Under the pieces are notes generated by a model. The model did not search any database, was not told the DNA's origin, and saw only the letters and a list, made by a program, of their open reading frames with translations. Shown one piece after another: positions 1 to 64,000 of a DNA stretch of 64,000 nucleotides (positions within the stretch are counted from its first letter, which is position 1; the number at the start of each line of letters is the position of its first letter). Source of the stretch: an uncultured Oscillospiraceae bacterium (GTDB lineage: Bacteria; Bacillota; Clostridia; Acetivibrionales; DTU013). Where the stretch lies: NCBI GenBank assembly GCA_964587755.1, contig CAZPMC010000005.1, positions 2,486 to 66,485 of the forward strand. The letters are read 5' to 3'. The position numbers and the translations under genes are program-made.

Positions 1-1
1 C

Positions 2-2101
2 TTAGGTGGATGCGGTTGGCTGTTATGGGGCTGGACCTATAACAGAATGCTCTTAGCTACGTTCTTTGGTACAATGTGGTTTTTCCTGCCTGATAACATT
101 AGAGTTTTCTTTGTGGAAGGGAACTTCCCGCGAATGGTTATTGCAATTTTTCTGCCCTATTTATTTTACTTTATATGGAGATTTGTTGACCATCAAAAAA
201 AATGGGCGCTTTTTCCGGTAATTTTCATAATGTGCTGTATAATCATGTCCCATGTTATGATTGCTGCCATGACAGGCATAGCTTCATTCCTTTTTTTGCT
301 CATATACTGTATAATTCAAAGACAATGGCAAAGGTCAGTTCAGGTGATAATAGCTATGCTCATTTCATTTGCTCTGTGCGGGGCTTGGCTATATCCTGCT
401 CTTCAGGGGGGGCTTGTTGCCATGGATGCAGGAGCAACTGCTGAGGTTATGCAATCATTAAGTACTCCCATATCAATATCTTTAAATCCATTGGTGCGCA
501 CTAAGGGGATATTTGACTATTATTATTTTGGATTAGCCATCATGGTAGTTTGTATTCTTGGACTTATTCTGGCCAATAAAAAAAGTCTGCCTGGTTTTAT
601 TACGGCTATAATCATTTTTCTGGGAACAACCACAATTGCCGTTCCTCTGCTTGAAATGCTACCCTTAAATCAGTTACTTTGGATGATGCGTTTTACGCCA
701 ATTGTGTATGCTCTGTTTATTCTCTCGGCCTTTGAATGGTCAAATTGCAGGCGCTATGTAGTGATTATTTTTGCAATGTTTCTTATTTTTGACAGCATAC
801 CTTCTGCCCAGTTGGAAAGGTATTTTTCTCAAAACCCTACTAAATTGTTTGATTCTCTATCAACTGCTAAGGAAATCACTAATCAAAGAGTTTCGCTGCT
901 GGATCTTAGTGTATTTGATTCTTACCCCTCGTATTATTTTCCAGGTGAAGAACCAAAAACCCAATATACTTTTGGCTGGGCCTGGCAGGGTTCTACAACA
1001 GCCCAAAATATTGTAATGCTCAATACGGCAGCTGAGAAAGGTTATTACTACTATCTTTTCGACCGCAGTTTGGAACTGGGTGATGATACGGTTATGTTGC
1101 AAAAGGAACTGATGAAAAAGGCTAAAAAATCTCTGCCTCAGCTGCTTAAAGCGGCTCATGCATCAGGCTACCAGCTTTATAAAGAAACAAATTATACTTA
1201 TATTTTTCACAGGGATACGCCTGAACGCTTTGGTGTTGCTACAGAATATGAGGGGCTTGCCATTGGGAGCTCTGCTAATGGTATAGCTTTGAAATATCCA
1301 TCCTTTGCAGAAGGAACCTCTGATAATTTGACTGATTACAGCTTTGAAGAGTTAAGCAAGCACAAGGTGATTTACCTGTCCGATTTCAGATATGATGATA
1401 AAAAGGCTGCCGAAGAACTGCTGACCCGCACGGCTAAAGCAGGCGTAAAAATTGTTATCGATATGAGCCGAATACCTGTCGATCCAGTAACCAGCCGTAT
1501 GACCTTTTTCGGAGTGACGGCTCAGCCCATTAGCTTCTCAAACCGGTATCCGGAGCTGATGTACCGCGACCGGATTTATGAAGCGCTGCCCTTTAAGGAG
1601 AAATATTCCACATGGAATACCATTTATCTTGACAATGTTAAGGAGATTATTGGCTTCTCCTGGTTTAATAATAAAGAATTGCCGTTCCTGGGGACGGCAG
1701 TTAATCCAAATATTTTGTTTATGGGTTACAACATCTTGTTTCATGCTTTGGAAACCGGAGATGAGGCAATAATAGAGATGATAAATGATTTCCTGGGGGT
1801 TTTCCCAACCCGGCTTCCAAAACGCGAGGTAGTGCCCATTACCGTTGAGATGCAGAAAAACCGATTAGTCATTGATACTTCAGGCGGAGAAATTAATACA
1901 ACTATTGCTTATCAAGATAATTTCCGGAGCAATCAAAAGATATTAAACAAAAACAATCTTTTGATAGTACAAGAACCACATACTCAGATAGAAATCACCT
2001 ATGCTTACTTGATTCCCGGTCTGATATTGAGCGGGACAGGTTTACTTGCAGAAGGCATTTTACTATATTTTATCAACAGGAAGAAGAGGTGCGCACTATG
2101 A
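2..2101 (+). CDS. Large polytopic membrane protein, GT-C-like (the family annotated as 6-pyruvoyl-tetrahydropterin-synthase-related in XrtG loci); 5' end lies outside the window
   Basis: The frame is open from nt 2 with no upstream stop, so the M at 47 is not necessarily the start. The first ~270 aa contain many hydrophobic helices. The soluble C-terminal half aligns by eye with the 874-aa ORF at 5484 (LAIGSSANGIALKYPSF...KHKVIYLSDF...AGVKIVID versus LILGIGAPGVAMEFPYL...KYKLIYLCEP...NGVKVVIE). It ends in SGTG + TM + NRKKR. Confidence 0.6.
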   Translation, partial: LGGCGWLLWGWTYNRMLLATFFGTMWFFLPDNIRVFFVEGNFPRMVIAIFLPYLFYFIWRFVDHQKKWALFPVIFIMCCIIMSHVMIAAMTGIASFLFLLIYCIIQRQWQRSVQVIIAMLISFALCGAWLYPALQGGLVAMDAGATAEVMQSLSTPISISLNPLVRTKGIFDYYYFGLAIMVVCILGLILANKKSLPGFITAIIIFLGTTTIAVPLLEMLPLNQLLWMMRFTPIVYALFILSAFEWSNCRRYVVIIFAMFLIFDSIPSAQLERYFSQNPTKLFDSLSTAKEITNQRVSLLDLSVFDSYPSYYFPGEEPKTQYTFGWAWQGSTTAQNIVMLNTAAEKGYYYYLFDRSLELGDDTVMLQKELMKKAKKSLPQLLKAAHASGYQLYKETNYTYIFHRDTPERFGVATEYEGLAIGSSANGIALKYPSFAEGTSDNLTDYSFEELSKHKVIYLSDFRYDDKKAAEELLTRTAKAGVKIVIDMSRIPVDPVTSRMTFFGVTAQPISFSNRYPELMYRDRIYEALPFKEKYSTWNTIYLDNVKEIIGFSWFNNKELPFLGTAVNPNILFMGYNILFHALETGDEAIIEMINDFLGVFPTRLPKREVVPITVEMQKNRLVIDTSGGEINTTIAYQDNFRSNQKILNKNNLLIVQEPHTQIEITYAYLIPGLILSGTGLLAEGILLYFINRKKRCAL

Positions 2102-2724
2102 AAAAAACATTCCCGGCTTTTCTTACATTGATATTGCTTTTACTGTTAGTCCCGTTGCATGGCTATGCCGATTATGGTGCTATTGAGATTGATGGTTATT
2201 ATGATGATTGGGAGGACAAGCCTCATACACAGGTTTACTATGATCAGTCGAATATTCACCGGGTTTCTGTATTCCGGGATGAGAGCACGGTGTATGTTCA
2301 CATTAAAATGTCCGAAAATGGATTTCGCCATATGGATAATTATTATTTTGAAATGGGTACTAACCAGGGTACAAAAGCCTTCACTCTTGAACTGGAACCT
2401 ATAAAGGAAAAAATGTCTGGAACAGCAGGAATAAAAGTACACAACACCAGCAACTGGCAGAATGTGATTGGTTCGGGATATTACACACGGGAAGAGGGAG
2501 AGTCAGATGAAGCGGAGTTTAACATCCTGCTTTCATCAATTACAGATGACCCTCAAGGGATATATGATATTTCAATAATGTGCTCGAACCTGGGACCTCA
2601 AATAATTATATGTGTCGGTGCCGGCACAGGACCATATATGGGAATTGCCATTGGTGCCGCCATCGTTCTAATCTCGCTTGCTTATTTTTACTACAGGAAA
2701 AGGCGCCCGGTCATTAACCAATAA
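2098..2724 (+). CDS. Secreted protein with a Firmicu-CTERM-like C-terminal sorting tail (putative XrtG substrate)
   Basis: The ATG at 2098 overlaps the upstream stop (ATGA), with RBS AAGAGGTG 6 nt upstream. Signal peptide MKKTFPAFLTLILLLLLVPLHGYA. N-terminal IDGYYDDWEDKPH motif. C-terminus is VGAGTGPY + 20-aa TM + YYRKRRP. Confidence 0.6.
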   Translation: MKKTFPAFLTLILLLLLVPLHGYADYGAIEIDGYYDDWEDKPHTQVYYDQSNIHRVSVFRDESTVYVHIKMSENGFRHMDNYYFEMGTNQGTKAFTLELEPIKEKMSGTAGIKVHNTSNWQNVIGSGYYTREEGESDEAEFNILLSSITDDPQGIYDISIMCSNLGPQIIICVGAGTGPYMGIAIGAAIVLISLAYFYYRKRRPVINQ

Positions 2725-2748
2725 ATATTGATAAAAGGATGAGCAAAA

Positions 2749-3336
2749 ATGCTGACTTTGCAAATAATTGGGTTTATAGTTTGGCTTTATGCCATATGGG
2801 TTCTCAGCCGTACAGAGATTCATTTTTTCAAGTTCTGTCTGGGCAGTGTCGGGCTTTTTTTCTTTTTGATGCTCTGGGTTCAACCTCTAATCACCCGGCC
2901 GTTAACTATGGCAGTTACTGCTGCGGCAGGAGTGCTGGGGGATGTAAGCGAAATGTACGACTCGTTTTATCAATACTCAATATTATTTATACCCAAGGGT
3001 ACAGCCGCGGTGTCCCTTACCATAGATTATGAATGCTCCGGAGTAATTGAGATTATGGCTTTTAGCTGTATGCTGTGGTTCTTTCCACTGTATAATACCA
3101 TCGAAAAGCTGATTATCACCTGCATAGGATTGGTAATGATTTTTGTGGCTAATGTCCTACGAATTTTTGTAATTTGCACTCTGATTTACTTTTTTGGTAA
3201 TGAGATATTTTATTTCGCCCATACTATTTTCGGCCGAATAATATTTTACTTTATTTCGATTGCTCTCTATTTCTATGTATTTACACGGCCACATATAATC
3301 CGGCAGAAGGTAGGTAAATTTAGTTATGAAAATTGA
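2749..3336 (+). CDS. xrtG: Exosortase family protein, XrtG-type
   Basis: A 195-aa all-TM protein with the exosortase/archaeosortase Cys-Arg-His signature in the expected order: IDYECSGVIEI, ANVLRIF, FAHTIFGR. Its context (tail-bearing protein upstream, GT2 downstream) matches the described XrtG neighbourhood. Confidence 0.75.
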   Translation: MLTLQIIGFIVWLYAIWVLSRTEIHFFKFCLGSVGLFFFLMLWVQPLITRPLTMAVTAAAGVLGDVSEMYDSFYQYSILFIPKGTAAVSLTIDYECSGVIEIMAFSCMLWFFPLYNTIEKLIITCIGLVMIFVANVLRIFVICTLIYFFGNEIFYFAHTIFGRIIFYFISIALYFYVFTRPHIIRQKVGKFSYEN

Positions 3337-4699
3337 GATTTTGTTAAGTAGAATAACAAGAGAGGTTATTTTCTGGATGGCATGGGTAATCATTCCTTTG
3401 ATAATGGAGATTATCCCGGCATTCGGCGGATTTGTTATCCTGCTTAAAAAGAGATTTAGACGCCAACGCAAAATTGATCTCTATATGCTTCCTGAAATTA
3501 CGCTGATTATTCCTATTTATAATTCGGCACGAACCTTATGGGATTGTCTGGTCTCAGTCTATAATTCGAGCTATCCCAATCATTTAACTAGCATCCTGCT
3601 GGTCAATAACGGCAGTACTGACAATAGCTATGAGGTTTATCTTAAGTTTCAGTATGAGTATAAGGACCTGCCCCTTAGCTGGTTAGATGCCGACCAGGGG
3701 AAATCCAAGGCTCTGAACATGGCGCTTTTTAACAGTCACGGCAAATATATTATCCATATTGATAGTGATGGCAGGCTTCATCGGGATGCCATAAGAAATA
3801 TGGTAATACGTTTTGAACAGGAGCCTCACATTGATTGTCTCACAGGTGTAATATTGACAGATATGAAGGCCATTGAAGAGACTAAGAGCTCTATGATGAA
3901 AATGGTCCGCCGCTGTGAATTCTTTGAATACTGTCAGTCCTTTTTGGCAGGAAGAAATTTTGAGTCAGAATTAGACAGTGTATATACATTATCCGGGGCA
4001 TTTTCAGCTTTTCGCAGATCTGTTATTCTCAAATCCCAGCTTTATAATACAGCTACCATAAGTGAGGATACCCAGATAACTTTCCAAATCCGTCAGCTTC
4101 AGAAGAAAAATATTCGTCTGTGCGAAAATGCATTCTTCTTTGTCGCGCCTATTGAGAGCTACAATAAGCTATACACCCAGCGCCAACGATGGCAAAGGGG
4201 GGAGATAGAAGTGTCTCATATGTTTTTACGAAATAAGCTGTTTATTTTAAAAGGTTTTACCAGCAATTTCATGGTGCGCACCCTGTTTTTTGACCATACC
4301 TTTGCATTCCCGCGCATGATTTGGTATTTTGCCCTTATTTATCTGACTTTTTTAAACTACCCGGTTTCTTTGGTACTAGGTTCTATAGTCATAATATATC
4401 TACTTTATGCCTTTTCTATGTTCCTGTTTTATATAAATGTGCTTATGTACTTGGACAAGGTTAAGGATATTAAGAGGTATTACCGCTCAAAATGGTATCT
4501 GCCATTCATAATGCCGGCGTTTAATTTTGTGATTTTCTGGATCCGTTTTGCAGGCATTATTAACAGTATTAAAGGAACAGGAAGCTGGAAAACAACAACT
4601 CTGACAGAGGAATGGAAAAAGATAAAGACTGCTGTCAATGATGACTTTCACCTCCCAAAAAGGATAGTCAGAGTGTTGAGAAGGAAGGTGAACTTATGA
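3326..4699 (+). CDS. Membrane-embedded processive family-2 glycosyltransferase (XrtG-associated type; PgaC/IcaA/NodC-like)
   Basis: N-terminal TM, GT-A core (LIIPIYNS, HIDSDG, SEDT), a QRQRWQRGE sequence matching the Q(R/Q)xRW processivity motif, and four or more C-terminal TM helices. The start overlaps the xrtG end by 11 nt. Confidence 0.75.
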   Translation: MKIEILLSRITREVIFWMAWVIIPLIMEIIPAFGGFVILLKKRFRRQRKIDLYMLPEITLIIPIYNSARTLWDCLVSVYNSSYPNHLTSILLVNNGSTDNSYEVYLKFQYEYKDLPLSWLDADQGKSKALNMALFNSHGKYIIHIDSDGRLHRDAIRNMVIRFEQEPHIDCLTGVILTDMKAIEETKSSMMKMVRRCEFFEYCQSFLAGRNFESELDSVYTLSGAFSAFRRSVILKSQLYNTATISEDTQITFQIRQLQKKNIRLCENAFFFVAPIESYNKLYTQRQRWQRGEIEVSHMFLRNKLFILKGFTSNFMVRTLFFDHTFAFPRMIWYFALIYLTFLNYPVSLVLGSIVIIYLLYAFSMFLFYINVLMYLDKVKDIKRYYRSKWYLPFIMPAFNFVIFWIRFAGIINSIKGTGSWKTTTLTEEWKKIKTAVNDDFHLPKRIVRVLRRKVNL

Positions 4700-5487
4700 A
4701 TACACTGACGGTGGTATTACCTGCTTATAATGAAGAGCAGGATATTAAAGCTTTGGTAAGCCGGTGGCAGCAATTCAGGCTGGAGCTTAAAGACAGATAT
4801 GGATTAGAATTGGAGATTGTTGCAGTTAATGACGGAAGCAAGGATAAAACAAGAGAAATTGCAGAAGGTCTGGAGAGAGAATATACGAACTTCACCCTTA
4901 TCAATCATCCTTATAATAAGGGGTTAGGAGAAGCTGTAAAGACCGGGATTAGCCATTTCCTCCAGAACTGTCCCCAAAGTCAATATATGTGTCTTATGGA
5001 TTGTGATAACACCCATGATCCGTGCTATATAACGGATATGCTGAACTGCTCAAGAGAGGATAGAGCCGATGTGGTTATTGCTTCCCGATACTGGACCAGT
5101 GCTAAGGTTGAAGGTTTATCAAGGCTTCGGCTGCTGATGAGCCAGGGAGCAAGATATATTTTTAAATTGCTTCTTAATGTTCCCGGGGTCAGGGATTATA
5201 CTTGTGGCTACCGAGTTTACAGGCGGGAAATTATACAAAGAGCTTTCCATAGATTTGGTGACGGACTGGTTTCTGAGAGCGGCTTTACCTGTATGGCGGA
5301 GCTTTTGTATAAACTCTACACCTGCGGAGCTGTCTTTGGTGAGATTCCCTTTGTGCTGCGATATGATTTTAAAAAGGGGGCAAGTAAAATGGCAGTCTTA
5401 AAAACTGCCGCCAACAGTATCCGCCTGGCATTTAAGCTAAAGAAAATCAAGATACTTAAAGGGACAGCCTCAGGAGTAAAAATATGA
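4696..5487 (+). CDS. Soluble GT2, polyprenyl-phosphate glycosyltransferase (Dpm1/GtrB/ArnC-like)
   Basis: VVLPAYNEEQDI, VNDGSKDKT and MDCDNTHDP (DxD) motifs in a 263-aa protein with no TM. ATGA overlaps at both ends. Confidence 0.7.
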   Translation: MNTLTVVLPAYNEEQDIKALVSRWQQFRLELKDRYGLELEIVAVNDGSKDKTREIAEGLEREYTNFTLINHPYNKGLGEAVKTGISHFLQNCPQSQYMCLMDCDNTHDPCYITDMLNCSREDRADVVIASRYWTSAKVEGLSRLRLLMSQGARYIFKLLLNVPGVRDYTCGYRVYRREIIQRAFHRFGDGLVSESGFTCMAELLYKLYTCGAVFGEIPFVLRYDFKKGASKMAVLKTAANSIRLAFKLKKIKILKGTASGVKI

Positions 5488-8108
5488 AAATTAAAAACAT
5501 AGAGGGTAAGTCATGCCAATTTTATATAGAATTATCCTTTGCTCTGATAATAACAGGCATCGCTTGCGCTGCCGGTTTTTCGAATTTATTGGGCATTTCA
5601 AACGATATTTATCCTTACACATCAGATGCTATGGGCCATATGGCAAAGGTCAGATATTTGGCGGATTGCTTATCAAACGGCGACTTTCCTTCTTGGTTTC
5701 CTTATTGGTATAACGGGGCTACATTTACACAGTATTATCCCCCGCTTTCTTACTGGATTATGACTTTGATTTATATTCCTGTTCAGAATGTGATGTTGAC
5801 CTTTAAAATTTACTGTTATGCAATGTTTTTTATTGGCGGCATGGGAGTATGGTACTTTTGCAGGTTTTTCATCGGTAAATGGTGCGGGATTTTCGGTGCA
5901 GTGGTTTTTTGTCTCCAACCATATATTTTGAGAGCATTATTATCAGCGGGTACTGTAGCGCAAGGACCTGTAATTGCCTTGTCCTCATGGTATTTGTTAT
6001 TACTTCTCTCATATGTGTATAAGCCAAATGCTAAAAAATTCTTACTATGTGTATTAATCTGTGCTTTTATAATATTAGGTCACCCCAATACCGCTTTTAT
6101 GATGTGCCTATGCATCATGGCAGTTTTCTTTGCACTCCTTGTGATAAAGAGGATTACATTTTTAAATTTCATAAGTGCTTCTCTCACAATAGTATTAGCT
6201 GGAATCATAACCGCATTTTGGTCAGTATCCGGTGTTCTGGGATTGGAAACACCTGGAGTACCAACTCTTCTTGTTGAGGCAGCCTTAAATTATACTGCCA
6301 ATATAAATTGGTTTATAACATCATCAGGGACCTTTTTCTACTTTGCTATTCCTGTCACAATAGGAAGCTTGATTTCCTTGTTTGTCTATGCATACAGAGC
6401 ATCAAGAAAGACTGCGGAAAGGTGGGAAAAGGATTATATTCTGTTTTGCATCCTAATAACGCTTTTCACTATAGTATTTTCTTTTGGGATGAATTTACCG
6501 TTATTTGAATATTTACCATTGGCAGAGAGCTATGTACCGGGGCGTATATTGGTATTGACTTCAGTATCAGGAGCTATTTTATGTGCGTATATGGTTTATA
6601 TGATTCAAAGATCAACCAGAGGTAGAAGGATGAGTACAAAAGTCGGATATTACATTATTTCTGTAGCGATCATCGCAGCAGCTTTGTATTATATGAATCC
6701 GTTTGCCACAAATTATAGTTCAATTACTTCTAATGATTTTGATGAAATGGTTTCAAAAGTAAATGTCGAAGGCAGTAGTTTTGAGAAGGGGCGTTATGCA
6801 TATCTAAGTGTAGTCGATTCCAGTGAGACTTTTTTTTCTATAACTTATGACTTGAATTTAACTGATGGCTGGAATATTGAAGGCACTCCTCATAATCGAG
6901 CAATTTGGAATCATAATATTGCCTACCAAACTGGTTGTTTTTCTTATATTGCTAAAAATCTAGCTTTTTGGAACACAAGATATTTTCTTTTTGATGAGAA
7001 ATACCAAAAGATAGCGGAAGAATTAAATAAAGAATACTCTTTTCAATATATCAGCGACAGGGGTCTTGGTAAATTCTATGTCAGTAAAGAGCCGTCATCA
7101 TATTTCCTTACTGACAAGCGCAATGGGCTGATTTTAGGCATTGGAGCACCGGGAGTAGCAATGGAGTTTCCTTACCTTGTCCATGAGCAGCGTGAGGATA
7201 TATCAGATTATTCACGGTCGGAACTTTTGAAATACAAGCTCATCTATTTATGTGAGCCGGAGGTTGACACCCTGCGGCAGAAAAAAAACATTGAAGAAAC
7301 AGTTGAGTATTTGGTGAATAACGGGGTAAAGGTTGTGATAGAGCCGACGGTCACAAAAGGACACAAGTTATTCGGTGTAGGGGTCTCAGATGTGCTTTTT
7401 GAAGATTCACCGGTACTAAAGAAGCAGTCAATATCCCAAATAGAGAGCTCCGTTGATAAAATTGAGTTAAATGATAAGCCTATCTATGCCCGGGTGTTGT
7501 TTGGCCTTGATAAGGCATATTACAAATTGGAGCAAAACGTTGGACAGCTTCAAAATGATGTGATTGGCACAAAGAAGGTTGGAGACGGAGAAGTGCTTTT
7601 TCTCGGCTTGCATCTAAGCCAGTACCTGAAAGCGGTGTATGCTCGGAACTGGGGTATCCCTGAAGATGAAAAAGGATATCCGAATTGCTCTAATGAGGTT
7701 AAAACTTTGATAGGAGACATATTTAAAACCTTTGGAGTGGAGCAAAATTTCTGGCCGGATCCATTCCCTGTCCAAAGTGCTAAATGGGATTACAAAGGTG
7801 TGGATTTCGATTATTCGGTCAAAGAGGCCAGGGAGATCACCTTAAGTGTTACATATACACCTTGTTGGCAGGCAACTCTTGACGGGCAGTCGATAAATGT
7901 CGGACAGCGTGAGAACCTTGTAACGCTGAATCTTCCTGCCGGAGAGCATCATGTCAGGTTGATGTGGACTGACAAATATGGTATCATAGGATACATAATT
8001 ACTTTAGCTGGTTTGACATTTTTCGCCTTATTGCTCATAAAATTTGACAAACATATTAATTATTTAAAAAAAATAGGGGCTCTTATTAAGAAGAGCTTGC
8101 ATTTTTAG
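5484..8108 (+). CDS. Large polytopic membrane protein, GT-C-like, paralog of the ORF at 2..2101
   Basis: About 12 TM helices. The first-loop motif YPYTSDAMGHMAKVRYL...WFPYWYNGATFTQYYPPLSYW is typical of COG5617-type membrane proteins. The C-terminal soluble domain resembles that of the first ORF. The final TM is followed by a basic tail. Confidence 0.6.
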   Translation: MKIKNIEGKSCQFYIELSFALIITGIACAAGFSNLLGISNDIYPYTSDAMGHMAKVRYLADCLSNGDFPSWFPYWYNGATFTQYYPPLSYWIMTLIYIPVQNVMLTFKIYCYAMFFIGGMGVWYFCRFFIGKWCGIFGAVVFCLQPYILRALLSAGTVAQGPVIALSSWYLLLLLSYVYKPNAKKFLLCVLICAFIILGHPNTAFMMCLCIMAVFFALLVIKRITFLNFISASLTIVLAGIITAFWSVSGVLGLETPGVPTLLVEAALNYTANINWFITSSGTFFYFAIPVTIGSLISLFVYAYRASRKTAERWEKDYILFCILITLFTIVFSFGMNLPLFEYLPLAESYVPGRILVLTSVSGAILCAYMVYMIQRSTRGRRMSTKVGYYIISVAIIAAALYYMNPFATNYSSITSNDFDEMVSKVNVEGSSFEKGRYAYLSVVDSSETFFSITYDLNLTDGWNIEGTPHNRAIWNHNIAYQTGCFSYIAKNLAFWNTRYFLFDEKYQKIAEELNKEYSFQYISDRGLGKFYVSKEPSSYFLTDKRNGLILGIGAPGVAMEFPYLVHEQREDISDYSRSELLKYKLIYLCEPEVDTLRQKKNIEETVEYLVNNGVKVVIEPTVTKGHKLFGVGVSDVLFEDSPVLKKQSISQIESSVDKIELNDKPIYARVLFGLDKAYYKLEQNVGQLQNDVIGTKKVGDGEVLFLGLHLSQYLKAVYARNWGIPEDEKGYPNCSNEVKTLIGDIFKTFGVEQNFWPDPFPVQSAKWDYKGVDFDYSVKEAREITLSVTYTPCWQATLDGQSINVGQRENLVTLNLPAGEHHVRLMWTDKYGIIGYIITLAGLTFFALLLIKFDKHINYLKKIGALIKKSLHF

Positions 8109-8137
8109 CATAGAAAGATTGTAAAGCTGGAGGCAGA

Positions 8138-9925
8138 ATGCTGAAAAAAAGTAAAATAAATTACAAAGTAAAGCTTTTTGGTATCTCTTTATTGGCCATA
8201 TCTTTTATTTTGCTTATTTGGGGGTATATACTTCAAGAAACGAATAATTATAAATATAGCGCCATTCAAAGCTTTAGCCGCAATCAGGAAATTTTAGTTG
8301 ACCAGGTTTCAAAAAGTGTCAAGGAAAGGCTTGCGACTCTTACCGGGGAGGGTTATTCCATTGAACAGGCTGAAGCTGATGTTGTCACTAACATAATAAG
8401 TAGAGCCGAAGCATCGGGAAGCAAATATTGGTTTTTGTATTCAACAAGGGAAGTAGTATTCGAAAAAAACCATGAAGAGACTAGAAATCTCAAAGGTAAA
8501 AGCACTTCGGATCTGGTGCGGTATTGGAAGCTTAAGGGTGGTACTGCTATTGATGAGTTTGAGATGTTACTTGCAAAGCAGCAAAGCGGCTCTTCTGTTT
8601 TTATAAAAAATGCTGATTATGGGGAAGAGATTGTTTCAGTAAGTTATTTTATGGTCGATGAAACCGGCTACTTTCTTGGAATGTCAACAAAAAAGCAGTA
8701 TGTTTGGTCTGTTGGCAGAATCAGCGAGCATATTCTCTATCTATATATTTTTGCCGGTGCTGTCAGCCTGGCTATACTGATACTGACTCTGTTGGTGTGC
8801 ATAGCCTATCTAAAGGGTCATAAGGATAATGAAAAGAGCAGCAAAGACATAGCTGACAAAAATCTTTATATTGAAGAGCTTACTAATAAGCTTCAATTGA
8901 AAACAGAGACAGCGAATAATGCCAGTATCTGTGATGTTCTGACCAAGCTTTATAATCAGAGGTTCTTTTATACCATGCTATCCAAAATAAATATTGGTTA
9001 TTTTCAGCCGATTTGCATAGTTGTTGTGGATATAAACGGGTTGGACGGTCTAAACCAGACCGCCGGTTACAGGGCGGGAGACGACCTTTTGATAAATACA
9101 GCAAGAATATTACAGCGGCTGTGTCTTGATACTGATGTAGTGGCAAGAACGGGCAACAGCGAATTTAGTATTTTGATGGTATCAACTGATGAATCTCAAG
9201 CTTATGGAATAACCGACAACATCAGACGCCAATTCGCCGACCTTGATTATACCGACTTAACCTTATCTATTGGAGTTGCCCAAATGAATATTGAGGATAG
9301 CGATATCTACAGCGTTCTGGAGCGGGCTCGTAAAAATTCGGACCTGGAAAAATTGAATGACCCTAATAGCAGCAGTTATAATGTGGTTGCTATGCTGATG
9401 AAAATGCTAAATGCTTATTCTCCTGAAGCAGTTGCCCATTGTAACCGTATAAAGAAAAAGGCAGTTGAGCTTGGAAAGGCCCTCGGGTTGTCCAACCTGG
9501 AGCTTATGCGCCTGTCAATAGCAGCTCAACTCCATGATGTAGGAAAAATCGGCATTTCCGATACGATTTTAAATAAAAAAGAAATGCTTACTATAAGTGA
9601 AAAAAACTTAATACGTAAGCACCCGCAAATCGGCTATGAAATTGTGAAACTGATTCCGTCTTTGGATGAGGTTGCCATTGATATTCTGCAGCATCACGAA
9701 TATTATAATGGCACTGGTTATCCTTCAGGCCTTGGGGGTGAGGATATTACTCTAAATGCCAGAATTATAAATATAATCGACAGCTACGATGCAATGACAA
9801 ACAGCAGGGTATATTCCAGGGTGAAAACACCGGAGGAAGCCATAAAGGAGCTTCGTGACAAAAGTAATATTCAGTACGATCCTGATATTGTAAACACTTT
9901 TATAGAAGCAGTAGAAATTATTTGA
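8138..9925 (+). CDS. Membrane sensor protein with a degenerate GGDEF domain and an HD-GYP c-di-GMP phosphodiesterase domain
   Basis: Two TM helices flank a ~170-aa extracytoplasmic region. The GGDEF-fold region has GNSEF in place of GG(D/E)EF and no RxxD I-site. The HD-GYP domain is intact (QLHDVGKIG, HHEYYNGTGYP). RBS GGAGG. Confidence 0.8.
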   Translation: MLKKSKINYKVKLFGISLLAISFILLIWGYILQETNNYKYSAIQSFSRNQEILVDQVSKSVKERLATLTGEGYSIEQAEADVVTNIISRAEASGSKYWFLYSTREVVFEKNHEETRNLKGKSTSDLVRYWKLKGGTAIDEFEMLLAKQQSGSSVFIKNADYGEEIVSVSYFMVDETGYFLGMSTKKQYVWSVGRISEHILYLYIFAGAVSLAILILTLLVCIAYLKGHKDNEKSSKDIADKNLYIEELTNKLQLKTETANNASICDVLTKLYNQRFFYTMLSKINIGYFQPICIVVVDINGLDGLNQTAGYRAGDDLLINTARILQRLCLDTDVVARTGNSEFSILMVSTDESQAYGITDNIRRQFADLDYTDLTLSIGVAQMNIEDSDIYSVLERARKNSDLEKLNDPNSSSYNVVAMLMKMLNAYSPEAVAHCNRIKKKAVELGKALGLSNLELMRLSIAAQLHDVGKIGISDTILNKKEMLTISEKNLIRKHPQIGYEIVKLIPSLDEVAIDILQHHEYYNGTGYPSGLGGEDITLNARIINIIDSYDAMTNSRVYSRVKTPEEAIKELRDKSNIQYDPDIVNTFIEAVEII

Positions 9926-9961
9926 ATGGAGATCTTTCATTAACAAAAGGAGCTAATAACG

Positions 9962-10486
9962 GTGCAATACGATCAATTCCGGTTTAAGTTTTATTTTAAT
10001 GCCAGTCATGCCATATATCTTAGGGGACGATTAGGCGAGAAACATCCCCACACCTGGGAGCTTATTTTGCATACGGCAAAGATAAGTGACAATTTCGTAC
10101 CTTTTAATGAGATTGAGAAGATGATTGAGGATTTCCTTTCCCAATATCAAGACGTATTCATAAATACAATCCAGCCGTTTACAACAATAAACCCTACTCT
10201 GGAGAATATTTGTACTTTTTTTAAGGGTAAGATTCAGCAGATGCTTTATGACAAAGGGTGGCTGCTGCTTTCTATAGAGCTGAGTGAGACACCTACCAGA
10301 GCCTATGTAATCAGTATGGCTGATGAGGCTCAGTTAAATAAACAGTATAACAGAGAAAATAATAGAGAAATTGACGAAATAAAAATGCAGGATATTATCG
10401 ACCAGTTGGCTGCTGCGAAATTGGATCTGTTGCTCACAAACCTGGAGGTGGCTGCTACCAGAGAATCCGATGAGAAAGAAGAATGA
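9962..10486 (+). CDS. 6-pyruvoyl-tetrahydropterin synthase / QueD-like fold protein with an acidic helical C-terminal extension
   Basis: GTG start with AAGGAG 9 nt upstream. FNASHAIYL and KHPHTWEL resemble the PTPS/QueD F-x-A-x-H and H-x-H-x-(Y/W) zinc-site motifs. The last ~60 aa are charged and helical. Confidence 0.5.
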   Translation: MQYDQFRFKFYFNASHAIYLRGRLGEKHPHTWELILHTAKISDNFVPFNEIEKMIEDFLSQYQDVFINTIQPFTTINPTLENICTFFKGKIQQMLYDKGWLLLSIELSETPTRAYVISMADEAQLNKQYNRENNREIDEIKMQDIIDQLAAAKLDLLLTNLEVAATRESDEKEE

Positions 10487-10493
10487 ATATAGA

Positions 10494-10525
10494 GGGACGG
10501 TTTGAAGAACCGTCCCTTATTTATT
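10494..10525 (+). terminator. Rho-independent terminator
   Basis: GGGACGGTT (10494-10502) pairs with AACCGTCCC (10508-10516) across a 5-nt loop, followed by TTATTTATT. Confidence 0.7.
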
Positions 10526-10527
10526 GC

Positions 10528-10558
10528 TTGACATTAACGTTACGTCATGGTTTATATT
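10528..10558 (+). promoter_or_regulatory. MerR-type promoter: TTGACA, 19-bp spacer, TATATT
   Basis: -35 TTGACA at 10528-10533 and -10 TATATT at 10553-10558, giving an over-long 19-bp spacer. The spacer contains an AACGTT core and TGAC/GTCA outer half-sites. It sits directly upstream of a MerR-family gene. Confidence 0.65.
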
Positions 10559-10604
10559 CTAATTAAGGGCATCAACAAAAGTCTGTTGAGAAAAGGAGAT
10601 GAGT

Positions 10605-11360
10605 ATGGAGTACACTATTAACAAGCTGGCGAAGCTTGCGGGAATCAGTACCCGTACACTGCGTTACTATGATGAAATCGGGCTCTTGTCACCGAAACGG
10701 ATAAGCAGTAACGGTTACCGTGTGTACGGTAAAAAGGAAGTTAACCTTCTCCAGCAGATTTTATTTTACCGTGAGCTCTCAGTACCGTTAGATGAAATCA
10801 AAAATATACTATTGTCGAAAGATTATGATGCTATAGCGGCACTAGAGGGTCATCTGTCTGCTCTGAAAATGAAAAGAGAACAGATTGAGTTGCTGATTAG
10901 AAATGTGGAAAAAACCATAGCTGAGTCGAAAGGGGAGATAATAATGAGTGACAAGGAGAAATTTGAAGGCTTCAAGCAGAAGTTGATTGATGAAAACGAA
11001 AAGCAGTATGGGAAGGAAATCCGTGAAAAGTATGGAGATGATGTTGTAAATGCAAGCAATGCAAAAATGATGAATATGACAGCAGAGCAATATAAGAAGG
11101 TACAAGAATTGTCTGAGCAAATAAATGAAGCTTTAAAAGCGGCTTATGAACAGGGTGACCCTTCCAGTGAACTTGCTCAAAAGCTATGCGCCTTGCATAA
11201 GGAGTGGCTGTGCTATTTTTGGAGCAGTTACTCAAAGGAATCGCATATGGGTTTGGCACAAACTTATGTTGATGACCCTCGTTTCAAAAAATACTATGAC
11301 GATATAGTAATGGGAGGTGCTGAATTTTTGCGCGACGCCATAAAGATTTATTGCCAGTAA
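10605..11360 (+). CDS. MerR-family transcriptional regulator with a TipAS-type C-terminal domain (TipAL/Mta class)
   Basis: HTH region YTINKLAKLAGISTRTLRYYDEIGLL...NGYRVY. The C-terminus (HKEWLCYFW...YVDDPRFKKYYD) is typical of the TipAS antibiotic-recognition domain. The start was moved to the ATG at 10605 because AAGGAG abuts the ATG at 10599. Confidence 0.85.
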   Translation: MEYTINKLAKLAGISTRTLRYYDEIGLLSPKRISSNGYRVYGKKEVNLLQQILFYRELSVPLDEIKNILLSKDYDAIAALEGHLSALKMKREQIELLIRNVEKTIAESKGEIIMSDKEKFEGFKQKLIDENEKQYGKEIREKYGDDVVNASNAKMMNMTAEQYKKVQELSEQINEALKAAYEQGDPSSELAQKLCALHKEWLCYFWSSYSKESHMGLAQTYVDDPRFKKYYDDIVMGGAEFLRDAIKIYCQ

Positions 11361-11382
11361 GTAATGATATTAATGACGCAAG

Positions 11383-11440
11383 GGGACGGTTCTTTCTGTA
11401 TTTTTTGAAAAAGCAGAAAGAACCGTCCCTTCTTGATTTG
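11383..11440 (+). terminator. Rho-independent terminator (16-bp stem)
   Basis: GGGACGGTTCTTTCTG (11383-11398) pairs with CAGAAAGAACCGTCCC (11414-11429), followed by TTCTTGATTT. Confidence 0.75.
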
Positions 11441-11620
11441 AAAGAAATGTACCCTTTTGTCCAGAAACGCCAAAGTGCTTGTAAATAATTGGTGAAAGTG
11501 TTATTATGTTAATAGTAAAAAGGCATATCTGTTTTAAACCCTATGGAAAAGCAATTTCTAAAATAAGAATATGAATTAGAGGCTAAATATGAAATATTTT
11601 ATTATGAGAGGACTGATATT

Positions 11621-12874
11621 ATGAAAAAGTTTTTTGTCTTGTTGCTTACCCTGACTATAGTTACTACTTGTTTTTCAGGGTGTGGTGGTAAAAACTATTC
11701 AAATAAAGGAAGAGAAATCTCCCCATCGGTTTCTTCCGATTCCTCAAACTCGGGGAAAGTGGCACAGACAGACACCGATCAGAATCCTGCAAATGATGTA
11801 GAGATTCTTGACGAAGGAACAATAGCTTCTCTTGATGAAATTAAACAAAAGTTGCTTGCATCAGATTATGAGATTTCTGATTTGATAGAGCTTCAAAAAG
11901 AATTTGCAGTAAACCTTGTAGACGGATTTAATTTCTCAAAAGACGGTAAGCAAAGCATAATCTTGGAATTTGCTACACCATATGATTCGAAAGCTTATGC
12001 TGACATGGTAAATGAATCCGGGTATAATGTCCCGATACTCAATGGAAGGTTTGTAACCTTCGTGGAAGCTACAAAGGGGATTGTTACTGATCCGGAGATG
12101 CAAGCCGAGCTTGAGGAGCTAATGGATGCCAAAGCTTTAATTCCGGAGCAATGGTCCGACACGATAGATGTATCAACCAGCACCACAGATTATAAAGGTG
12201 CTTTCGAGCTTATGCAAAATATAGCAAAATCAATGAATACCTTGCTTGATCAAGCGGTGGCAAAAAACAATAACGAACATCCGGAAGGAGACCCTCAAAG
12301 CACACATAGTGTTTTTGCTCTCATGTTTGGCTCTGTTTCAATAGCTTTAACCTCTCAGTTCTGTGAAGATGAAGCATACCTTGCAGCAATAGAATCGGTA
12401 GCGGGAATGATGGGCTTATCGGACGCAAAGGCAACCCGTAATGCTGCACATGATTATACCCTTACCGCAATAAAAACCCGGAACCAGCAGCCGTTTGAGA
12501 TAAATGCCGTATACGACCCGACGAGTGGGGGACTGCGGATGGTTGAGAAGACAGACGGAAAGGTGACTGAATTTTTTGAGTTTATACCTTTAGGCTCCGA
12601 CCAATATGCTTTTCAGACAGATACAGAACGAGGCATAGTTAATTATAAGAACGGCAAAGCTTTATCCTTCGTATATTCAAAGACAGCCAGGAAGGACAGT
12701 ACATACAGCAGTGAATCAGACAGCATTTATCCCTCCGGGGCAGGTGCAGATATTGAGTGGGTAGCACCCAAGGGAGAGGACGGATACGAGCAATATTTCC
12801 ACTTTGATGGGGAAAACATCAAGCTCAGTGTGGATGCTTTCGGCGAGAGGATAAAAACACAGATACCTTCCTAG
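11621..12874 (+). CDS. Lipoprotein of unknown function
   Basis: Signal peptide with lipobox (TTCFSGC|GG), then a Ser/Asp-rich linker. RBS GAGAGGA. No motif recognised. Confidence 0.7.
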   Translation: MKKFFVLLLTLTIVTTCFSGCGGKNYSNKGREISPSVSSDSSNSGKVAQTDTDQNPANDVEILDEGTIASLDEIKQKLLASDYEISDLIELQKEFAVNLVDGFNFSKDGKQSIILEFATPYDSKAYADMVNESGYNVPILNGRFVTFVEATKGIVTDPEMQAELEELMDAKALIPEQWSDTIDVSTSTTDYKGAFELMQNIAKSMNTLLDQAVAKNNNEHPEGDPQSTHSVFALMFGSVSIALTSQFCEDEAYLAAIESVAGMMGLSDAKATRNAAHDYTLTAIKTRNQQPFEINAVYDPTSGGLRMVEKTDGKVTEFFEFIPLGSDQYAFQTDTERGIVNYKNGKALSFVYSKTARKDSTYSSESDSIYPSGAGADIEWVAPKGEDGYEQYFHFDGENIKLSVDAFGERIKTQIPS

Positions 12875-12917
12875 TCTCAAATCTGTTGTTAAATCTTTTC
12901 TTTGAGGGGGATTTAAA

Positions 12918-13760
12918 ATGAGGAAAATAATTGCCGTAATACTCATTTGTTTTATTGTTGCAGCATTTAGCGGCTGCGTCGGTAAACAGAATGATTATAT
13001 TAAGATTATCGATGCTTTTATTGATGGTTTTTCAAAGCTATATGATCAAGGAAATGAATATACAGAGCTTGGTTTGCAGCTTCAGGCTGATTATGCCTAT
13101 GGCTGGGCAGCTGCTTCAGTATCTTCCATGCGCTACTGTATAGACTGTCTGCTTTATTTGAAAGGTGAGGGGGATACTCTTGAGGATGTGGTAGGAGAAC
13201 GGCCAGGCAACTGGGATGAGATTGCCGAAATGAATTTTGCTTCTCCCTATCCGTATTTTTTTGAGGGCTTAGTTTATAATTCTCAGGGTAAAAACGAGGA
13301 TGCCGAAAAATGCTACCAGAAAGCGCTGGTAAATCCTAAATTTTCTGCTGAGAATGATAAATCATTGTTGATATTGGATATACTGTCTGTCAGTGAATTA
13401 AAGTCAGTAAAGAAAAAGCTGACGATGCTGGAGGATAAGATTTATGAGGTTTACAGTCCCATCAAATCAACATATCCACGCAGTCATTTGAATTATAGCG
13501 ATAAATACCTCAGGACTCTGGCGAAGGAGTGTCTTACTGTAAATGAAAACGATTATCGTGGTGCACTTCGCCACTATGAGGCTGCCCTTGCTGTTAACCC
13601 CTTTGAGGGAGACAATTTTGTTGGGTGTGCTTTAATGCATATGTATCTTGGAGACATAGATCAAACATTCTTTTATGTTAATGAAGGTCTGTTTGTTGAT
13701 CCTGAGCATGAAGGCTTGAACAAAATTGCAGAATTGCTGAACCAGGAGGTAGGCGAATGA
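12918..13760 (+). CDS. TPR-repeat lipoprotein of unknown function
   Basis: Lipobox AAFSGC|VG. TPR-like helices (EDAEKCYQKALVNP, YRGALRHYEAALAVNP). RBS GAGGGGGA. Confidence 0.7.
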   Translation: MRKIIAVILICFIVAAFSGCVGKQNDYIKIIDAFIDGFSKLYDQGNEYTELGLQLQADYAYGWAAASVSSMRYCIDCLLYLKGEGDTLEDVVGERPGNWDEIAEMNFASPYPYFFEGLVYNSQGKNEDAEKCYQKALVNPKFSAENDKSLLILDILSVSELKSVKKKLTMLEDKIYEVYSPIKSTYPRSHLNYSDKYLRTLAKECLTVNENDYRGALRHYEAALAVNPFEGDNFVGCALMHMYLGDIDQTFFYVNEGLFVDPEHEGLNKIAELLNQEVGE

Positions 13761-15151
13761 TGAAAAAATTATGGGTGCTTTTGCTCATTCTTGTCATAGT
13801 GATACAGCCGCTTAATACTTTTGCAGCATCATATATAGACCTGTCCCGGGTAAAATTCAGTTCAGGCTCAGAACCGGTGGTTTTCACATTTGGCGACTTG
13901 AGTGTAGACGGTGTACTGGAGCAAATATTTCCCTTTACAGAAGAAGAGATAGACAAGCTTGTCAAAGAAACATTAAAGTCGAAGAACTTAACACAGCTTG
14001 ATATCAAGGAAGCCAATGAAAAGGTCCAAAAAGCAAAGCGTGCTTCAGAGTTCACAAAGGAAGACCTGGAAAGGGTAAAAAATAACATGCTTACAACACT
14101 TTCGGCTGTTCCTGCCGGCCAAGTGACGTCTGCTCTTGCTGCTGTGACAGGCTACATGGGCAGCAGCAGCTGGGATGATATCGGCACAGCTTCCGCTGAT
14201 TTGCTTGAAAACACTACGACAGACTGGGTTAAGGATACTGCAGGCGGATTTGTCAATGAGGCAGGCGAATTAGGTAAAAATCTCAATAAAATAAATGCGG
14301 TGACAAGCCAACTGTTAGCAATAGAGAAGTTCTGTGTAATGATGGCGGATGAGCATGCAAGGACAAAACAGAAGTGGAAGGATATAGCTGACGGTGCCAA
14401 TGCGAAGCGTATGCTGAATGAGTTTTATTATGCTCTGCAAAGAAAAATTGACAGCTATAAGTACAAAAGTGACGATGCGGGGTGGCGAATAAATTTCGAC
14501 TATGCATCAGTAGGACGCAATTTCACTTTTTTCGGTGTGGATTCCAATTACCAAACATGGTCTCTCGACATGAGGTTGGAACAGAAGGCAACAAACGAAA
14601 TCGGAAATGTCGTAGGAATCTATATTGGAAGTTTTACTATTGCTGCTGAACATGAAATGTCAAGCTTTAAATCAAGAGCTCACGAGGCTATTGTTAATAT
14701 GGGCGAGGTGGGAGCTGCAATTAAAAAAATGCAAGCAACTCCCGGCTATACAGTGGACTTAAGAACTGTATCGCCAGGTGAAGCAATCATATACCGTGTT
14801 ATTTCAGGAACATGTCAAGCAGAAGTCAAAGAAAACGGAGAAATAATACTATCTATGAAAGAGGAGAATGATCATACTCACGTATATATTTCGGGAATGG
14901 AAGTAGAGATGGACTACTCTTTAGCCGGCAGCAAATTGATTAAGAGCGGAGGAAAAATAAAATTTCAAATTTCAGCTGATAAAGAAGAAATTATAATAGG
15001 GGGTATATCTGCTGATATATTGGTCAAATCACCTGATGTCAACTTTTCTCATGAAATAAGCGGATCAGGAACAGTAAATGCCGGCTGGGATAAAGGTATC
15101 TGGAAGCACTGGGATGATACCAAAAAGACATTGAAGCATGCAAGAAGATAA
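13757..15151 (+). CDS. Secreted protein of unknown function
   Basis: ATGA overlap with the upstream gene. Signal peptide MMKKLWVLLLILVIVIQPLNTFA|A. Helical N-terminal half and beta-rich C-terminal half. No motif recognised. Confidence 0.7.
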   Translation: MMKKLWVLLLILVIVIQPLNTFAASYIDLSRVKFSSGSEPVVFTFGDLSVDGVLEQIFPFTEEEIDKLVKETLKSKNLTQLDIKEANEKVQKAKRASEFTKEDLERVKNNMLTTLSAVPAGQVTSALAAVTGYMGSSSWDDIGTASADLLENTTTDWVKDTAGGFVNEAGELGKNLNKINAVTSQLLAIEKFCVMMADEHARTKQKWKDIADGANAKRMLNEFYYALQRKIDSYKYKSDDAGWRINFDYASVGRNFTFFGVDSNYQTWSLDMRLEQKATNEIGNVVGIYIGSFTIAAEHEMSSFKSRAHEAIVNMGEVGAAIKKMQATPGYTVDLRTVSPGEAIIYRVISGTCQAEVKENGEIILSMKEENDHTHVYISGMEVEMDYSLAGSKLIKSGGKIKFQISADKEEIIIGGISADILVKSPDVNFSHEISGSGTVNAGWDKGIWKHWDDTKKTLKHARR

Positions 15152-15168
15152 AATGAAGTAATAGGAAC

Positions 15169-15202
15169 GGTTGAAGCAAGAGGGGCGGTTCTTGCTTCAA
15201 CC
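15169..15202 (+). terminator. Hairpin terminator (12-bp stem)
   Basis: GGTTGAAGCAAG (15169-15180) pairs with CTTGCTTCAACC (15191-15202). The downstream T-run is weak. Confidence 0.55.
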
Positions 15203-15325
15203 TCAAAAACCGTAAAAATGTTTACGCTTTATTACCCAGCTGCCTTACACCCATTGATATAGGCGTTAACATAATATATTATTTTGCATAAATTGATTAT
15301 GAACAAATTTTCTAGGAGAATCAAT

Positions 15326-16579
15326 ATGAACCAAAATAGTAATTATGTTAACAAATTAAGCCGTTTAATGCCTTTGGCAGCAGGGATTCTGATCCAAATG
15401 TGCTGTGGTACAGCTTATATCTGGGGAATATTTCAAGCATTTCTCATTATTACTCCGAACACACCAAATGCACTATTCAACTGGTCACCGACCTATGGAA
15501 CAGTGGCCTATGCGTTGCTTTTAAGCATGCTAACAGTCGGCAGCATTATAGGCGGAAAAACACAGCAATCAGGAAAGGTTCAGCCGGGCGCTGTTATAAT
15601 AGTTGCAGGTTTAATAATGGGAGGAGGCTTTTTACTCGTACAGTTTACCACCGAATTAACTCCCTGGCTTCTTTGGTTGTCCTATGGCATATTAGGTGGA
15701 ATTGGTATGGGAATGGTTTATACTACTACAATAGCTGTTTGCCAGAAATGGTTCCCGGATCACAGAGGACTGGTGACAGGAGTAATTGTTTCAGCACTTG
15801 GAGCGGGAACGGTCATCTTCTCGAAAATTTCCGAATCGGTTATCCCAAATATAGGTGTATTACAGACCTTTGCCTTGCTAGGGGCAGTTTTTATAGTAGT
15901 ATGCTTCCTATGTTCCTTTTTCGTAAAAAATCCACCTGAGAATTTTAAGCCTGCAGGATGGAATCCACCAGCTCCTAAGGATGGAGTTATTCACCAGCAC
16001 TTTATGCCGGGTGAGGCTTTAAGAACACCTCAGCTTTATCTTGTAGGCTTAGGTCTTATGTTTGCCACCTTTGCAGGTTCAATGGTCATTCCTATGGCAA
16101 AGGTATTCGGACTTTCCAACGGATTATCCGAATCAGCGGCTGCAATGGGTGTTTTAGTTGTTGGCGGGTGCAACTCTTTAGGAAGACTTGTTTGGGGATT
16201 TATATCAGATAAGTTTGGCAGAAGAAACACTCTTATTCTTCTCTTAGTAATGACAGCAGCTTCTATACTAGCACTGTCAGTAGTTCCAAGCACAGCAATA
16301 CTTATTGTGTTTTCACTGGTCGGGTTCTCTTACGGCGGCTTTCTTGGGGTATTCCCGGCTCTCACGGCAGACTTTTTCGGAACCAGGTATGTTGCCACCA
16401 TATACGGAATGGTACTGCTTGGATTTGGAGCAGGTGCTGTTGTGTCGGCCTTCATCGTTGGTGAGCTCAGTAAGATAAAGGCCTTTTCAACAGCATTTAC
16501 AATCGCGGCAATTGCAGCAGGCGTTGCATTCATTATAGTTTTATTGATGAAAGCACCAAAAGAGAAAAGAACAGCTTAA
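15326..16579 (+). CDS. MFS transporter, oxalate/formate antiporter (OFA)-like family
   Basis: About 12 TM helices. The N-terminal motif CCGTAYIWGIFQ is typical of OFA/OxlT-like MFS proteins. Start set at the ATG at 15326 (RBS AGGAGA 6 nt upstream) rather than the track start at 15284. Promoter TTGATA-17-TATTAT lies upstream. Confidence 0.75.
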   Translation: MNQNSNYVNKLSRLMPLAAGILIQMCCGTAYIWGIFQAFLIITPNTPNALFNWSPTYGTVAYALLLSMLTVGSIIGGKTQQSGKVQPGAVIIVAGLIMGGGFLLVQFTTELTPWLLWLSYGILGGIGMGMVYTTTIAVCQKWFPDHRGLVTGVIVSALGAGTVIFSKISESVIPNIGVLQTFALLGAVFIVVCFLCSFFVKNPPENFKPAGWNPPAPKDGVIHQHFMPGEALRTPQLYLVGLGLMFATFAGSMVIPMAKVFGLSNGLSESAAAMGVLVVGGCNSLGRLVWGFISDKFGRRNTLILLLVMTAASILALSVVPSTAILIVFSLVGFSYGGFLGVFPALTADFFGTRYVATIYGMVLLGFGAGAVVSAFIVGELSKIKAFSTAFTIAAIAAGVAFIIVLLMKAPKEKRTA

Positions 16580-16596
16580 CCAACTAATTTAACCGG

Positions 16597-17121
16597 TTAG
16601 TGATTATGTTTTTCGGCTGCCTCAGCGGCTGCTTTTGTGGCATGAACTGTGCCGTGCGGATGCTGAGGCGGTGCATATATTGAGTATAGCTTAAGTGGCT
16701 TTTTCCCTGTGTTTATAATGTTGTGCCATTTGCCGGCAGGTATGATGATTATATATCCGTAACATACGCTTTCTTGAAAATCCATCTTATTCTTCCCATC
16801 ACCCATCATAACAATCCCCTGACCATCTTCGATGCGAATGAACTGGTCAACGTCGTAATGGATCTCTAAACCTATATCTTCTCCTACATCTATGCTCATA
16901 AGGGTTAGCTGTAAATACTTACCTGTCCATAAAGCAGTACGGAAAGTGTCATTTTGCTTTGTTGCCTGCTCAATATCTACTACAAATGGGTTTGGACCAT
17001 AATCCTTAATAATAATTGGAGAACCGTCCCCGAATTTTGAAGAACCGTCCCCGAAATAATAATTAGATAGGTAAGGACAGTGATAGTATCCGCAAGGGTA
17101 TACTCTGGGAATATTACACAT
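16597..17121 (-). CDS. Cupin-domain protein with a Cys/Tyr-rich N-terminus
   Basis: Cupin beta-barrel motifs (GLEIHYDVDQFIRIEDGQG...IIIPAGKWHNIIN). Start set at the ATG at 17121 (GAGAGGAG 8 nt upstream). The track's longer 201-aa N-terminus has no RBS. Confidence 0.7.
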   Translation of the reverse strand: MCNIPRVYPCGYYHCPYLSNYYFGDGSSKFGDGSPIIIKDYGPNPFVVDIEQATKQNDTFRTALWTGKYLQLTLMSIDVGEDIGLEIHYDVDQFIRIEDGQGIVMMGDGKNKMDFQESVCYGYIIIIPAGKWHNIINTGKKPLKLYSIYAPPQHPHGTVHATKAAAEAAEKHNH

Positions 17122-17266
17122 ATGGTTCACTCCTCTCATAGACCTACAACATATCATATGCTTTTTGCACAGGTTCGGTGAAAAAAGCCTTGACCGTAGC
17201 AAGTTATCAGATTATAAAGCTATCGGGCTTTAGAATAAAAAATCAAATGCCAGGAGGGGTGAAATT

Positions 17267-19276
17267 CTAGATAAAAAGCAGACTACCTGCTTTATAAAAT
17301 ATAAACGCTACGAGCCAGGCAATAGAGCATTGCATAATGACGATAACGACTGTCTGAAGCCTGGAGTTAAGTTCTCTTCTTATAGCTGCAACTGCCGCAA
17401 CACAAGGGGTATAAAGCAGTGAAAACACCAGAAAGCTGACTGCTGACAGGGGTGTGAATAAACTGCTGAGAGTACTGCTTAATTCGGCTACACTTGTTCC
17501 GGATAACACGCTCAATGTGCTCACAACTGCTTCCTTTGCAGAAAATCCTGCTATAAGTGATGTGGCGATTCTCCAGTCGGTAAACCCAAGAGGAGTAAAC
17601 AAAGGTGCAATTATCTTTCCTAATGCGGCCAGTAAGCTGTGTTCGCTGTCTGAGACTACATTTAGCTGAGCATCAAAGGTCTGCAAGAACCAAATGATTA
17701 TTGTGGCTATAAAAATTATTGTAAATGCTCTTTGTAAAAAGTCCTTTGCCTTATCCCATAATAATATTAATACGCTTTTAAAGGATGGCAGACGATAGTT
17801 GGGAAGCTCCATTACAAAGGGAACGGGCTTACCCGTAAAAGCGGTTTTTTTCAGAAGCAATGCGCTCAATACGGCTATTATTATTCCTGTTACGTATAGA
17901 CCAATCATTACAAGGGCTTGATATTCTGTGAAAAATGCAGCAGCAAAAACTGCGTATATCGGGATTTTAGCAGAGCAGCTCATAAACGGCACCAATAGAA
18001 TGGTAAGTTTTCTGTCCCGGTGAGATGCCAGTGTCCGGGTTGACATAACAGCCGGAACGGTACAGCCAAAACCAAGGAGCATTGGTACAAAGCTCCGTCC
18101 GGAAAGTCCAATTTTTCGAAACAAGCTGTCCATAACAAAGGCGACACGAGCCATATAACCCGTATCCTCCAAAATGGAAAGGAAAAAAAACAGAACCACA
18201 ATAATAGGCAGGAAGCTTAAAACACTGCCTACACCAGTGAATACACCGTCAATAACCAAGCTGTGTACAACTGGATTAATGCCGTATGCACTCAAAGCAG
18301 AATCGACTGCTTCTGATATAAAGGTGATGCCCAAAGTTAAAAGGTCACTTAAAAAAGTTCCCAAAAAGCCAAAGGTCACCCAGAAAATAAAAAACATTAT
18401 CCCAAAGAAGATGGGAATTGCCAGGTATTTATTTGTCAGAACGCTGTCAATTTTGATGCTCCTTATATGCTCCTTGCTCTCACCGCTTTTTTTGACGGTT
18501 TGGGAACAGACTCCCTCAATGAAGTTGTACCTCATATCTGCAAGTGCTGCATTCCTGTCCATTCCAAGCTCGTTTTCCATCTCCACTATCGAGTGATCTA
18601 TCATTTCTATTTCATTTTGGCTAAGATTCAGAAGCTTTGTAAAGGATTCGTCACCTTCGATCAGCTTCGTTGCAGAAAAACGTGAAGAAACACCAATAGC
18701 GTGGGCATGGTCTTCAATTAAATGAGATACCGCATGTATGCAGCGGTGAACGGGGCCGCTTGGGCAAAAATCATATACTTTCGGAAGTATTCTCTTCTTT
18801 GAAACTTCAATAACTTTATTAACAACTTCTGATACACCTTCATTTTTTGCTGCGCTGATGGGGATAACGGGAATTCCGAGAAGCTGCGACATTTTGGCTA
18901 TATCTATTGAGCCTCTGTTGTTTCTGACCTCATCCATCATGTTTAGTGCTAATACCATGGGTATCTGTAGTTCAATTAACTGCAAAGTCAGATAAAGGTT
19001 GCGCTCAATATTTGTCGCATCCACTATATTAATGATGCCGTCTGGCTTTTGGTTTATGATAAAATCACGGGTGATCAGCTCTTCACTTGTGTACGGGCGA
19101 AGGGAATATATGCCGGGCAAATCAACAAGTGATACATTTTTGGTACTTTTTATATTACCTATCTTTTGTTCAACTGTCACACCGGGGAAATTTCCCACAT
19201 GTTGATTTGAACCGGTTAAACAATTAAATAATGTTGTCTTTCCACAGTTTTGGTTGCCAACGAGTGCGAGTATCAT
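17267..19276 (-). CDS. feoB: Ferrous iron transporter FeoB
   Basis: N-terminal G-domain (ALVGNQNCGKTTLFN, DLPGIYSL, NMMD) followed by a polytopic permease. The ATG at 19276 lies 1 nt after the feoA stop. Confidence 0.95.
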   Translation of the reverse strand: MILALVGNQNCGKTTLFNCLTGSNQHVGNFPGVTVEQKIGNIKSTKNVSLVDLPGIYSLRPYTSEELITRDFIINQKPDGIINIVDATNIERNLYLTLQLIELQIPMVLALNMMDEVRNNRGSIDIAKMSQLLGIPVIPISAAKNEGVSEVVNKVIEVSKKRILPKVYDFCPSGPVHRCIHAVSHLIEDHAHAIGVSSRFSATKLIEGDESFTKLLNLSQNEIEMIDHSIVEMENELGMDRNAALADMRYNFIEGVCSQTVKKSGESKEHIRSIKIDSVLTNKYLAIPIFFGIMFFIFWVTFGFLGTFLSDLLTLGITFISEAVDSALSAYGINPVVHSLVIDGVFTGVGSVLSFLPIIVVLFFFLSILEDTGYMARVAFVMDSLFRKIGLSGRSFVPMLLGFGCTVPAVMSTRTLASHRDRKLTILLVPFMSCSAKIPIYAVFAAAFFTEYQALVMIGLYVTGIIIAVLSALLLKKTAFTGKPVPFVMELPNYRLPSFKSVLILLWDKAKDFLQRAFTIIFIATIIIWFLQTFDAQLNVVSDSEHSLLAALGKIIAPLFTPLGFTDWRIATSLIAGFSAKEAVVSTLSVLSGTSVAELSSTLSSLFTPLSAVSFLVFSLLYTPCVAAVAAIRRELNSRLQTVVIVIMQCSIAWLVAFIFYKAGSLLFI

Positions 19277-19277
19277 C

Positions 19278-19508
19278 TTATTGCCCAACCTCCACAACCT
19301 CGATTTTTGTAGCATCTTCTTTTCGAATAGTCAAAGCATAACCGCGAATACTCAGTTCTAATGGGTCGCCCATTGGAGCAGTTTTACGAACAATCACCTT
19401 TGTGTTCGGAATTATTCCCATGTCAAGAAATCTTACGCGTAGTTCGCCTTGACCGCCTACTTTTGTTATAATCGCTTGTTTTCCAATCGGTAGTTTGTCT
19501 AATGTCAT
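19278..19508 (-). CDS. feoA: FeoA family iron transport protein
   Basis: A 76-aa SH3-like FeoA sequence (LDKLPIGKQAIITKV...RFLDMGIIPNTKV...GDPLEL). Confidence 0.9.
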   Translation of the reverse strand: MTLDKLPIGKQAIITKVGGQGELRVRFLDMGIIPNTKVIVRKTAPMGDPLELSIRGYALTIRKEDATKIEVVEVGQ

Positions 19509-19537
19509 TCCAGAATCCCCCCAAAAAATACGAAAAA

Positions 19538-19589
19538 GTTAGGTATGGCTAACTAAAGTTAGCATAGCATAACTAAAGTGTTCTGTCAA
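19538..19589 (-). promoter_or_regulatory. feoAB promoter with an overlapping operator-like repeat
   Basis: On the minus strand: TTGACA (19589-19584), 17-bp spacer, TATGCT (19566-19561). TAACTAAAGT occurs twice, 20 bp apart (19550-19559 and 19570-19579). The dyad CTAACTAAAGTTAG and a DtxR/IdeR-like 19-mer (about 14-15/19 to TTAGGTTAGCCTAACCTAA) are at 19538-19563. Confidence 0.45.
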
Positions 19590-19657
19590 CCACTCATTGA
19601 CGAATATCATTTTATTTGTTATTGTGATTAGAGGATTTATACGATGGGAGAGTCAAA

Positions 19658-21142
19658 ATGAACGAAATAGGCTTTGCAAATGATCAATATTTACGGCTTC
19701 AATCACAGAAAATTCTTGATCGTATCGGACAGTTTGGCGGAAAGCTGTATCTCGAATTTGGCGGAAAGCTTTTTGACGACTTCCACGCCTCCAGAGTGCT
19801 GCCGGGCTTTAAGCCTGATGGTAAGGTTAAGCTTCTTTTGCAGATGAAGGAACAAGTCGAGATAGTTATTACAATCAATGCAGATGATATAGAAAAGAAC
19901 AAACGCAGAGGAGATCTTGGCATAACATATGATTTGGAAGTACTTCGCTTGATTGATGCGTTTCGTGAAATTGGTTTATATGTAGGTAGCGTTGTAATAA
20001 CCCATTATCGAAGCCAGCATGCAGCAGGAACATTTATTAAGCGTCTGACAAACCTTGGGATAAAAGTATTTAAGCATTACCCAATTCATGATTACCCGTC
20101 AAATATTCCTCTTATAGTCAGTGATGACGGATTTGGTAAAAATGAATATATTGAAACAAGCCGATCCCTTGTTGTTGTTACTGCACCAGGACCAGGTAGC
20201 GGTAAAATGGCAACTTGTCTTTCACAGCTTTACCATGATTATAAGCGGGGAAAGAAAGCAGGATATGCTAAGTTTGAAACCTTTCCCTTATGGAATTTAC
20301 CATTGAAGCACCCGGTAAATTTAGCTTATGAAGCAGCCACAACCGACTTAAACGATGTCAATATGATTGATCCCTTCCACTTGGAAGCATATGGTATTAC
20401 TGCGGTGAACTACAACAGGGACATTGAAATTTTTCCCGTATTGAATGCTATTTTGGAGAAAATTCTTGGAAAATCTCCTTATAAGAGCCCCACAGATATG
20501 GGTGTAAATATGGCAGGCTTTTGCATCACAAACGATGAGCTTGTATGCAAGGCATCCGAGCAAGAAATAATCCGAAGATACTATAATACAAGCTGCTCCC
20601 AAAGACAGGGAATGGCAGAAAAAGCGGAAGTATATAGACTTGAGCTTCTTATGAATCAATTGGGCATATCGTCGAAAGACCGTCCCGTAGTGCAAGCGGC
20701 ATTAGACCGTTCTGAGCAGACAGATGGTCCTGCAGTATCCCTTCAGTTGCATGACGGACGAATTGTCACAGGAAAAACGACACCACTATTGGGTGCTTCT
20801 GCGGCGCTTTTATTGAATGCCCTAAAAGAGCTGGGCGGCATTCACCATGATATTCATTTGATTTCACCGATTGTAATTGAGCCTATTCAATCCCTTAAAG
20901 TTAAGCATATGGGCAATAATAATCCGCGTCTTCACACAGACGAAATACTGATTGCTCTTTGTATTTGTGCAGCCACAAATCCTACGGCAGCACTTGCAAT
21001 GCAGCAGCTTAGCAAACTAAGGGGATGCGAAGCCCACTCTACCGTCATACTGTCACGAGTTGATGAAAATGTTTTTCACAGGCTTGGAATCAATATTACA
21101 TGTGAGCCGAAATATCAATCGAAAAAGCTGTATCATAAATAA
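19658..21142 (+). CDS. UPF0371/DUF1846 family protein
   Basis: The N-terminus ([19 protein letters not shown]...[23 protein letters not shown]) matches my recollection of the conserved UPF0371 family (~494 aa). Confidence 0.7.
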
Positions 21143-21162
21143 GAGGCTTTTGGGAGGGTGAC

Positions 21163-22338
21163 GTGTTGAAAAAACCCTGCATTACCTATGGAAGACTGCT
21201 AAGATATTGTGCCGTATTATTGTTTTTTATCTTTGTCGCCGTATTATTACCGGCGGAGTCTTTTGCAGAATATTCTGATACAATTGTAATAAAGATCGGA
21301 AGCCGTTTTATGACTGTAAACGGTATAGACAAAGAGATCGACCCGGGCAGGGGGACTGTCAGTGTTCTCGAAAGCGGCAGAACGTTGGTGCCCATAAGAG
21401 CTATAGCTGAAGAAATGGGCGGAATTGTTAGCTGGGACCCAAAGTATTCTCGTGTTGACATTATGCTTGACGATATTCATTTAAAACTTTGGATAAATCA
21501 GACCCTTACAATGGTAAACGGCAATGTGGAAATTATGGATGTTGCTGCAAGGATGGAGAACTTCAGGACATTAGTGCCTTTGAGATTTGTTGCAGAAAAT
21601 ATGGGGGCGCAAGTTAGTTGGAACGGCAAAACATCCGAGGCTGTAATTAAATTCAACAAAAAGCCGATACCTGTACCCAATCAGCCTCAATTTAGTATCA
21701 TTGATAGATTTGATGAGCTAGAAGGAAACGCCGGCAGAGTAGCGTTTGAAATTGATTCTTCTCAGATGATCGGAGAATATTCAGGATTTAAGCTGTATTT
21801 TACCAATGACCAGGGGCAGCAGGACTGTTTGTTTATTGATACTACTGATGGTACCAACGGATTTTATTGTTCGGATACCATAGGAAAAACTGTTGATATA
21901 GCTGTGACGGCTGTAAACAGAACGGTTGAAAGCCCTCCGCAGCAAATTAAATTTGCAATGCTTGGGAAAGTTAATTTTGATAAGATATGGTCTGAAAGGA
22001 AGATATATAATCTGGAGGGTGCGCCGAGCTGGTATGGAATATCATGGCTGCCTGTACCCGGTGCGGCAAAATACAAGGTATACATATCCAATAATGCATC
22101 GGATTGGCAGGATTTTAAAAGCACGGGGAACCTTTCTAAATTTCATGATATTATAGTCTCTGACACATATATCAGCACCAAGGAGAATTTAGACTTGCCT
22201 CAGGAGTTGATAACAACCGCTTTAGGAGAGTATAGATATATAGTAATATTCCCGGTGAATGATGAGGGAATACCTGGATTGATACCTGCTTCTTATGAGA
22301 TGCTTATTTCAGGAGAGACAATTAAGGTGGAAAATTAA
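21163..22338 (+). CDS. Secreted protein with two copper-amine-oxidase N-terminal (stalk) repeats and a C-terminal Fn3-like domain
   Basis: Signal peptide. Two repeats of the form NG...RTLVPIRAIAEEMGG.VSWD. GTG (21163) or TTG (21166) start after GGGAGGG. Confidence 0.7.
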   Translation: MLKKPCITYGRLLRYCAVLLFFIFVAVLLPAESFAEYSDTIVIKIGSRFMTVNGIDKEIDPGRGTVSVLESGRTLVPIRAIAEEMGGIVSWDPKYSRVDIMLDDIHLKLWINQTLTMVNGNVEIMDVAARMENFRTLVPLRFVAENMGAQVSWNGKTSEAVIKFNKKPIPVPNQPQFSIIDRFDELEGNAGRVAFEIDSSQMIGEYSGFKLYFTNDQGQQDCLFIDTTDGTNGFYCSDTIGKTVDIAVTAVNRTVESPPQQIKFAMLGKVNFDKIWSERKIYNLEGAPSWYGISWLPVPGAAKYKVYISNNASDWQDFKSTGNLSKFHDIIVSDTYISTKENLDLPQELITTALGEYRYIVIFPVNDEGIPGLIPASYEMLISGETIKVEN

Positions 22339-22362
22339 TACAAAATAACTTAAGGTACTTAT

Positions 22363-23133
22363 ATGCAAATAACAATAGGAAAAATACTAACGATAACAGT
22401 TCTGACTTTCATAGCAGGGTTTGTGGATTCAATCGCAGGTGGAGGCGGACTAATATCCCTGCCCTCTTATCTGCTCGTTGGGCTTCCTTCTCATGCAGCA
22501 CTGGGGACTAATAAATTTTCTTCAGCCGTGGGAACATTTACTGCCACAGTAAGGTTCGTAAAAAACAGGCAAATACACGTAAGGTCTGCTGTAATTGCTG
22601 CTCTGGCTGCTCTTGCAGGTTCATTTTGCGGTGCCAGGCTGGCATTGTCCTTTGATGAGAAGTTTTTAAAATGGATGTTGATAATTTTACTTCCGCTTAT
22701 AGCTCTGTTTATATTAACAAGGAAAAATTTTGGAGAGGAGAATAGGGTTTCTTCCATTCCGATAAAGAAATTAGTGGTTCTTGCTGCAATAATCGGCTTT
22801 GTCATCGGAGCCTATGATGGTTTTTTCGGCCCGGGGACAGGCTCTTTTTTAATTCTTGGGTTTACAGGAATTTTAGGTCTGGATCTGGCTACTGCATCAG
22901 GAAATACGAAGATTGTAAATCTGGCTTCTAACATTGCTGCTGTGGCAACGTTTCTTTCGAGCGGAGCCGTTGTTCTTGCCTTAGGTATACCGGCAGCTAT
23001 AGGAGGAATGCTGGGCAATTGGCTTGGTTCGGGGCTTGCGATTAAAAACGGGGCTAAGATAATAAGACCCATGTTTATTGTTGTGTTGGCGCTGCTTTTC
23101 GGTAAAGTGCTATGGGACTTATTAAGGGTGTAA
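22363..23133 (+). CDS. TauE/SafE (TSUP) family anion exporter
   Basis: Eight TM helices, GGGG(L)ISLP and GTNK motifs, and a duplicated 4-TM architecture. Confidence 0.75.
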   Translation: MQITIGKILTITVLTFIAGFVDSIAGGGGLISLPSYLLVGLPSHAALGTNKFSSAVGTFTATVRFVKNRQIHVRSAVIAALAALAGSFCGARLALSFDEKFLKWMLIILLPLIALFILTRKNFGEENRVSSIPIKKLVVLAAIIGFVIGAYDGFFGPGTGSFLILGFTGILGLDLATASGNTKIVNLASNIAAVATFLSSGAVVLALGIPAAIGGMLGNWLGSGLAIKNGAKIIRPMFIVVLALLFGKVLWDLLRV

Positions 23134-23227
23134 AGTGCTAAATAACAGTATTTATATGTTTATTTTTGTGGTATTATAAAATTTAACAGCATACACAACA
23201 AAATAAGTTACAAGGAGAGAGAAAAGA

Positions 23228-24400
23228 ATGGACTACAGAAAAGAATCATTGAGACTCCATGGTGAATGGAAAGGTAAAATCGAAGTTGTCAGCGCAGTTG
23301 AGGTGAAAGACAAGCAGGATCTTTCTTTAGCGTATACACCTGGTGTTGCAGAACCTTGTCTTGCTATTCAAAAGGATATAAATCGATCCTACGAGCTAAC
23401 AAGAAGATGGAACCTTGTAGCAGTTGTTACAGATGGATCTGCGGTACTCGGACTGGGAGATATTGGCCCCGAAGCGGGAATGCCTGTAATGGAAGGCAAA
23501 TGTGTATTGTTTAAAACGTTTGGTGATGTGGATGCGTTTCCCCTATGTATCAGATCAAAAAATGTTGATGAAATTGTGAATACAATAAAGCTTCTGGCAG
23601 GAAGCTTTGGCGGTATAAATCTAGAGGATATTTCAGCGCCAAGATGCTTTGAAATCGAAAGACGCCTTAAGGAAGAATGTGATATTCCTATTTTCCACGA
23701 TGACCAGCATGGAACGGCAATCGTGACCCTGGCTGCTATGCTCAATGCATTAAAGCTTACAGGCAAGGACATACATAAAATTGAGGTTGTTGTAAACGGC
23801 TCTGGTGCAGCAGGTATTGCTATTACAAAGCTGCTTATGGCAATGGGACTTGAAAAAGTAATCCTTTGTGACACTAAGGGTGCCATTTACGTGGGAAGAG
23901 AAAACCTCAATGCTGAAAAGCAGGAAATGGCTAAGATATCAAATCTCCACAAAAAGAAGGGCACATTGAAGGATGTTATTGCAGGCGCAGACGTATTCAT
24001 CGGAGTATCCGCTGCAGGAATGCTTACTCAGGAAATGGTTAAGTCAATGGCAAAGGACCCTATAATTTTCGCAATGGCAAATCCAACGCCTGAAATCATG
24101 CCGGATGAAGCAAAAGAGGCAGGTGCCAGTGTTGTGGGAACAGGGCGCTCCGATTTCCCAAATCAGATTAATAATGTGCTGGCATTTCCGGGACTTTTCA
24201 GAGGCGCTCTTGATGTGAGAGCCAGTGATATAAACGATGAAATGAAGATAGCGGCTGCTAAGGCAATTGCCGAGCTTATTTCTGACGAAGAACTATCTGC
24301 GGACTATGTTATTCCAGCTCCCTTTGATCAGAGAGTTGCGAAAAATGTTGCAAAGTGGGTTGCGGAGGCGGCTATTAAGTCGGGTGTTAACCGGATATAA
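23228..24400 (+). CDS. NAD(P)-dependent malic enzyme (short, 390-aa type)
   Basis: LAYTPGVA, VTDGSAVLGLGDIG, FGGINLEDI, FHDDQHGTA and NGSGAAG motifs. Confidence 0.9.
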   Translation: MDYRKESLRLHGEWKGKIEVVSAVEVKDKQDLSLAYTPGVAEPCLAIQKDINRSYELTRRWNLVAVVTDGSAVLGLGDIGPEAGMPVMEGKCVLFKTFGDVDAFPLCIRSKNVDEIVNTIKLLAGSFGGINLEDISAPRCFEIERRLKEECDIPIFHDDQHGTAIVTLAAMLNALKLTGKDIHKIEVVVNGSGAAGIAITKLLMAMGLEKVILCDTKGAIYVGRENLNAEKQEMAKISNLHKKKGTLKDVIAGADVFIGVSAAGMLTQEMVKSMAKDPIIFAMANPTPEIMPDEAKEAGASVVGTGRSDFPNQINNVLAFPGLFRGALDVRASDINDEMKIAAAKAIAELISDEELSADYVIPAPFDQRVAKNVAKWVAEAAIKSGVNRI

Positions 24401-24420
24401 GAAAATAAAGCATTGAACTG

Positions 24421-24462
24421 AATCCAGTGAATGACCGTGAAGTTGTTCGCTGGATTTCTTTA
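24421..24462 (+). terminator. Rho-independent terminator of the malic enzyme gene
   Basis: AATCCAGTGA (24421-24430) pairs with TCGCTGGATT (24447-24456), followed by TCTTTAT. One T:G position forms a wobble pair only on the + strand. Confidence 0.7.
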
Positions 24463-24506
24463 TGTAGGGAGGTGCTGAGGTATAGACTGTCAGTGCCATT
24501 TATTCC

Positions 24507-24722
24507 GGTTATGTTTCAAAGCACCTACTGTAGTGCCCCAACTATACCGAATATTTGTTACAACTGAGAAGTCCTGTCTCACGGGTATTGCAGTCGTGTT
24601 GACCCATCCTGCTTAGAAGCCTAGCTTTTTACAGTCTGTAATTGCTCCGTTACACGTTGCCTGAGTCTGCCTGCCCTCAGCAGCTACAAAGCGGTGGTGC
24701 TTCGGAGCAGGAAACAGTAACC
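24507..24722. ncRNA. Candidate structured non-coding RNA (long rod with internal hairpins); class and strand unresolved
   Basis: A 216-nt ORF-free segment, visibly more GC-rich than other intergenic DNA here. Long-range pairing: GGTTA-TGTTTC (24507-24517) with GAAACA-G-TAACC (24711-24722), AAGCACC (24519-24525) with GGTGCTT (24696-24702), and TGTAG with CTACA. Internal hairpins at 24565-24581 and 24661-24680. A possible minus-strand promoter, TTGTTT-17-TATTAT, lies just right of 24722. Confidence 0.35.
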
Positions 24723-24820
24723 TTATCAAATAAAGAGATAATAAACATTGTTATGGAATGAAACAATATAGATGGACAATCGTATATAATAGTGAGTATG
24801 AAAACAAGGAGACAGTTGAT

Positions 24821-25756
24821 ATGAATAACGAGGAGTTGTGGGAACTAAAAAAAAGACTTGCTGATTTACCAGTCCTGCAAATGCGTCTAGACAAGCTGCA
24901 AAGCCGGATAAAAGAATCTGAAGAAGAAATAAAATCACTTCTTGCAAAATATGAATCTGAAGCTTTTGATGTAGAAAGGCTTAGAAATGAATCATTATCT
25001 GTGTTTATTTTGAAAACCATAGGAAGGTTTGATAGGAAGCTAGACAAAGAGACACAGGAGATGTTGAAGGCAAAAGCAGAATACGATAAGGCAGAAGAGA
25101 ACTTAAGACAGTTAAAAATAAAAAAAGATGAGCTAATCAAGAGGCTTGGTGAACTAAATTATGACAGCATGAGGTTTGCAAACGAGTTAGAAAGAAGAGA
25201 GGAAGAAATCAGAAGGGACCTGTCAAGTGAAAAGTCAATTAAATACAGGGAGCTTACGAATGAAGAGGATTTGCTTTCAGCTCAGCTTGTCGAAACCCGA
25301 GAGGCTTTGCGTGCAGCTAATGTTGTACTTAAAACAATAGATGATGCAGCTAAATACCTGGAAAGTGCAGAAAACTGGGCTACCTACGATATTTGGTTTA
25401 AAAGCGGTATATTAAGCCACATGGCAAAATACGATAAAATTGATAAAGCGGAGGAGGCCTTCAATAGATTATCTTCTCAAATAAAAGAGTTGAATAGAGA
25501 GCTGTCAGATATAAGCACAATACAAAATCTTTCTTTCTCAGGTGTCGATTCCACAACAAGAGCAATTGATTTTTGGTTTGATAATATATTTACCGATTTA
25601 AATGTCCGGGACAGGATACGAAACGATGCACAACAGCTTAAAAAGCTTCGCAGCCAAATTAACGGCGTTATTTCAAGACTTAAGCGGAACATATCAAGCA
25701 TTGAAGGAAGAAAAAAAGGAATCGGACAGGAAAAGACTAATCTTATTATAAAATAG
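24821..25756 (+). CDS. Coiled-coil protein of unknown function
   Basis: Start set at the ATG at 24821 (AAGGAGA 7 nt upstream); the track's earlier start has no RBS. Heptad-rich and charged throughout, with no TM and no signal peptide. Confidence 0.6.
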   Translation: MNNEELWELKKRLADLPVLQMRLDKLQSRIKESEEEIKSLLAKYESEAFDVERLRNESLSVFILKTIGRFDRKLDKETQEMLKAKAEYDKAEENLRQLKIKKDELIKRLGELNYDSMRFANELERREEEIRRDLSSEKSIKYRELTNEEDLLSAQLVETREALRAANVVLKTIDDAAKYLESAENWATYDIWFKSGILSHMAKYDKIDKAEEAFNRLSSQIKELNRELSDISTIQNLSFSGVDSTTRAIDFWFDNIFTDLNVRDRIRNDAQQLKKLRSQINGVISRLKRNISSIEGRKKGIGQEKTNLIIK

Positions 25757-25783
25757 AGGGAACGGTATGAACGTCCCCTCTAT
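25753..25783. terminator. Bidirectional hairpin between convergent genes
   Basis: ATAGAGGGAACG pairs with ACGTCCCCTCTAT with one mismatch or bulge. It lies between the stops at 25756 (+) and 25801 (-). Confidence 0.55.
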
Positions 25784-25800
25784 ATTATAGATGTGAAATT

Positions 25801-28800
25801 TTAGCGAAGAATCTTAAGGGCTATATACGCAAGATCTTCAATGTTAATTATTCCGTCATTGTTGAAATCCATAGCTTGGACTTCCGGCCAGCATTCGTCA
25901 GATGATGTTTTACCATAGTTGTAAGCTACCATTGCAAGATCACCGATATCTATGCGACCGCTATTGTTTACATCTCCGACTTCGTGGGTACGAACCTTTT
26001 CTATGAAGGCTGCTAAAGCGTCATTTAATTCAGATAAGGCCTGGTCAACCTGTACCTGGGTAGCACTCTCGTCATCATAGACTGCAATTGCTGCGTCTAT
26101 GGCTGTCTGAAGAACAGCCTTTGAGCCAGTTGGGTACTGTCCGGCTTTATCGCCCTCTACAGCTTCATCATGGACATTCTGCGCTTCGGTAATCGCAGCA
26201 GATAAAGCAGTTTTGTCAGCCGGAGGAAGTCCGATACTTATCTCCTTGGTGTCATTGCCGATTGCCACAACTGTCCCGTCTCTGGTGCCAAGCAAGGCAG
26301 AAGTCACACTGACAATACCTGATGTATCATAAACCCCATCAACAGCTTTGAAGTCCAGTAAAAGCAGCGGAGTATTTTCTCCTGTTAGCCCTTCGGTTGT
26401 AGCGCTGATTACCCGTACAGCTCCTGTTTCCGATGTGTCAACCTCCAGTACCATTACAGCATCTGTGTCTTTTGCATTAACGCCTATGAGCTCAAACTTC
26501 TCATCATCAAAACCTATGATAATATCTTGAGCGTAAATATCCTGTGCTATATTTGCTAAGTCAATACCTAATGAAAATGTATCCGATGGTTTTACTGAAG
26601 ACGCACCTGTAATGACTGCTGTGGCTTCTACCCCTTGTATTTTTAGAGTGTAGGAATCTGTTGCAAGAATATCACCATCGCTGTTCTTCATATTGACTGT
26701 AACTATAGCCTCGCCGCTACCTGTAGCTTTGACGGTGGCGGTGCTGTTGATACGCTCATAGGAGATGCCGCCAATCTTACCGGGTCCTGTGTTATCTGTT
26801 TTTCCATCAGTAATATTAATAATTTCAGCCGGGCCTTGGACACTCCATTCATACGAAGCCGGAGCAGACCTGTCAGTAAAGTTAACATGGGGTTCGGCTG
26901 TAAGACTGGTTGTCTGGCCGACAGAAATTTTATCTTTCTGCCCCCTAATCTGTACAGTATGATTCAATGCGTTAATCCAGACTCTGAATGAATTACAGTT
27001 ATTGGCTGACCCGGTCATGCCCATATTTGATGGATTATTGCCTCTGTTGTTGCGGGTGTAATACGGAGTAAGCTGGATAGTCTGTGGAGTTAATCCGGCT
27101 CCATACAACGCCGTTCCTGTGATTTCGACTACCCCTCTTAAAAGGTCCGGCCTCCAGGTCGCAGTAAGCTCCATGTCTCTTGGAATAACGACTTGTCTTG
27201 CGTCCTTGCCGGAGGTCTCTGTGTCAGGAACTCCGGGAGTCTCCAGATTGTAAACTATAGGTCCTCTTTCGATGACAATCTTATTCCTCTGGCCGTAATC
27301 TGGATACTGAGAACCGTAATCTACATTATCATCGGCTTCAGTCAATCTAATTTCCATGGGCATATTGATATGGATGACACTGCCATCTTGAGGCCAGTTC
27401 CGGGTAATAGGAACATATCCCTTATCGTTTGGAGTAGCGTCAATTTCTTCGCCATCCACACTTATGGTAACCTGTTGGTACTTCTGAGCTTTGATCCAGC
27501 CGGGAATGCGTATATTTAACGTAAAGTCCTTTGCAGCAGCGGGTGTAACTGTCATTTTTACGTCCCCGTCCCAAGGATAGTTGGTTTCCTGTACAATCTC
27601 AACGTTAGATCCCTGTACATTTATATTGGCGGTGCTTCCGGCATACATATTAACAAAAATATTATCTTTATTGACCGTATACATATAACCGCCTATATTG
27701 GCAATTGTCCTCATAACGTTAGGCGGGCAGCAAGCACAGCCAAACCATGAGGAACGTGTCTTTGAACCTGAATCAAGTCCGCAGGAGTAGTAGAATAGTC
27801 CGCCGCTTAAGTTTACACCCACCAGCACTCCGTTATATAAAGCTCTTTCGTAGGAATCCACGTATTTGGCATCCTCATAGTAGAGGTTCAACCTTTGATA
27901 CCAGTTGGCGCCTGCTATAGCTGCACAGGTCTCGGTATAAGCGTTTGTGTTGCGAATTCTGTAGTCAGCACCGAAGCCTTCACTTGATTCACCGGAGCCT
28001 AAACCACCGGTAATATATGTGTTGCGTTCGGAAGCCCTGTCATATATACCTGATATAGCTTTAAGATAAGCTGCTTTGTCCGGGTTTGTATCATCGAGCC
28101 AAATCGCCACATCGGTTGCACCTGTGTAGTAATACATGGCCCTTACAGCATGGCCGACAGCATTAGTCTCGTTTACCAGAGGAGTCGCATCCTGTGAATA
28201 ACTGCTTCCGTTGTAGCCGCTCTCTCTTTCGTATTCGCCGGTTCTTCTGCCGCGCCTGTCAACAAGTACATAAGCTGTGTCTCTATATTTGTCACCGGTG
28301 CCGATGCCCTCGATTTCTTCAGTTAGATCAGCCCATTTCATGAGGGCAAGCTCGATTTCCTGGTGTCCTGGGACCTCAGTACGGTATCCATTGCGGCCAA
28401 ATGTATTTACAATATGATCCGCTGCTCTTTTGCCGACTTCGTAAATTCTGTAATCATATTGTTTGGTACCTATGGTGTAACGTGTGTAAGCAACCGCGGC
28501 CTCAAGGAAGTGGCCTATATTGTACATTTCGTGCCTGGCCATATATCTCCAGCGCCAGTCACCGGTGCCGGAGCCGCCGCTGCTGGTAGTCGAACGGTTA
28601 GAAAAACAAGAATTGATGTAACCATCTGCGTATTGGATTGCCTCTATATAACCGATCCATTCGTCGCATTTATTTTGAAGCTCTATTTTCCTGTCACTCA
28701 TTGTCGGGTCATCCCAAATAGCTGCTAAGTTGTAGGCAAATGCCTCGAATGTTTTATATATATCGGTATCCTGGAAGACATAACCACTGTAAGCACCTCT

Positions 28801-30474
28801 AGGTGGATTCATGTTGCCTGAATGGACTTGAGATAACCTGTTTGCAGCGTTTACGAAGTTCCTCTCGGCATAGGAGGCGGAACTGGCAAGCTGTGTCATT
28901 GCAGCGTCAAAGGTAGCACCTGCGTTAACTAACTGCTTTGGTTTCCAAAACACATCGTTAAATACAACATTCTCAGATGTAACGGAATGGTTATAGTCAA
29001 GGGCTTCTAATGGTGGATTAACCGTGATAATTGCCTTAACCGGCAAACCGGGAGCTCTGCTGCCATCGGCTGTGACCCCCGTTACTTCAAAGGAGGTGCC
29101 GATTTTATCATGGGCATAATCCGCTTCAGTGAAGCTGTCTGTATCCCATACAACCGGAACAAGACTTGATTCAAATACTTCTGCGAAGTTGTAGCTTCCT
29201 GCCGTATCTGGCGTGGGGGTATCAAACACAAGACCATCGACCACAACCCTCTTTGGCAGGATAGGCGGTTTGCCCGCTGCGGTGCCTGTAACGTAATCTT
29301 GTGCCTTTCTGAGCTTTATAATCAAGTCAAAGTAATTGGTTGCCTCAAGGCCTTTGCCGGGAGAGCTAATCTTTACAGAAAGCCTTGCCGAACCTTTTGT
29401 CACACCTTCTATAGTAACGGTACTGTCTGTGTCGGTTCCGACAATATTGGCGTTTTCGTTGTCAAGGCTCCATTCATAGGTTATGTCCGTCAAAGTGCCG
29501 GCGGTGACAGTTGTTGTATAAACCTGCTGTGTACCAACAGCAACCATGGATTCGCCTGCTATGCTCACGGAAATATTTTGCACATTTATATCCATGGTAG
29601 CCACTGCTTCCTGAACTCCGGAGTCATGTCTTGCGGTTACAGAAAGCTTTGCATCGCCTACGCTAACAGCCTCCACATCGACGGTTTTACCAGTATTATC
29701 GCCTACGATCCTGATATTTTCGTTATCGACATTCCATTCATATGTAACGCCTTCGATATTCGGGTAAAGGACATATGCAGTATAAGTATTAGTCTCACTA
29801 ACAACAGGCTGTGCCTTACCTCCAATACTCACTGAATGTAGGACTGGATCCCCGGTAGCGCCAAATATTTCCCATTCGCCTATACCGGCACCGGTAGAAC
29901 CGGAAGGTTTTGTGATACTTAAGCGTAATTGTGTGGTGACTATAGGATCGAAAGTCACACCGTTCCAAATCCTGTTAGTGCCGTTGGTGCCGCTGCCTTC
30001 AATACCTACAGACGTCACAGGTGTGCCTGAAGCATCCTTCATATTGGTAACGTTGACAAATGAAGAGCCGTCCCAATACTGAACTACTGCACTCTCAGGA
30101 AGTCTGACACCACCACCGTCATACCACCACATAACCCTTGTGGCGTCAATTGCCTGGGGCTGCTCCCAAGTACATTGCACCCAGACCGGGTTTTGGCTTG
30201 TGTTCCATGAGTTCCAGCCTTGACTCGGCGAGCTACCTGTAGCCAGAGAGCCGTTAATCATTCGGGCGCACTGTACATCAGGCGCGCCGTTTGTGTCATT
30301 GGAATAGCTGGCTGTTGCTGTAGCAGCCCGGGCGATATTGCCTTCTTCAAGACTAACTACATCCGTGCCTGTAGGAAGGCCTGCATAAGCAAACTGGGCT
30401 GACAACACACTAAACAGCAATACCAAGACCAGAGCCATTGATAGAGTTCTTTTTTTCATTACTCTTATGACCAT
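25801..30474 (-). CDS. Multimodular secreted GH127 (DUF1680, beta-L-arabinofuranosidase family) enzyme: discoidin/CBM32-like, 2x Big_2, GH127, Big_2, cohesin, FIVAR-like linker, dockerin
   Basis: Signal peptide MVIRVMKKRTLSMALVLVLLFSVLSAQFAYA; start set at the ATG at 30474, 10 nt after AGGAGG. F5/8-type-C-like module (...GAGIGEWEIFG). Big_2 repeats. GH127 core with HQEIELALMKW and the Cys-rich zinc site FGCACCPPNVMR. The cohesin and dockerin modules are listed separately. Confidence 0.85.
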   Translation of the reverse strand: MVIRVMKKRTLSMALVLVLLFSVLSAQFAYAGLPTGTDVVSLEEGNIARAATATASYSNDTNGAPDVQCARMINGSLATGSSPSQGWNSWNTSQNPVWVQCTWEQPQAIDATRVMWWYDGGGVRLPESAVVQYWDGSSFVNVTNMKDASGTPVTSVGIEGSGTNGTNRIWNGVTFDPIVTTQLRLSITKPSGSTGAGIGEWEIFGATGDPVLHSVSIGGKAQPVVSETNTYTAYVLYPNIEGVTYEWNVDNENIRIVGDNTGKTVDVEAVSVGDAKLSVTARHDSGVQEAVATMDINVQNISVSIAGESMVAVGTQQVYTTTVTAGTLTDITYEWSLDNENANIVGTDTDSTVTIEGVTKGSARLSVKISSPGKGLEATNYFDLIIKLRKAQDYVTGTAAGKPPILPKRVVVDGLVFDTPTPDTAGSYNFAEVFESSLVPVVWDTDSFTEADYAHDKIGTSFEVTGVTADGSRAPGLPVKAIITVNPPLEALDYNHSVTSENVVFNDVFWKPKQLVNAGATFDAAMTQLASSASYAERNFVNAANRLSQVHSGNMNPPRGAYSGYVFQDTDIYKTFEAFAYNLAAIWDDPTMSDRKIELQNKCDEWIGYIEAIQYADGYINSCFSNRSTTSSGGSGTGDWRWRYMARHEMYNIGHFLEAAVAYTRYTIGTKQYDYRIYEVGKRAADHIVNTFGRNGYRTEVPGHQEIELALMKWADLTEEIEGIGTGDKYRDTAYVLVDRRGRRTGEYERESGYNGSSYSQDATPLVNETNAVGHAVRAMYYYTGATDVAIWLDDTNPDKAAYLKAISGIYDRASERNTYITGGLGSGESSEGFGADYRIRNTNAYTETCAAIAGANWYQRLNLYYEDAKYVDSYERALYNGVLVGVNLSGGLFYYSCGLDSGSKTRSSWFGCACCPPNVMRTIANIGGYMYTVNKDNIFVNMYAGSTANINVQGSNVEIVQETNYPWDGDVKMTVTPAAAKDFTLNIRIPGWIKAQKYQQVTISVDGEEIDATPNDKGYVPITRNWPQDGSVIHINMPMEIRLTEADDNVDYGSQYPDYGQRNKIVIERGPIVYNLETPGVPDTETSGKDARQVVIPRDMELTATWRPDLLRGVVEITGTALYGAGLTPQTIQLTPYYTRNNRGNNPSNMGMTGSANNCNSFRVWINALNHTVQIRGQKDKISVGQTTSLTAEPHVNFTDRSAPASYEWSVQGPAEIINITDGKTDNTGPGKIGGISYERINSTATVKATGSGEAIVTVNMKNSDGDILATDSYTLKIQGVEATAVITGASSVKPSDTFSLGIDLANIAQDIYAQDIIIGFDDEKFELIGVNAKDTDAVMVLEVDTSETGAVRVISATTEGLTGENTPLLLLDFKAVDGVYDTSGIVSVTSALLGTRDGTVVAIGNDTKEISIGLPPADKTALSAAITEAQNVHDEAVEGDKAGQYPTGSKAVLQTAIDAAIAVYDDESATQVQVDQALSELNDALAAFIEKVRTHEVGDVNNSGRIDIGDLAMVAYNYGKTSSDECWPEVQAMDFNNDGIINIEDLAYIALKILR
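25804..25977 (-). other. Dockerin module (two F-hand Ca-binding repeats) at the C-terminus of the GH127 protein
   Basis: GDVNNSGRIDIGDLAMVA...MDFNNDGIINIEDLAYIALKIL: two DxNxDGxIxxxDL repeats. Confidence 0.85.
26230..26625 (-). other. Cohesin-like module inside the GH127 protein
   Basis: A 132-aa segment, ATAVITGASSVKPSDTFSLGIDLANIAQDIYAQDIIIGFDDEKFELIGV...LLLLDFKAVDG...SALLGTRDG, showing the typical cohesin beta-sandwich sequence pattern. Confidence 0.65.
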
Positions 30475-30765
30475 AAAATTTACACCTCCTGGTATGATTA
30501 TGAGCATCCACGGGTAGTTAATATAAATAGTGGAAAAATATGGAATGGTACTCAAAATTTATTATATGCAATTACATATAATTAAACAAGATTATTGCCC
30601 GAAAACAGGAAAAATCAAAGGTTTAATAATATTTTCCATGATATTACATGATTCCCTTCTTTACAAAATTTATCGGATATATTAATATGGTTGTAAAAAT
30701 GAGTAATATTTGATAATGTGGGTATATTTTTAAGCAGCGGCTTTGCTGACAGAGAGGGGAAAAGC

Positions 30766-31650
30766 ATGAGTGATATGACGCTACCGCATTTAATGGGTTG
30801 CGATGCTGCCTTTGAAGAGGCTGAAATTATCATTTTCGGCGCTGGATTTGACGGAACGGCATCTTTCAGACCTGGCTCCCGTTTTGGTCCACAGGCTGTT
30901 CGTTCTGAGTTCTACGGATTGGAGACATATTCGCCTGTATTGGACAGAGACATAACACAGCTTGATATATGTGATGCAGGTGATTTGGAGCTGACCTTTG
31001 GGGATACACACAAAGCACTGGAGCTTATCGGAAAAGCTGTCGGTGAAATAATCAATGCAGGTAAAAAACCGTTTATGATAGGCGGAGAGCACCTTATCAC
31101 ATTGCCGGCTTTTAAAGCTGCGTTTCAAAGGTATCCTGACATACATTTGATACATATTGATGCTCATACAGATCTTAGAGACGAGTATTCAGGGCAGCAG
31201 CTATCACATGCAAGCGTGGTTCGCAGGATTTGGGAGATTACAGGTGACAGATGCATTTGGCAGCTGGGCATACGAAGCGGACTAAAGGAGGAATTTGACT
31301 GGGCGAAGGAAGGTCATACATATATGAGGCCCTTTGATCTGTCGCAGGCAAAGGAAGCTGCCCAATCAATCGGCGATAAGCCGGTATACCTTACGGTGGA
31401 CCTGGATATACTGGATCCTTCAGTTCTGCCGGGTACAGGAACTCCTGAACCCGGGGGTGTTTCATTTACTGAACTGATGGCAGCTCTTTATTGCTTCAGA
31501 GGAATGAACATAGTTGCGGCAGATATGGTGGAGCTATCTCCTATGCTGGATTATTCGGGGATTTCTACAGCAGCGGCATGTAAGACTATGAGGGAAATGC
31601 TGCTTTTAATAGGAACTATCAAAAAACAGGAGGATTATAAAGAATGGTAA
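30766..31650 (+). CDS. speB: Agmatinase
   Basis: Closely resembles B. subtilis SpeB by eye (SFRPGSRFGP, GGEHLITLP, IDAHTDLR, TVDLDILDP, PGTGTPEPGG). Start set at the ATG at 30766 (GAGAGGGGA upstream). Confidence 0.9.
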   Translation: MSDMTLPHLMGCDAAFEEAEIIIFGAGFDGTASFRPGSRFGPQAVRSEFYGLETYSPVLDRDITQLDICDAGDLELTFGDTHKALELIGKAVGEIINAGKKPFMIGGEHLITLPAFKAAFQRYPDIHLIHIDAHTDLRDEYSGQQLSHASVVRRIWEITGDRCIWQLGIRSGLKEEFDWAKEGHTYMRPFDLSQAKEAAQSIGDKPVYLTVDLDILDPSVLPGTGTPEPGGVSFTELMAALYCFRGMNIVAADMVELSPMLDYSGISTAAACKTMREMLLLIGTIKKQEDYKEW

Positions 31651-33596
31651 GCAAAACAAAAAGTGCTGATTTGAAAAAAGTGAGGATTTACGATGGCATA
31701 TGGAAGAAATATACGGATTTGGTGCGGAACACAGTAATACCGTACCAGTGGGAAGCACTTAACGACAGGGTTGACGATGCAGAACCAAGCCATTCCATAA
31801 AGAATTTCCGCATTGCAGCAGGCGAGGAAAAAGGAGAGTTCGGCGGTTGGGTATTTCAGGATAGTGACCCTGCAAAGTGGCTTGAAGCAGTGGGGTACTC
31901 CCTGGCTGTTTCCCCGGATCCTGAACTTATGAAAAATGCCGATGAGCTTATTGATTTAATAGGAAGAGCCCAGCAGCCTGATGGGTATTTGAATACATAT
32001 TTTATAATAAAAGAGCCTGATAAGAGATGGAGTAACCTTACGGACTGCCATGAGCTTTATTCCGCAGGGCACCTGATTGAAGCTGCAGTAGCTTATTATG
32101 AGGGGACAGGTAAAAGAAAATTCCTTGATATAATGTGCCGCTATGCTGATTATATTGACACAGTATTCGGCCGCGAACCTGGTAAGCTTAAAGGATACGG
32201 CGGTCATGAGGAAATTGAACTGGCACTGGTCAGACTATATAAAGCTACGAATAATGAGAAATACTTGAAGCTTGCTTCTTACTTTGTAGATGAACGCGGA
32301 CAGGAGCCTAATTATTTTCGTAAGGAATGGGAAAGTAGGGGCAAAACATCATTTTGGCAGCCAAAACAGGAAACAAAGCTGGATCTTGAGTACTGTCAGG
32401 CTCATGTCCCGGTCCGCCAGCAAAAAGAGGCGGTGGGACATGCAGTAAGAGCTGTATATCTTTACTCTGCAATGGCGGATCTTGCGGCTGAAAATAATGA
32501 TGCCCAGCTTTTTTCTGTGTGCAAGACTCTTTGGGAAAACATTGCAACTAAGCAGATGTATATAACCGGGGGAATTGGCTCCACCCGGCACGGAGAGGCG
32601 TTTTCTTATAATTATAATTTGCCTAACGATACTGCATACCAGGAAACTTGCGCATCTATAGGATTGATATTTTTTGCGCACAGGATGCTTAAATTGGAAG
32701 TTGATAGCTGCTACGCAGATGTAATGGAGAGGTCCTTGTACAATTCAACAATAAGCGGGATGTCACAAGACGGAAAGAGCTTTTTCTATGTAAATCCTTT
32801 GGAGGCAGATCCTGTGGCATCGGTAAAGGAGCCTGGTAAAACACACGTTAAGGTTCAAAGACAGAAATGGTATGGCTGTGCCTGCTGTCCGCCGAACCTT
32901 GCCAGATTGATTATGTCTTTGGGCAGCTATATTTATACAAGTGATGACAAAAATGTATACACTCATCTGTACATTGACGGGGAGGCTGAGCTTGAGGTAC
33001 GCTCAGGCAAGGTCGTAATTGAGCAGAAAACAAATTATCCTTGGACAGAAGACATATTACTTAAGTTTAAAGAGGTACCGGAAGGAGAATTCGGGCTTGG
33101 CTTAAGGATTCCCGGCTGGTGCCGTAAGGCCGAGATTAAGGTGAATGGAGAAAATATTGATATAAGCAAGATAGTGAATAAAGGCTATGCCGTTATTAAA
33201 AGGGCATGGAAGGTGGATGATTTAGTAGAGCTGAACCTTGAAATGCCTGTAGAGCTGATTGATGCCAATCCCAATGTCCATTATAATGCAGGAAAAGTAG
33301 CTATACAGAGAGGACCTGTAGTATATTGCCTTGAAGAGGAGGATAACGGCAAAAACCTGTCATCTATTGAAATAGACAGCACTAGCCGGTTTGATACAGA
33401 GTATGATAACAACTTCTTCGGAGGTGCTGTTATAATAAAGGGTACTGCATTTCGTGATAGCGTATCCGGTTGGGATGGACAGTTGTACCGGCCTCATAAA
33501 AGAAAGACAGACTCTTTTACCTTCAAAGCCATACCCTATTATTTATGGGCAAACAGGGGGCCTGGTGAAATGCAGGTTTGGACAAGATGCAAATAA
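31644..33596 (+). CDS. GH127 family glycoside hydrolase (HypBA1-like beta-L-arabinofuranosidase family), intracellular
   Basis: No signal peptide. HEEIELALVRLY, GHAVRAVYLY and YGCACCPPNLARL motifs. The start overlaps the speB stop (ATGGTAA). Confidence 0.85.
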   Translation: MVSKTKSADLKKVRIYDGIWKKYTDLVRNTVIPYQWEALNDRVDDAEPSHSIKNFRIAAGEEKGEFGGWVFQDSDPAKWLEAVGYSLAVSPDPELMKNADELIDLIGRAQQPDGYLNTYFIIKEPDKRWSNLTDCHELYSAGHLIEAAVAYYEGTGKRKFLDIMCRYADYIDTVFGREPGKLKGYGGHEEIELALVRLYKATNNEKYLKLASYFVDERGQEPNYFRKEWESRGKTSFWQPKQETKLDLEYCQAHVPVRQQKEAVGHAVRAVYLYSAMADLAAENNDAQLFSVCKTLWENIATKQMYITGGIGSTRHGEAFSYNYNLPNDTAYQETCASIGLIFFAHRMLKLEVDSCYADVMERSLYNSTISGMSQDGKSFFYVNPLEADPVASVKEPGKTHVKVQRQKWYGCACCPPNLARLIMSLGSYIYTSDDKNVYTHLYIDGEAELEVRSGKVVIEQKTNYPWTEDILLKFKEVPEGEFGLGLRIPGWCRKAEIKVNGENIDISKIVNKGYAVIKRAWKVDDLVELNLEMPVELIDANPNVHYNAGKVAIQRGPVVYCLEEEDNGKNLSSIEIDSTSRFDTEYDNNFFGGAVIIKGTAFRDSVSGWDGQLYRPHKRKTDSFTFKAIPYYLWANRGPGEMQVWTRCK

Positions 33597-33675
33597 GTGA
33601 CGGGAATAAGTAGTGTATAGTTGTTAAATTGGATAATGCGTAATGTAATCACTTGTGTTACAATTATATAAGGAT

Positions 33676-33700
33676 ATTCCTAAGGAGCTTTTTTAGGAAT
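33676..33700 (+). terminator. Hairpin downstream of the GH127 gene
   Basis: ATTCCTAA (33676-33683) pairs with TTAGGAAT (33693-33700), followed by GTCCTTTTAATT. Confidence 0.45.
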
Positions 33701-33762
33701 GTCCTTTTAATTAATGCAGCAATATTTAAAATTAATATTTGGAATTGAAAGGCGGAAAATAA

Positions 33763-34680
33763 ATGCCCATTAAAATACCTGACACTTTACCGGCCGCGGA
33801 AGTGCTAACTAAAGAAAATATATTTATAATGACTGAGGAAAGAGCTGAGAGGCAGGATATAAGACCTCTTAATATAGCTATACTCAATCTTATGCCTACA
33901 AAGATAATTACTGAGACTCAGTTGCTCAGGCTAATCGGTAACACCCCGATTCAGGTGGATGTTACATTTCTACACCCTGAGTCCCATAAATCAAAAAATA
34001 CACCCATAACGCATCTCATGAAGTTCTACAACACATTTAGTGAAATTAAGGACAAGAAATTTGACGGTCTTATAATTACCGGCGCACCTGTTGAGCTGCT
34101 GGAATTTGAGGAAGTCAACTACTGGAATGAGCTTCAGGAAATAATGGATTGGAGCATCCGGAATGTATACTCTACCTTCCATATATGTTGGGGAGCTCAA
34201 GCCGCACTATACCATCATTATGGGATAAAGAAGTATCCTTTGAAAGATAAGATGTCCGGTGTTTTTAAGCATAAGATTATCGGACCACATATTAAGCTTT
34301 TAAGGGGATTTGATGAAATCTTTTATGCTCCTCATTCAAGACATACAGAAATCAGACGTGAAGATATAGAGAAGGTGGAGGAGCTTCAAATTATATCAGA
34401 ATCTGATGAAGCCGGCGTTTATATTGTTACTGCACTCAATGGAAGGCAAATATTTGTTACAGGCCACTCGGAATATGATGCCGGGACATTAAAGGATGAA
34501 TACGAAAGAGATCTTTTAAAGGGTATGAACCCAATAGTTCCAAAGAACTATTTTCCTGAGGATAACCCTGAAAAAGCCCCGATAGTCAGGTGGAGAGCTC
34601 ATGCAAATCTGCTTTTTGCCAACTGGCTCAACTATTATGTATACCAAGAGACTCCTTATGATTTGACAGAACTGAAATAA
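33763..34680 (+). CDS. metA: Homoserine O-acyltransferase (MetA family)
   Basis: [11 protein letters not shown]...[12 protein letters not shown]...GLIITGAP...HICWGAQA: the full-length MetA signature. Confidence 0.9.
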
Positions 34681-34700
34681 CTTGTATAGGAGATGTGATT

Positions 34701-37052
34701 ATGAGGTACGGGTATTTTGATGATGCAGCCCGCGAGTATGTAATTACACGACCTGATACACCGACACCTTGGATTAATTATATAGGCAGCGGGAATTACG
34801 GAGGCATTGTATCAAATACTGGGGGTGGCTATAGCTTTTATAAGGATCCCCGAAACAAACGAATCACAAGATACAGGTACAACAGTTTACCTATGGATAG
34901 ACCGGGCAGGTATATCTACATTAGAAACACATCCACAGGCGAGTATTGGAATCCCGGCGTGGCACCGACAGGAGTGAAGCTCGACAGCTATTGTGCAAGA
35001 CACGGGATGGGCTATACAGTTTTGGAGGGTGAGTATAAGGGAGTAGCCGCAACACTGACATATTTTGTTCCAGATGACATGGATTTTGAGATATGGCTAT
35101 TAAAAGTTACCAATAAACGGGGTGCTGTACAAAACCTTCAGATATTCAGCTATGCGGAGTTTTGCTTTTGGGATGCAGTTAAGGATCAGCAAAATGTGGA
35201 TTGGGTGCAGCAAATAAACCAAGGGCGTTATAATGACGGGATTATAACATGGCATCCCCATGGCAGTAAGGACACGTCTTTTTTTGCCACAGGAGAGAGT
35301 GTAAAAAGCTTTGACACGAATTTAGAAGCATTTATCGGCAGATACCGCTCAGAGGCAAACCCTGTTGCTGTAGAACAGGGAGCTTGTTCTAATTCTATCT
35401 CCTACAGGACAAATGGAGTGGGCTCATTCTGTAATGAAATAGAACTTGCTCCAGGAGAAGAGAAGGAGATTGTATTCATACTCGGCTATTCTGAAGATAA
35501 GGATAAAGTCAGAGGTAAGATAGAAGGCTACCTCAAGCCGGCTCAGGCACATGCTGCACTGGAGAGGCTTAATCAAAAATGGGGAGATTTTATAAGCAGG
35601 CTACGGGTAGAAACTCCGGATGCAGATATGAACCGCTTTATAAATATCTGGAACCAATACCAATGCAATACTACGTTTAACTGGTCCAGGTTTGTGTCCC
35701 TTTACCAGCTCGGGCTGGGCAGGGGAATGGGAATCAGGGACAGTGCTCAGGATGTTCTTGGAGTCATGCATACTATTCCCGAAAGAGCAAAAGAAACAAT
35801 AATCAAGCTGCTTCGGTGCCAATATCCGGACGGCAGAGCGTACCACTTATTTTTCCCCCTTACAGGTGAGGGCGGTGAGGGAGATGCGCCCATAAAGAAA
35901 TTTGACTGGTATTCCGATGACCACCTATGGCTTATACTGGCTGTAAATGCGTATCTTAAAGAAACAGGCGATTTTGAATATTTGGATCTAGAGGTCGCCT
36001 TCAACGACAATAAAACTAAAGCTACTGTTTGGGAACACCTTGACAGGGCATTGGAGTTTACAAGCAGGCATTTAGGGCCTCATTCCATTGCTCTGGCAGG
36101 CCGTGCCGATTGGAATGATACATTAAACCTTGATACCGGAAAAGGTGTGGCTGAGAGTGTGTTTACCTCCATGCTGTACTGCAGGGCGGCATTGGAAATG
36201 GCCGGGCTTTCCGAATATCTTGGAGATATAAAACGCAACAAAAAATATTTACTTATGCATGAGAGGATGAAAACGGCGATAAATGAGAGCTGCTGGGATG
36301 GAGAATGGTATAAGAGGGCTTTTGATGATGACGGGAAGCCCCTCGGCTCGAAGGAAAATGACTTTGGAAAGATATTCATTAATTCCCAATCCTGGGCGGT
36401 GCTCGGAGGCGTTGCCGGAAGCGAGCGGGCTAAAAGTTGTCTTGAGGCTGTGTATACCTACCTTAATACAAAATACGGTATTGTGTCCATGTATCCTGCT
36501 TATCGGGAATTAGATGAGACAAAGGGTGGTATAACAACTTATCCGCCGGGAGCAAAGGAAAACGGCGGCATATTCCTTCATACCAATCCTTGGGTTATGA
36601 TTGCCGAGGTAATATGCGGCAACGGCAACAGAGCGTTTGATTACTACAAGCAGATTCTGCCCTCCAAGCGTAACGATGAAGCTGACAAGCTGGAAGTAGA
36701 GCCCTATGTTTACCCTCAAAACATCCTCGGGAAAGAGCATCCTCAATTTGGAATTGGCAGGAACTCATGGCTAAGTGGTACCGCATCGTGGAGCATGGTG
36801 GCAGCAGCCCAGTATATATTAGGCATTAGACCAGACTATGACGGTATTGTTATTGACCCGTGTATTCCGGCCTGTTGGAGTGGGTTTAAAGCTAAAAGGA
36901 TATTCAGAGGGGCAACCTACAATATAGAAGTCAAAAATCCCGATAATGTCAATTCAGGAGTTAAGCGTATTATTCTTGACGGAGAGGAAGTAAACAAAAT
37001 TGGAGTTCAACCTGAAAATTCTTCTGTAAATGTTGTTGTTGAATTGGGCTGA
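34701..37052 (+). CDS. GH94 glycoside phosphorylase (cellobiose/chitobiose/cellobionate phosphorylase family)
   Basis: N-terminus MRYGYFDDAAREYVITRPDTPTPWINYIG. The catalytic-region motif GRADWNDTLN. Length 783 aa. The substrate cannot be assigned by eye. Confidence 0.8.
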   Translation: MRYGYFDDAAREYVITRPDTPTPWINYIGSGNYGGIVSNTGGGYSFYKDPRNKRITRYRYNSLPMDRPGRYIYIRNTSTGEYWNPGVAPTGVKLDSYCARHGMGYTVLEGEYKGVAATLTYFVPDDMDFEIWLLKVTNKRGAVQNLQIFSYAEFCFWDAVKDQQNVDWVQQINQGRYNDGIITWHPHGSKDTSFFATGESVKSFDTNLEAFIGRYRSEANPVAVEQGACSNSISYRTNGVGSFCNEIELAPGEEKEIVFILGYSEDKDKVRGKIEGYLKPAQAHAALERLNQKWGDFISRLRVETPDADMNRFINIWNQYQCNTTFNWSRFVSLYQLGLGRGMGIRDSAQDVLGVMHTIPERAKETIIKLLRCQYPDGRAYHLFFPLTGEGGEGDAPIKKFDWYSDDHLWLILAVNAYLKETGDFEYLDLEVAFNDNKTKATVWEHLDRALEFTSRHLGPHSIALAGRADWNDTLNLDTGKGVAESVFTSMLYCRAALEMAGLSEYLGDIKRNKKYLLMHERMKTAINESCWDGEWYKRAFDDDGKPLGSKENDFGKIFINSQSWAVLGGVAGSERAKSCLEAVYTYLNTKYGIVSMYPAYRELDETKGGITTYPPGAKENGGIFLHTNPWVMIAEVICGNGNRAFDYYKQILPSKRNDEADKLEVEPYVYPQNILGKEHPQFGIGRNSWLSGTASWSMVAAAQYILGIRPDYDGIVIDPCIPACWSGFKAKRIFRGATYNIEVKNPDNVNSGVKRIILDGEEVNKIGVQPENSSVNVVVELG

Positions 37053-37228
37053 TTATGAAAAATGTACAAATTTCAGCCTAAAAAGGCTCAAAAATTTGTT
37101 GAAACAGCTTGATAAGTTAGGAACCGTGTAATATAATGTAAACGTTGAACAAATGAAGGGAAGCTCTTTGTCAACAAATTTGCAGTAGACATTAAACTAC
37201 TAATCTTTCTAAAGCGAGGGGTCAATAA

Positions 37229-37513
37229 ATGTTTGAGGACAAGACATTGGTATGTAAGGATTGTGGTCGGGAATTTGATTTTACTTCAGGTGAGCAAGAG
37301 TTTTACGCATCGAGAGGTTTCCAGAATGAACCCGGAAGATGTAAAGAATGCAGAGCAGCAAGGAAATCCCAGTTTGGCAGAGACGGCTCTGCAAGAAGAG
37401 AAAGAGAGATGTACAGTGCTGTTTGTGCAGAGTGTGGCAAAGAGGCACAGGTTCCTTTTAAACCCCGTTTAGAGAAACCGGTATATTGCAGTGAATGCTA
37501 TGCTAATCGCTAG
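37229..37513 (+). CDS. CxxC-x17-CxxC zinc-ribbon protein
   Basis: Two CxxC...CxxC units (CKDCGREF...CKECRA; CAECGKEA...CSECYA). A near-consensus promoter, TTGATA-17-TATAAT, lies ~100 nt upstream. Confidence 0.75.
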   Translation: MFEDKTLVCKDCGREFDFTSGEQEFYASRGFQNEPGRCKECRAARKSQFGRDGSARREREMYSAVCAECGKEAQVPFKPRLEKPVYCSECYANR

Positions 37514-37551
37514 ATCATTTCCAAGCTGATTTAAACCTTATAGGCAGATAA

Positions 37552-37578
37552 AGCCCTGTGTATAACTTATACAGGGCT
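37552..37578 (+). terminator. Rho-independent terminator
   Basis: AGCCCTGT (37552-37559) pairs with ACAGGGCT (37571-37578), followed by a T-rich tract. Confidence 0.6.
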
Positions 37579-37647
37579 ATATGTGTTTGTGTATCTAACC
37601 TAGGGCCGCAAGGATTTCACGGCATCTGGAATTCTAATTCAAAAAAA

Positions 37648-37722
37648 TATTCCACAGTGGAGCAGCCGCTGTTTATGGTTATTCACAGCTTTATCCACAA
37701 AATCCACAAGCATTTACCCACA
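37648..37722 (+). promoter_or_regulatory. Cluster of five same-orientation DnaA-box-like 9-mers
   Basis: Compared with TTATCCACA: TATTCCACA 37648-56 (7/9), TTATTCACA 37679-87 (8/9), TTATCCACA 37691-99 (9/9), AAATCCACA 37700-08 (7/9), TTACCCACA 37714-22 (8/9). Confidence 0.6.
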
Positions 37723-37912
37723 AAACATGTGTTTTGTGGTGGTGAAAACTTTTTTATTTGAGGAAGGGATTTAACAATTTAATATTGAATTAAAAAGCAT
37801 ATTTATCGAATAAATATGGTTATGGAACAACCCATAAGGGTAATAATTTAATATCAGAAGTCCTTATTCTGTGTAGTACACTTCCAATACAAGTAAGAAA
37901 GGGGCAATGACT

Positions 37913-38443
37913 ATGAAATTCATAATTAGCGGAAAAGGTTTCGATGTGTCGGAAGCTTTAAGGGACAGGGTTATCAAAAAGCTGGGCAAGCTTGATAAGT
38001 TCTTTAACGCAGACACCGAAGCCCATGTTACTATGAGCGTGCAAAAGAGCAGGCACATATTGGAAGTAACAATACCATATAACGGTATAACATTCAGGGC
38101 AGAAGTGGCATGTGATGACATGTATTCATCAATTGACAAAGCAGAGGAAATACTTGAAAGGCAGATAAGAAAGAACAGGACACGTTTGGAGAAAAGACTG
38201 CGGACAGGGGCTTTCAAGCCTGAGAACTTCAGAAAGGATATTGCTATTGAAGAGGAAGAGGAGTTTGAAGTAGTCCGGACAAAAAGGTTTGCAATTAAGC
38301 CAATGCCTGTGGAAGAGGCCATTTTGCAAATGAATCTGCTCGGACACGCGTTTTTTGTCTTCTCAAATGCCGAGACAAATGATATAAATGTGGTATACAG
38401 ACGTAAGGACGGAGATTACGGCTTAATTGAGCCTGATTATTAA
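37913..38443 (+). CDS. hpf: Ribosome hibernation promoting factor, long form
   Basis: MKFIISGKGFDVSEALRDRV...EAHVTMSV...HILEVTIP, plus the C-terminal dimerisation domain (FAIKPMPVEEAILQMNLLGHAFFVF...VVYRRKDGDYGLIEP). Start at 37913 (AAAGGGG 8 nt upstream); the ATG at 37907 is also possible. Confidence 0.92.
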   Translation: MKFIISGKGFDVSEALRDRVIKKLGKLDKFFNADTEAHVTMSVQKSRHILEVTIPYNGITFRAEVACDDMYSSIDKAEEILERQIRKNRTRLEKRLRTGAFKPENFRKDIAIEEEEEFEVVRTKRFAIKPMPVEEAILQMNLLGHAFFVFSNAETNDINVVYRRKDGDYGLIEPDY

Positions 38444-38478
38444 TAACGGACAGTAAAGATTAATATTAAGTAATACTG

Positions 38479-38508
38479 GCAGCAGCGGCATAATATTGCC
38501 GCTGTTGC
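38479..38508 (+). terminator. Rho-independent terminator of hpf
   Basis: GCAGCAGCGGCA pairs with TGCCGCTGTTGC (one G:U pair, valid only on the + strand), followed by TTGCTT. Confidence 0.65.
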
Positions 38509-38570
38509 TTGCTTAAGTGTATTTTATTGTGTTAAGCTAGTTTATATATTTGTTACATTGGAGGAAAGTA

Positions 38571-39485
38571 ATGGACTGCAAAAATACTCGGACAATATCT
38601 GCCTTCTTGTTAATTATTTTGATTGTTTTCATACTCACAGGCTGCGGACATAACGCAGGAAACGGTACGGGGAATGACGGGCAGTTTACCATAGTGACCT
38701 CCTTTTACCCTGTTTATATTGCCACAATAAACGTGGCAAGGAACATATCCGGCGTTGATGTTATAAATATGACGAGACCTCAGACAGGCTGTCTGCATGA
38801 CTATTCCCTTAAGCCTGAGGATTTGAAAACACTTGAGAAAGCTGATGTATTTGTCATTAACGGCGCCGGTATGGAGTCATTTCTAGATGACGTTATCAAG
38901 CAGTACAAAGATCTTATAGTTATTGAAGCAAGCAGGGGAATTCAATTGCTGGAAGACGAAAACGGAGAGGCAAATCCTCATGTATGGATAAGCATAGAGA
39001 ATTCCATTGCTTATGTAAATAATATTGCAGCAGGGCTTTCCGGAATAGATATAGAAAATAGTGATAAATATACGGAAAATGCAGCTGAGTATGTAAAAAA
39101 GCTTACAGCCTTGAGAAAAGAAATGCATGATGCACTTGACGGCTTGAAAAACAGGGACATTGTTACATTCCATGAGGCATTTCCATACTTTGCCCATGAA
39201 TTTGACTTAACCATTGCAGCAGTAATAAACCGGGAGCCAGGCACAGAGCCAGCGCCAAAAGAGCTGGCAGAGATAATTGAGACGGTTTCAGGTCTGGGAG
39301 TCAAAGCACTCTTTGCAGAGCCGCAGTACTCCTCAAAGTCAGCTGATGCTATAGCCAGAGAAACAGGTGCAAAGGTCTACACATTAGACCCGGTAGTTAC
39401 AGGTGAGGCTGATGCTGATGCATATGATGCTTATATTGAGGCTATGAAGAGAAATAAAGAGGTACTACTGGAAGCCTTGAGGTGA
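38571..39485 (+). CDS. Metal (zinc-type) ABC transporter substrate-binding lipoprotein, ZnuA/TroA family
   Basis: Lipobox ILTGC|GH. NPHVWISI and FHEAFPYFAHEF motifs. Start at 38571 after GGAGGAAAG. Confidence 0.8.
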   Translation: MDCKNTRTISAFLLIILIVFILTGCGHNAGNGTGNDGQFTIVTSFYPVYIATINVARNISGVDVINMTRPQTGCLHDYSLKPEDLKTLEKADVFVINGAGMESFLDDVIKQYKDLIVIEASRGIQLLEDENGEANPHVWISIENSIAYVNNIAAGLSGIDIENSDKYTENAAEYVKKLTALRKEMHDALDGLKNRDIVTFHEAFPYFAHEFDLTIAAVINREPGTEPAPKELAEIIETVSGLGVKALFAEPQYSSKSADAIARETGAKVYTLDPVVTGEADADAYDAYIEAMKRNKEVLLEALR

Positions 39486-39488
39486 CAT

Positions 39489-40286
39489 ATGGAGAATATA
39501 AAGCATAAAAAATGTGTTAATAATTGCTGTGGCCTTTGCTGCACTAAAATCGAGAATTTCGGTGTTTCTATCGGGCAGGTGCCAATTCTGGAAAATGTAA
39601 ATATTCACATACATTGTGGCGAGCTTACTGCCATCATAGGCCCCAATGGTGCTGGAAAAACTACACTTCTGAGAGCTTTGCTGGGGGAGTTGGCACACAC
39701 AGGGGAATTGAAATATCTTGATGCCTCAGGAAGAAAAACAAACACCCCCCTTATCGGTTATGTACCCCAGCAGATAAGCTTTGATCCCGACACTCCCACA
39801 AGTGTTTTCGACCTATTTATAGCTTGCGGATCAAAAAAGCCTGCCTGGCTGTTCAAGCCGGCTAATGTAAGAAAAAGGGCTGTTGAAGGTCTGGCGAAGG
39901 TTAAGGCCGATCATCTTATAGACCGGCGCCTTGGAGCCCTGTCAGGCGGAGAGCTTCAGAGAGTTTTGCTGGCACTTGCTCTTGACCCGGTGCCCAATCT
40001 GTTACTTCTTGACGAACCAGCTTCCGGTATTGATCAAGGGGGACTGGAGATGTTCTACAACACGGTTTCTGAGCTAAGAAAAAACTTTGATTTGTCAATT
40101 ATTTTAATATCCCATGATTTAGAGCTGGTTGCAAAATACGCAGACCGGGTAATAATGCTAAACAAGACTGTTATAAGCAGTGGGACTCCAAACCAGGTAT
40201 TCAGTGATGAGCGCGTAATGAGAGCATTTGGCATTTCCGGCTTCTTCTCTGGTTCTGATATGAAGGATAATAAAGAGGAGGAATAA
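39489..40286 (+). CDS. Metal ABC transporter ATP-binding protein (ZnuC-like)
   Basis: Walker A GPNGAGKTT, signature LSGGELQR, Walker B LLLLDEP. Confidence 0.85.
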   Translation: MENIKHKKCVNNCCGLCCTKIENFGVSIGQVPILENVNIHIHCGELTAIIGPNGAGKTTLLRALLGELAHTGELKYLDASGRKTNTPLIGYVPQQISFDPDTPTSVFDLFIACGSKKPAWLFKPANVRKRAVEGLAKVKADHLIDRRLGALSGGELQRVLLALALDPVPNLLLLDEPASGIDQGGLEMFYNTVSELRKNFDLSIILISHDLELVAKYADRVIMLNKTVISSGTPNQVFSDERVMRAFGISGFFSGSDMKDNKEEE

Positions 40287-40290
40287 AGTA

Positions 40291-41133
40291 ATGGAGCTTT
40301 GGTATCACATAGTAGATTTTCTGCTTCCATTTCAATGGGCAAGTCATGTTTTCATGAAGAATGCACTGCTTGCTGTCCTTCTTCTAACACCTTTGTTTGG
40401 CCTTCTTGGAACTATGGTAGTCAGTAATAAGATGGCATTTTTCTCTGATTCCATAGGGCACGGCGCTTTTACAGGAGTTGCTTTAGGTGCATTGCTAGCC
40501 GGAATAAGGCCGATTTGGGGAGCAATTATTTTTTCGATTATCTTTGCAATAGTTATTACGCTAATAAAAAACAAAACAGGCTCTTCCACAGATACTATAA
40601 TAGGTGTTTTTTCATCCACTGCGGTTGCAATAGGCTTGGTGCTTATGTCTGCAAGCGGCAGTTTCAGCCGATACTCCTCCTATTTGGTGGGAGACCTGCT
40701 GAGCATCTCCCCCTTCGAGATAATGCTTCTTGTCATAGCTTTTATTGCAGTGATTATTATGTGGTTTCTGATATTCAACAAAGTCCTAATTGTAAGTATT
40801 AATCAATCCTTGGCAGCAAGTCGCGGGGTTAATACACTTTTAGTGGAAATGATTTTTACGGTAGCTATTGCTGTAGTGGTGACTATATCAATTCAATGGG
40901 TGGGACTGCTTATTATCAATTCCCTGCTCGTGCTTCCGGCGGCAGCCTCGCGAAATGTTACCCGCAATGCAAGGCAATATCATGCTGTATCTGTAGGCAT
41001 TTCTATTTTCTCGGGAGTTTTTGGGTTGATTATGTCGTATTATTTGAATACTGCAACAGGTGCTACAATAGTTATTGTTGCAGCCTCTGTTTTCTTCACT
41101 CTCTTTTTCCTAAGGAAAAGGTTCGCAAGGTAA
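40291..41133 (+). CDS. Metal ABC transporter permease (ZnuB-like)
   Basis: Eight or nine TM helices, ABC-3 family pattern (FFSDSIGHGAFTGVALG). Confidence 0.8.
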   Translation: MELWYHIVDFLLPFQWASHVFMKNALLAVLLLTPLFGLLGTMVVSNKMAFFSDSIGHGAFTGVALGALLAGIRPIWGAIIFSIIFAIVITLIKNKTGSSTDTIIGVFSSTAVAIGLVLMSASGSFSRYSSYLVGDLLSISPFEIMLLVIAFIAVIIMWFLIFNKVLIVSINQSLAASRGVNTLLVEMIFTVAIAVVVTISIQWVGLLIINSLLVLPAAASRNVTRNARQYHAVSVGISIFSGVFGLIMSYYLNTATGATIVIVAASVFFTLFFLRKRFAR

Positions 41134-41226
41134 ATCAGATAATAATTGTCACAGGTTCTGTTGCCAGGATTATGGTTAACATTGGACATGGGTGCTGAAT
41201 AAAATGAAACAGAGGTGACACTTATT

Positions 41227-41910
41227 ATGGCAAATGTTTATGTATATAATAATCAAACTGACAGTATGGAGTACTACACCTTAGCTGAGACCGATGCAAT
41301 GCCTTATAATATCGGCAGGACTCTTACTGTCGGAGAGTTCCGCGGCAGTTCCCGGGCAGGAACCCTTTGGACATCCAGGCGGGCCATGGAAGCTTTCAAT
41401 ATTACAAGAAACCTCTGGGGCAGGCCAATATATGTGGGCTATGCCTTTAAGCGCATTTGGGAGGGCGGGCACGCCGCTATGTCTCAGCATTATGCGGGGG
41501 TTTCTTTTGATGTAGGGCAAAATCTTGATAACTTCACCAGGGATCAGCTTCGCAATACAGCAATACAGTCGGGCGTATGGACATATGTTGAGCCCGCATA
41601 TCTGACACCTACATGGGTGCATTTTGATGCCCGGCAAACACCCCCGGCGTGTGCAGCAGGCGGATATCCACTAGTCAGGACAGGAAGCGCCGGAGTATAT
41701 GTGCTTACGCTTCAGGACGCCTTAAATGCACTTGGTTACACAGGCTCAGGCTTAGATGGATATTTTGGAAGCGGAACCCGCAATGCAGTAATAAGATATC
41801 AACAAGACAACGGCCTTGATGCTGATGGTATAGTCGGTTGTTTAACTTGGGAAGCCCTTACGGAAGCTGCCGTGAGTATAGGGCGTACGCCCACAGTAGT
41901 TAATCCGTAG
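41227..41910 (+). CDS. Peptidase M15 (LAS-fold D,D/L,D-peptidase)-like protein with a C-terminal PG_binding_1 domain; no signal peptide
   Basis: SQHYAGVSFDV (SxHxxGxAxD) and WVHFDAR zinc-ligand motifs. C-terminal LQDALNALGY...DGYFGSGTRNAVIRYQQDNGLDADGIVG. Start at 41227 (AGAGGTGA upstream). Confidence 0.65.
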   Translation: MANVYVYNNQTDSMEYYTLAETDAMPYNIGRTLTVGEFRGSSRAGTLWTSRRAMEAFNITRNLWGRPIYVGYAFKRIWEGGHAAMSQHYAGVSFDVGQNLDNFTRDQLRNTAIQSGVWTYVEPAYLTPTWVHFDARQTPPACAAGGYPLVRTGSAGVYVLTLQDALNALGYTGSGLDGYFGSGTRNAVIRYQQDNGLDADGIVGCLTWEALTEAAVSIGRTPTVVNP

Positions 41911-41919
41911 CAAGTTTAA

Positions 41920-42432
41920 CTAAGGCTTATTAACAATAGAGGTTGGTGCATATTTAGGGGATTTGCCTTTGATAACTCTATGGTAGTAATCATAAGTAAG
42001 AGGCTCATCCTCTGAGGTTATTTTTCCGCTTAAAGCCTCGGCAAGGAATATTGTATGTGTACCCGCGTCCATGGTTTCAATTACTTTTCCCTCAAAGGTG
42101 GCAACAGAATTATTCGGCAGCAACGGGACCCCTGTAATACCGGGTTCATATATGAGACCTTTAAACTTATCAATATCACGGCCTGATCTAAACCCGAATT
42201 TAGCTATAAAATTGAACTCTGTGTCCTTCCTTAAGGCGTTAATACCAAAAAGGCCGGTTTTTTGAATTATTTCGTGAGTAAGGCTCTCTTTATTTATTCC
42301 AATCATGAGCTGCACCGGCTCTGCCGTGACCTGACAGACTGTTGTTGCAGTCATTCCGTTAAGCTTATCTTTGAATTTGGCTGTAATAATATACAGCCCA
42401 TAGGTGATTTTGAAAAATGAATTAAGATCCAT
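41920..42432 (-). CDS. Flavin reductase-like (FMN-binding split-barrel) protein
   Basis: YGLYIITAK...GMTATTVCQVTAEP...GINALRKD pattern. Start at 42432 after AAGGAGA. Confidence 0.7.
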   Translation of the reverse strand: MDLNSFFKITYGLYIITAKFKDKLNGMTATTVCQVTAEPVQLMIGINKESLTHEIIQKTGLFGINALRKDTEFNFIAKFGFRSGRDIDKFKGLIYEPGITGVPLLPNNSVATFEGKVIETMDAGTHTIFLAEALSGKITSEDEPLTYDYYHRVIKGKSPKYAPTSIVNKP

Positions 42433-42592
42433 TTGTATCCATCTCCTTTTTGTTGTGTAATAGTATAATACCCACATTTTAGTATTGTAAAATAATTAAT
42501 AATCTTTTCCGGTGTCTGATATAAGCTTGACCTAAGGTCAATGAATGTGTAATTATTATATAAAACTAATATAAACAATTATTTAAGGAGCT

Positions 42593-43786
42593 ATGATGAT
42601 TAGAAAAGTACCAAAAAGTGAGCTGGAGAAAAGACTAAAGCAATTTAGAAAAAGGCTGGATGAAAAAGAACCTCGATGGGAGCTTGCCCTGATAATCAGT
42701 AAGATTAACCAGTATTATTTTACAGGTACTATGCAGGAGGGCTTGCTTTTTATATACAGGGAAAAGGAGCCTGTGTTATTTGTACGCCGGAGTTACCAGC
42801 GGGCGGTAGACGAATCACTGTTTGAAAACATTAAGCCTATGAATACTTACCGTGATGCTGCGGCATCTGTTGGAAAGCTTCCGGAAACTGTATATTTAGA
42901 GACTGAACTGGTTCCGTTGGCTATGTATGAGAGACTGAAAAAATACTTCGGGTTTAATTCTTTTAAATCCCTGGATTCTTATATAATGGATATCAGGGCG
43001 GTTAAAAGCCCCTACGAACTGGACTTGATGAAAAAAGCCGGTGAGATTCACGCAAAGGTAACAGAAGAAAGGGTCCCTCCATTGCTAAGAGAAGGCATGT
43101 CAGAAGGGGAGCTTATGACAGAGATGTTTAAAGTACTGCAACAGGAAGGCCATCATGGTGTGGTCCGGTTTAACATGTTTGATTCAGAAATTCTTATGGG
43201 ACACATTGCATTTGGCGTCAGCTCTATTTATCCCACATATTTTAACGGCCCGGGCGGAAATTACGGGCTAAGCCCTGCTTCACCCTTTATGGGGAGTAGT
43301 CAGACGAAACTAAAAAAGGGTGATTTGGTGTTTATCGATACCGGCTGCTGCTTTGAGGGGTACAATTCTGACAAGACGTTTACTTATGTATTCGGCGGAG
43401 AGCTACCAAAGCATGCACAACTACAGCATCAAAAATGTGTAGATATTCAAAATAGAATAGCCGAGATGCTAAGGCCAGGTGTGAAGCCCTCACATATTTA
43501 CAACACCATAATGGAAAGCCTCGATGAGGAATTCCTTAAAAATTTTATGGGATACGATAAGAGAACTGTTAAGTTTTTAGGACACGGTATAGGACTTCAT
43601 GTCAATGAGCTGCCGGTCCTGGCTAAGGGATTCGATGACCCGATACAAGAGGGAATGGTATTTGCTGTTGAGCCTAAGGTTGGCATTAAGGGTGTCGGAA
43701 TGGTAGGTATCGAAAATACTTTTGTCGTAACATCCGAGGGCGGTGTATGCATAACAGGAAATCATCCCGGCTTAATGAAGGTATAG
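42593..43786 (+). CDS. M24 family Xaa-Pro aminopeptidase / creatinase-fold peptidase
   Basis: Pita-bread fold motifs ([36 protein letters not shown]). Confidence 0.8.
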
Positions 43787-43862
43787 GAAAAGATGAAAAA
43801 TAATGAATAATCCTGTCTCTTTCGCAAAAGACTAAACATAAACGAAAGAGAGGGTGGTAATA

Positions 43863-44030
43863 TTGCCGAAGAAAGCAAAGAAAGACTACAATTTGGGCGT
43901 TCCTGTGGAAAAGCACGATACTGCTGCGTGGGCTAATATTGAATGCAAGGTATCCCATTCGCAGGTTACAGTACCATCGCTTGAGCAGGTGCTAAACGCA
44001 AAGGAGCATGTTGACGAGAACGAGAAATAA
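43863..44030 (+). CDS. Small protein (55 aa), DUF3787-like, TTG start; absent from the ORF track
   Basis: The TTG at 43863 is preceded by GAGGGTGG. Translation: (M)PKKAKKDYNLGVPVEKHDTAAWANIECKVSHSQVTVPSLEQVLNAKEHVDENEK. The TAAW motif and overall shape match my memory of a small clostridial family. A terminator hairpin follows it. Confidence 0.5.
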   Translation: MPKKAKKDYNLGVPVEKHDTAAWANIECKVSHSQVTVPSLEQVLNAKEHVDENEK

Positions 44031-44105
44031 ATAGTTGCAAAAGGCAGGTTGATAGGCAGATTCAATATCCAGATGCTTGCCCTCAGCGCCTTGCACAAAA
44101 AAGAA

Positions 44106-44124
44106 GGACCAGCAGGGCCGGTCC
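44106..44124. terminator. Bidirectional terminator hairpin (the main terminator for nifJ on the minus strand)
   Basis: GGACCAGC pairs with GCCGGTCC. On the minus strand it is followed by TTCTTTTTTG. Confidence 0.7.
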
Positions 44125-44131
44125 ATAGTTT

Positions 44132-47100
44132 TTAATCTGCCAGTCGCTTGTAAGCCTCGTATCTTTCATTAGCATGCTTTTCGGCTGCATCAAACAGCTC
44201 GTCGGCCAATTTGGGAAAGACTGTTTTAAGCTGGGTGTAACGCACCTCGCCCATCAGGAAATCCTTGAAGGGTGCAGAAGGCTCTTTTGAATCCAGCACA
44301 AACGGATTTTTGCCTGCATCACGAAGCTCGGGATTGAAACGATAGAGATGCCAGTATCCGCTTTCTACTGCCTTTTTTTCCTCTGCTATACTTGTGCCCA
44401 TTCCGGTTCTGATTCCGTGGGATATACATGGAGCATAGGCTATAATTAATGAGGGACCCTTATAGCTTTCTGCCTCTGCAATAGCCTTTATGGTCTGATT
44501 CATGTTGGCGCCCATGGCAATCTGGGCAACATAGACATATCCATAGCTCATTGCCATCATTCCCAGATCCTTTTTCCTGATTTTCTTTCCTGAAGCGGCG
44601 AATTTTGCCACGGCTGCTGTGGGTGTAGCTTTTGAGGATTGTCCCCCTGTGTTGGAGTAAATTTCAGTATCCATTACAAAAAGGTTTACATCATCACCTG
44701 ATGCCAGTACATGATCAAGACCGCCGAATCCTATATCATAAGCCCAACCATCGCCTCCTAAAATCCAGAAGGATTTTTTGACAAGGAAATCCTTCTTTTC
44801 AAGTATCTCAAGAAGATATTTGTTGTCTTTAATGTCAGCCTCGTTCAGTGCTTTAACTACTTCAGCCGACGATATCTTAGATTCTTCGCCGTCATCACGG
44901 GTGCCCAGCCACCGGCAGAAGGCTTCTTCCACGGACTTTGGTACACCTTCTGCAATAGCCTGATTCATCAGATCCACAATTTTCTCCCTGATTTGTCGCA
45001 CTCCAAGATACATTCCGTAGCCGTATTCAGCATTGTCCTCAAACAATGAATTTGCCCATGCTGGTCCTTTGCCATCTTTATTTGTAGTATAGGCAATCGA
45101 AGGAGAACTGGCACTCCAAATAGATGAGCAGCCTGTGGCATTGGCAATCATCATTCTTTCACCGAAAAGCTGTGTCAGAAGTCTTACATAAGGAGTTTCA
45201 CCGCAGCCCGGACAAGCGCCGTTGAATTCAAGCAGAGGTTTTGCAAACTGGCTGCCCTTTAATGATTTTCTGTCCAAAATATCATCTTTTGTTGAAAGGG
45301 TTAATGCAAATTCCCAATTGTCCTTCTGACTGTCAATTTCATCTTCGGCAGGCTTCATAACTAATGCTTTTACCTTAGTGGGACAAACATCGGCACAATT
45401 TCCACACCCTGTACAATCAAGAGGACTTATCTGAACACGGAAGCGTAGATCCTCCATGCCTTTTCCTGTAGCTTTCAAAGTAGTAAAGCCTGAGGGTGCC
45501 CTTTCAGATTCTTCTTTAGAAAGAAGGAACAGTCTTATTGTGGCATGGGGACATACATAAGAGCAACGCCCGCATTGTATACAGTTTTCAGGCTGCCATT
45601 GAGGAAGCATGACTGCAATTCCTCGTTTTTCATAAGCTGTAGTACCCAAAGGATGAGTACCGTCCTCAATACCACTAAAAGCACTGACGGGAAGCTCGTC
45701 GCCCTCGTGACGGGCCATAGGTCTTTGGATATTCCTGATAAAGTCAGGCACATCCTCAGGTGTTTGTTCTTTCTCGGGTATATCTGACCAGGCTTTTGGT
45801 ATAGTGACCTTATGGAGTGCATCAAGGGACTTGTCCACTGCCTTATAATTCATTTCTACAATTTTTGGCCCCTTTTTACCGTATGCTCTGTTAATAGAAT
45901 CCTTCAGATAGTTTATGGCATCCTCTACAGGAATAATATTTGCAAGCTTAAAGAAGACTGTCTGCATTATCATGTTAATTCTGTTGCCCAAGCCTACTTC
46001 GCCTGCAATTTTGATGGCATCAATTGTATAAAAATCAATTGAGTTTTTGGCAATATATTTTTTTATTGAGTCGGGTAGATTGACTTCAATACCCTCCATA
46101 TCCCATGGACAGTTTAAAACAAATACTCCCTTTTCCTTTAGTCCTGCTAATATGTCATAGTTGTACAGAAAGGATTTGTTGTGACAGGCAATATAGTCGG
46201 CATTGTAAACAAGATACGGGCTTCTGATGGGCTTGGGACCAAACCTTAGATGAGAAACTGTGGTACCTCCTGACTTCTTGCTGTCGTATGAAAAGTATCC
46301 CTGCACATAGAGGTCTGTGTTGTCACCGATAATTTTTATGGCCTCTTTATTTGCCCCTACGGTCCCGTCAGAGCCCAAGCCCCAGAACTTGCAGCTTATT
46401 GTCCCCTTTGGGGTGGTTTCAACTATAGGCCCCTCAGCTAACGAGGTGTTTGTTACATCATCTACAATTCCTATTGTAAAGCCATCCTTTGGGGTTTCGC
46501 TCTTAAGATTGCCAAAGACCGAAATAATTTGGGACGGGCGTACATCCTTAGAACCAAGGCCATATCTTCCACCGACTATCAGTGGCTTTTGACCTTCTGC
46601 ACTATAAAAGGCTTTGCACACATCAAGGTATAGAGGTTCTCCGGGAGAGCCTGGCTCCTTGGTCCTATCCAATACCGCAATCTTCTTAACACTTTCAGGA
46701 ATTGCGCCAAGGAAGCTTTTTTCGCAGAAAGGCCTGTACAGTCTTACCTTAAGAGCACCGGTTTTTTCGCCTGAAGCATTTAAGAAATCAACTGTCTCAT
46801 AAATAGTATCGCAGGCAGAACCCATTGCAATAATGACAAGCTCCGCATCCTTTGCACCATAGTACTCAAAGAGACTGTAGCTGCGGCCTGTGATGCTTTT
46901 AAAATCCTTCATACAGCCCTCTACAATAGAGGGTACAGCATTGTAGAAGGGGTTTCCCGCCTCCCTGCCCTGAAAGTAAATGTCGGGATTCTGAGCCGTG
47001 CCTCTGACAACCGGATGCTCCGGATTTAAAGCCCTTCCCCTAAAATCCTTAATATCATCCATGCTCACGATTTTAGCCAGATCATCGTATTCTACTGTAC

Positions 47101-47644
47101 TGATTTTTTGGTATTCGTGGGATGTCCTAAATCCATCAAAGAAGTGGATAAAAGGGATCCGGGATTTTATTGCAGCTAAATGAGCAATACAGCCCAAGTC
47201 CATAGACTCCTGTACACTTGCTGAGGCTAATAATGCTGCTCCTGTTTGCCTGCATGCCATGACGTCCTGGTGGTCTCCGAAAATAGACAATGCATGCACA
47301 GCAATTGCTCTTGCAGAAACGTGGAGCACACCCGGCAGCAATTCGCCTGCCATTTTGTACAAGTTGGGTATCATTAAAAGAAGTCCCTGTGATGCTGTGT
47401 AAGTGGTTGTCAATGCCCCTGCCTGTAATGAGCCGTGCATGGCTCCGGCGGCACCTGCTTCTGACTGCATCTCCACTACTTTGACTGTTTGACCGAAAAT
47501 ATTTTTCATCCCGTGAGCCGACCATTCATCGACCGCTTCTGCCATCGGCGACGAAGGGGTTATTGGGAATATTGCCGCTACCTCCGTAAAGGCGTAGGAT
47601 GCATATGCGGCAGCTTGGTTTCCATCCATTGTTGACATTTTCAT
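44132..47644 (-). CDS. nifJ: Pyruvate:ferredoxin (flavodoxin) oxidoreductase
   Basis: A 1170-aa single-chain PFOR. Two ferredoxin clusters (CIQCGRCSYVCP, CTGCGNCADVCP) and a TPP motif (GGDGWAYDIGFGG). Confidence 0.97.
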   Translation of the reverse strand: MKMSTMDGNQAAAYASYAFTEVAAIFPITPSSPMAEAVDEWSAHGMKNIFGQTVKVVEMQSEAGAAGAMHGSLQAGALTTTYTASQGLLLMIPNLYKMAGELLPGVLHVSARAIAVHALSIFGDHQDVMACRQTGAALLASASVQESMDLGCIAHLAAIKSRIPFIHFFDGFRTSHEYQKISTVEYDDLAKIVSMDDIKDFRGRALNPEHPVVRGTAQNPDIYFQGREAGNPFYNAVPSIVEGCMKDFKSITGRSYSLFEYYGAKDAELVIIAMGSACDTIYETVDFLNASGEKTGALKVRLYRPFCEKSFLGAIPESVKKIAVLDRTKEPGSPGEPLYLDVCKAFYSAEGQKPLIVGGRYGLGSKDVRPSQIISVFGNLKSETPKDGFTIGIVDDVTNTSLAEGPIVETTPKGTISCKFWGLGSDGTVGANKEAIKIIGDNTDLYVQGYFSYDSKKSGGTTVSHLRFGPKPIRSPYLVYNADYIACHNKSFLYNYDILAGLKEKGVFVLNCPWDMEGIEVNLPDSIKKYIAKNSIDFYTIDAIKIAGEVGLGNRINMIMQTVFFKLANIIPVEDAINYLKDSINRAYGKKGPKIVEMNYKAVDKSLDALHKVTIPKAWSDIPEKEQTPEDVPDFIRNIQRPMARHEGDELPVSAFSGIEDGTHPLGTTAYEKRGIAVMLPQWQPENCIQCGRCSYVCPHATIRLFLLSKEESERAPSGFTTLKATGKGMEDLRFRVQISPLDCTGCGNCADVCPTKVKALVMKPAEDEIDSQKDNWEFALTLSTKDDILDRKSLKGSQFAKPLLEFNGACPGCGETPYVRLLTQLFGERMMIANATGCSSIWSASSPSIAYTTNKDGKGPAWANSLFEDNAEYGYGMYLGVRQIREKIVDLMNQAIAEGVPKSVEEAFCRWLGTRDDGEESKISSAEVVKALNEADIKDNKYLLEILEKKDFLVKKSFWILGGDGWAYDIGFGGLDHVLASGDDVNLFVMDTEIYSNTGGQSSKATPTAAVAKFAASGKKIRKKDLGMMAMSYGYVYVAQIAMGANMNQTIKAIAEAESYKGPSLIIAYAPCISHGIRTGMGTSIAEEKKAVESGYWHLYRFNPELRDAGKNPFVLDSKEPSAPFKDFLMGEVRYTQLKTVFPKLADELFDAAEKHANERYEAYKRLAD

Positions 47645-47717
47645 ATGAAACTCTCCTCTTTTCTGCTACTTAATAAGTATTATTTCAAGAAAAGACAATA
47701 AAATGTATACGAAATTA

Positions 47718-49217
47718 TTAACGTACGCTGAAGGATATGCCTCCTAATCCAAACACTGTAGAAAAGCATGCTAAAATAATGACTAGTGCTCTTATAACAG
47801 GTGCAATACCGATTAAAATACTGTTTAGTGTTATGGCTATAAGATATGCAGCGACACCTGTAAGCAGCAGAGTTATAATGTCTTGAATCTCAAAATTGAA
47901 TTCACATATTTTTTTTATTTCTCTTATGTTTATAATAAGTGCAGTGACAGATGTGATTATAATCGACAGACCATATCCATAAATATTTAGCCTTGGAATG
48001 GAAGCAAATATAAAAGTGAGAAAAAGGCCCTCCAGAGATATTATGGTTGAATTTCTAAGTAATATATTTTGTTTACCCAAGGCATTTAGTATACCAAAGG
48101 TCGGAGAAGAAACAAAGGAAAAGAGGCATATTAAAGAGGAAAATCTAATCATATTTCCTAAGTCATTTCTTTGATAAAACAGGTATCCTAATGTTTCAGG
48201 CAATGACAGACATATAGCGGCAGTGGCAATACCAACAGCAAAGGAAAGCTTAAGAACCTGTGCAATTCTCTCTTCCGCTGACCAGAAGTCCTTCCTGCTC
48301 ATATTCAGTGATAGCTCGGGAACCAGCACAGTGAGCATTGAGCCAATTATTATTGAGGGAAGATATGATATATTTAGAGCCATTCCGCTGAATTTTCCTA
48401 TGGCAGACAAGGCTCCACTATATGTAAGGCCGGCCGCAACAAGTCTTCTGGGAAGCATAAGTGCTGACACGGCAGATAGTATTGAGGACAGAATTCCATT
48501 TAGACCGAGAGGGACGGATATAACAAGCACATCAAATAAAAGCTGGATTCTTGATTTGCTTTTCCCAGTGACGGGTTTTATTTTTGACCGTTGGATTTTA
48601 TAGCTGGCAAACAGCATTGTCATGCTTACAAGCTCACCCACTGCCAGAGCCAGATATGCAATAGCTACAGTTTTATCAACATTGACAGGTTTACATATCG
48701 AGATCACGCTAAGCAGGATAACTACCCGCAGAAGCTTTTCAACTATGTCTATGGAAGATGTAACCATATATTTGCCAAGTCCGTAAAAATACCCTTTAAT
48801 GACCGCCGATAACGGCACAAAAAGCACAGCGGGACATAAACATTTTATTGCGGTTTCGGCCCTTAAATCCCTGACAAGATAGGCAGCTATACCTTTGCGA
48901 AGTAAAAGTGCAATAAGAGCAACATTGAAGGCTGAAAAAAACACGAATACAAGTACTGTATGGAGAGTTCTGTTAAGATTTTTAATATCCCTCCTACTGA
49001 AATATAGGGCTGTTATTTTGGAAACAGCTGTTATCAGGCCGTCGCTTGTGATACATAAAAGAAGGCTGTAGATAGGCATTATAAGGCCATAGAGGCCAAG
49101 CCCCTCAGCTCCCAGCTTTCGTGAGAGCACAATTGAGAAGATAAAAGAGATAATCCCTGTTACCATGTTTGACAGAGTAAGTGTGAAGGAATCTTTATAA
49201 AATTTATCAATAGCCAC
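47718..49217 (-). CDS. spoVB: Stage V sporulation protein B-like MOP/MurJ-family flippase
   Basis: Fourteen TM helices and an N-terminus typical of SpoVB-class polysaccharide-biosynthesis proteins (SNMVTGIISFIFSIVLSRKLGAEGLGLY). GTG start after GAGG. Confidence 0.7.
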   Translation of the reverse strand: MAIDKFYKDSFTLTLSNMVTGIISFIFSIVLSRKLGAEGLGLYGLIMPIYSLLLCITSDGLITAVSKITALYFSRRDIKNLNRTLHTVLVFVFFSAFNVALIALLLRKGIAAYLVRDLRAETAIKCLCPAVLFVPLSAVIKGYFYGLGKYMVTSSIDIVEKLLRVVILLSVISICKPVNVDKTVAIAYLALAVGELVSMTMLFASYKIQRSKIKPVTGKSKSRIQLLFDVLVISVPLGLNGILSSILSAVSALMLPRRLVAAGLTYSGALSAIGKFSGMALNISYLPSIIIGSMLTVLVPELSLNMSRKDFWSAEERIAQVLKLSFAVGIATAAICLSLPETLGYLFYQRNDLGNMIRFSSLICLFSFVSSPTFGILNALGKQNILLRNSTIISLEGLFLTFIFASIPRLNIYGYGLSIIITSVTALIINIREIKKICEFNFEIQDIITLLLTGVAAYLIAITLNSILIGIAPVIRALVIILACFSTVFGLGGISFSVR

Positions 49218-49230
49218 AGCAAAAACCTCG

Positions 49231-49280
49231 GTATAAAAGGGAGCCTGATGAATTCTATTTAAAGTTATTCATAAGGCTCC
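49231..49280 (-). terminator. Rho-independent terminator after tgl
   Basis: On the minus strand, GGAGCCTTATGAAT pairs with ATTCATCAGGCTCC (one mismatch), followed by CTTTTAT. Confidence 0.65.
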
Positions 49281-49284
49281 TCAT

Positions 49285-50049
49285 TTATGTTTGCACCGAG
49301 GCTGCCTTGTGTCTGTACAAGCCTGATAAATCGGGACGGGTTGCTGTATCCATGAGATATGCCGATGTTTCGGAGCCCTCTGCTCTATTTGCATTAAGAG
49401 CTGCTATAATTCTATCCGCATCGGTAATACCTATACCATGACCGTAATACTTGCCGCCACTAAGGTCAATGGCATTTTCGCCCTGCCATTCTGGTGTAAG
49501 CGGATTGACATCAGGATTTCTAAAGTATCTACAGTCTCCGGGCAGATAATCAGAAAGGGCGCGGTATGTTCTGATGCCCAAGAGATTGTCAATTTGTTGC
49601 CAGTTCATCAATACAATTTTTCTAAATGAAGAATTGAATAAGCTATCACCGTAAATATCCAGTACAGCCTTGTAATATATAATAACAATTGCTGTGGCAC
49701 ATTCGGTTCCGTATTTTCTTGTGTTTATAAAAATATCGTTTATTGCATCTGAAGGTAGTACTCCATCCTTTAAGACAAATCCTCCATCATCTCTCAGATT
49801 CCAAAAGTCTTCATTGCATTTTGCTTCCTGAAAGATACGAAAAGCAAGTCTGCTTCTGTACAAGGCATAAGAGGCATCAATTATTTTCCTGCGCAAATCT
49901 ATTTCAAAGGTCAATTCATCCAAAGAAGAGTACCTATAAATTCTTTCGCTTTTTGAAAGAATATCGACTATTATATATTCCACACTGCCTGTAGAATACT
50001 GATTTAAAAGAGAGCTAGAATCGAATGGAGTGCCGGAAATATATATCAT
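49285..50049 (-). CDS. tgl: Protein-glutamine gamma-glutamyltransferase (spore-coat transglutaminase)
   Basis: Aligns by eye with B. subtilis Tgl across its length, including the active-site Cys region YGTECATAIVIIYY and GDCRYFRNPD...W.GENAI. Confidence 0.85.
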   Translation of the reverse strand: MIYISGTPFDSSSLLNQYSTGSVEYIIVDILSKSERIYRYSSLDELTFEIDLRRKIIDASYALYRSRLAFRIFQEAKCNEDFWNLRDDGGFVLKDGVLPSDAINDIFINTRKYGTECATAIVIIYYKAVLDIYGDSLFNSSFRKIVLMNWQQIDNLLGIRTYRALSDYLPGDCRYFRNPDVNPLTPEWQGENAIDLSGGKYYGHGIGITDADRIIAALNANRAEGSETSAYLMDTATRPDLSGLYRHKAASVQT

Positions 50050-51038
50050 GTCAATCCCCCCTTCAAGCGAAATGCTAATGCCAGTTGTTCGTTGACATCA
50101 AGGCGCAGGAAGGTGTGCCATTGGTATATATTTCTTCTGTAAAGCATATAGGAAAAGTCAGCAAGAAGCTGTTGCTGGCTATCGGGTAGATTTTTAAAGC
50201 TATCGGCAAGCCTTTTTTCAAATTCATTGAAAGGGAAGAGTGGCTCAGCCGTATCAACCGATATTGGCCGGCACAGATATTTTGCAATCCGTGATACTTT
50301 AAAGTGGATTGGTGAGCTGCTTTGGTGTAAGCTCTCGCCGGTGTAATATACAAATGGTTTATTTTCCTGAAGCCATACAAGAGCACGTGTATACCCGTAG
50401 GGGTCTGGTATATTTAAAGGGCTTAAGGCAGGGATAAAGCTTAAAAGCTTATAGGCAAGTTCTCTATCTTTAATATTATAAGAATTCAGCCATTTAGCAA
50501 TAATTAAAATACTATCGACACTTCTGCCCTCGAAAAATGCCCAAACCAGGTCGTGAATATACTTACCCTTTCTATGCCTTGAGAAGAACATTTCGGCTAT
50601 TTGCGCCAATACAGAAATATCTTTAAAGCGCTTTATCAACAGGGCAGCAGAAAACTCCATAAGTCTATCGTACTGCTTGCCAAGGTCATCCTCAAGGCCT
50701 CCGGTTTCTATCATCCATCTGAGAACGGATGCTGTATGATCATCATCTGAACGAAAATTACTGTTAAGCCTCCGGGCTTTATTACCTGTCAGGTCCTCCG
50801 CTATTTTCAAAGCTTTTTGGTACTTTACATCAAGCTCTCTGGTCACAGCGTACTGTGAAAGCTCATGCCTGATTGCAAACAGGGTTCCAAAGCTCAATTG
50901 CTGATTATTTATCATATCCAGAGCTTTACTTCTGTCTTTTTTTAAAAGCCCGGAATAATAGCTTCTCAATCCCTCGGTGCCATTGGCTGCTCTAAGATTA
51001 TCCAGCACACTCCGGAAATTTGTATTAATTGCTTCCAC
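50046..51038 (-). CDS. Hypothetical helical protein co-transcribed with tgl
   Basis: The stop overlaps the tgl start (ATGA). No TM, signal peptide or recognisable motif. The start is uncertain: the GTG at 51038 directly abuts AGGAG. Confidence 0.55.
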   Translation of the reverse strand: MEAINTNFRSVLDNLRAANGTEGLRSYYSGLLKKDRSKALDMINNQQLSFGTLFAIRHELSQYAVTRELDVKYQKALKIAEDLTGNKARRLNSNFRSDDDHTASVLRWMIETGGLEDDLGKQYDRLMEFSAALLIKRFKDISVLAQIAEMFFSRHRKGKYIHDLVWAFFEGRSVDSILIIAKWLNSYNIKDRELAYKLLSFIPALSPLNIPDPYGYTRALVWLQENKPFVYYTGESLHQSSSPIHFKVSRIAKYLCRPISVDTAEPLFPFNEFEKRLADSFKNLPDSQQQLLADFSYMLYRRNIYQWHTFLRLDVNEQLALAFRLKGGLT

Positions 51039-51051
51039 CTCCTAAAACAGG

Positions 51052-52020
51052 TCATAAGAGCTGACCCCGCAGTGTATTAAACCTTTCGTTGAGCATAGTA
51101 TCCTGACTACGTGCAAGACCCAGGTCTACAGCTCTTAATGCATGAGCTGGATTGCCCGCCTTTGCCATACAGTTTGCAAGGTTATACCAGCTTGCTGCAT
51201 CATCGGGATTGATTCTGAGCTTTCTGATATAGTAGGGTATTACTTTGTTGGATAAGTAACGATTACCGTTTAATTGCGTAAGCTCAAAGCCATTCCAATT
51301 TATTAGCTCGATATCATAAACGTCTGGGGCTTCCTCATGCCATAGTGCAAGCACAGCTCTTCCCGGTGCTGATGTGCTGCTGCGGGATGTCTGAAGATCA
51401 ATTTTACTGTAGTCTTTGCTGAATATTTTCCTGGCGCTTCCGCCCTCGAGGGAGTATGCAATAAGTGTCCTTTTGTTGGCTGCTGACTCCATTCCGAGGA
51501 GTAAAAAGGGTTTACCGTCACTTGAAACTATTGCGCTGTTTCTGTAATGCATTAATTTGAAGTCAGGTGTGCTTAATTCTGCAATCTTGTACCACTGGAC
51601 GGCATCTTTTTTCAGAACAAGAGTTTTTATTCCCTCATTTGTTGTATATGAGGTAACCAATTCTCTGCGGCCGTCTCCATCAAGATCAGCAAATTGAATT
51701 TCATTTGAATTTTCCGGGTATTGTGGCCTTATAAGACTTGCACCCGGAGGCAGGAAGGTACTTACTACCGCTTTGTAATCTATGGTTTCCCGCGGCCTTG
51801 ACACAAACTGTGAAACGGCGTTGCTAAGGCCCTTCGACAATTCTTCCAGAGGTCTTCTTATAGAATTTAAATCCGGGAGCTTTATTGTCGGGCTTTGATT
51901 TATTACACTTTGCAAGTTTTGCCTGATTGAATCAAAATTGAAAGTGTCGGAGTAATATTTAAGGCTGCTGCGAATCACCTTCTCAAGTGGCTCAAGCCCA
52001 GTGCCTCTGAATATTAGCAT
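51052..52020 (-). CDS. Hypothetical protein with an FG-GAP/VCBS-like Ca-binding loop and a C-terminal TPR-like segment
   Basis: RBS AAAGGAGAGAGG. FADLDGDGRRELV loop. C-terminal DAASWYNLANCMAKAGNPAHALRAVDLGL. No signal peptide. Confidence 0.55.
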   Translation of the reverse strand: MLIFRGTGLEPLEKVIRSSLKYYSDTFNFDSIRQNLQSVINQSPTIKLPDLNSIRRPLEELSKGLSNAVSQFVSRPRETIDYKAVVSTFLPPGASLIRPQYPENSNEIQFADLDGDGRRELVTSYTTNEGIKTLVLKKDAVQWYKIAELSTPDFKLMHYRNSAIVSSDGKPFLLLGMESAANKRTLIAYSLEGGSARKIFSKDYSKIDLQTSRSSTSAPGRAVLALWHEEAPDVYDIELINWNGFELTQLNGNRYLSNKVIPYYIRKLRINPDDAASWYNLANCMAKAGNPAHALRAVDLGLARSQDTMLNERFNTLRGQLL

Positions 52021-52055
52021 GGTCCTCTCTCCTTTGATGATAGGTATTACTCCTA

Positions 52056-52083
52056 TATACTATGCGGTGCTTTGTAAAATTGT
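52056..52083 (-). promoter_or_regulatory. Mother-cell sigma (sigma-K/sigma-E-like) promoter candidate for the tgl operon
   Basis: On the minus strand: AC (52083-52082), 17-nt spacer, CATAGTATA (52064-52056). This fits the sigma-K consensus AC-17-CATAnnnTA. It lies ~36 nt upstream of the ATG at 52020. Confidence 0.35.
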
Positions 52084-52160
52084 TAAATGCTTGAATCAGT
52101 AAGATGTGCATATCGAATTGATAACACGAATATCATATCATAGGAAATCAAGGGTAATAA

Positions 52161-53858
52161 ATGTTAGGTTTTATGTATAGAAGCACCGAATCAGGCAGAA
52201 AGCTGCTTAAACTTGTTGAGACTTTCAACAGTGATGGCTTTGAGGTTACCAAAATTGTTACTTTTAACGGAAAGCGCGGTATTGCTGCTCAAAGTAAGAC
52301 CGCATTTAATTATGATACCGGCAACCCAAAAAAGGTATACTATCTGGAAGGGGATCCCTATGAGATGGGATTTTTAATGGGAAGCCTTGCAGAAGATGTG
52401 GTATCCCGGATGACAAGTGTTTATGCCCACAAGGTAGTATTTTCTTTTATAGGCAGCAACACACTGGAGAAAGCTACAAAGATACAGAAAGCCTTTCTTA
52501 AAATTGTTTATGAATTTTCAAAGAAAGCCTGGAAAAGTATCCCCAATGAAATAAAGGATGAAATTCAAGGTATATATGACGGCTGCAGAAGCAGAAACGC
52601 CAAAACGAAGGTGGATATTGAGCATCTGATTGTATTAAACATAGGGATTGATATATTATGCTCCAGAATTTATACCGGCAGTTTTTTAAAGAGAGATATA
52701 CCAGAGGTTTCACCCAAAGACTTTGAATTGCCAATGATGTGTAATGCTTTTTCAATTTGCGGTGAAAGTGCGGCAGGAGGTTGCTACTTCGGCAGAGATT
52801 TCATGTTTCCCACAGCAGATGTCTTTCAGGATACGGCCACCATGGTAATTTACAACCCAGTCACAAAAGGGAGTAAACAGTCAATTCCCTTTGTAAGCAT
52901 AACAGCCCCCGGAATAGTGGGAAGCATATCTGCCATGAACACTGAGGGGATAGCAATGGGTGTAAATATGTCTCCGGGAGCTAACTGTGATCCCCAAAAT
53001 ATCGGTACTAATTCACTTCTTCTGGTAAGGCTCTGCACTCAGCACAGCAGCAGTGCAAAGGAAGCTGTGGAGCTTATTACCGGTATCCCAAAAGGTGTAT
53101 CCTGGAATTATATAATAGTAGACGGAAAAAATGAGCGCTCCTGTGTTGTAGAGGCGGGGGCATCGGGGCCAGCGCCTGATTTCACTGTCTTTGCTCCCAA
53201 AGAATATACAAAGCTATTGCCTGATAATGAGTTTTTAAAAAACCATTGCGGCACATCTTTTACAAACGGTATTATGGTCAGATGGAATGATTATAAATAC
53301 CCTAAGGAGTTCTTAGATTTTAACCCAACCCTGTGGGAATATTACAACAAAAAGCATAAGACTGAAAAGGTGATTAGGGAAGGAGCGTTCTCAAAGACGG
53401 GTTTTATAAACAATTCTCCAAAAGAAAGCAACTGTCCTTCATCATATTATTTTGCGCCTCAAAGAGAGGAAGGCAGTGAAATTCTTATAGGCGGAAACAG
53501 CTTTTTAATACCGGCAATGCGCTATTTTACAATGCACCGATGGACTGCACGAATAGTTAACAGGAAGGTGGATGATTTGCAGTGGAGGTATGATGAGCTG
53601 AACAGTCAGATTAATGAGATGCTTTTAAAACGCAGGTCAATAGGGATGGAAGAGGCAAAGGAGCTTGTATCATTTCTTACACCCCGGGGGAAAAATCCCG
53701 ACTATTATAAAGACAATCCCACAAGCAGCGACGGAAAACAGATACGAATAGAAGGTTGCGATAGTGTTTTTGATTTAAAAAATATGGTTGTAGAAAGCCA
53801 TTACGGATACTATTGCGACAAGTGGGTGAAGCTTTCACTTAGAAAATATTTTAGTTAG
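52161..53858 (+). CDS. Peptidase C45 / acyl-CoA:6-APA acyltransferase-like Ntn hydrolase family protein
   Basis: YYLEGDPYEMGFLMGSLAED N-terminal pattern and a candidate nucleophile region, MMCNAFSICG. At 565 aa it is unusually long for the family. Confidence 0.45.
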   Translation: MLGFMYRSTESGRKLLKLVETFNSDGFEVTKIVTFNGKRGIAAQSKTAFNYDTGNPKKVYYLEGDPYEMGFLMGSLAEDVVSRMTSVYAHKVVFSFIGSNTLEKATKIQKAFLKIVYEFSKKAWKSIPNEIKDEIQGIYDGCRSRNAKTKVDIEHLIVLNIGIDILCSRIYTGSFLKRDIPEVSPKDFELPMMCNAFSICGESAAGGCYFGRDFMFPTADVFQDTATMVIYNPVTKGSKQSIPFVSITAPGIVGSISAMNTEGIAMGVNMSPGANCDPQNIGTNSLLLVRLCTQHSSSAKEAVELITGIPKGVSWNYIIVDGKNERSCVVEAGASGPAPDFTVFAPKEYTKLLPDNEFLKNHCGTSFTNGIMVRWNDYKYPKEFLDFNPTLWEYYNKKHKTEKVIREGAFSKTGFINNSPKESNCPSSYYFAPQREEGSEILIGGNSFLIPAMRYFTMHRWTARIVNRKVDDLQWRYDELNSQINEMLLKRRSIGMEEAKELVSFLTPRGKNPDYYKDNPTSSDGKQIRIEGCDSVFDLKNMVVESHYGYYCDKWVKLSLRKYFS

Positions 53859-53962
53859 TTTTACCTATTAGGTGGGTATAATAGCTTATAATGCACATAG
53901 GTCTATTTTACTATATAATAAGTAGAGGAATTATAAAGAATAAGCACTAAGGAGCGGATTAA

Positions 53963-54487
53963 ATGAGCAAGAACCCAGTAGTAACTATTGAAATGGAAAA
54001 TGGAAAGAAAATTAAGTTCGAACTTTATCCTGAGGTTGCACCAAATACGGTGAAGAATTTCATTTCCCTGGCAAACAGCGGGTTTTACAACGGACTGATA
54101 TTCCATCGGGTTATTCCCGGATTTATGATACAGGGAGGATGCCCAAACGGCAATGGTATGGGCGGACCCGGTTATCATATTAAGGGGGAATTTGCCAAAA
54201 ACGGATTCAACAATATATTGGTGCATGACAGGGGCGTTATCTCTATGGCCAGGTCCTCCAGCCTTAACTCTGCAGGTTCTCAATTTTTTATAATGGTTGA
54301 GAAAGCACCTCACCTGGACGGGCAATATGCAGCCTTCGGAAAGGTCATAGAGGGAATGGAAGAGGCCGATAGAATTGCATCTGTAAAAAGAGATTACAAT
54401 GATAAGCCAAGAGAAGATCAGCGCATGAAGAGTGTCAGCGTTGAAACCTTTGGTGTTGAGTACGAACAGCCTGAAGTCTTAAAATAA
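53963..54487 (+). CDS. ppiB: Cyclophilin-type peptidyl-prolyl cis-trans isomerase
   Basis: FHRVIPGFMIQGG, MARSS...NSAGSQFFI and FGKVIEGM motifs. Confidence 0.93.
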   Translation: MSKNPVVTIEMENGKKIKFELYPEVAPNTVKNFISLANSGFYNGLIFHRVIPGFMIQGGCPNGNGMGGPGYHIKGEFAKNGFNNILVHDRGVISMARSSSLNSAGSQFFIMVEKAPHLDGQYAAFGKVIEGMEEADRIASVKRDYNDKPREDQRMKSVSVETFGVEYEQPEVLK

Positions 54488-54492
54488 CTACC

Positions 54493-55068
54493 CTAAGTAA
54501 GCCATTTTTCTTTGATATCAGGTGGAATATAGTTATCTATATGATCAAGAGCTTTTGATACATCATCGGTTACATAATAGAGCAATCTGCTTTCGGATTT
54601 AGCAAAGCGTTGCCCGATGATGTAATCAAACTGTTTAAGCAAAAAATCAAAAAAACCATTTGCATTTAAAATAACAATAGGTTTATTGTGATATTTCAGC
54701 TGCCTAAGGGTTATAATTTCCAACAGCTCCTCACAGGTGCCAAAGCCTCCGGGTAGCGCAATAAATGCATCTGAACGCTCGTCCATGATTGCCTTTCTGG
54801 AGCGTAGATCCTTTGTAATCACCAATTCATCACAGGCTTCATACACCACGCCATCTATATTGAGCACCTCAGGGATTACTCCAATAACCTTTCCGTGATG
54901 CTCATGAACAGCCCGTGCAGTAGCTCCCATAAGCCCTCTCATACCGCCGCCGAAAAGCATTATATCTTTTCTTAAGGCTATGCCATTGCCAAGTTCCCGG
55001 GCTTTTTCAAAATAATGTTCATCTATCAAATTGCTTGATGAGCTGTAAACGCAAATTACCTTGTTCAT
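54493..55068 (-). CDS. LOG family (TIGR00730-type) nucleotide 5'-monophosphate nucleosidase
   Basis: GGGMRGLMG and PGGFGTCEEL motifs. Start at 55068 after GGAGG. Confidence 0.85.
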   Translation of the reverse strand: MNKVICVYSSSSNLIDEHYFEKARELGNGIALRKDIMLFGGGMRGLMGATARAVHEHHGKVIGVIPEVLNIDGVVYEACDELVITKDLRSRKAIMDERSDAFIALPGGFGTCEELLEIITLRQLKYHNKPIVILNANGFFDFLLKQFDYIIGQRFAKSESRLLYYVTDDVSKALDHIDNYIPPDIKEKWLT

Positions 55069-55090
55069 CCGTACCTCCATCTATTGCTGT

Positions 55091-55630
55091 CTATAATGCA
55101 GTCCCTTTCTTAGGAATAAATAAGCCGCTCATATTTACTCCTTCATGTTCCAAAAGCTTTATCTTTCTTTTTAGCCCACTCGCATAACCGGTGAGATTTC
55201 CGTTGGCGCCGACCACACGGTGGCAAGGAATAATTATGGTTATTGGATTGTGCCCGACAGCACCACCTACAGCTAGTGCAGACATTCTGGCTTTCCCCAT
55301 ACGTCTTGCAGCCTCCTTTGCAATTTGTCCGTATGTTGTCAGCTCACCATAAGGTATCTCAGTAAGAATTCTCCACACCACCTGTTTAAACTCTCCGCCT
55401 GTAGGAGCAAGTGGAAGAGAGGAGATTTCAGGCTTTTTTCCGGCAAAATAATCATTCAGCCATGAAATACCTTCTTGTAATATTGGGACATTGTCTTTTT
55501 CAATGACATCCTCTGGCATTGTGCTTCCAAAATACCTCTGCCCTTCAATCCACAGTCCGATAATATTATTCTCATCACTTACAAGCAATATTTCACCAAT
55601 CGGCGATTTGTAGTGTGTTGAATAATACAT
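55091..55630 (-). CDS. ogt: Methylated-DNA--protein-cysteine methyltransferase
   Basis: Active site IIIPCHRVVG and a YGQIA helix. Start at 55630 after AGGAGGTG. Confidence 0.9.
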   Translation of the reverse strand: MYYSTHYKSPIGEILLVSDENNIIGLWIEGQRYFGSTMPEDVIEKDNVPILQEGISWLNDYFAGKKPEISSLPLAPTGGEFKQVVWRILTEIPYGELTTYGQIAKEAARRMGKARMSALAVGGAVGHNPITIIIPCHRVVGANGNLTGYASGLKRKIKLLEHEGVNMSGLFIPKKGTAL

Positions 55631-55752
55631 TTTCTTCACCTCCTGTTTATTTAGTCGTACCATACCAATATCTATGATACACCCATAAATAAAATAATGC
55701 AGCATTAATAGTGACTAACCTGCCGAATATTTTACAATGACTCGGACATACT

Positions 55753-56802
55753 CTAAGGCATTAAGGAATCTCCTTTTGAAAAGTCAGGCTCGAAGCCGGC
55801 TGCTTTAATTCTTCCGACAAGCTCGGCAAGACCTTCGCAAGCTTCAGCGCCGGAAGATAGCTTGTTGTCATAAATAGCGTAATCCTTACGGTGAGAGACG
55901 GGAGTAAGATTTGGCATAACAACATTGGCACCGGCACGGAAACCTTTTTCACGCCCCATGGAGTCGATTGTGCCAAGTGCAGTTGTCGCAGGCAGCAATA
56001 CCTTAGGTAGCATAATGCGGATAAGAGCCAGCATAACAAGTGTAAGATCTGCATCTGACGACTTGTTTTTTGCAAAAGCAGTGTCCTTATGGGGGATAAA
56101 TGGCCCCACCCCTACCATATGGGGTTTTAACTCCCTTAGGAAAATTAAATCGGCTGCCAGATTTTCAAAGGTCTGGTAAGGGGATTCTATCATAAAGCCA
56201 GCACCTACCTGAAAGCCTGTTTCCTTCAATGTTTTTAGGCAATGAATACGGTTGGCAAGACTCATTTCCTTTGGATGGATGAGATTATAGTGAGATTCGG
56301 TTGCCGTTTCGTGTCTGAGAAGATACCTGTCGGCACCGGCATTATAAAGCTTCCTGTAGCTTTCATCTGTTCTTTCCCCAAGGGACAGCGTTACAGCGCA
56401 TTCAGGGTAACGGTGCTTAATTTCAGATATAAGATCGCACATCAGCTCATCAGTAAAGAAAGGATCCTCTCCACCTTGCAGCACAAAGGTGCGAAAACCA
56501 AGTTTATAGCCCACGGCGCAGCAGTCTAAAATCTCTCCATGTGATAACCTGTATCGTCTGGCATTTTGGTTGCTTCTTCTTATGCCACAGTACAAGCAAT
56601 CATTTTTGCAATAATTGCTTATTTCTATCAACCCTCTGAAGAATATTTTATCACCGTAATATTTGCGTTTTTTCTCTAAGGCAGAAGCAAATAGTGCTTC
56701 CTGCTCGTCTTGAGAGGATGAAGCGAAATGTGAAATAACTGCTTCTATTTCGTCCTTGCTGCCTAGGGCTAGCATATTAACAATGTCTTCCATTTTCATC
56801 AT
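55753..56802 (-). CDS. hydE: [FeFe]-hydrogenase H-cluster maturase, radical SAM protein HydE
   Basis: FRGLIEISNYCKNDCLYCGIRRSN...RYRL, a 349-aa BioB-like TIM barrel. Could be confused with other BioB-like radical SAM enzymes. Confidence 0.75.
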   Translation of the reverse strand: MMKMEDIVNMLALGSKDEIEAVISHFASSSQDEQEALFASALEKKRKYYGDKIFFRGLIEISNYCKNDCLYCGIRRSNQNARRYRLSHGEILDCCAVGYKLGFRTFVLQGGEDPFFTDELMCDLISEIKHRYPECAVTLSLGERTDESYRKLYNAGADRYLLRHETATESHYNLIHPKEMSLANRIHCLKTLKETGFQVGAGFMIESPYQTFENLAADLIFLRELKPHMVGVGPFIPHKDTAFAKNKSSDADLTLVMLALIRIMLPKVLLPATTALGTIDSMGREKGFRAGANVVMPNLTPVSHRKDYAIYDNKLSSGAEACEGLAELVGRIKAAGFEPDFSKGDSLMP

Positions 56803-57006
56803 AATAAATAATTCCTTTGGTAAATCCTGTGTTCATGATTGTATTAACGTATGAACATAATATAACAGTAAAATATAATTATCAAGAAAAGAAGCATTTA
56901 AGAAGGAACGTGATAGAAAATAATAAAGATAATAGTGATATGTGTTAAACAATGTGGTAGTATAGTTTACATGAAGCTTTAATAATAGTATGGAGTGAAT
57001 ATTAAA

Positions 57007-58740
57007 ATGAAACAAAAGCCCCTGTATGATGTAAAGCATATTAAGGATTTTAAAGATCTTCTTGAACAAAGTGCATCTTCTTTCGGAGAAAAGGCAGCTT
57101 TTTGGATTAAAGACGAGAATAAAACATTAAAAAGCATTACTTACAATCATTTTAAAAATGATGTAGATGCTCTTGGGGCAGCTTTAGTTTCCCTGGGGCT
57201 GAGAGACAGCTTTATTGCCGTTTTGGGAGAGAACCGGTATGAATGGTGTGTTTCTTATCTTGCCGTGACCAATCATACAGGTGTTGTATTACCTCTTGAT
57301 AAAGAGCTGCCCGTGGCGGAGAAGGGTAACCTTTTGCAGAGAGGTGAGGCATCAGCTCTTATTTTTTCCGGTCGTTACCAAAAGGATATTTTATCTGTAA
57401 AGAATAGCATAAGCTCGGTTAAGTATTTTATTGATATGGACTTAGATTACGACACAGAGGATTTTTTATCCTTGAAGGGACTTATTAAGATGGGAAGACA
57501 GCTTATTGCGGAGGGGAAAGCAGACCTTGACGGGTATAAGATAGACAATGAAGCAATGGGTGTTCTTCTGTTTACTTCAGGCACAACTGACCTGGCAAAG
57601 GGTGTTATGCTATCACAAAAAAATATTTGCTCAAATATAATGGCTGTATTAAAAACAGTTCATGTTGACAGTGAGGATATTTCTCTTTCAATTCTACCGT
57701 TGCATCACACTTATGAGTGTACCCTCGGATTTTTAGCAATTATCAACTGTGGTGGTACTATAGCCTTCAATGAAGGACTTAAGCACATACAAAAAAATCT
57801 TCTTGAGGTAAAGCCCACTATTCTTATATCAGTGCCTCTTTTGCTAGAAAACATGTACAAAAAAATCTGGGATAAGGCTGCTAAAACAAAAGGCTTGACT
57901 ACGCTGCTCAAGATAATGATTATGGTGGCTAAGGGGCTTAGGAGAGCAGGAATTGATATAAGTCGTACTATGTTTAACAGTATCCACGAAAATTTTGGAG
58001 GAAGTCTGAGATTGATTATCACAGGCGCAGCAGCCATCAGCCCTGAGGTTTCAAACGGATTTATCAATATGGGATTTAAAGTGCTTCAAGGGTATGGTTT
58101 GACAGAATGTTCGCCGCTTGTCATCGGCGAGAGAGACAATTTTTACGGCAATGCATCCATAGGACTGCCTTTACCAGGAGTAGAAGTAAAGCTTGAAAAT
58201 AAAGATGATAATGGTATTGGTGAAATTGTTGTCAAGGGCGAAAATGTTATGCTTGGTTATTATAAAAATGAGGAAGCAACAAAAAATTGTCTCAAGGACG
58301 GATGGTTCTATACAGGTGATTTAGGTAGGGTTGATGAAAGAGGCGCTTATTATGTAGCCGGCAGACTTAAAAATGTAATTGTCACCAAGAACGGAAAAAA
58401 TATTTTCCCTGAGGAAGTCGAATCATATATTAACAGAAGCCCTTATGTGCTTGAATCCATGGTTGAAGGGTACGAAGATGAAAAATCAGGTGAGACTATG
58501 GTAGGCGCACATATACGGCCAAACCTTGAAGCGATTAAGGAGAAGCTTAAGCTTAAGACTCCGTCGGCTGAGGATATAAGAAAAATAATATCAGATGCTA
58601 TTAAAAATGCGAACAAAGATATGCCTCTATATAAGCGCATTAGCAAATTTACAATAAGAGACAGCGAGTTTATAAAAACTACCACCTTAAAGATTAAAAG
58701 ATATGCTGAAAAGGCTAAGATGAAGCTTAAACATGAGTAG
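57007..58740 (+). CDS. Long-chain fatty-acid--CoA ligase (AMP-binding enzyme)
   Basis: FTSGTTDLAKGVMLS (AMP motif), GYGLTE, YTGDLG and a C-terminal KIKR. Start at 57007. Confidence 0.85.
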   Translation: MKQKPLYDVKHIKDFKDLLEQSASSFGEKAAFWIKDENKTLKSITYNHFKNDVDALGAALVSLGLRDSFIAVLGENRYEWCVSYLAVTNHTGVVLPLDKELPVAEKGNLLQRGEASALIFSGRYQKDILSVKNSISSVKYFIDMDLDYDTEDFLSLKGLIKMGRQLIAEGKADLDGYKIDNEAMGVLLFTSGTTDLAKGVMLSQKNICSNIMAVLKTVHVDSEDISLSILPLHHTYECTLGFLAIINCGGTIAFNEGLKHIQKNLLEVKPTILISVPLLLENMYKKIWDKAAKTKGLTTLLKIMIMVAKGLRRAGIDISRTMFNSIHENFGGSLRLIITGAAAISPEVSNGFINMGFKVLQGYGLTECSPLVIGERDNFYGNASIGLPLPGVEVKLENKDDNGIGEIVVKGENVMLGYYKNEEATKNCLKDGWFYTGDLGRVDERGAYYVAGRLKNVIVTKNGKNIFPEEVESYINRSPYVLESMVEGYEDEKSGETMVGAHIRPNLEAIKEKLKLKTPSAEDIRKIISDAIKNANKDMPLYKRISKFTIRDSEFIKTTTLKIKRYAEKAKMKLKHE

Positions 58741-58766
58741 AAGCCTTAAGTTTTATTATTATTAAG

Positions 58767-60038
58767 CTAAACTACTGCACCAAGCAATAATACACCGAGA
58801 TTTTCATTGTAAATACCGGGTAGCTGTCCAACGGGTATTGGGTTTACACCTAATCCAACTTCGATAGTGTAGCCCGGTCTTCTGAATTCCTGTAAAAACC
58901 AATCCTTGTATCCGGCATATGCAGCCTCGGGTGTACCTGCTTCAACAGCATAACCGTTTATTGCGGCAAACTGGTTTGCAATAGTCAGGGCACGGGGTGG
59001 TGCATAGTCCATAAATTGCCAGTATATGACTCTGCCTTGAGTGTGGAAAGCGATGACTATTCTGAAATTATGGGAGGAAGTAAATTCTACCATAGCTCTT
59101 GATTCCGGCTCGGACAAAGGTGCATCTCCACCGAAATCTCTGGGGCCGGGACTTGTTATCCCTGCCTCAATCTCCTCTTCCTTTTCTCTTTCCCATTCTG
59201 CCGGGTAGTTCAAGTTCAAATCAACACCACGGATATTCGCCTTCCACACACTCGGAAGGGGAAGCCCCGTTGTATTAAGTCTTGCAGCCTGCATAAACTC
59301 GGGGTCACTGTATGTGGGCCAATATGCCACCAGGTCTACTCCGTCGGGGTTTACCAAAGGGATAATGTATATGCTCGTCAGATCGAATAACTCCCTGATA
59401 TTGTAGCCTAAAATATTTCTGCCCTCTGAATATGCCTTCCCGTAATCTTCAACAAATTTCATAAGAACCGGTGTAGTAATAGACTCATTTGCATGGTGTG
59501 AAGCATTATATGAAACCTCATTGCTGCCCCTTCCAAGCCGTATGTAGAAAAGCTCCCTTCCCATGACACTTTGACCGATAGATCCTGTTTCCAAAAAAGG
59601 ATACCGTGCGGAAAGACCGCGTATCTGCCGCTCCACAATTTCATAAGTCGGCATTACGTCCAGTGTAACAACATCAATTCCGTAAGGCACTATAAGTCTC
59701 TGTCCAATCATAAGCATATTCGGATTGACAGAGGGGTTTGCGGTAATTATTGCATTTACTGTGGTTCTATAAGCCCTGGCAATGTTATATATTGTATCAC
59801 CTGCCTGTACGGTGTATGTATCATATCCTGTTAGAAGCCTGTCAAGGACGCGCCATGTGGCAGGTCCTACCACCCCGTCAGGCGTTAAGCCGTTATTGCG
59901 CTGAAAATCTGTTACTGCCTGAAAGGTCATGCTTCCAAATATTCCGTCTACAGCTCCTAAGCTGTAGCCTATTCTGTTTAGCAGGCTCTGAATTAGCCGT
60001 ACGTCAGGGCCCGTTGAACCAAGGGATAATACTTGCAT
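58767..60038 (-). CDS. Peptidase M14 (gamma-D-glutamyl-meso-diaminopimelate endopeptidase I-like) with PG_binding_1 and LysM domains; no signal peptide
   Basis: PG_binding_1 (GPDVRLIQSLLNRIGY...DGIFGSMTFQAVTDFQRNNGLTPDGVVG), LysM (YTVQAGDTIYNIARAY...GQRLIVP) and an M14 zinc site (SHHANESIT). Confidence 0.8.
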   Translation of the reverse strand: MQVLSLGSTGPDVRLIQSLLNRIGYSLGAVDGIFGSMTFQAVTDFQRNNGLTPDGVVGPATWRVLDRLLTGYDTYTVQAGDTIYNIARAYRTTVNAIITANPSVNPNMLMIGQRLIVPYGIDVVTLDVMPTYEIVERQIRGLSARYPFLETGSIGQSVMGRELFYIRLGRGSNEVSYNASHHANESITTPVLMKFVEDYGKAYSEGRNILGYNIRELFDLTSIYIIPLVNPDGVDLVAYWPTYSDPEFMQAARLNTTGLPLPSVWKANIRGVDLNLNYPAEWEREKEEEIEAGITSPGPRDFGGDAPLSEPESRAMVEFTSSHNFRIVIAFHTQGRVIYWQFMDYAPPRALTIANQFAAINGYAVEAGTPEAAYAGYKDWFLQEFRRPGYTIEVGLGVNPIPVGQLPGIYNENLGVLLLGAVV

Positions 60039-60156
60039 ATCATTGCTCCAGTCTAATATGTAAAATACTTCTTGTATATTCTATTAGCTTTGACAGGGAA
60101 TTGTGAATTGGGATACAATTAAAAAAACTGTGTTGAAAATCTAATAGTGAGGGATT

Positions 60157-62268
60157 ATGAAAAACAAAGCTCATTCAGGAGAAATTAAGCACAACGCAAA
60201 GCTTCTGACAACATTGCTTGACGTGTCAAACCTCGTTTCCTCAACGATGGAGATTAGACCATTGCTGGAAGCGATTTTAGATAAGTTAAGCAATATAATA
60301 GGATATGACGCTGCCGGTATATATACATTGTCAGGCACGCAAATGAAAGCTATCGCGTATAGGTCTAGGCTTAATATGCCGCTAAGTGAAATAGCACTTC
60401 CTGTATCTGCAATAAATACGCTGGTTTCGGGTAAAAAGCCCGTCCTGATTGACGGCAGCATAATGGCCCTGCCGATGATCTCAAAGAATAATGTAATAGG
60501 CTTATTGGTACTAAATCATAATCAGGCGGGTTATTACAAGGAGTATCATATTGAGCCAGGGTTGGCATTTGCAAATCAGGCTGCCATAGAATATGAAAAT
60601 GCCAAACTGTACAATGAAACTGTTAAGAAGGCGGATGAGATTAGGACTTTGTTTAACATCCAGCAGGCTATCACCAGCAGGCTGGAGCTGGATGTGGTGT
60701 TAAAGCTTATTGCAGATGAGGCAAGACGATTGACAAATGCCCACTATACTGCAGTTTTTCTTGTAGATGGTGAGAACCTGGTGCTGTCGGTTTTCTCAGG
60801 AGAACAGCATGACGGTCTTTTAGGCCTTAAGCTGCCTGTTGACGGTTCGCAGATTGGCGGCAGCCTAAAGCAAAACGAATCGGTTATAATTGATTATTCA
60901 CAAGCAGATAAAAAGCCAGAGGGTAAAATTATCAGCATTACCGGTATGCATAACTGCATCTGTGTGCCACTTCTGGCAGGAACAAAACCTGTGGGTGCTA
61001 TTGCAGCCTTCAGCAGAAACAAGAATGAGTTTGACTCGGAGGACGAAAGAATATTTAATATGTTTGCCCCAAGCGCTGTTATTGGCATAGAGAATGCCCG
61101 TCTTTACAAGGAGGAAAAGCGCAGGCATCTGGAGGACGAACAGAGAAGACATGTGGCAGAAGCCTTAAGGGACATACTTGCAGTTTTAAATTCCAACCAT
61201 TCCCTTGAAGAAATTCTTGACTTCATAACAAAAGAGGCTGCCAGGATATTAAGTGCTGATTCTGCGGCAATATATAAATTAAGCGCCGACAGAAAGACCC
61301 TTGTGGTTGAGGCTGCATCAAATTTGCCAAGACTTGTTCCAAAGGCAGCCATTCTCGATGCTAAAAAAAGCTTCCACGGAAAGGCTTTTTTGGGAAGGAA
61401 GCCTGTTGTCGCCAATGACGACCCGGATGGGATGTGTCTTAATTGCGAAGGAATAATAGCAGTACCGCTTATATGCATCGGGGAGATTTATGGCGGCATA
61501 GCCCTTTACATGAAAGGAGAAGAGGGAAAGGAAGCAAGAAGTATAACTAAGGACGATATTGATTTAGCAATAACCTTTGCAGATCAAGCGGCACTTGCTA
61601 TTGAGAATGCAAAGCTTAGAAAGCAAGCGGCGGAGATGGCGGTAGCAGAAGAAAGAAGCCGGATTGCCAGGGATCTACACGATTCCGTGACACAAACGCT
61701 GTTTTCAGCAAGCCTCATCGCCGAGGTTCTGCCGAAGATATGGGAGAAAAGTCCGGAGAATGGATTAAAAAGGCTTGATGAAATAAAGCAGTTAACCAGG
61801 GGAGCTCTTGCAGAAATGAGAACGCTTCTGTTTGAGCTTAGACCGGCCACCCTTGTGGAAGCACAGTTAGGAGAGCTTCTAAGGCAGCTTTCCGAGGCCG
61901 TTACCGGAAGGGCAAGAATACCGGTGACACTCAGCATAAACGCATCTTACGAGCTGCCGGTAGAGATTAAAATATCTTTTTACAGAATCGCCCAGGAGGC
62001 ATTAAACAATATTGCAAAGCATTCCAATGCAAAGTCTGCTCAGGTTGAGCTAAATGTCAGTAAGGGCGGAGGTAATATTGAGGCAAGATTGTGCATAACA
62101 GATGACGGAAAGGGCTTTGATCAGTCCAAGGTTACCTCTGAGCACCTTGGTATCAGTATTATGAACGAGAGGGCAGAGGATATCGGGGCTGCTCTTACGC
62201 TGGTTTCGAAAGAAGGTGAAGGAACCACTGTTTGCTTAATCTGGTCTGATAAAAATAATAAGGAATAG
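60157..62268 (+). CDS. Cytoplasmic sensor histidine kinase with three GAF domains, HisKA_3 and HATPase_c
   Basis: No TM. Three GAF-like repeats each end in ...A..IENA(K/R)LY. H-box ERSRIARDLHDSVTQ. ATPase N/G boxes (EALNNIAKHS, DDGKGF, GEGTTV). Confidence 0.85.
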   Translation: MKNKAHSGEIKHNAKLLTTLLDVSNLVSSTMEIRPLLEAILDKLSNIIGYDAAGIYTLSGTQMKAIAYRSRLNMPLSEIALPVSAINTLVSGKKPVLIDGSIMALPMISKNNVIGLLVLNHNQAGYYKEYHIEPGLAFANQAAIEYENAKLYNETVKKADEIRTLFNIQQAITSRLELDVVLKLIADEARRLTNAHYTAVFLVDGENLVLSVFSGEQHDGLLGLKLPVDGSQIGGSLKQNESVIIDYSQADKKPEGKIISITGMHNCICVPLLAGTKPVGAIAAFSRNKNEFDSEDERIFNMFAPSAVIGIENARLYKEEKRRHLEDEQRRHVAEALRDILAVLNSNHSLEEILDFITKEAARILSADSAAIYKLSADRKTLVVEAASNLPRLVPKAAILDAKKSFHGKAFLGRKPVVANDDPDGMCLNCEGIIAVPLICIGEIYGGIALYMKGEEGKEARSITKDDIDLAITFADQAALAIENAKLRKQAAEMAVAEERSRIARDLHDSVTQTLFSASLIAEVLPKIWEKSPENGLKRLDEIKQLTRGALAEMRTLLFELRPATLVEAQLGELLRQLSEAVTGRARIPVTLSINASYELPVEIKISFYRIAQEALNNIAKHSNAKSAQVELNVSKGGGNIEARLCITDDGKGFDQSKVTSEHLGISIMNERAEDIGAALTLVSKEGEGTTVCLIWSDKNNKE

Positions 62269-62274
62269 TTATTT

Positions 62275-62931
62275 ATGAATGGGGGATTTAAGAATATGGC
62301 GGCTGATAAGATTAAAATTCTAATTGTTGACGACCATAGTGTTGTTAGAAGCGGCCTTGGAGCATTTTTACAGGTATTTGACGAATTCGAGCTGGTCGGA
62401 GAGGCGTCAAACGGGAGGGAAGCTGTGGAAGCATGCGCTGTTAGTCAGCCTGACATTGTTTTGATGGACCTTGTAATGCCTCAAATGGATGGAGCGAAGG
62501 CGACAAAAATTATAAGGGAGAAATTCCCTGATATCAGGGTCATAGTACTGACCAGCTTCAAAGAGGATAATCTTGTTGAGGATGCTCTTTCGGCGGGAGC
62601 AATCGGATACCTTTTAAAAAATGTATCTGCAGATCAGCTTGCCGATGCAATTCATTCGGCTATGTTAGGCCGCCCCACTCTTGCACCGGAGGCTACCCAG
62701 GCATTAATAAATGCGTCGGGGCGCAGAAACAGCCCCTCTATAGATTTAACTGACAGGGAGAAGGAAGTTCTGCTTTTGATGATAGATGGACTCAGCAATG
62801 CTGAAATAGCAGAAAAGATGATAATAAGCAAATCAACTGTTAAATTTCATGTTAGCAATATTTTGTCAAAGCTTGGTGTATCAAGACGGACTGAGGCTAT
62901 TGCCATGGCAATACAAGAGAAGCTGGTGTAA
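62275..62931 (+). CDS. NarL/LuxR-family response regulator
   Basis: Receiver domain (ILIVDDH...DIVLMDLVMP...TSF) and a LuxR HTH (LTDREKEVLLLMIDGLSNAEIAEKMIISKSTVKFHVSNIL). The ATG at 62296 is an alternative start. Confidence 0.9.
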   Translation: MNGGFKNMAADKIKILIVDDHSVVRSGLGAFLQVFDEFELVGEASNGREAVEACAVSQPDIVLMDLVMPQMDGAKATKIIREKFPDIRVIVLTSFKEDNLVEDALSAGAIGYLLKNVSADQLADAIHSAMLGRPTLAPEATQALINASGRRNSPSIDLTDREKEVLLLMIDGLSNAEIAEKMIISKSTVKFHVSNILSKLGVSRRTEAIAMAIQEKLV

Positions 62932-63006
62932 TTGAACCTTTGTGAACTTAATCCCAACCTGCCTGGTCAATCGGACAGTATAAAAACAGGCCATCAGGCC
63001 ATAAAA

Positions 63007-63045
63007 AATCCCCCCATATGGCGGAAGCGTATGGAGGGATTTTCT
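63007..63045 (+). terminator. Rho-independent terminator of the two-component operon
   Basis: AATCCCCCCATA pairs with TATGGAGGGATT (one mismatch), followed by TTCT. Confidence 0.6.
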
Positions 63046-63089
63046 ATTAGAATTAACTTACAACATAAAGAAAGGGAGGTTGTGAATAA

Positions 63090-63629
63090 GTGAAAAAAAC
63101 TGACCGGGAGCTGGTGACTGAATGCCTGGAGGGCAATGAAAATTCATTTTCCGAGTTGATAGAAAGATATAAAAGACTCATTTTTAAGATTGCTTACAGG
63201 TATACCCAGGATAGTGATGAGGTAAATGATCTTGTGCAGGAAACATACATAAAAATATTTAAATCCTTGTCTAAATACGATAGTAAGTATATGTTCTCTA
63301 CTTGGTGCTCTAAGGTCACCGCAAATATCTGCCTGGACTATTTAAGGCGCAAACGGGTTCATTCAGTTCCTCTTGAAGAAGTAGAAAACTTTGTGGGCAG
63401 CGGTGTTTCGCCTGAAGAATATTATCTGAACAAGGAGCTAGGTCAAAAGCTTATTGATGCAATAAATGAGCTGCCTGAGATATATAGGCTGCCAATAGTT
63501 ATGTATCATCAGAAGGGTATGTCTTATAAGCAGATAGCGGAGTTTCTAGATAAGCCCATGTCAATTGTTAAAAACAGGCTATTCAGGGGCAGGCTTACTT
63601 TAAGGCAGAATCTTAGTAATGTTGCATAA
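63090..63629 (+). CDS. ECF-type RNA polymerase sigma-70 family factor
   Basis: Region 2 (DLVQETYIKIF, WCSKVTANICLDYLRR) and region 4 (MSYKQIAEFLDKPMSIVKNRLFRGR). GTG start after GGGAGG. Confidence 0.85.
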   Translation: MKKTDRELVTECLEGNENSFSELIERYKRLIFKIAYRYTQDSDEVNDLVQETYIKIFKSLSKYDSKYMFSTWCSKVTANICLDYLRRKRVHSVPLEEVENFVGSGVSPEEYYLNKELGQKLIDAINELPEIYRLPIVMYHQKGMSYKQIAEFLDKPMSIVKNRLFRGRLTLRQNLSNVA

Positions 63630-63699
63630 CAGGGATGACATAACTATAGCCGGATATAATTATGCATCCCTGTGCATGAATTTCGGAAATGAATGATTA

Positions 63700-64000
63700 T
63701 TACTTGGCTGCCAGCTCAGAAATTTTTACAATTACCTCAACAGCCTTTGCCATTTCGGTGGCAGAGGCATATTCATATCTTCCGTGGAAATTGCCGCCTC
63801 CTGTAAAGAGGTTTGGTGTAGGAAGTCCCATATATGTCAGTCTTGCACCGTCTGTACCACCTCTGATGGGCTTTATAACAGGAGCAATGTTGCTTTGGGT
63901 TATAGCAGTCACAGCCAGCTCCACTACATGCCGGTTGGCAGGGAATATTTTTTCCTTCATGTTGTAGTACGTATCTTTTATTGATAGTACAACAGTACCC
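63700..64000 (-). CDS. pepT: Peptidase T (tripeptide aminopeptidase), 3' portion; the 5' end lies outside the window
   Basis: ...[12 protein letters not shown]...[40 protein letters not shown]... matches the PepT C-terminus. The frame is open to nt 64000. Confidence 0.88.

Follow-up and report, generated by a model that had tools for sequence, protein, structure and literature searches.

An XrtG / Firmicu-CTERM locus with one presumptive sorting signal and one probable membrane anchor in adjacent genes

INTRODUCTION

The XrtG / Firmicu-CTERM system resembles two other sorting systems, PGF-CTERM/ArtA and PEP-CTERM/exosortase A. All three have a tripartite sorting signal, a polytopic enzyme of the same superfamily with Cys, Arg, and His, and an association with glycan loci. 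These three residues are the proposed exosortase catalytic triad (10.1101/2023.06.07.544157). XrtG differs in its motif, G-x-x-T-x-P as opposed to P-G-F (ArtA) or P-E-P (exosortase A), in having one target per enzyme where ArtA and exosortase A have many, and in its Gram-positive hosts. Cleavage by XrtG is presumed by analogy with these enzymes, and lipid attachment is putative. LPXTG proteins handled by sortase A are similar to Firmicu-CTERM proteins in that a C-terminal motif, a helix, and a basic tail are found on Sec-exported Gram-positive surface proteins, but sortase has a fold and a motif with no relation to those of XrtG, and it has many substrates per genome.

The XrtG system is catalogued through four marker families (TIGR04145, TIGR03110, TIGR03111, and TIGR03112). 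Its usual gene order is Firmicu-CTERM protein, XrtG, and glycosyltransferase, with enzyme and target on consecutive genes, and a locus of equal composition is reported for L. plantarum (PMC12854382). The pairing of XrtG with its small protein is already known and is not new here. Literature searches on XrtG/Firmicu-CTERM found no experimental or functional study. PF10131, the family of the large membrane proteins discussed below, has been placed in the GT-C clan, CL0111 (PMC7801869), and a literature search on it found no functional study.

RESULTS

Layout of the XrtG locus

The stretch of DNA analyzed here (64 kb, the window) contains all four marker families above their curated cutoffs, and the usual gene order is kept (Table 1). 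Nothing essential differs from other XrtG loci. The loci used for comparison are the 80 closest of 421 XrtG loci, a sample of the nearer XrtG systems. A large PF10131 gene is present in 72 of 81 XrtG loci, and its position and domain content vary by clade. In this clade, the gene includes a fused PTPS domain and sits directly upstream of the target gene, with a 4-nt overlap, whereas in the XrtG loci of other clades it is downstream and has no PTPS domain. The overlap is an ATGA at 2098–2101, shared by the stop of the large ORF and the start of the small one, and on this basis the two genes are translationally coupled.

Several of the downstream genes point to glycan assembly and signaling. The product of the XrtG-associated glycosyltransferase gene scores 127 bits with the PgaC_IcaA model, well under that model's own cutoff of 422, indicating a distant PgaC/IcaA resemblance. 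The small family-2 glycosyltransferase has a weak likeness to PpgS, AglJ, and ArnC-type models, each under cutoff, and is likely the donor-making partner of the GT-C enzymes. The membrane GGDEF + HD-GYP protein is predicted from its domains to act in c-di-GMP turnover or signaling.

Table 1. Positions of genes and protein features of the XrtG locus in the window
Feature	Position	Strand	Basis or remark
Large GT-C protein gene	2..2101	+	Frame 2, open to window start; C-terminal 699 aa of a 1000-aa protein
Predicted C-terminal TM anchor of GT-C protein (residues 971-993) and RKKR (994-997)	2009..2089	+	DSSP helix, pLDDT about 94
Non-conserved G-T-G of GT-C protein (979-981)	2033..2041	+	Mid-helix
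Firmicu-CTERM protein gene (TIGR04145)	2098..2724	+	208 aa from ATG; predicted signal peptide and beta-sandwich domain, sorting tail
Predicted signal peptide of 208-aa protein (residues 1-24)	2098..2169	+	N-terminus MKKTFPAFLTLILLLLLVPLHGYA, followed by DYG
Firmicu-CTERM sorting signal	2617..2706	+	Signature, TM helix, basic cluster
Signature G174-A-G-T177-G-P179-Y180	2617..2637	+	Family alignment
TM helix 181-199	2638..2694	+	Part of Firmicu-CTERM sorting signal
Basic cluster RKRR 200-203	2695..2706	+	5 more residues to C-terminus
Exosortase family protein XrtG	2749..3336	+	TIGR03110, 198.1 bits (cutoff 102.75); TIGR04178 (exo_archaeo) signature, 57 bits (cutoff 23)
XrtG-associated family-2 glycosyltransferase	3326..4699	+	TIGR03111, 666.2 bits (cutoff 363.95)
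Small family-2 glycosyltransferase, polyprenyl-phosphate sugar synthase-like	4696..5487	+	PF00535, 94.9 bits
Second PF10131 GT-C paralog, 874 aa	5484..8108	+	PF10131, 254.3 bits
Membrane GGDEF + HD-GYP protein	8138..9925	+	PF00990, 72.3 bits; PF13487, 120.1 bits
Stand-alone PTPS-related domain protein of XrtG loci	9962..10486	+	TIGR03112, 146.3 bits (cutoff 69.35)

The small protein carries a Firmicu-CTERM signal

The 208-aa protein (P0001, 100% match) matches TIGR04145 (TIGR04145.2) with 106.8 bits against a cutoff of 50, and its residues 29–202 correspond to profile positions 1–190 of 191. An AF2 model built from a 25-sequence alignment has a helix at residues 4–17 of the N-terminus. A24 and D25 are nearly invariant, and an uncharged run of at least 10 residues occurs near the N-terminus in 76 of 81 Firmicu-CTERM family ORFs. 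Foldseek comparison of the model with the PDB gave no match at E 0.001, the best being a weak one to the CBM9 structure 7nwn (probability 0.87, E 0.04). The predicted fold is a beta-sandwich, possibly CBM9/DOMON-like.

The C-terminus reads ...CVGAGTGPYMGIAIGAAIVLISLAYFYYRKRRPVINQ and contains the three parts of the sorting signal. All of 52 family members have T or S at position 177, and P179 and G174 are conserved in 88% and 87% of them, respectively. The pattern [TS]-x-P is found in 69 of 76 Firmicu-CTERM tails, and all 76 non-redundant tails have at least three K/R in the eight residues after the helix. On this alignment, the Firmicu-CTERM signature is G-x-x-[T/S]-x-P, not G-T-G. The G-T-G of the small protein (residues 176–178) falls in a linker, where the AF2 model has pLDDT <50 for residues 175–179. 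The modeled helix (178–201) starts at the last residue of the triplet, which is 21 residues ahead of RKRR. The original prediction had described this protein as secreted, with an exosortase-type signal, and as a presumptive XrtG substrate. The TIGR04145 match bears this out, as does the position of the gene beside XrtG in every locus compared, and we retain it as the presumptive XrtG substrate with a tripartite exosortase-type signal.

XrtG is paired with one Firmicu-CTERM protein per locus

Residues C96, R138, and H158 of XrtG are invariant in 27 sequences. Exactly one Firmicu-CTERM protein is encoded per locus in 81 of 81 XrtG loci, directly upstream of XrtG and on the same strand, with a median gap of -4 nt. 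No second Firmicu-CTERM tail match of at least 15 bits was found in any of these loci (~20 kb each) or in the 64-kb window. The two proteins are fused in 2 of the 81 loci (L073 and L079), where the T-G-P motif continues directly into TM1 of XrtG. These fusions are 77% identical to each other, and the L079 form is one of eight sequences, from three sources, in its cluster. Such natural substrate-enzyme fusions support the XrtG / Firmicu-CTERM pairing.

The large protein is a predicted GT-C glycosyltransferase

The large ORF, with a C-terminus that reads ...YLIPGLILSGTGLLAEGILLYFINRKKRCAL, has a full-length version of 1000 aa (P0028, 100% match). A PTPS-like domain at the N-terminus, which falls outside the window, is followed by a PF10131 GT-C domain, a C-terminal domain predicted to be extracytoplasmic, and a single final TM helix. 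The PF10131 match scores 606.7 bits, and the AF2 model of P0028 has a mean pLDDT of 84.9. Foldseek matches include AftD, PglB, DPY19, STT3, and ArnT (E 2e-7 to 1e-4), which together with the PF10131 score confirms the label "GT-C-like" that had been given to this protein from its sequence. D231, G234, and H235 are invariant just past TM1. The domain match, the modeled GT-C fold, and the conserved acidic residue in the first outer loop identify the large protein as a GT-C glycosyltransferase of predicted activity. No signal peptide was found at its N-terminus; the protein starts with a PTPS-fold domain, which a disordered linker joins to the multi-helix GT-C bundle.

By homology to GT-C enzymes, the C-terminal domain is predicted to be extracytoplasmic, with the last helix running out-to-in. 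An extracytoplasmic C-terminal domain had been proposed previously, and the homology agrees, but this topology is no less expected of an ordinary anchor. The best Foldseek match, AftD (E 2e-7), has a sequence identity of about 12%. In AftD, a C-terminal TM region comes after the periplasmic domain, and both termini are cytoplasmic (10.1101/2019.12.22.885152). From N- to C-terminus, AftD consists of a GT-C TM bundle, a sizeable periplasmic domain, and TM helices, a layout like that of the large protein and a precedent for a last helix that is a structural part of a GT-C enzyme. The two differ in the number of C-terminal helices, five in AftD and one in the large protein, and in their further domains, which are carbohydrate-binding modules in AftD and a PTPS-like cytoplasmic domain at the N-terminus of the large protein.

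The second PF10131 paralog in the locus also ends in a single TM helix, followed by ~25 residues without a basic cluster. In 11 of 11 paralog tails, the stretch after the helix is 17–30 residues long, and none of the 11 has at least three K/R in the first eight. This ending was counted in favor of reading the large tail as an ordinary anchor.

The two tails are different kinds of elements

The original prediction reads both tails as signals for sorting by XrtG, which would cleave and re-anchor the extracytoplasmic C-terminal domain of the GT-C protein as well as the small protein. The literal resemblance is there: each tail in the window combines G-T-G with a hydrophobic helix and aromatic residues, and has RK(K/R)R close to the stop codon. 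The two genes are adjacent and overlapping, the topology is compatible, GT-C C-terminal domains being extracytoplasmic, and the frequency of the large PF10131 gene in XrtG loci also speaks for this reading. The position of the triplet argues against equating the two tails. The G-T-G of the large protein is inside the predicted helix and only 12 residues ahead of RKKR (R994), which is too few to span the membrane. It is also not conserved. Among 98 orthologs of the large protein, columns G974 (100%), S978 (86%), and G981 (98%) are conserved, but G979 (11%) and T980 (6%) are not, and the window copy is the sole one of the 98 with G-[ST]-G at the aligned columns. The Firmicu-CTERM signature, searched as G[TS]x[TS]x[PA], is found in 0 of 67 large-protein tails vs 46 of 76 Firmicu-CTERM tails. 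For the signature element, the tail similarity is thus not conserved across orthologs of the large protein, an outcome that the original prediction had named as counting against it.

Profile comparisons gave the same result. A Firmicu-CTERM tail profile was built from 75 tails with the window copy left out. The window Firmicu-CTERM tail scores 61.9 bits on this profile, and the window large tail scores 6.0 bits, no better than its own segment-shuffled versions (-1.1 to 7.6) and below the tail of an unrelated MFS transporter in the window (12.8 bits). Across families, real Firmicu-CTERM tails score 58.7±8.5 bits, large-protein tails 3.6±2.7, and segment-shuffled large tails 2.2±3.0. An NCBIfam search gave no match at E 0.01 or better for the large GT-C tail (2009..2098).

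In hhalign, the score of the large tail is 15.7 (P 0.0057), over an alignment limited to the helix and basic part, and 17 unrelated C-terminal anchors score 7.7–16.4. Profile-profile alignment of the two tail families gave a score of 24.2 (probability 62%, E 7.7e-5), higher than that of the paralog (11.4), a point against an ordinary anchor. This E value was rejected as a sign of homology because the alignment covers the helix and K-rich part alone at 8% identity, and unrelated anchors reach comparable single-sequence scores. We also considered a "P-Y-[IL]" element common to the two families (T-G-P-Y-I in that of the small protein, Y-P-Y-L in that of the large one) and rejected it on the family means on the tail profile; the window large protein, moreover, has A at the P position. 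At least three K/R within eight residues past the anchor are present in 17 of 41 unrelated C-terminally anchored ORFs, and a helix with a basic cluster is therefore generic.

Other properties of the large protein also argue against sorting by XrtG. It has no signal peptide, and it is polytopic, so removal of the last helix would neither release nor sort it. RKKR in the window copy is followed by three residues, but among its orthologs the basic cluster is absent in L080, L050, L077, and L061, and a long stretch of 20–35 residues follows the helix in L047, P0052, and P0129. Taken with the unconserved signature, these observations speak against the GT-C enzyme as a second XrtG substrate, and we consider it extremely unlikely that both tails are sorting signals.

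The last helix of the large protein is conserved in its own right

The tail family of the large protein has a conserved Y-P-Y-L-x-x-G, then the helix, and at least three K/R in 84% of 67 orthologs. This tripartite look of its own counts against an ordinary anchor. The helix has a conserved stripe (G974, S978, G981, G984, L988, and I992). A rival reading is that the tail is a distinct, non-homologous docking helix or second recognition signal, cleaved or not, through which the glycosyltransferase would join XrtG and/or the substrate helix in a complex. Large tails score 50.9±9.3 bits on their own profile vs 4.1 for shuffles, consistent with such a role. Y968, P969, G974, and G981 are invariant or nearly so, small residues lie on one helical face, as is typical of tight helix-helix packing, and 11 of 67 orthologs have a mid-helix Glu. 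The large gene constantly co-occurs with XrtG loci, and its translational coupling to the substrate gene makes some functional contact with XrtG possible. However, a conserved face is equally expected from packing on the protein's own TM bundle, which fits the high pLDDT of the helix, and the mid-helix Glu is counted for an ordinary anchor as well. At the nearly invariant P969, the window copy and the proteins closest to it carry A, and in 30 loci the large gene is about 3–5 kb downstream rather than adjacent. We regard a docking helix or second signal of this kind as improbable. The broader proposal, that the GT-C tail of XrtG loci is a second, distinct XrtG-interacting element, docking or cleaved, which would physically couple glycosylation to Firmicu-CTERM sorting, is very doubtful.

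DISCUSSION

The reading that we favor, and hold to be very probable, has two parts. One is that we see here a standard and dedicated XrtG / Firmicu-CTERM system, set within a glycan-assembly operon; the other is that the large GT-C protein is not an XrtG substrate, its tail being an ordinary C-terminal membrane anchor. The 208-aa protein would be exported via Sec by its N-terminal signal peptide, and its C-terminal helix would keep it membrane-bound, with RKRR facing the cytoplasm. At the outer face, its G-x-x-T-x-P would be recognized by XrtG, which is polytopic and has the Cys, Arg, and His residues. By analogy with the action of ArtA on PGF-CTERM, XrtG would then cleave the protein, removing the helix, and would probably transfer the protein to another anchor.

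For the GT-C protein, the last helix would be a permanent structural anchor that closes the extracytoplasmic domain. From the pLDDT of the model and the conserved stripe, we infer that this helix packs into the TM bundle. RKKR would follow the positive-inside rule, the PTPS-like domain would be cytoplasmic, and the G-T-G would be a lineage-specific accident inside the helix.

An enzyme as an exosortase substrate would, if true, be a target of a new kind for this family of proteases, but the data give it no support. We are left with a textbook case of the catalogued XrtG / Firmicu-CTERM system, with two modest gains: the real signature, G-x-x-[T/S]-x-P, and the natural substrate-enzyme fusions. 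Because the locus encodes a family-2 glycosyltransferase with a distant likeness to PgaC, a small family-2 glycosyltransferase, two GT-C enzymes, PTPS-like domains, and a GGDEF/HD-GYP protein, its gene content suggests that the sorted Firmicu-CTERM protein is tied to a c-di-GMP-related surface glycan pathway.

Organization of the XrtG locus

The reading frame of the large GT-C gene is still open where the window starts, and a full-length database protein (P0028, 1000 aa) is identical to its 699 encoded residues and is used here for residue numbering. An ATGA at 2098-2101 overlaps the TGA stop of the GT-C ORF with the start of the small Firmicu-CTERM (Fct) gene. Across loci, the commonest spacing is a 4-nt overlap, both between the GT-C and Fct genes and between the Fct gene and XrtG, a pattern that points to translational coupling. 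The same locus composition has been described for the XrtG system of L. plantarum (PMC12854382). The second PF10131 gene, in the same operon as the large GT-C gene, is kept in at least 11 related loci. One complete-chromosome MAG (OY782829.1; L039:5381-8570) has a split large GT-C gene, with a premature end to its 892-aa ORF and a second, short ORF (8184..8570) in the interval before the Fct gene. A frameshift, a pseudogene, or an assembly error could each account for this.

Features of the XrtG locus and a transporter used for comparison (window coordinates)
Feature	Position	Strand	Family match or sequence
Large GT-C protein, last 699 of 1000 aa	2..2101, open to window start	+	PF10131, 607 bits
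Firmicu-CTERM small protein, 208 aa	2098..2724	+	
Exosortase family protein XrtG	2749..3336	+	TIGR03110, 198 bits (cutoff 102.75)
XrtG-associated glycosyltransferase	3326..4699	+	TIGR03111, 666 bits
Small family-2 glycosyltransferase	4696..5487	+	PF00535, 94.9 bits
Second PF10131 membrane protein, 874 aa	5484..8108	+	PF10131, 254.3 bits
GGDEF/HD-GYP protein	8138..9925	+	PF00990, 72.3 bits; PF13487, 120.1 bits
Stand-alone PTPS-related protein	9962..10486	+	TIGR03112, 146.3 bits (cutoff 69.35)
MFS transporter	15275..16579		last helix ...AFSTAFTIAAIAAGVAFIIVLLMKAPKEKRTA

Pairing and sorting signal of the Firmicu-CTERM protein

Profiles made from database homologues were run against the ORFs of 81 XrtG loci, namely that of the window and 80 others in reference genomes (the best 80 of 421 matches). 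Exactly one Fct protein is encoded in each of these 81 loci, and its gene is immediately 5' of XrtG on the same strand in all 81, the median gap being -4 nt. Residues C96, R138, and H158 of XrtG are invariant. The Fct tail consensus is ...(P)NLGxQ...G-x-x-[T/S]-x-P-[Y/F/W], followed by a helix and 3 to 5 K/R. In a set of 52 diverse members, T or S fills position 177 in 100%, P179 is kept in 88%, and 87% have G174; for the pair of glycines in the window protein's G-T-G, the figures are just 13% and 60%. Of 76 non-redundant tails, 69 contain [TS]-x-P, 12 contain G-[ST]-G, and all 76 have at least three K/R after the helix. An AF2 model places the motif in low-confidence coil (pLDDT <50, residues 175-179) that links the last beta-strand to a helix at 178-201. 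Given the conserved tail, the one-to-one adjacency, and the coil position of the motif, this tail is a dedicated tripartite sorting signal under published criteria (10.1101/2023.06.07.544157).

In-frame Fct/XrtG fusions were found in two MAG loci (L073, 437..1753, and L079, 9275..10564), with 77% identity to each other and DNA free of any N. In both, a T-G-P motif (...GT(S/P)TGPVV) leads straight into the first XrtG helix, which takes the place of the helix and K/R cluster native to the substrate. The cluster of the L079 form has eight sequences (NCBI, JGI, and Logan), six of which share a length of 429 aa. These natural fusions are independent support for the Fct/XrtG pairing.

The mature domain (window 2170-2616, residues 25-173) opens with a nearly invariant I-D-G-x-[YF]-D-D-W-x-D-K-P and is predicted to be a beta-sandwich. 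Its sole structural hint, a weak match to a CBM9 module (7nwn, E 0.04), makes a carbohydrate-binding role possible. Fct proteins vary from ~200 to 490 aa (database homologues P0018-P0023; loci L003, L005-L009, L012-L015, and others). Longer members owe their size to an acidic tandem-repeat insert, rich in Pro/Thr, midway through the conserved domain; in P0018 it consists of PADEQTAPKTDETA repeated ~9 times.

Fold and topology of the GT-C protein

The original prediction read both C-termini correctly (...YLIPGLILSGTGLLAEGILLYFINRKKRCAL for the large ORF and ...CVGAGTGPYMGIAIGAAIVLISLAYFYYRKRRPVINQ for the small) and, from their like G-T-G, helix, and RK(K/R)R elements, proposed the enzyme as a second XrtG substrate. 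Its GT-C-like label is right, since the AF2 model of P0028 (mean pLDDT 84.9) matches the GT-C glycosyltransferases AftD, PglB, DPY19, STT3, and ArnT, and PF10131 is placed in the GT-C clan (PMC7801869).

The N-terminal domain of P0028 is a PTPS domain and matches PTPS/QueD structures in the AF2 model. No signal peptide was found on the large protein; the PTPS-fold domain, which is cytoplasmic, and a disordered linker precede TM1. In GT-C enzymes, the catalytic loop after TM1 is on the outer face, and D231, G234, and H235 are invariant right after TM1 of the large protein. The C-terminal domain is the counterpart of the domains that PglB and AftD expose outside the cytoplasm. Taken together, the cytoplasmic PTPS domain, the outer D231/G234/H235 loop, and the PglB/AftD-like C-terminal domain orient the last helix out-to-in. 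A cytoplasmic domain before this helix would have spoken against the original prediction; the domain is instead extracytoplasmic, as that prediction supposed. An out-to-in last helix fits a sorting signal or a plain anchor alike and does not discriminate between them. AftD, the best structural match, offers a structural precedent for an anchor of this kind: it has a C-terminal TM region after a periplasmic domain, with both termini cytoplasmic.

Conservation of the GT-C tail

Conserved tail residues among 98 orthologues are Y968, P969 (A in the window copy), Y970, G974 (100%), S978 (86%), G981 (98%), G984, L988, and I992, a pattern of Y-P-Y-L-x-x-G followed by a stripe of small residues along one helical face. 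The G-T-G as a whole is not conserved: only 11% of orthologues share G979 and 6% share T980, and the sole aligned G-[ST]-G (1/98) is that of the window protein itself. The triplet lies inside a predicted helix (971-993; AF2, pLDDT ~94), 12 residues from the basic cluster versus 21 in the small protein, and so cannot be a pre-membrane motif. The Fct signature G[TS]x[TS]x[PA] was found in 0/67 large-protein tails. The basic cluster is not universal, with at least three K/R in 84% of orthologues, essentially none in loci L080, L050, L077, and L061, and 20 to 35 residues beyond the last helix in several. Tails of the second PF10131 protein have a single last TM helix followed by 17 to 30 residues without a basic cluster in 11/11 (~25 in the window copy).

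Tails of 45 residues were scored on a profile of 75 Fct tails, with the window copy left out. Real Fct tails scored 58.7±8.5 bits, large-protein tails 3.6±2.7, and segment-shuffled large-protein tails 2.2±3.0. The window's large-protein tail scored 6.0 bits, below the tail of the unrelated MFS transporter used as an internal negative control (12.8 bits). In hhalign comparisons of the large-protein and Fct tails, the aligned stretch is confined to the helix's second half plus the basic part; the window tail scored 15.7 (P 0.006), and 17 unrelated C-terminal anchors span 7.7 to 16.4. At least three K/R straight after the helix also occur in 17/41 unrelated C-terminally anchored ORFs. The features common to both tails are those of any out-to-in terminal helix under the positive-inside rule. 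These results do not uphold the enzyme tail as a second XrtG signal, and it is very improbable that this tail is instead a distinct docking element for XrtG.

The last TM helix of P0028 also has a mid-membrane glutamate (E985, window 2051-2053), four residues past the invariant G981. It is found in the window copy and 11/67 orthologues (L016, L021, L029, L031, and an L032-like clade) and is absent from the closest relatives of the window copy.

Proposed function of the system

By analogy with ArtA/PGF-CTERM and XrtA/PEP-CTERM, the small protein would be exported via Sec and retained by its own C-terminal helix. XrtG would then cut it near T-x-P and transfer it to another anchor, and the neighbouring GT2 and GT-C enzymes would build or attach a glycan. 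In the GT-C protein, the last helix would stay in place as a structural anchor; since this protein is polytopic, loss of the helix could not sort it. An enzyme acting as exosortase substrate was the only new claim, and it fails its own conservation test. NCBIfam already encodes the XrtG/Firmicu-CTERM pairing, and published work makes use of it. The finding overall is ordinary, and the entire gene arrangement is that of a catalogued XrtG system.

Follow-up and report, generated by a model that had tools for sequence, protein, structure and literature searches.

In the usual picture of cohesin-dockerin pairing, the sockets sit on scaffoldins and the plugs on enzymes. In the Clostridium perfringens toxin complex, single cohesins of the X82 class are found on glycoside hydrolases and not on scaffoldins, namely NagJ (GH84C) and NanJ (GH33), beside CBM32/F5/8 modules, and a FIVAR module followed by a dockerin (FIVAR-Doc) is carried by NagH (mu-toxin). 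The structure of the NagJ cohesin bound to the NagH FIVAR-Doc (PDB 2OZN) is an experimental precedent for this interaction, and a GH31 enzyme of C. perfringens carries both a cohesin and a dockerin (PMC12997984, citing Adams et al. 2008). Both partners are also borne by R. bromii Amy4, a GH13 amylase of the amylosome that acts as enzyme plus adaptor, its cohesin binding its own dockerin and those of other enzymes (PMC4611034). Among scaffoldins, monovalent adaptors combine one cohesin with one dockerin, and A. cellulolyticus ScaA/CipV joins a GH9 module to cohesins and a dockerin (PMC11557425, PMC12997984). On the catalytic side, the enzymes of clan GH-P, such as HypBA1 (Bll1HypBA1), the Geobacillus GH127 (4QJY) and BT1003 (6EX6), have a three-domain body with a Cys3-Glu Zn site and an acid/base Glu, and Bll3HypBA1 (GH146) is a characterised cell-surface multimodular arabinofuranosidase of the same clan (PMC10850190).

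The gene described here, located in a 64-kb stretch of DNA (hereafter the window) from an uncultured Clostridia lineage, resembles each of these systems in part. As in CpGH31 and Amy4, a catalytic module, a cohesin and a dockerin lie on one polypeptide, and as in C. perfringens a single cohesin is found on a glycoside hydrolase, here with a candidate F5/8-like module. In contrast to the C. perfringens toxin modules, cohesin, FIVAR and dockerin are fused here as one contiguous C-terminal cassette (Coh-FIVAR-Doc), and the catalytic module is a GH127. Amy4 differs in its cohesin and dockerin lineages, enzyme family and substrate and has no FIVAR, and its binding has been demonstrated, whereas the GH127 of the window is known from its sequence and predicted fold. 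Adaptor scaffoldins likewise link components through a single polypeptide with one cohesin and one dockerin, but they use type I/II modules within scaffoldin hierarchies and are mostly non-catalytic, whereas the putative adaptor described here is appended to many different enzymes. Bll3HypBA1 is similarly secreted and multimodular, with Ig-like spacers, but is anchored by a transmembrane helix where the present enzyme has a cohesin and a dockerin instead. On balance, we lean towards regarding the protein as an extracellular beta-L-arabinofuranosidase-like GH127 enzyme whose exchangeable Coh-FIVAR-Doc cassette would join it to other proteins in trans.

Gene structure and closest copies

The coding sequence of this multimodular secreted GH127 occupies positions 25801..30474 of the minus strand, on which all features described below also lie, and is complete, with 1557 codons plus stop. 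A ribosome binding site, AGGAGG (30485..30490), is placed 10 nt upstream of the ATG in the sequence ...CCAGGAGGTGTAAATTTTATG, and two sigma-70-like promoter matches are found further upstream (30591..30666), whose hexamer pairs (30666-30638 and 30618-30591, with 9/12 matches each) are weak consensus matches only. By inspection, the N-terminus is signal-peptide-like, KKR being followed by a hydrophobic stretch and then by AYA-G, and the putative signal peptide covers aa 1-31 (30382..30474; MVIRVMKKRTLSMALVLVLLFSVLSAQFAYA, followed by G). Directly 3' of the stop codon, a computed intrinsic terminator with a 12-bp stem and a T-run (25753..25783) separates two convergent genes. The NCBI collection contains a protein (P0321) that matches all 1557 aa with 100% identity, and an orthologue with 89% identity (P0001) is found on a syntenic metagenome contig. 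Because of the ribosome binding site, the putative signal peptide, the intrinsic terminator and the identical NCBI protein, we conclude that the open reading frame is a genuine gene, in agreement with the initial annotation of this DNA, which had proposed one secreted protein of about 1560 aa.

C-terminal cohesin, FIVAR and dockerin modules

The same annotation had proposed that this single GH127 carries both a cohesin and a dockerin, and Pfam scans bear out that both are genuine. Its 132-aa cohesin-like segment corresponds to a cohesin of the C. perfringens (X82) class at aa 1284-1417 (26224..26625), which is not listed in a Pfam scan of the whole protein and required a scan of the isolated segment, where it reaches 36.7 bits for PF00963 (cutoff 24.1) over profile positions 2-136 of 139; the orthologue P0001 has a precomputed match to the same family. 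Compared with the PDB, the cohesin profile matched 2VO8 (E 3e-11) and 2JH2 (E 2e-9). An AF2 model of the module (pLDDT 91) superposes in Foldseek on the NanJ cohesin 2VO8 with a TM of 0.89 and an rmsd of 1.7 A, on 2JH2 with a TMt of 0.84 and on cellulosomal cohesins with values of 0.6-0.78, and by this superposition it has the nine-stranded beta-sandwich (jelly-roll) fold of cohesins.

With validated cohesins the module shares only 18-24% identity, a low value that, together with the missing listing in the whole-protein scan, would fit a structural or carbohydrate-binding beta-sandwich that has lost dockerin binding. We consider such a loss very unlikely, since the isolated module scores above the Pfam cutoff over the full profile length, is structurally so close to the C. 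perfringens cohesin, and occurs in strict combination with a dockerin across no fewer than 72 protein clusters.

The cohesin is followed by a three-helix FIVAR module (aa 1420-1495, 25990..26217), which had been noticed as a FIVAR-like helical linker and is recognised as such by PF07554 (aa 1420-1489, 36 bits, cutoff 29) and by the helices that AF2 predicts for cassette residues 142-157, 171-187 and 193-212; it aligns with the NagH FIVAR in 2JNK/2OZN. Fused directly to it, in an arrangement homologous to that of 2JNK/2OZN_B, is the dockerin (aa 1500-1557, 25804..25977). The claim of a two-repeat dockerin is likewise upheld: Dockerin_1 (PF00404, cutoff 23) matches aa 1500-1552 with 26 bits when the full protein is scanned and with 33 bits when the segment is scanned alone. 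The two Ca-loop repeats, DVNNSGRIDIGD and DFNNDGIINIED, are of the EF-hand-like form D-x-N-x-D/S-G-x-I-x-x-x-D, and a motif scan of the 64 kb finds these two loops only. The AF2 model places a helix after each Ca loop, as expected for two repeats of about 22 residues.

In type-I cellulosomal dockerins a Ser-Thr (or similar) recognition pair occupies loop positions 10-11. Here these positions are I-G and I-E, which confirms the earlier remark that they are unlike the common type-I pairs, and the closest solved relatives are the C. perfringens modules: in the PDB profile comparison, FIVAR-Doc matches NagH with E 9e-28 (100 bits, 36% identity, profile positions 139-276, TMt 0.70), against E>=1e-7 for cellulosomal dockerins, and the cohesin matches 2VO8 with E 3e-11, against about 4e-3 for cellulosomal cohesins. 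A type I cellulosomal dockerin was thus rejected on account of the recognition pairs and the far better NagH match. Dockerin repeat 1 shares the identical stretch IDIGDLAMV with C. perfringens; the present dockerin differs in that a conserved insert containing an invariant Trp separates its repeats and in that the second repeat is more symmetric. Judged by profiles and predicted folds, cohesin and FIVAR-Doc are of the C. perfringens (X82/FIVAR-Doc) class and not cellulosomal.

These comparisons also bear on whether the protein could be a classical cellulosome component, its dockerin entering a multi-cohesin scaffoldin of cellulosome-producing Clostridia and its cohesin being a minor accessory. 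The host belongs to the anaerobic Clostridia, its PFOR shares 75% identity with the Acetivibrio straminisolvens enzyme, a GH94 cellobiose phosphorylase is encoded nearby, and the terms GH127 and dockerin co-occur in papers on lignocellulose-degrading communities. Nevertheless, given the best matches to C. perfringens modules, the I-G and I-E pairs, the FIVAR preceding the dockerin and the absence of a scaffoldin from the window, we hold this explanation to be highly improbable.

Recurrence of the cassette and its genomic setting

A word-indexed search with the cassette gave two matches only, and an exhaustive HMMER search of 1.84 billion representatives was used instead, which returned 852 proteins at E<=1e-30, among them FIVAR-repeat proteins that have no cohesin or dockerin. 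In a scan of genome contigs, the top cassette identity was 45%. A contiguous Coh-FIVAR-Doc was found in 72 of the best 150 among the 852 cluster representatives, always at the extreme C-terminus, and about 14 further proteins of these 150 have two or three FIVARs separating cohesin from dockerin. The carriers include GH43+CBM6, GH27, GH10, GH84, PL8, GH3 and GH51 enzymes and an independent second GH127 lineage. Because the cassette is common to many secreted carbohydrate enzymes, the gene adds one more case to an arrangement already known; the view that its combination of modules is exceptional could not be maintained, given published precedents and the dozens of unrelated CAZymes, another GH127 lineage among them, that end in Coh-FIVAR-Doc.

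The closest GH127 homologues, P0002 (84% identity) and P0004 (76%), have different C-terminal modules, and P0012 has FIVAR repeats and a hydrophobic C-terminal segment that by eye is membrane anchor-like. Since homologues at 76-84% identity end in other modules, the cassette is exchangeable and the GH127 core is independent of it. Per-module GC and GC3 show nothing pointing to a recent acquisition of the cassette.

Genes with the cassette occur in tandem clusters at several loci (L001, L003, L016, L026/L029). A gene for an anchor with a cohesin and three SLH modules (cohesin+3xSLH) is flanked by cassette genes in at least five Paenibacillus species, and related Paenibacillus loci group cassette enzymes together with cohesin+SLH anchors and with enzymes that have a dockerin only. 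Non-catalytic proteins consisting of the cassette alone, and proteins with two cassettes, were also found (P0025, P0036), and cohesin and dockerin are separated by anything from no FIVAR to three. The cohesins of neighbouring cassette enzymes are 85-89% identical; anchor cohesins and cassette cohesins share only 20-24% identity. Median identities within and between genomes are 44% and 30% for the cohesin and 65% and 53% for the dockerin, a pattern compatible with shared as well as with private specificity. In the window there is no second cohesin or dockerin and no multi-cohesin scaffoldin, and no further cohesin or dockerin was found in the surroundings of the orthologues. A protein with Cu_amine_oxidN1 (21163-22338) was considered as a cohesin anchor and discarded, having no cohesin signal. 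Covariation analysis (MI/APC) of 127 unique cassettes (Neff 100) found inter-module pairs at chance level, the FIVAR-Doc positive control being likewise unenriched.

Possible partners of the cassette

We propose that the dockerin would plug into the cohesin of another protein, either an anchor or another cassette-bearing enzyme, and that the enzyme's own cohesin may serve as a socket for a further dockerin. With a dockerin plug and a cohesin socket of its own, the enzyme would therefore double as a monovalent adaptor, and the outcome could be small non-covalent enzyme chains or retention at the cell surface in the absence of a multi-cohesin scaffoldin. Binding in trans is suggested by the tandem clusters, the Paenibacillus anchors, the cassette-only and double-cassette proteins and the variable FIVAR spacing, and of the options raised in the initial annotation (self-polymerisation, an enzymatic adaptor or folding back) the enzymatic adaptor appears to fit best the related loci in which cassette enzymes, cohesin+SLH anchors and dockerin-only enzymes come together. 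Against this reading, the anchor association is known from Paenibacillus and not from the Clostridia lineage of the window, the low identity between anchor and cassette cohesins leaves either one as the possible preferred socket of the dockerin, and neither the window nor the surroundings of the orthologues contain a candidate partner.

The absence of another cohesin or dockerin from the window and from the surroundings of orthologues would also be expected if the cassette served for self-association only, the cohesin binding the dockerin of another copy to form head-to-tail homopolymers or reciprocal dimers with no heterologous partners. The two modules are inherited jointly as one cassette, the divergence of cassettes from the same genome could reflect private specificities, and an assembly of this kind was proposed for Amy4 (PMC4611034). 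We nonetheless think it unlikely that this is the whole role of the cassette: the clustering with anchors and dockerin-only enzymes in Paenibacillus points to heterologous partners, the closely similar cohesins of neighbouring cassette enzymes suggest a shared rather than private specificity, and the absence of partners covers the 64 kb only.

The dockerin could instead bind the cohesin of its own chain, and the C-terminus would then be a closed, stabilised or auto-inhibited knob and not an assembly device. In favour of this, the modules lie next to each other in every case, and only a short linker (LPPA) joins cohesin and FIVAR. The AF2 model has confident junction residues and reaches a pTM of 0.62, a moderate value, over the three modules, and other Paenibacillus proteins have Coh-Doc pairs only about 8 residues apart. 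However, a FIVAR number that varies from none to three argues against a single fixed closed geometry, and a closed cassette would leave the cassette-only and double-cassette proteins with no obvious role, so that we judge such folding back to be improbable.

A broader form of the trans-binding reading, which we put forward tentatively and with more doubt than conviction, is that Coh-FIVAR-Doc is a self-complementary cassette and the basis of a widespread mode of enzyme organisation, by which dozens of different secreted CAZymes of Paenibacillus and several Clostridia lineages, each with one cassette, could form head-to-tail chains with no scaffoldin, tethered to the wall in Paenibacillus by the cohesin+SLH anchor. 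A dedicated anchor of this kind would be encoded between the enzyme genes, and the GH127 of the window would form a single link in a chain of this type. We found no description of a cassette-and-anchor system in the open-access papers searched, which cover the literature incompletely.

Seen from the window alone, the protein amounts in the main to a CAZyme that is well annotated and somewhat unusual. Its wider meaning, together with the many cassette-bearing enzymes to which it led, is that the fusion of a C. perfringens-type cohesin and FIVAR-dockerin to a single enzyme is routine, well beyond pathogens. If the cassette binds in trans, plant-glycan enzymes could assemble or be displayed at the surface with no scaffoldin, which, if true, bears on how Bacillota of anaerobic digesters and soil attack arabinose-capped glycans (extensins, AGPs and pectic side chains), and the compact cassette of about 275 aa might be of use as a tag with which enzyme chains are engineered.

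Catalytic core and putative substrate

The GH127 region (27031..28971) consists of catalytic (aa 502-928), middle (aa 939-1040) and C-terminal (aa 1062-1148) domains, recognised by PF07944 (208 bits), PF20736 (87 bits) and PF20737 (32 bits), respectively, and its closest PDB matches are 4QJY (E 1.6e-95), 6EX6 (E 1.5e-94) and HypBA1 3WKW (E 4e-58). Pfam and PDB matches together indicate the (alpha/alpha)6 catalytic domain and two beta-sandwich domains of the family. HQEIELAL and CACCPPN, both named in the initial annotation, are located at aa 703-710 and aa 913-919. The motifs SSEGFG (with the acid/base Glu), ETCAA and WFGCACCPPN (Zn ligands and nucleophile) align with their counterparts in HypBA1, the Geobacillus enzyme and BT1003. 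In HypBA1 the Zn-site and acid/base residues are E322, E338, C340, C417 and C418, and by motif alignment the present enzyme has both the acid/base Glu and the Cys3-Glu Zn site to which the nucleophile Cys belongs. The importance of the Zn-binding and catalytic motifs of GH127 has been described (PMC10850190).

We read the protein as an extracellular Zn-dependent Cys glycosidase, most probably an exo-enzyme of the beta-L-arabinofuranosidase type with plant glycans as its substrates. The best NCBIfam model, that of aceric acid hydrolase (NF049879, the BT1003 equivalog), was rejected as an assignment, its score of 276.5 bits lying far under the cutoff of 950. A second GH127 of 650 aa is encoded adjacent to the gene (31644-33596); it is devoid of the N-terminal extension and, as HypBA1, of added modules at either end.

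N-terminal and Ig-like modules

The modules preceding the catalytic core were less uniformly confirmed. A candidate F5/8 type C (discoidin/CBM32-like) beta-sandwich is placed at aa 53-194 (29893..30318) by PF00754, a local NCBIfam match to a HypBA2 region and a Foldseek match to the BgaA CBM 4CUB (TMt 0.60, with mixed AF2 confidence). The Pfam match is marginal: scanned in isolation, the segment just exceeds the cutoff of 28.2, with 29.3 bits, and in the whole protein it stays below it, with 22.4 bits. In the proposed function this discoidin-like binding module would target the enzyme, and the Ig-like modules may act as spacers.

Two tandem Ig-like beta-sandwich modules follow (aa 208-300 and 301-391, 29302..29853), all-beta in AF2 models with pLDDT >90 and with generic tandem-Ig matches in Foldseek, and a third (aa 1163-1282, 26629..26988), located between the GH127 and the cohesin, was assigned as Ig-like by sequence pattern only and is kept among homologues. 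The annotation of these three as Big_2 is not supported. Module 1 stays below threshold for PF02368 (15.1 bits, cutoff 22.8) and for PKD_6 (21.5 bits); Pfam scans of the isolated segments give no match to Big_2 for module 2 or module 3; and PF02368 is absent from the precomputed annotations of every homologue. The third module has no Pfam match at all, and its profile found nothing significant in the PDB. AF2 and Foldseek give only generic Ig-like beta-sandwiches.

A further module of about 100 aa, overlooked in the initial annotation, lies between the second Ig-like module and the GH127 (aa 396-495, 28990..29289). It has no Pfam match and looks Big_4-like by eye, with no profile support; in the AF2 model it is mixed alpha/beta (pLDDT about 90), and it is kept in all homologues.

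The secreted GH127 protein

The GH127 gene is a single long minus-strand open reading frame (25801..30555 when counted from the first possible start), whose probable start codon, the ATG at 30474, has an AGGAGG sequence 10 nt upstream, giving a protein of 1557 aa (25801-30474, minus strand). An NCBI-derived protein (P0321) is 100% identical to it across all 1557 residues, indicating that independent gene calling picked this start as well. Inspection of the N-terminus, MVIRVMKKRTLSMALVLVLLFSVLSAQFAYA|G, suggests a Sec signal peptide. The gene looks monocistronic, with a convergent ORF lacking a Pfam match on one side and a divergent agmatinase-like gene on the other; a T-tailed terminator with a 12-bp stem (25783-25753, minus strand) lies 3' of the stop codon and weak promoter-like hexamers (30666-30591, minus strand) lie 5' of the gene.

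Pfam analysis of the whole protein detected the catalytic, middle and C-terminal domains of GH127 (208, 87 and 32 bits). The nearest solved relative is a Geobacillus GH127 beta-L-arabinofuranosidase (4QJY, E 1.6e-95), and the catalytic part also matches the aceric-acid hydrolase BT1003 of B. thetaiotaomicron (6EX6, E 1.5e-94) and HypBA1 (3WKW, E 4e-58). The motif SSEGFG, containing the acid/base Glu, and the motifs ETCAA and WFGCACCPPN, which contain the Cys3-Glu zinc site including the nucleophile, align with the corresponding motifs of these solved relatives, and the role of such residues has been described for clan GH-P (PMC10850190). Against the NCBIfam aceric-acid-hydrolase equivalog the protein scores 276 bits (cutoff 950), and its family membership suggests a beta-L-arabinofuranosidase-type activity on plant glycans. 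A secreted, multimodular and surface-held arabinofuranosidase of this clan is already known, namely Bll3HypBA1, in which LamG and Ig-like modules are combined with a signal peptide and a transmembrane anchor (PMC10850190).

The whole-protein Pfam search also reported FIVAR (36 bits), Dockerin_1 (26 bits, or 33 bits for the isolated segment) and an F5/8 type C module that was under the cutoff (22 bits) and reached 29.3 bits as an isolated segment, just above the cutoff of 28.2, while cohesin and Big_2 were both absent from this listing. Yet aa 1284-1421, scanned in isolation, scored 36.7 bits against Cohesin PF00963 (cutoff 24.1), covering profile positions 2-136 of 139, and a PF00963 match is precomputed for the 89%-identical orthologue P0001. 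By hmmscan of the full 1557-aa protein, the cohesin (aa 1284-1417) went unreported even at E<=1, and long multimodular proteins may therefore conceal such modules from whole-protein searches. An AlphaFold2 model of the C-terminal cassette (aa 1284-1557), built from a five-sequence alignment (mean pLDDT 91, pTM 0.62), shows an all-beta module, three helices and then the dockerin helices. In Foldseek searches against the PDB, the modelled cohesin superposes on the C. perfringens NanJ cohesin 2VO8 (TM 0.89, rmsd 1.7 A) and on the NagJ cohesin 2JH2 (TM 0.84), and the FIVAR-dockerin half on 2OZN chain B (TM 0.70, 36% identity). Thus, the segment that the initial annotation proposed as cohesin-like is a cohesin by both profile and fold.

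The modular arrangement first described for this protein was confirmed apart from the naming of three modules as Big_2. As isolated segments in Pfam, the first Ig-like module scored 15 bits against Big_2 (cutoff 22.8) and 21.5 bits against PKD_6, and the second and third gave no Big_2 match. An AlphaFold2 model of aa 32-500 contained two confident Ig-like sandwiches, for which Foldseek returned only generic tandem-Ig matches, and a PDB search with a profile of the third module gave no significant match, so that the Big_2 label is unsupported. An extra module of about 100 aa (aa 396-495) had been overlooked.

Class of the cohesin and dockerin

When a cassette profile was searched against all PDB sequences, the best-scoring matches were modules of the C. 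perfringens toxin complex, namely the FIVAR-dockerin of NagH (mu-toxin; 2JNK/2OZN, E 9e-28, 100 bits) and the cohesins of NanJ (2VO8, E 3e-11) and NagJ (E about 2e-9); cellulosomal dockerins appeared from E 1e-7 and cellulosomal cohesins from 4e-3. Repeat 1 of the NagH dockerin, IDIGDLAMV, is identical to that of the GH127 protein, and the residue pairs I-G and I-E occupy loop positions 10-11, as originally read. By class, both modules are of the C. perfringens kind (X82 / FIVAR-Doc) and not type I; a single enzyme thus carries a genuine cohesin and a genuine dockerin of a non-type-I class.

In the five-sequence alignment and in 65 cassettes from genomic loci, dockerin repeat 1, (V/I)GDLA(I/M)VAYxYGK, is nearly invariant and matches NagH; in repeat 2 the corresponding positions are variable. 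The insert between the repeats contains a Trp that is invariant in the five sequences and the majority residue in the 65 cassettes. The NagH dockerin lacks this insert.

Distribution of the cassette

Among GH127 homologues, the cassette is kept in P0001 and P0009 (89% and 54% identity), but P0002 and P0004 (84% and 76% identity) have other beta-sandwich modules in its place, and P0012 has FIVAR repeats and a hydrophobic C-terminal segment, by eye a putative membrane anchor. The C-terminal cassette is thus a module that can be exchanged, and the conserved GH127 core does not depend on it.

An exhaustive HMMER search of 1.84 billion cluster representatives with the cassette profile matched 10,646 proteins at E<=1e-3, of which 852 reached E<=1e-30, many top scorers being FIVAR-repeat proteins. 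Local module HMMs were then run on 173 proteins (the 150 top-scoring representatives together with the GH127 and cassette homologues already identified): 72 contain a contiguous cohesin-FIVAR-dockerin, every time at the extreme C-terminus, and in about 14 more, two or three FIVARs separate cohesin from dockerin. By Pfam, carriers include GH43+CBM6, GH27+NPCBM, GH10, GH43+AbfB, GH84+F5/8, PL8, GH3 and GH51 proteins, besides a second GH127 of unrelated architecture. There are also short proteins made mostly of cassette (e.g. P0025, 401 aa), and P0036 (677 aa), present in several Paenibacillus species including Paenibacillus validus, consists of two cassettes in tandem. P0036, P0063, P0104 and P0125, with tandem double cassettes or Coh-FIVAR-Coh-FIVAR-Doc, are annotated at NCBI only as "cohesin domain-containing protein".

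The initial interpretation holds in part: the enzyme genuinely has both partners, and these are of a non-type-I class. It is no cellulosome oddity, however, but one of a common group of cassette-bearing proteins, for which experimental precedents exist. In C. perfringens ATCC 13124 there are five glycoside hydrolases with a cohesin and one GH31 with both cohesin and dockerin (PMC12997984); in R. bromii the Amy4 cohesin binds the dockerin of the same enzyme (PMC4611034); and monovalent adaptor scaffoldins form an accepted class of their own (PMC11557425). Enzymes with both partners being already published, what is new here is GH127 as cargo of a C. perfringens-type cohesin/FIVAR-dockerin pair.

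Genomic surroundings

The window is ordinary Clostridia chromosome, encoding FeoB, DUF1846, malic enzyme, an agmatinase-like gene, homoserine O-succinyltransferase, a GH94 phosphorylase and PFOR. PFOR identities of 91% to a JGI contig, 81-84% to other metagenome sequences (81% to a "Clostridiaceae bacterium" MAG) and 75% to Acetivibrio straminisolvens assign the organism to the uncultured Clostridia. Synteny with the window is complete at the P0001 locus, and housekeeping genes surround P0009.

An arginase/agmatinase-family gene (30718-31650, plus strand) shares 7 nt with the start of a gene for a 650-aa GH127 without added modules (31644-33596, plus strand; motifs HEEIELAL and CACCPPN), so that a secreted and an apparently intracellular GH127 lie side by side; this pair, divergent from the secreted GH127 gene, is conserved in the syntenic locus L076. 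The convergent ORF (24758-25756, plus strand) encodes a 332-aa Glu/Lys-rich protein, coiled-coil-like by eye, and has its terminator region in common with the GH127 gene; a 311-aa counterpart, also without Pfam match, occupies the same place in L076. Cu_amine_oxidN1 is a wall-associated domain in some Clostridia, and a 391-aa protein (21163-22338, plus strand) combines it with an N-terminal hydrophobic segment and an unassigned C-terminal part of about 230 aa; no cohesin signal was seen in this protein.

No further cohesin or dockerin was found in the 64-kb window, and no partner is visible beside the orthologues. This leaves self-association or intramolecular fold-back of the cassette as a live alternative to binding in trans, as do the constant joint inheritance of cohesin and dockerin and the rather strong divergence among cassettes of one genome (median cohesin identity 44%). 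Fold-back in cis is disfavoured by the variable number of FIVARs between the partners, by the cassette-only and double-cassette proteins, and by the anchors and dockerin-only enzymes that adjoin cassette genes elsewhere, all of which argue for binding in trans. In a covariation analysis between cassette modules, even the FIVAR-Doc positive control was not enriched.

Cassette loci and SLH anchors in Paenibacillus

When the cassette alignment was used to scan a single genome from each species, 75 loci were returned, mostly from Paenibacillus and often several per genome, the others being from Anaerovoracaceae and Clostridiaceae MAGs, other Bacillota MAGs and Thermobacillus; the highest identity to the window cassette was 45%. 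Tandem genes ending in the cassette are frequent, with three consecutive genes in L001:2-11026, L016:1-11029 and L003:3584-12246 and four in L026/L029. Small non-catalytic members include a 654-aa FIVAR-Coh-FIVAR-Doc protein (L016) and a cassette-bearing Big_2 protein of 458 aa (L003).

At least five species of Paenibacillus have genes for two cassette-bearing hemicellulases, GH43+CBM6 and GH30/59+GH43, on either side of a gene for a small wall anchor that consists of a single cohesin and three SLH repeats (L006, L007, L009, L010, L035, L036, L038 and L039; e.g. L010:4048-5787, L038:10913-12124 and L036:11160-12995). The cohesins of the two flanking enzymes are 85-89% identical, while their identity to the anchor cohesin is only 20-24%. 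FIVAR-dockerin enzymes without cohesin also adjoin such anchors (L043).

Observed here are the modules and the class they belong to, a cassette that recurs and can be exchanged, and its association with anchor genes in Paenibacillus genomes; beyond this, we infer that the GH127 dockerin plugs into the cohesin of another protein and that the enzyme's own cohesin receives a further dockerin. The GH127 enzyme would then be an adaptor able to form short chains or to be displayed at the surface.

We found no description of the Paenibacillus system in the open-access literature, and a widespread cohesin-FIVAR-dockerin cassette with dedicated cohesin-SLH anchors is apparently undescribed; lying outside the window, it is a more interesting lead than the window gene itself. 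A second, tighter cohesin-dockerin fusion is a conserved protein of about 940 aa with an EstA_Ig_like N-terminal region, found in many Paenibacillus and Thermobacillus genomes (L049-L069, e.g. L049:7772-10591), in which a linker of only about 8 residues, lacking a FIVAR, leads from the cohesin to the dockerin.
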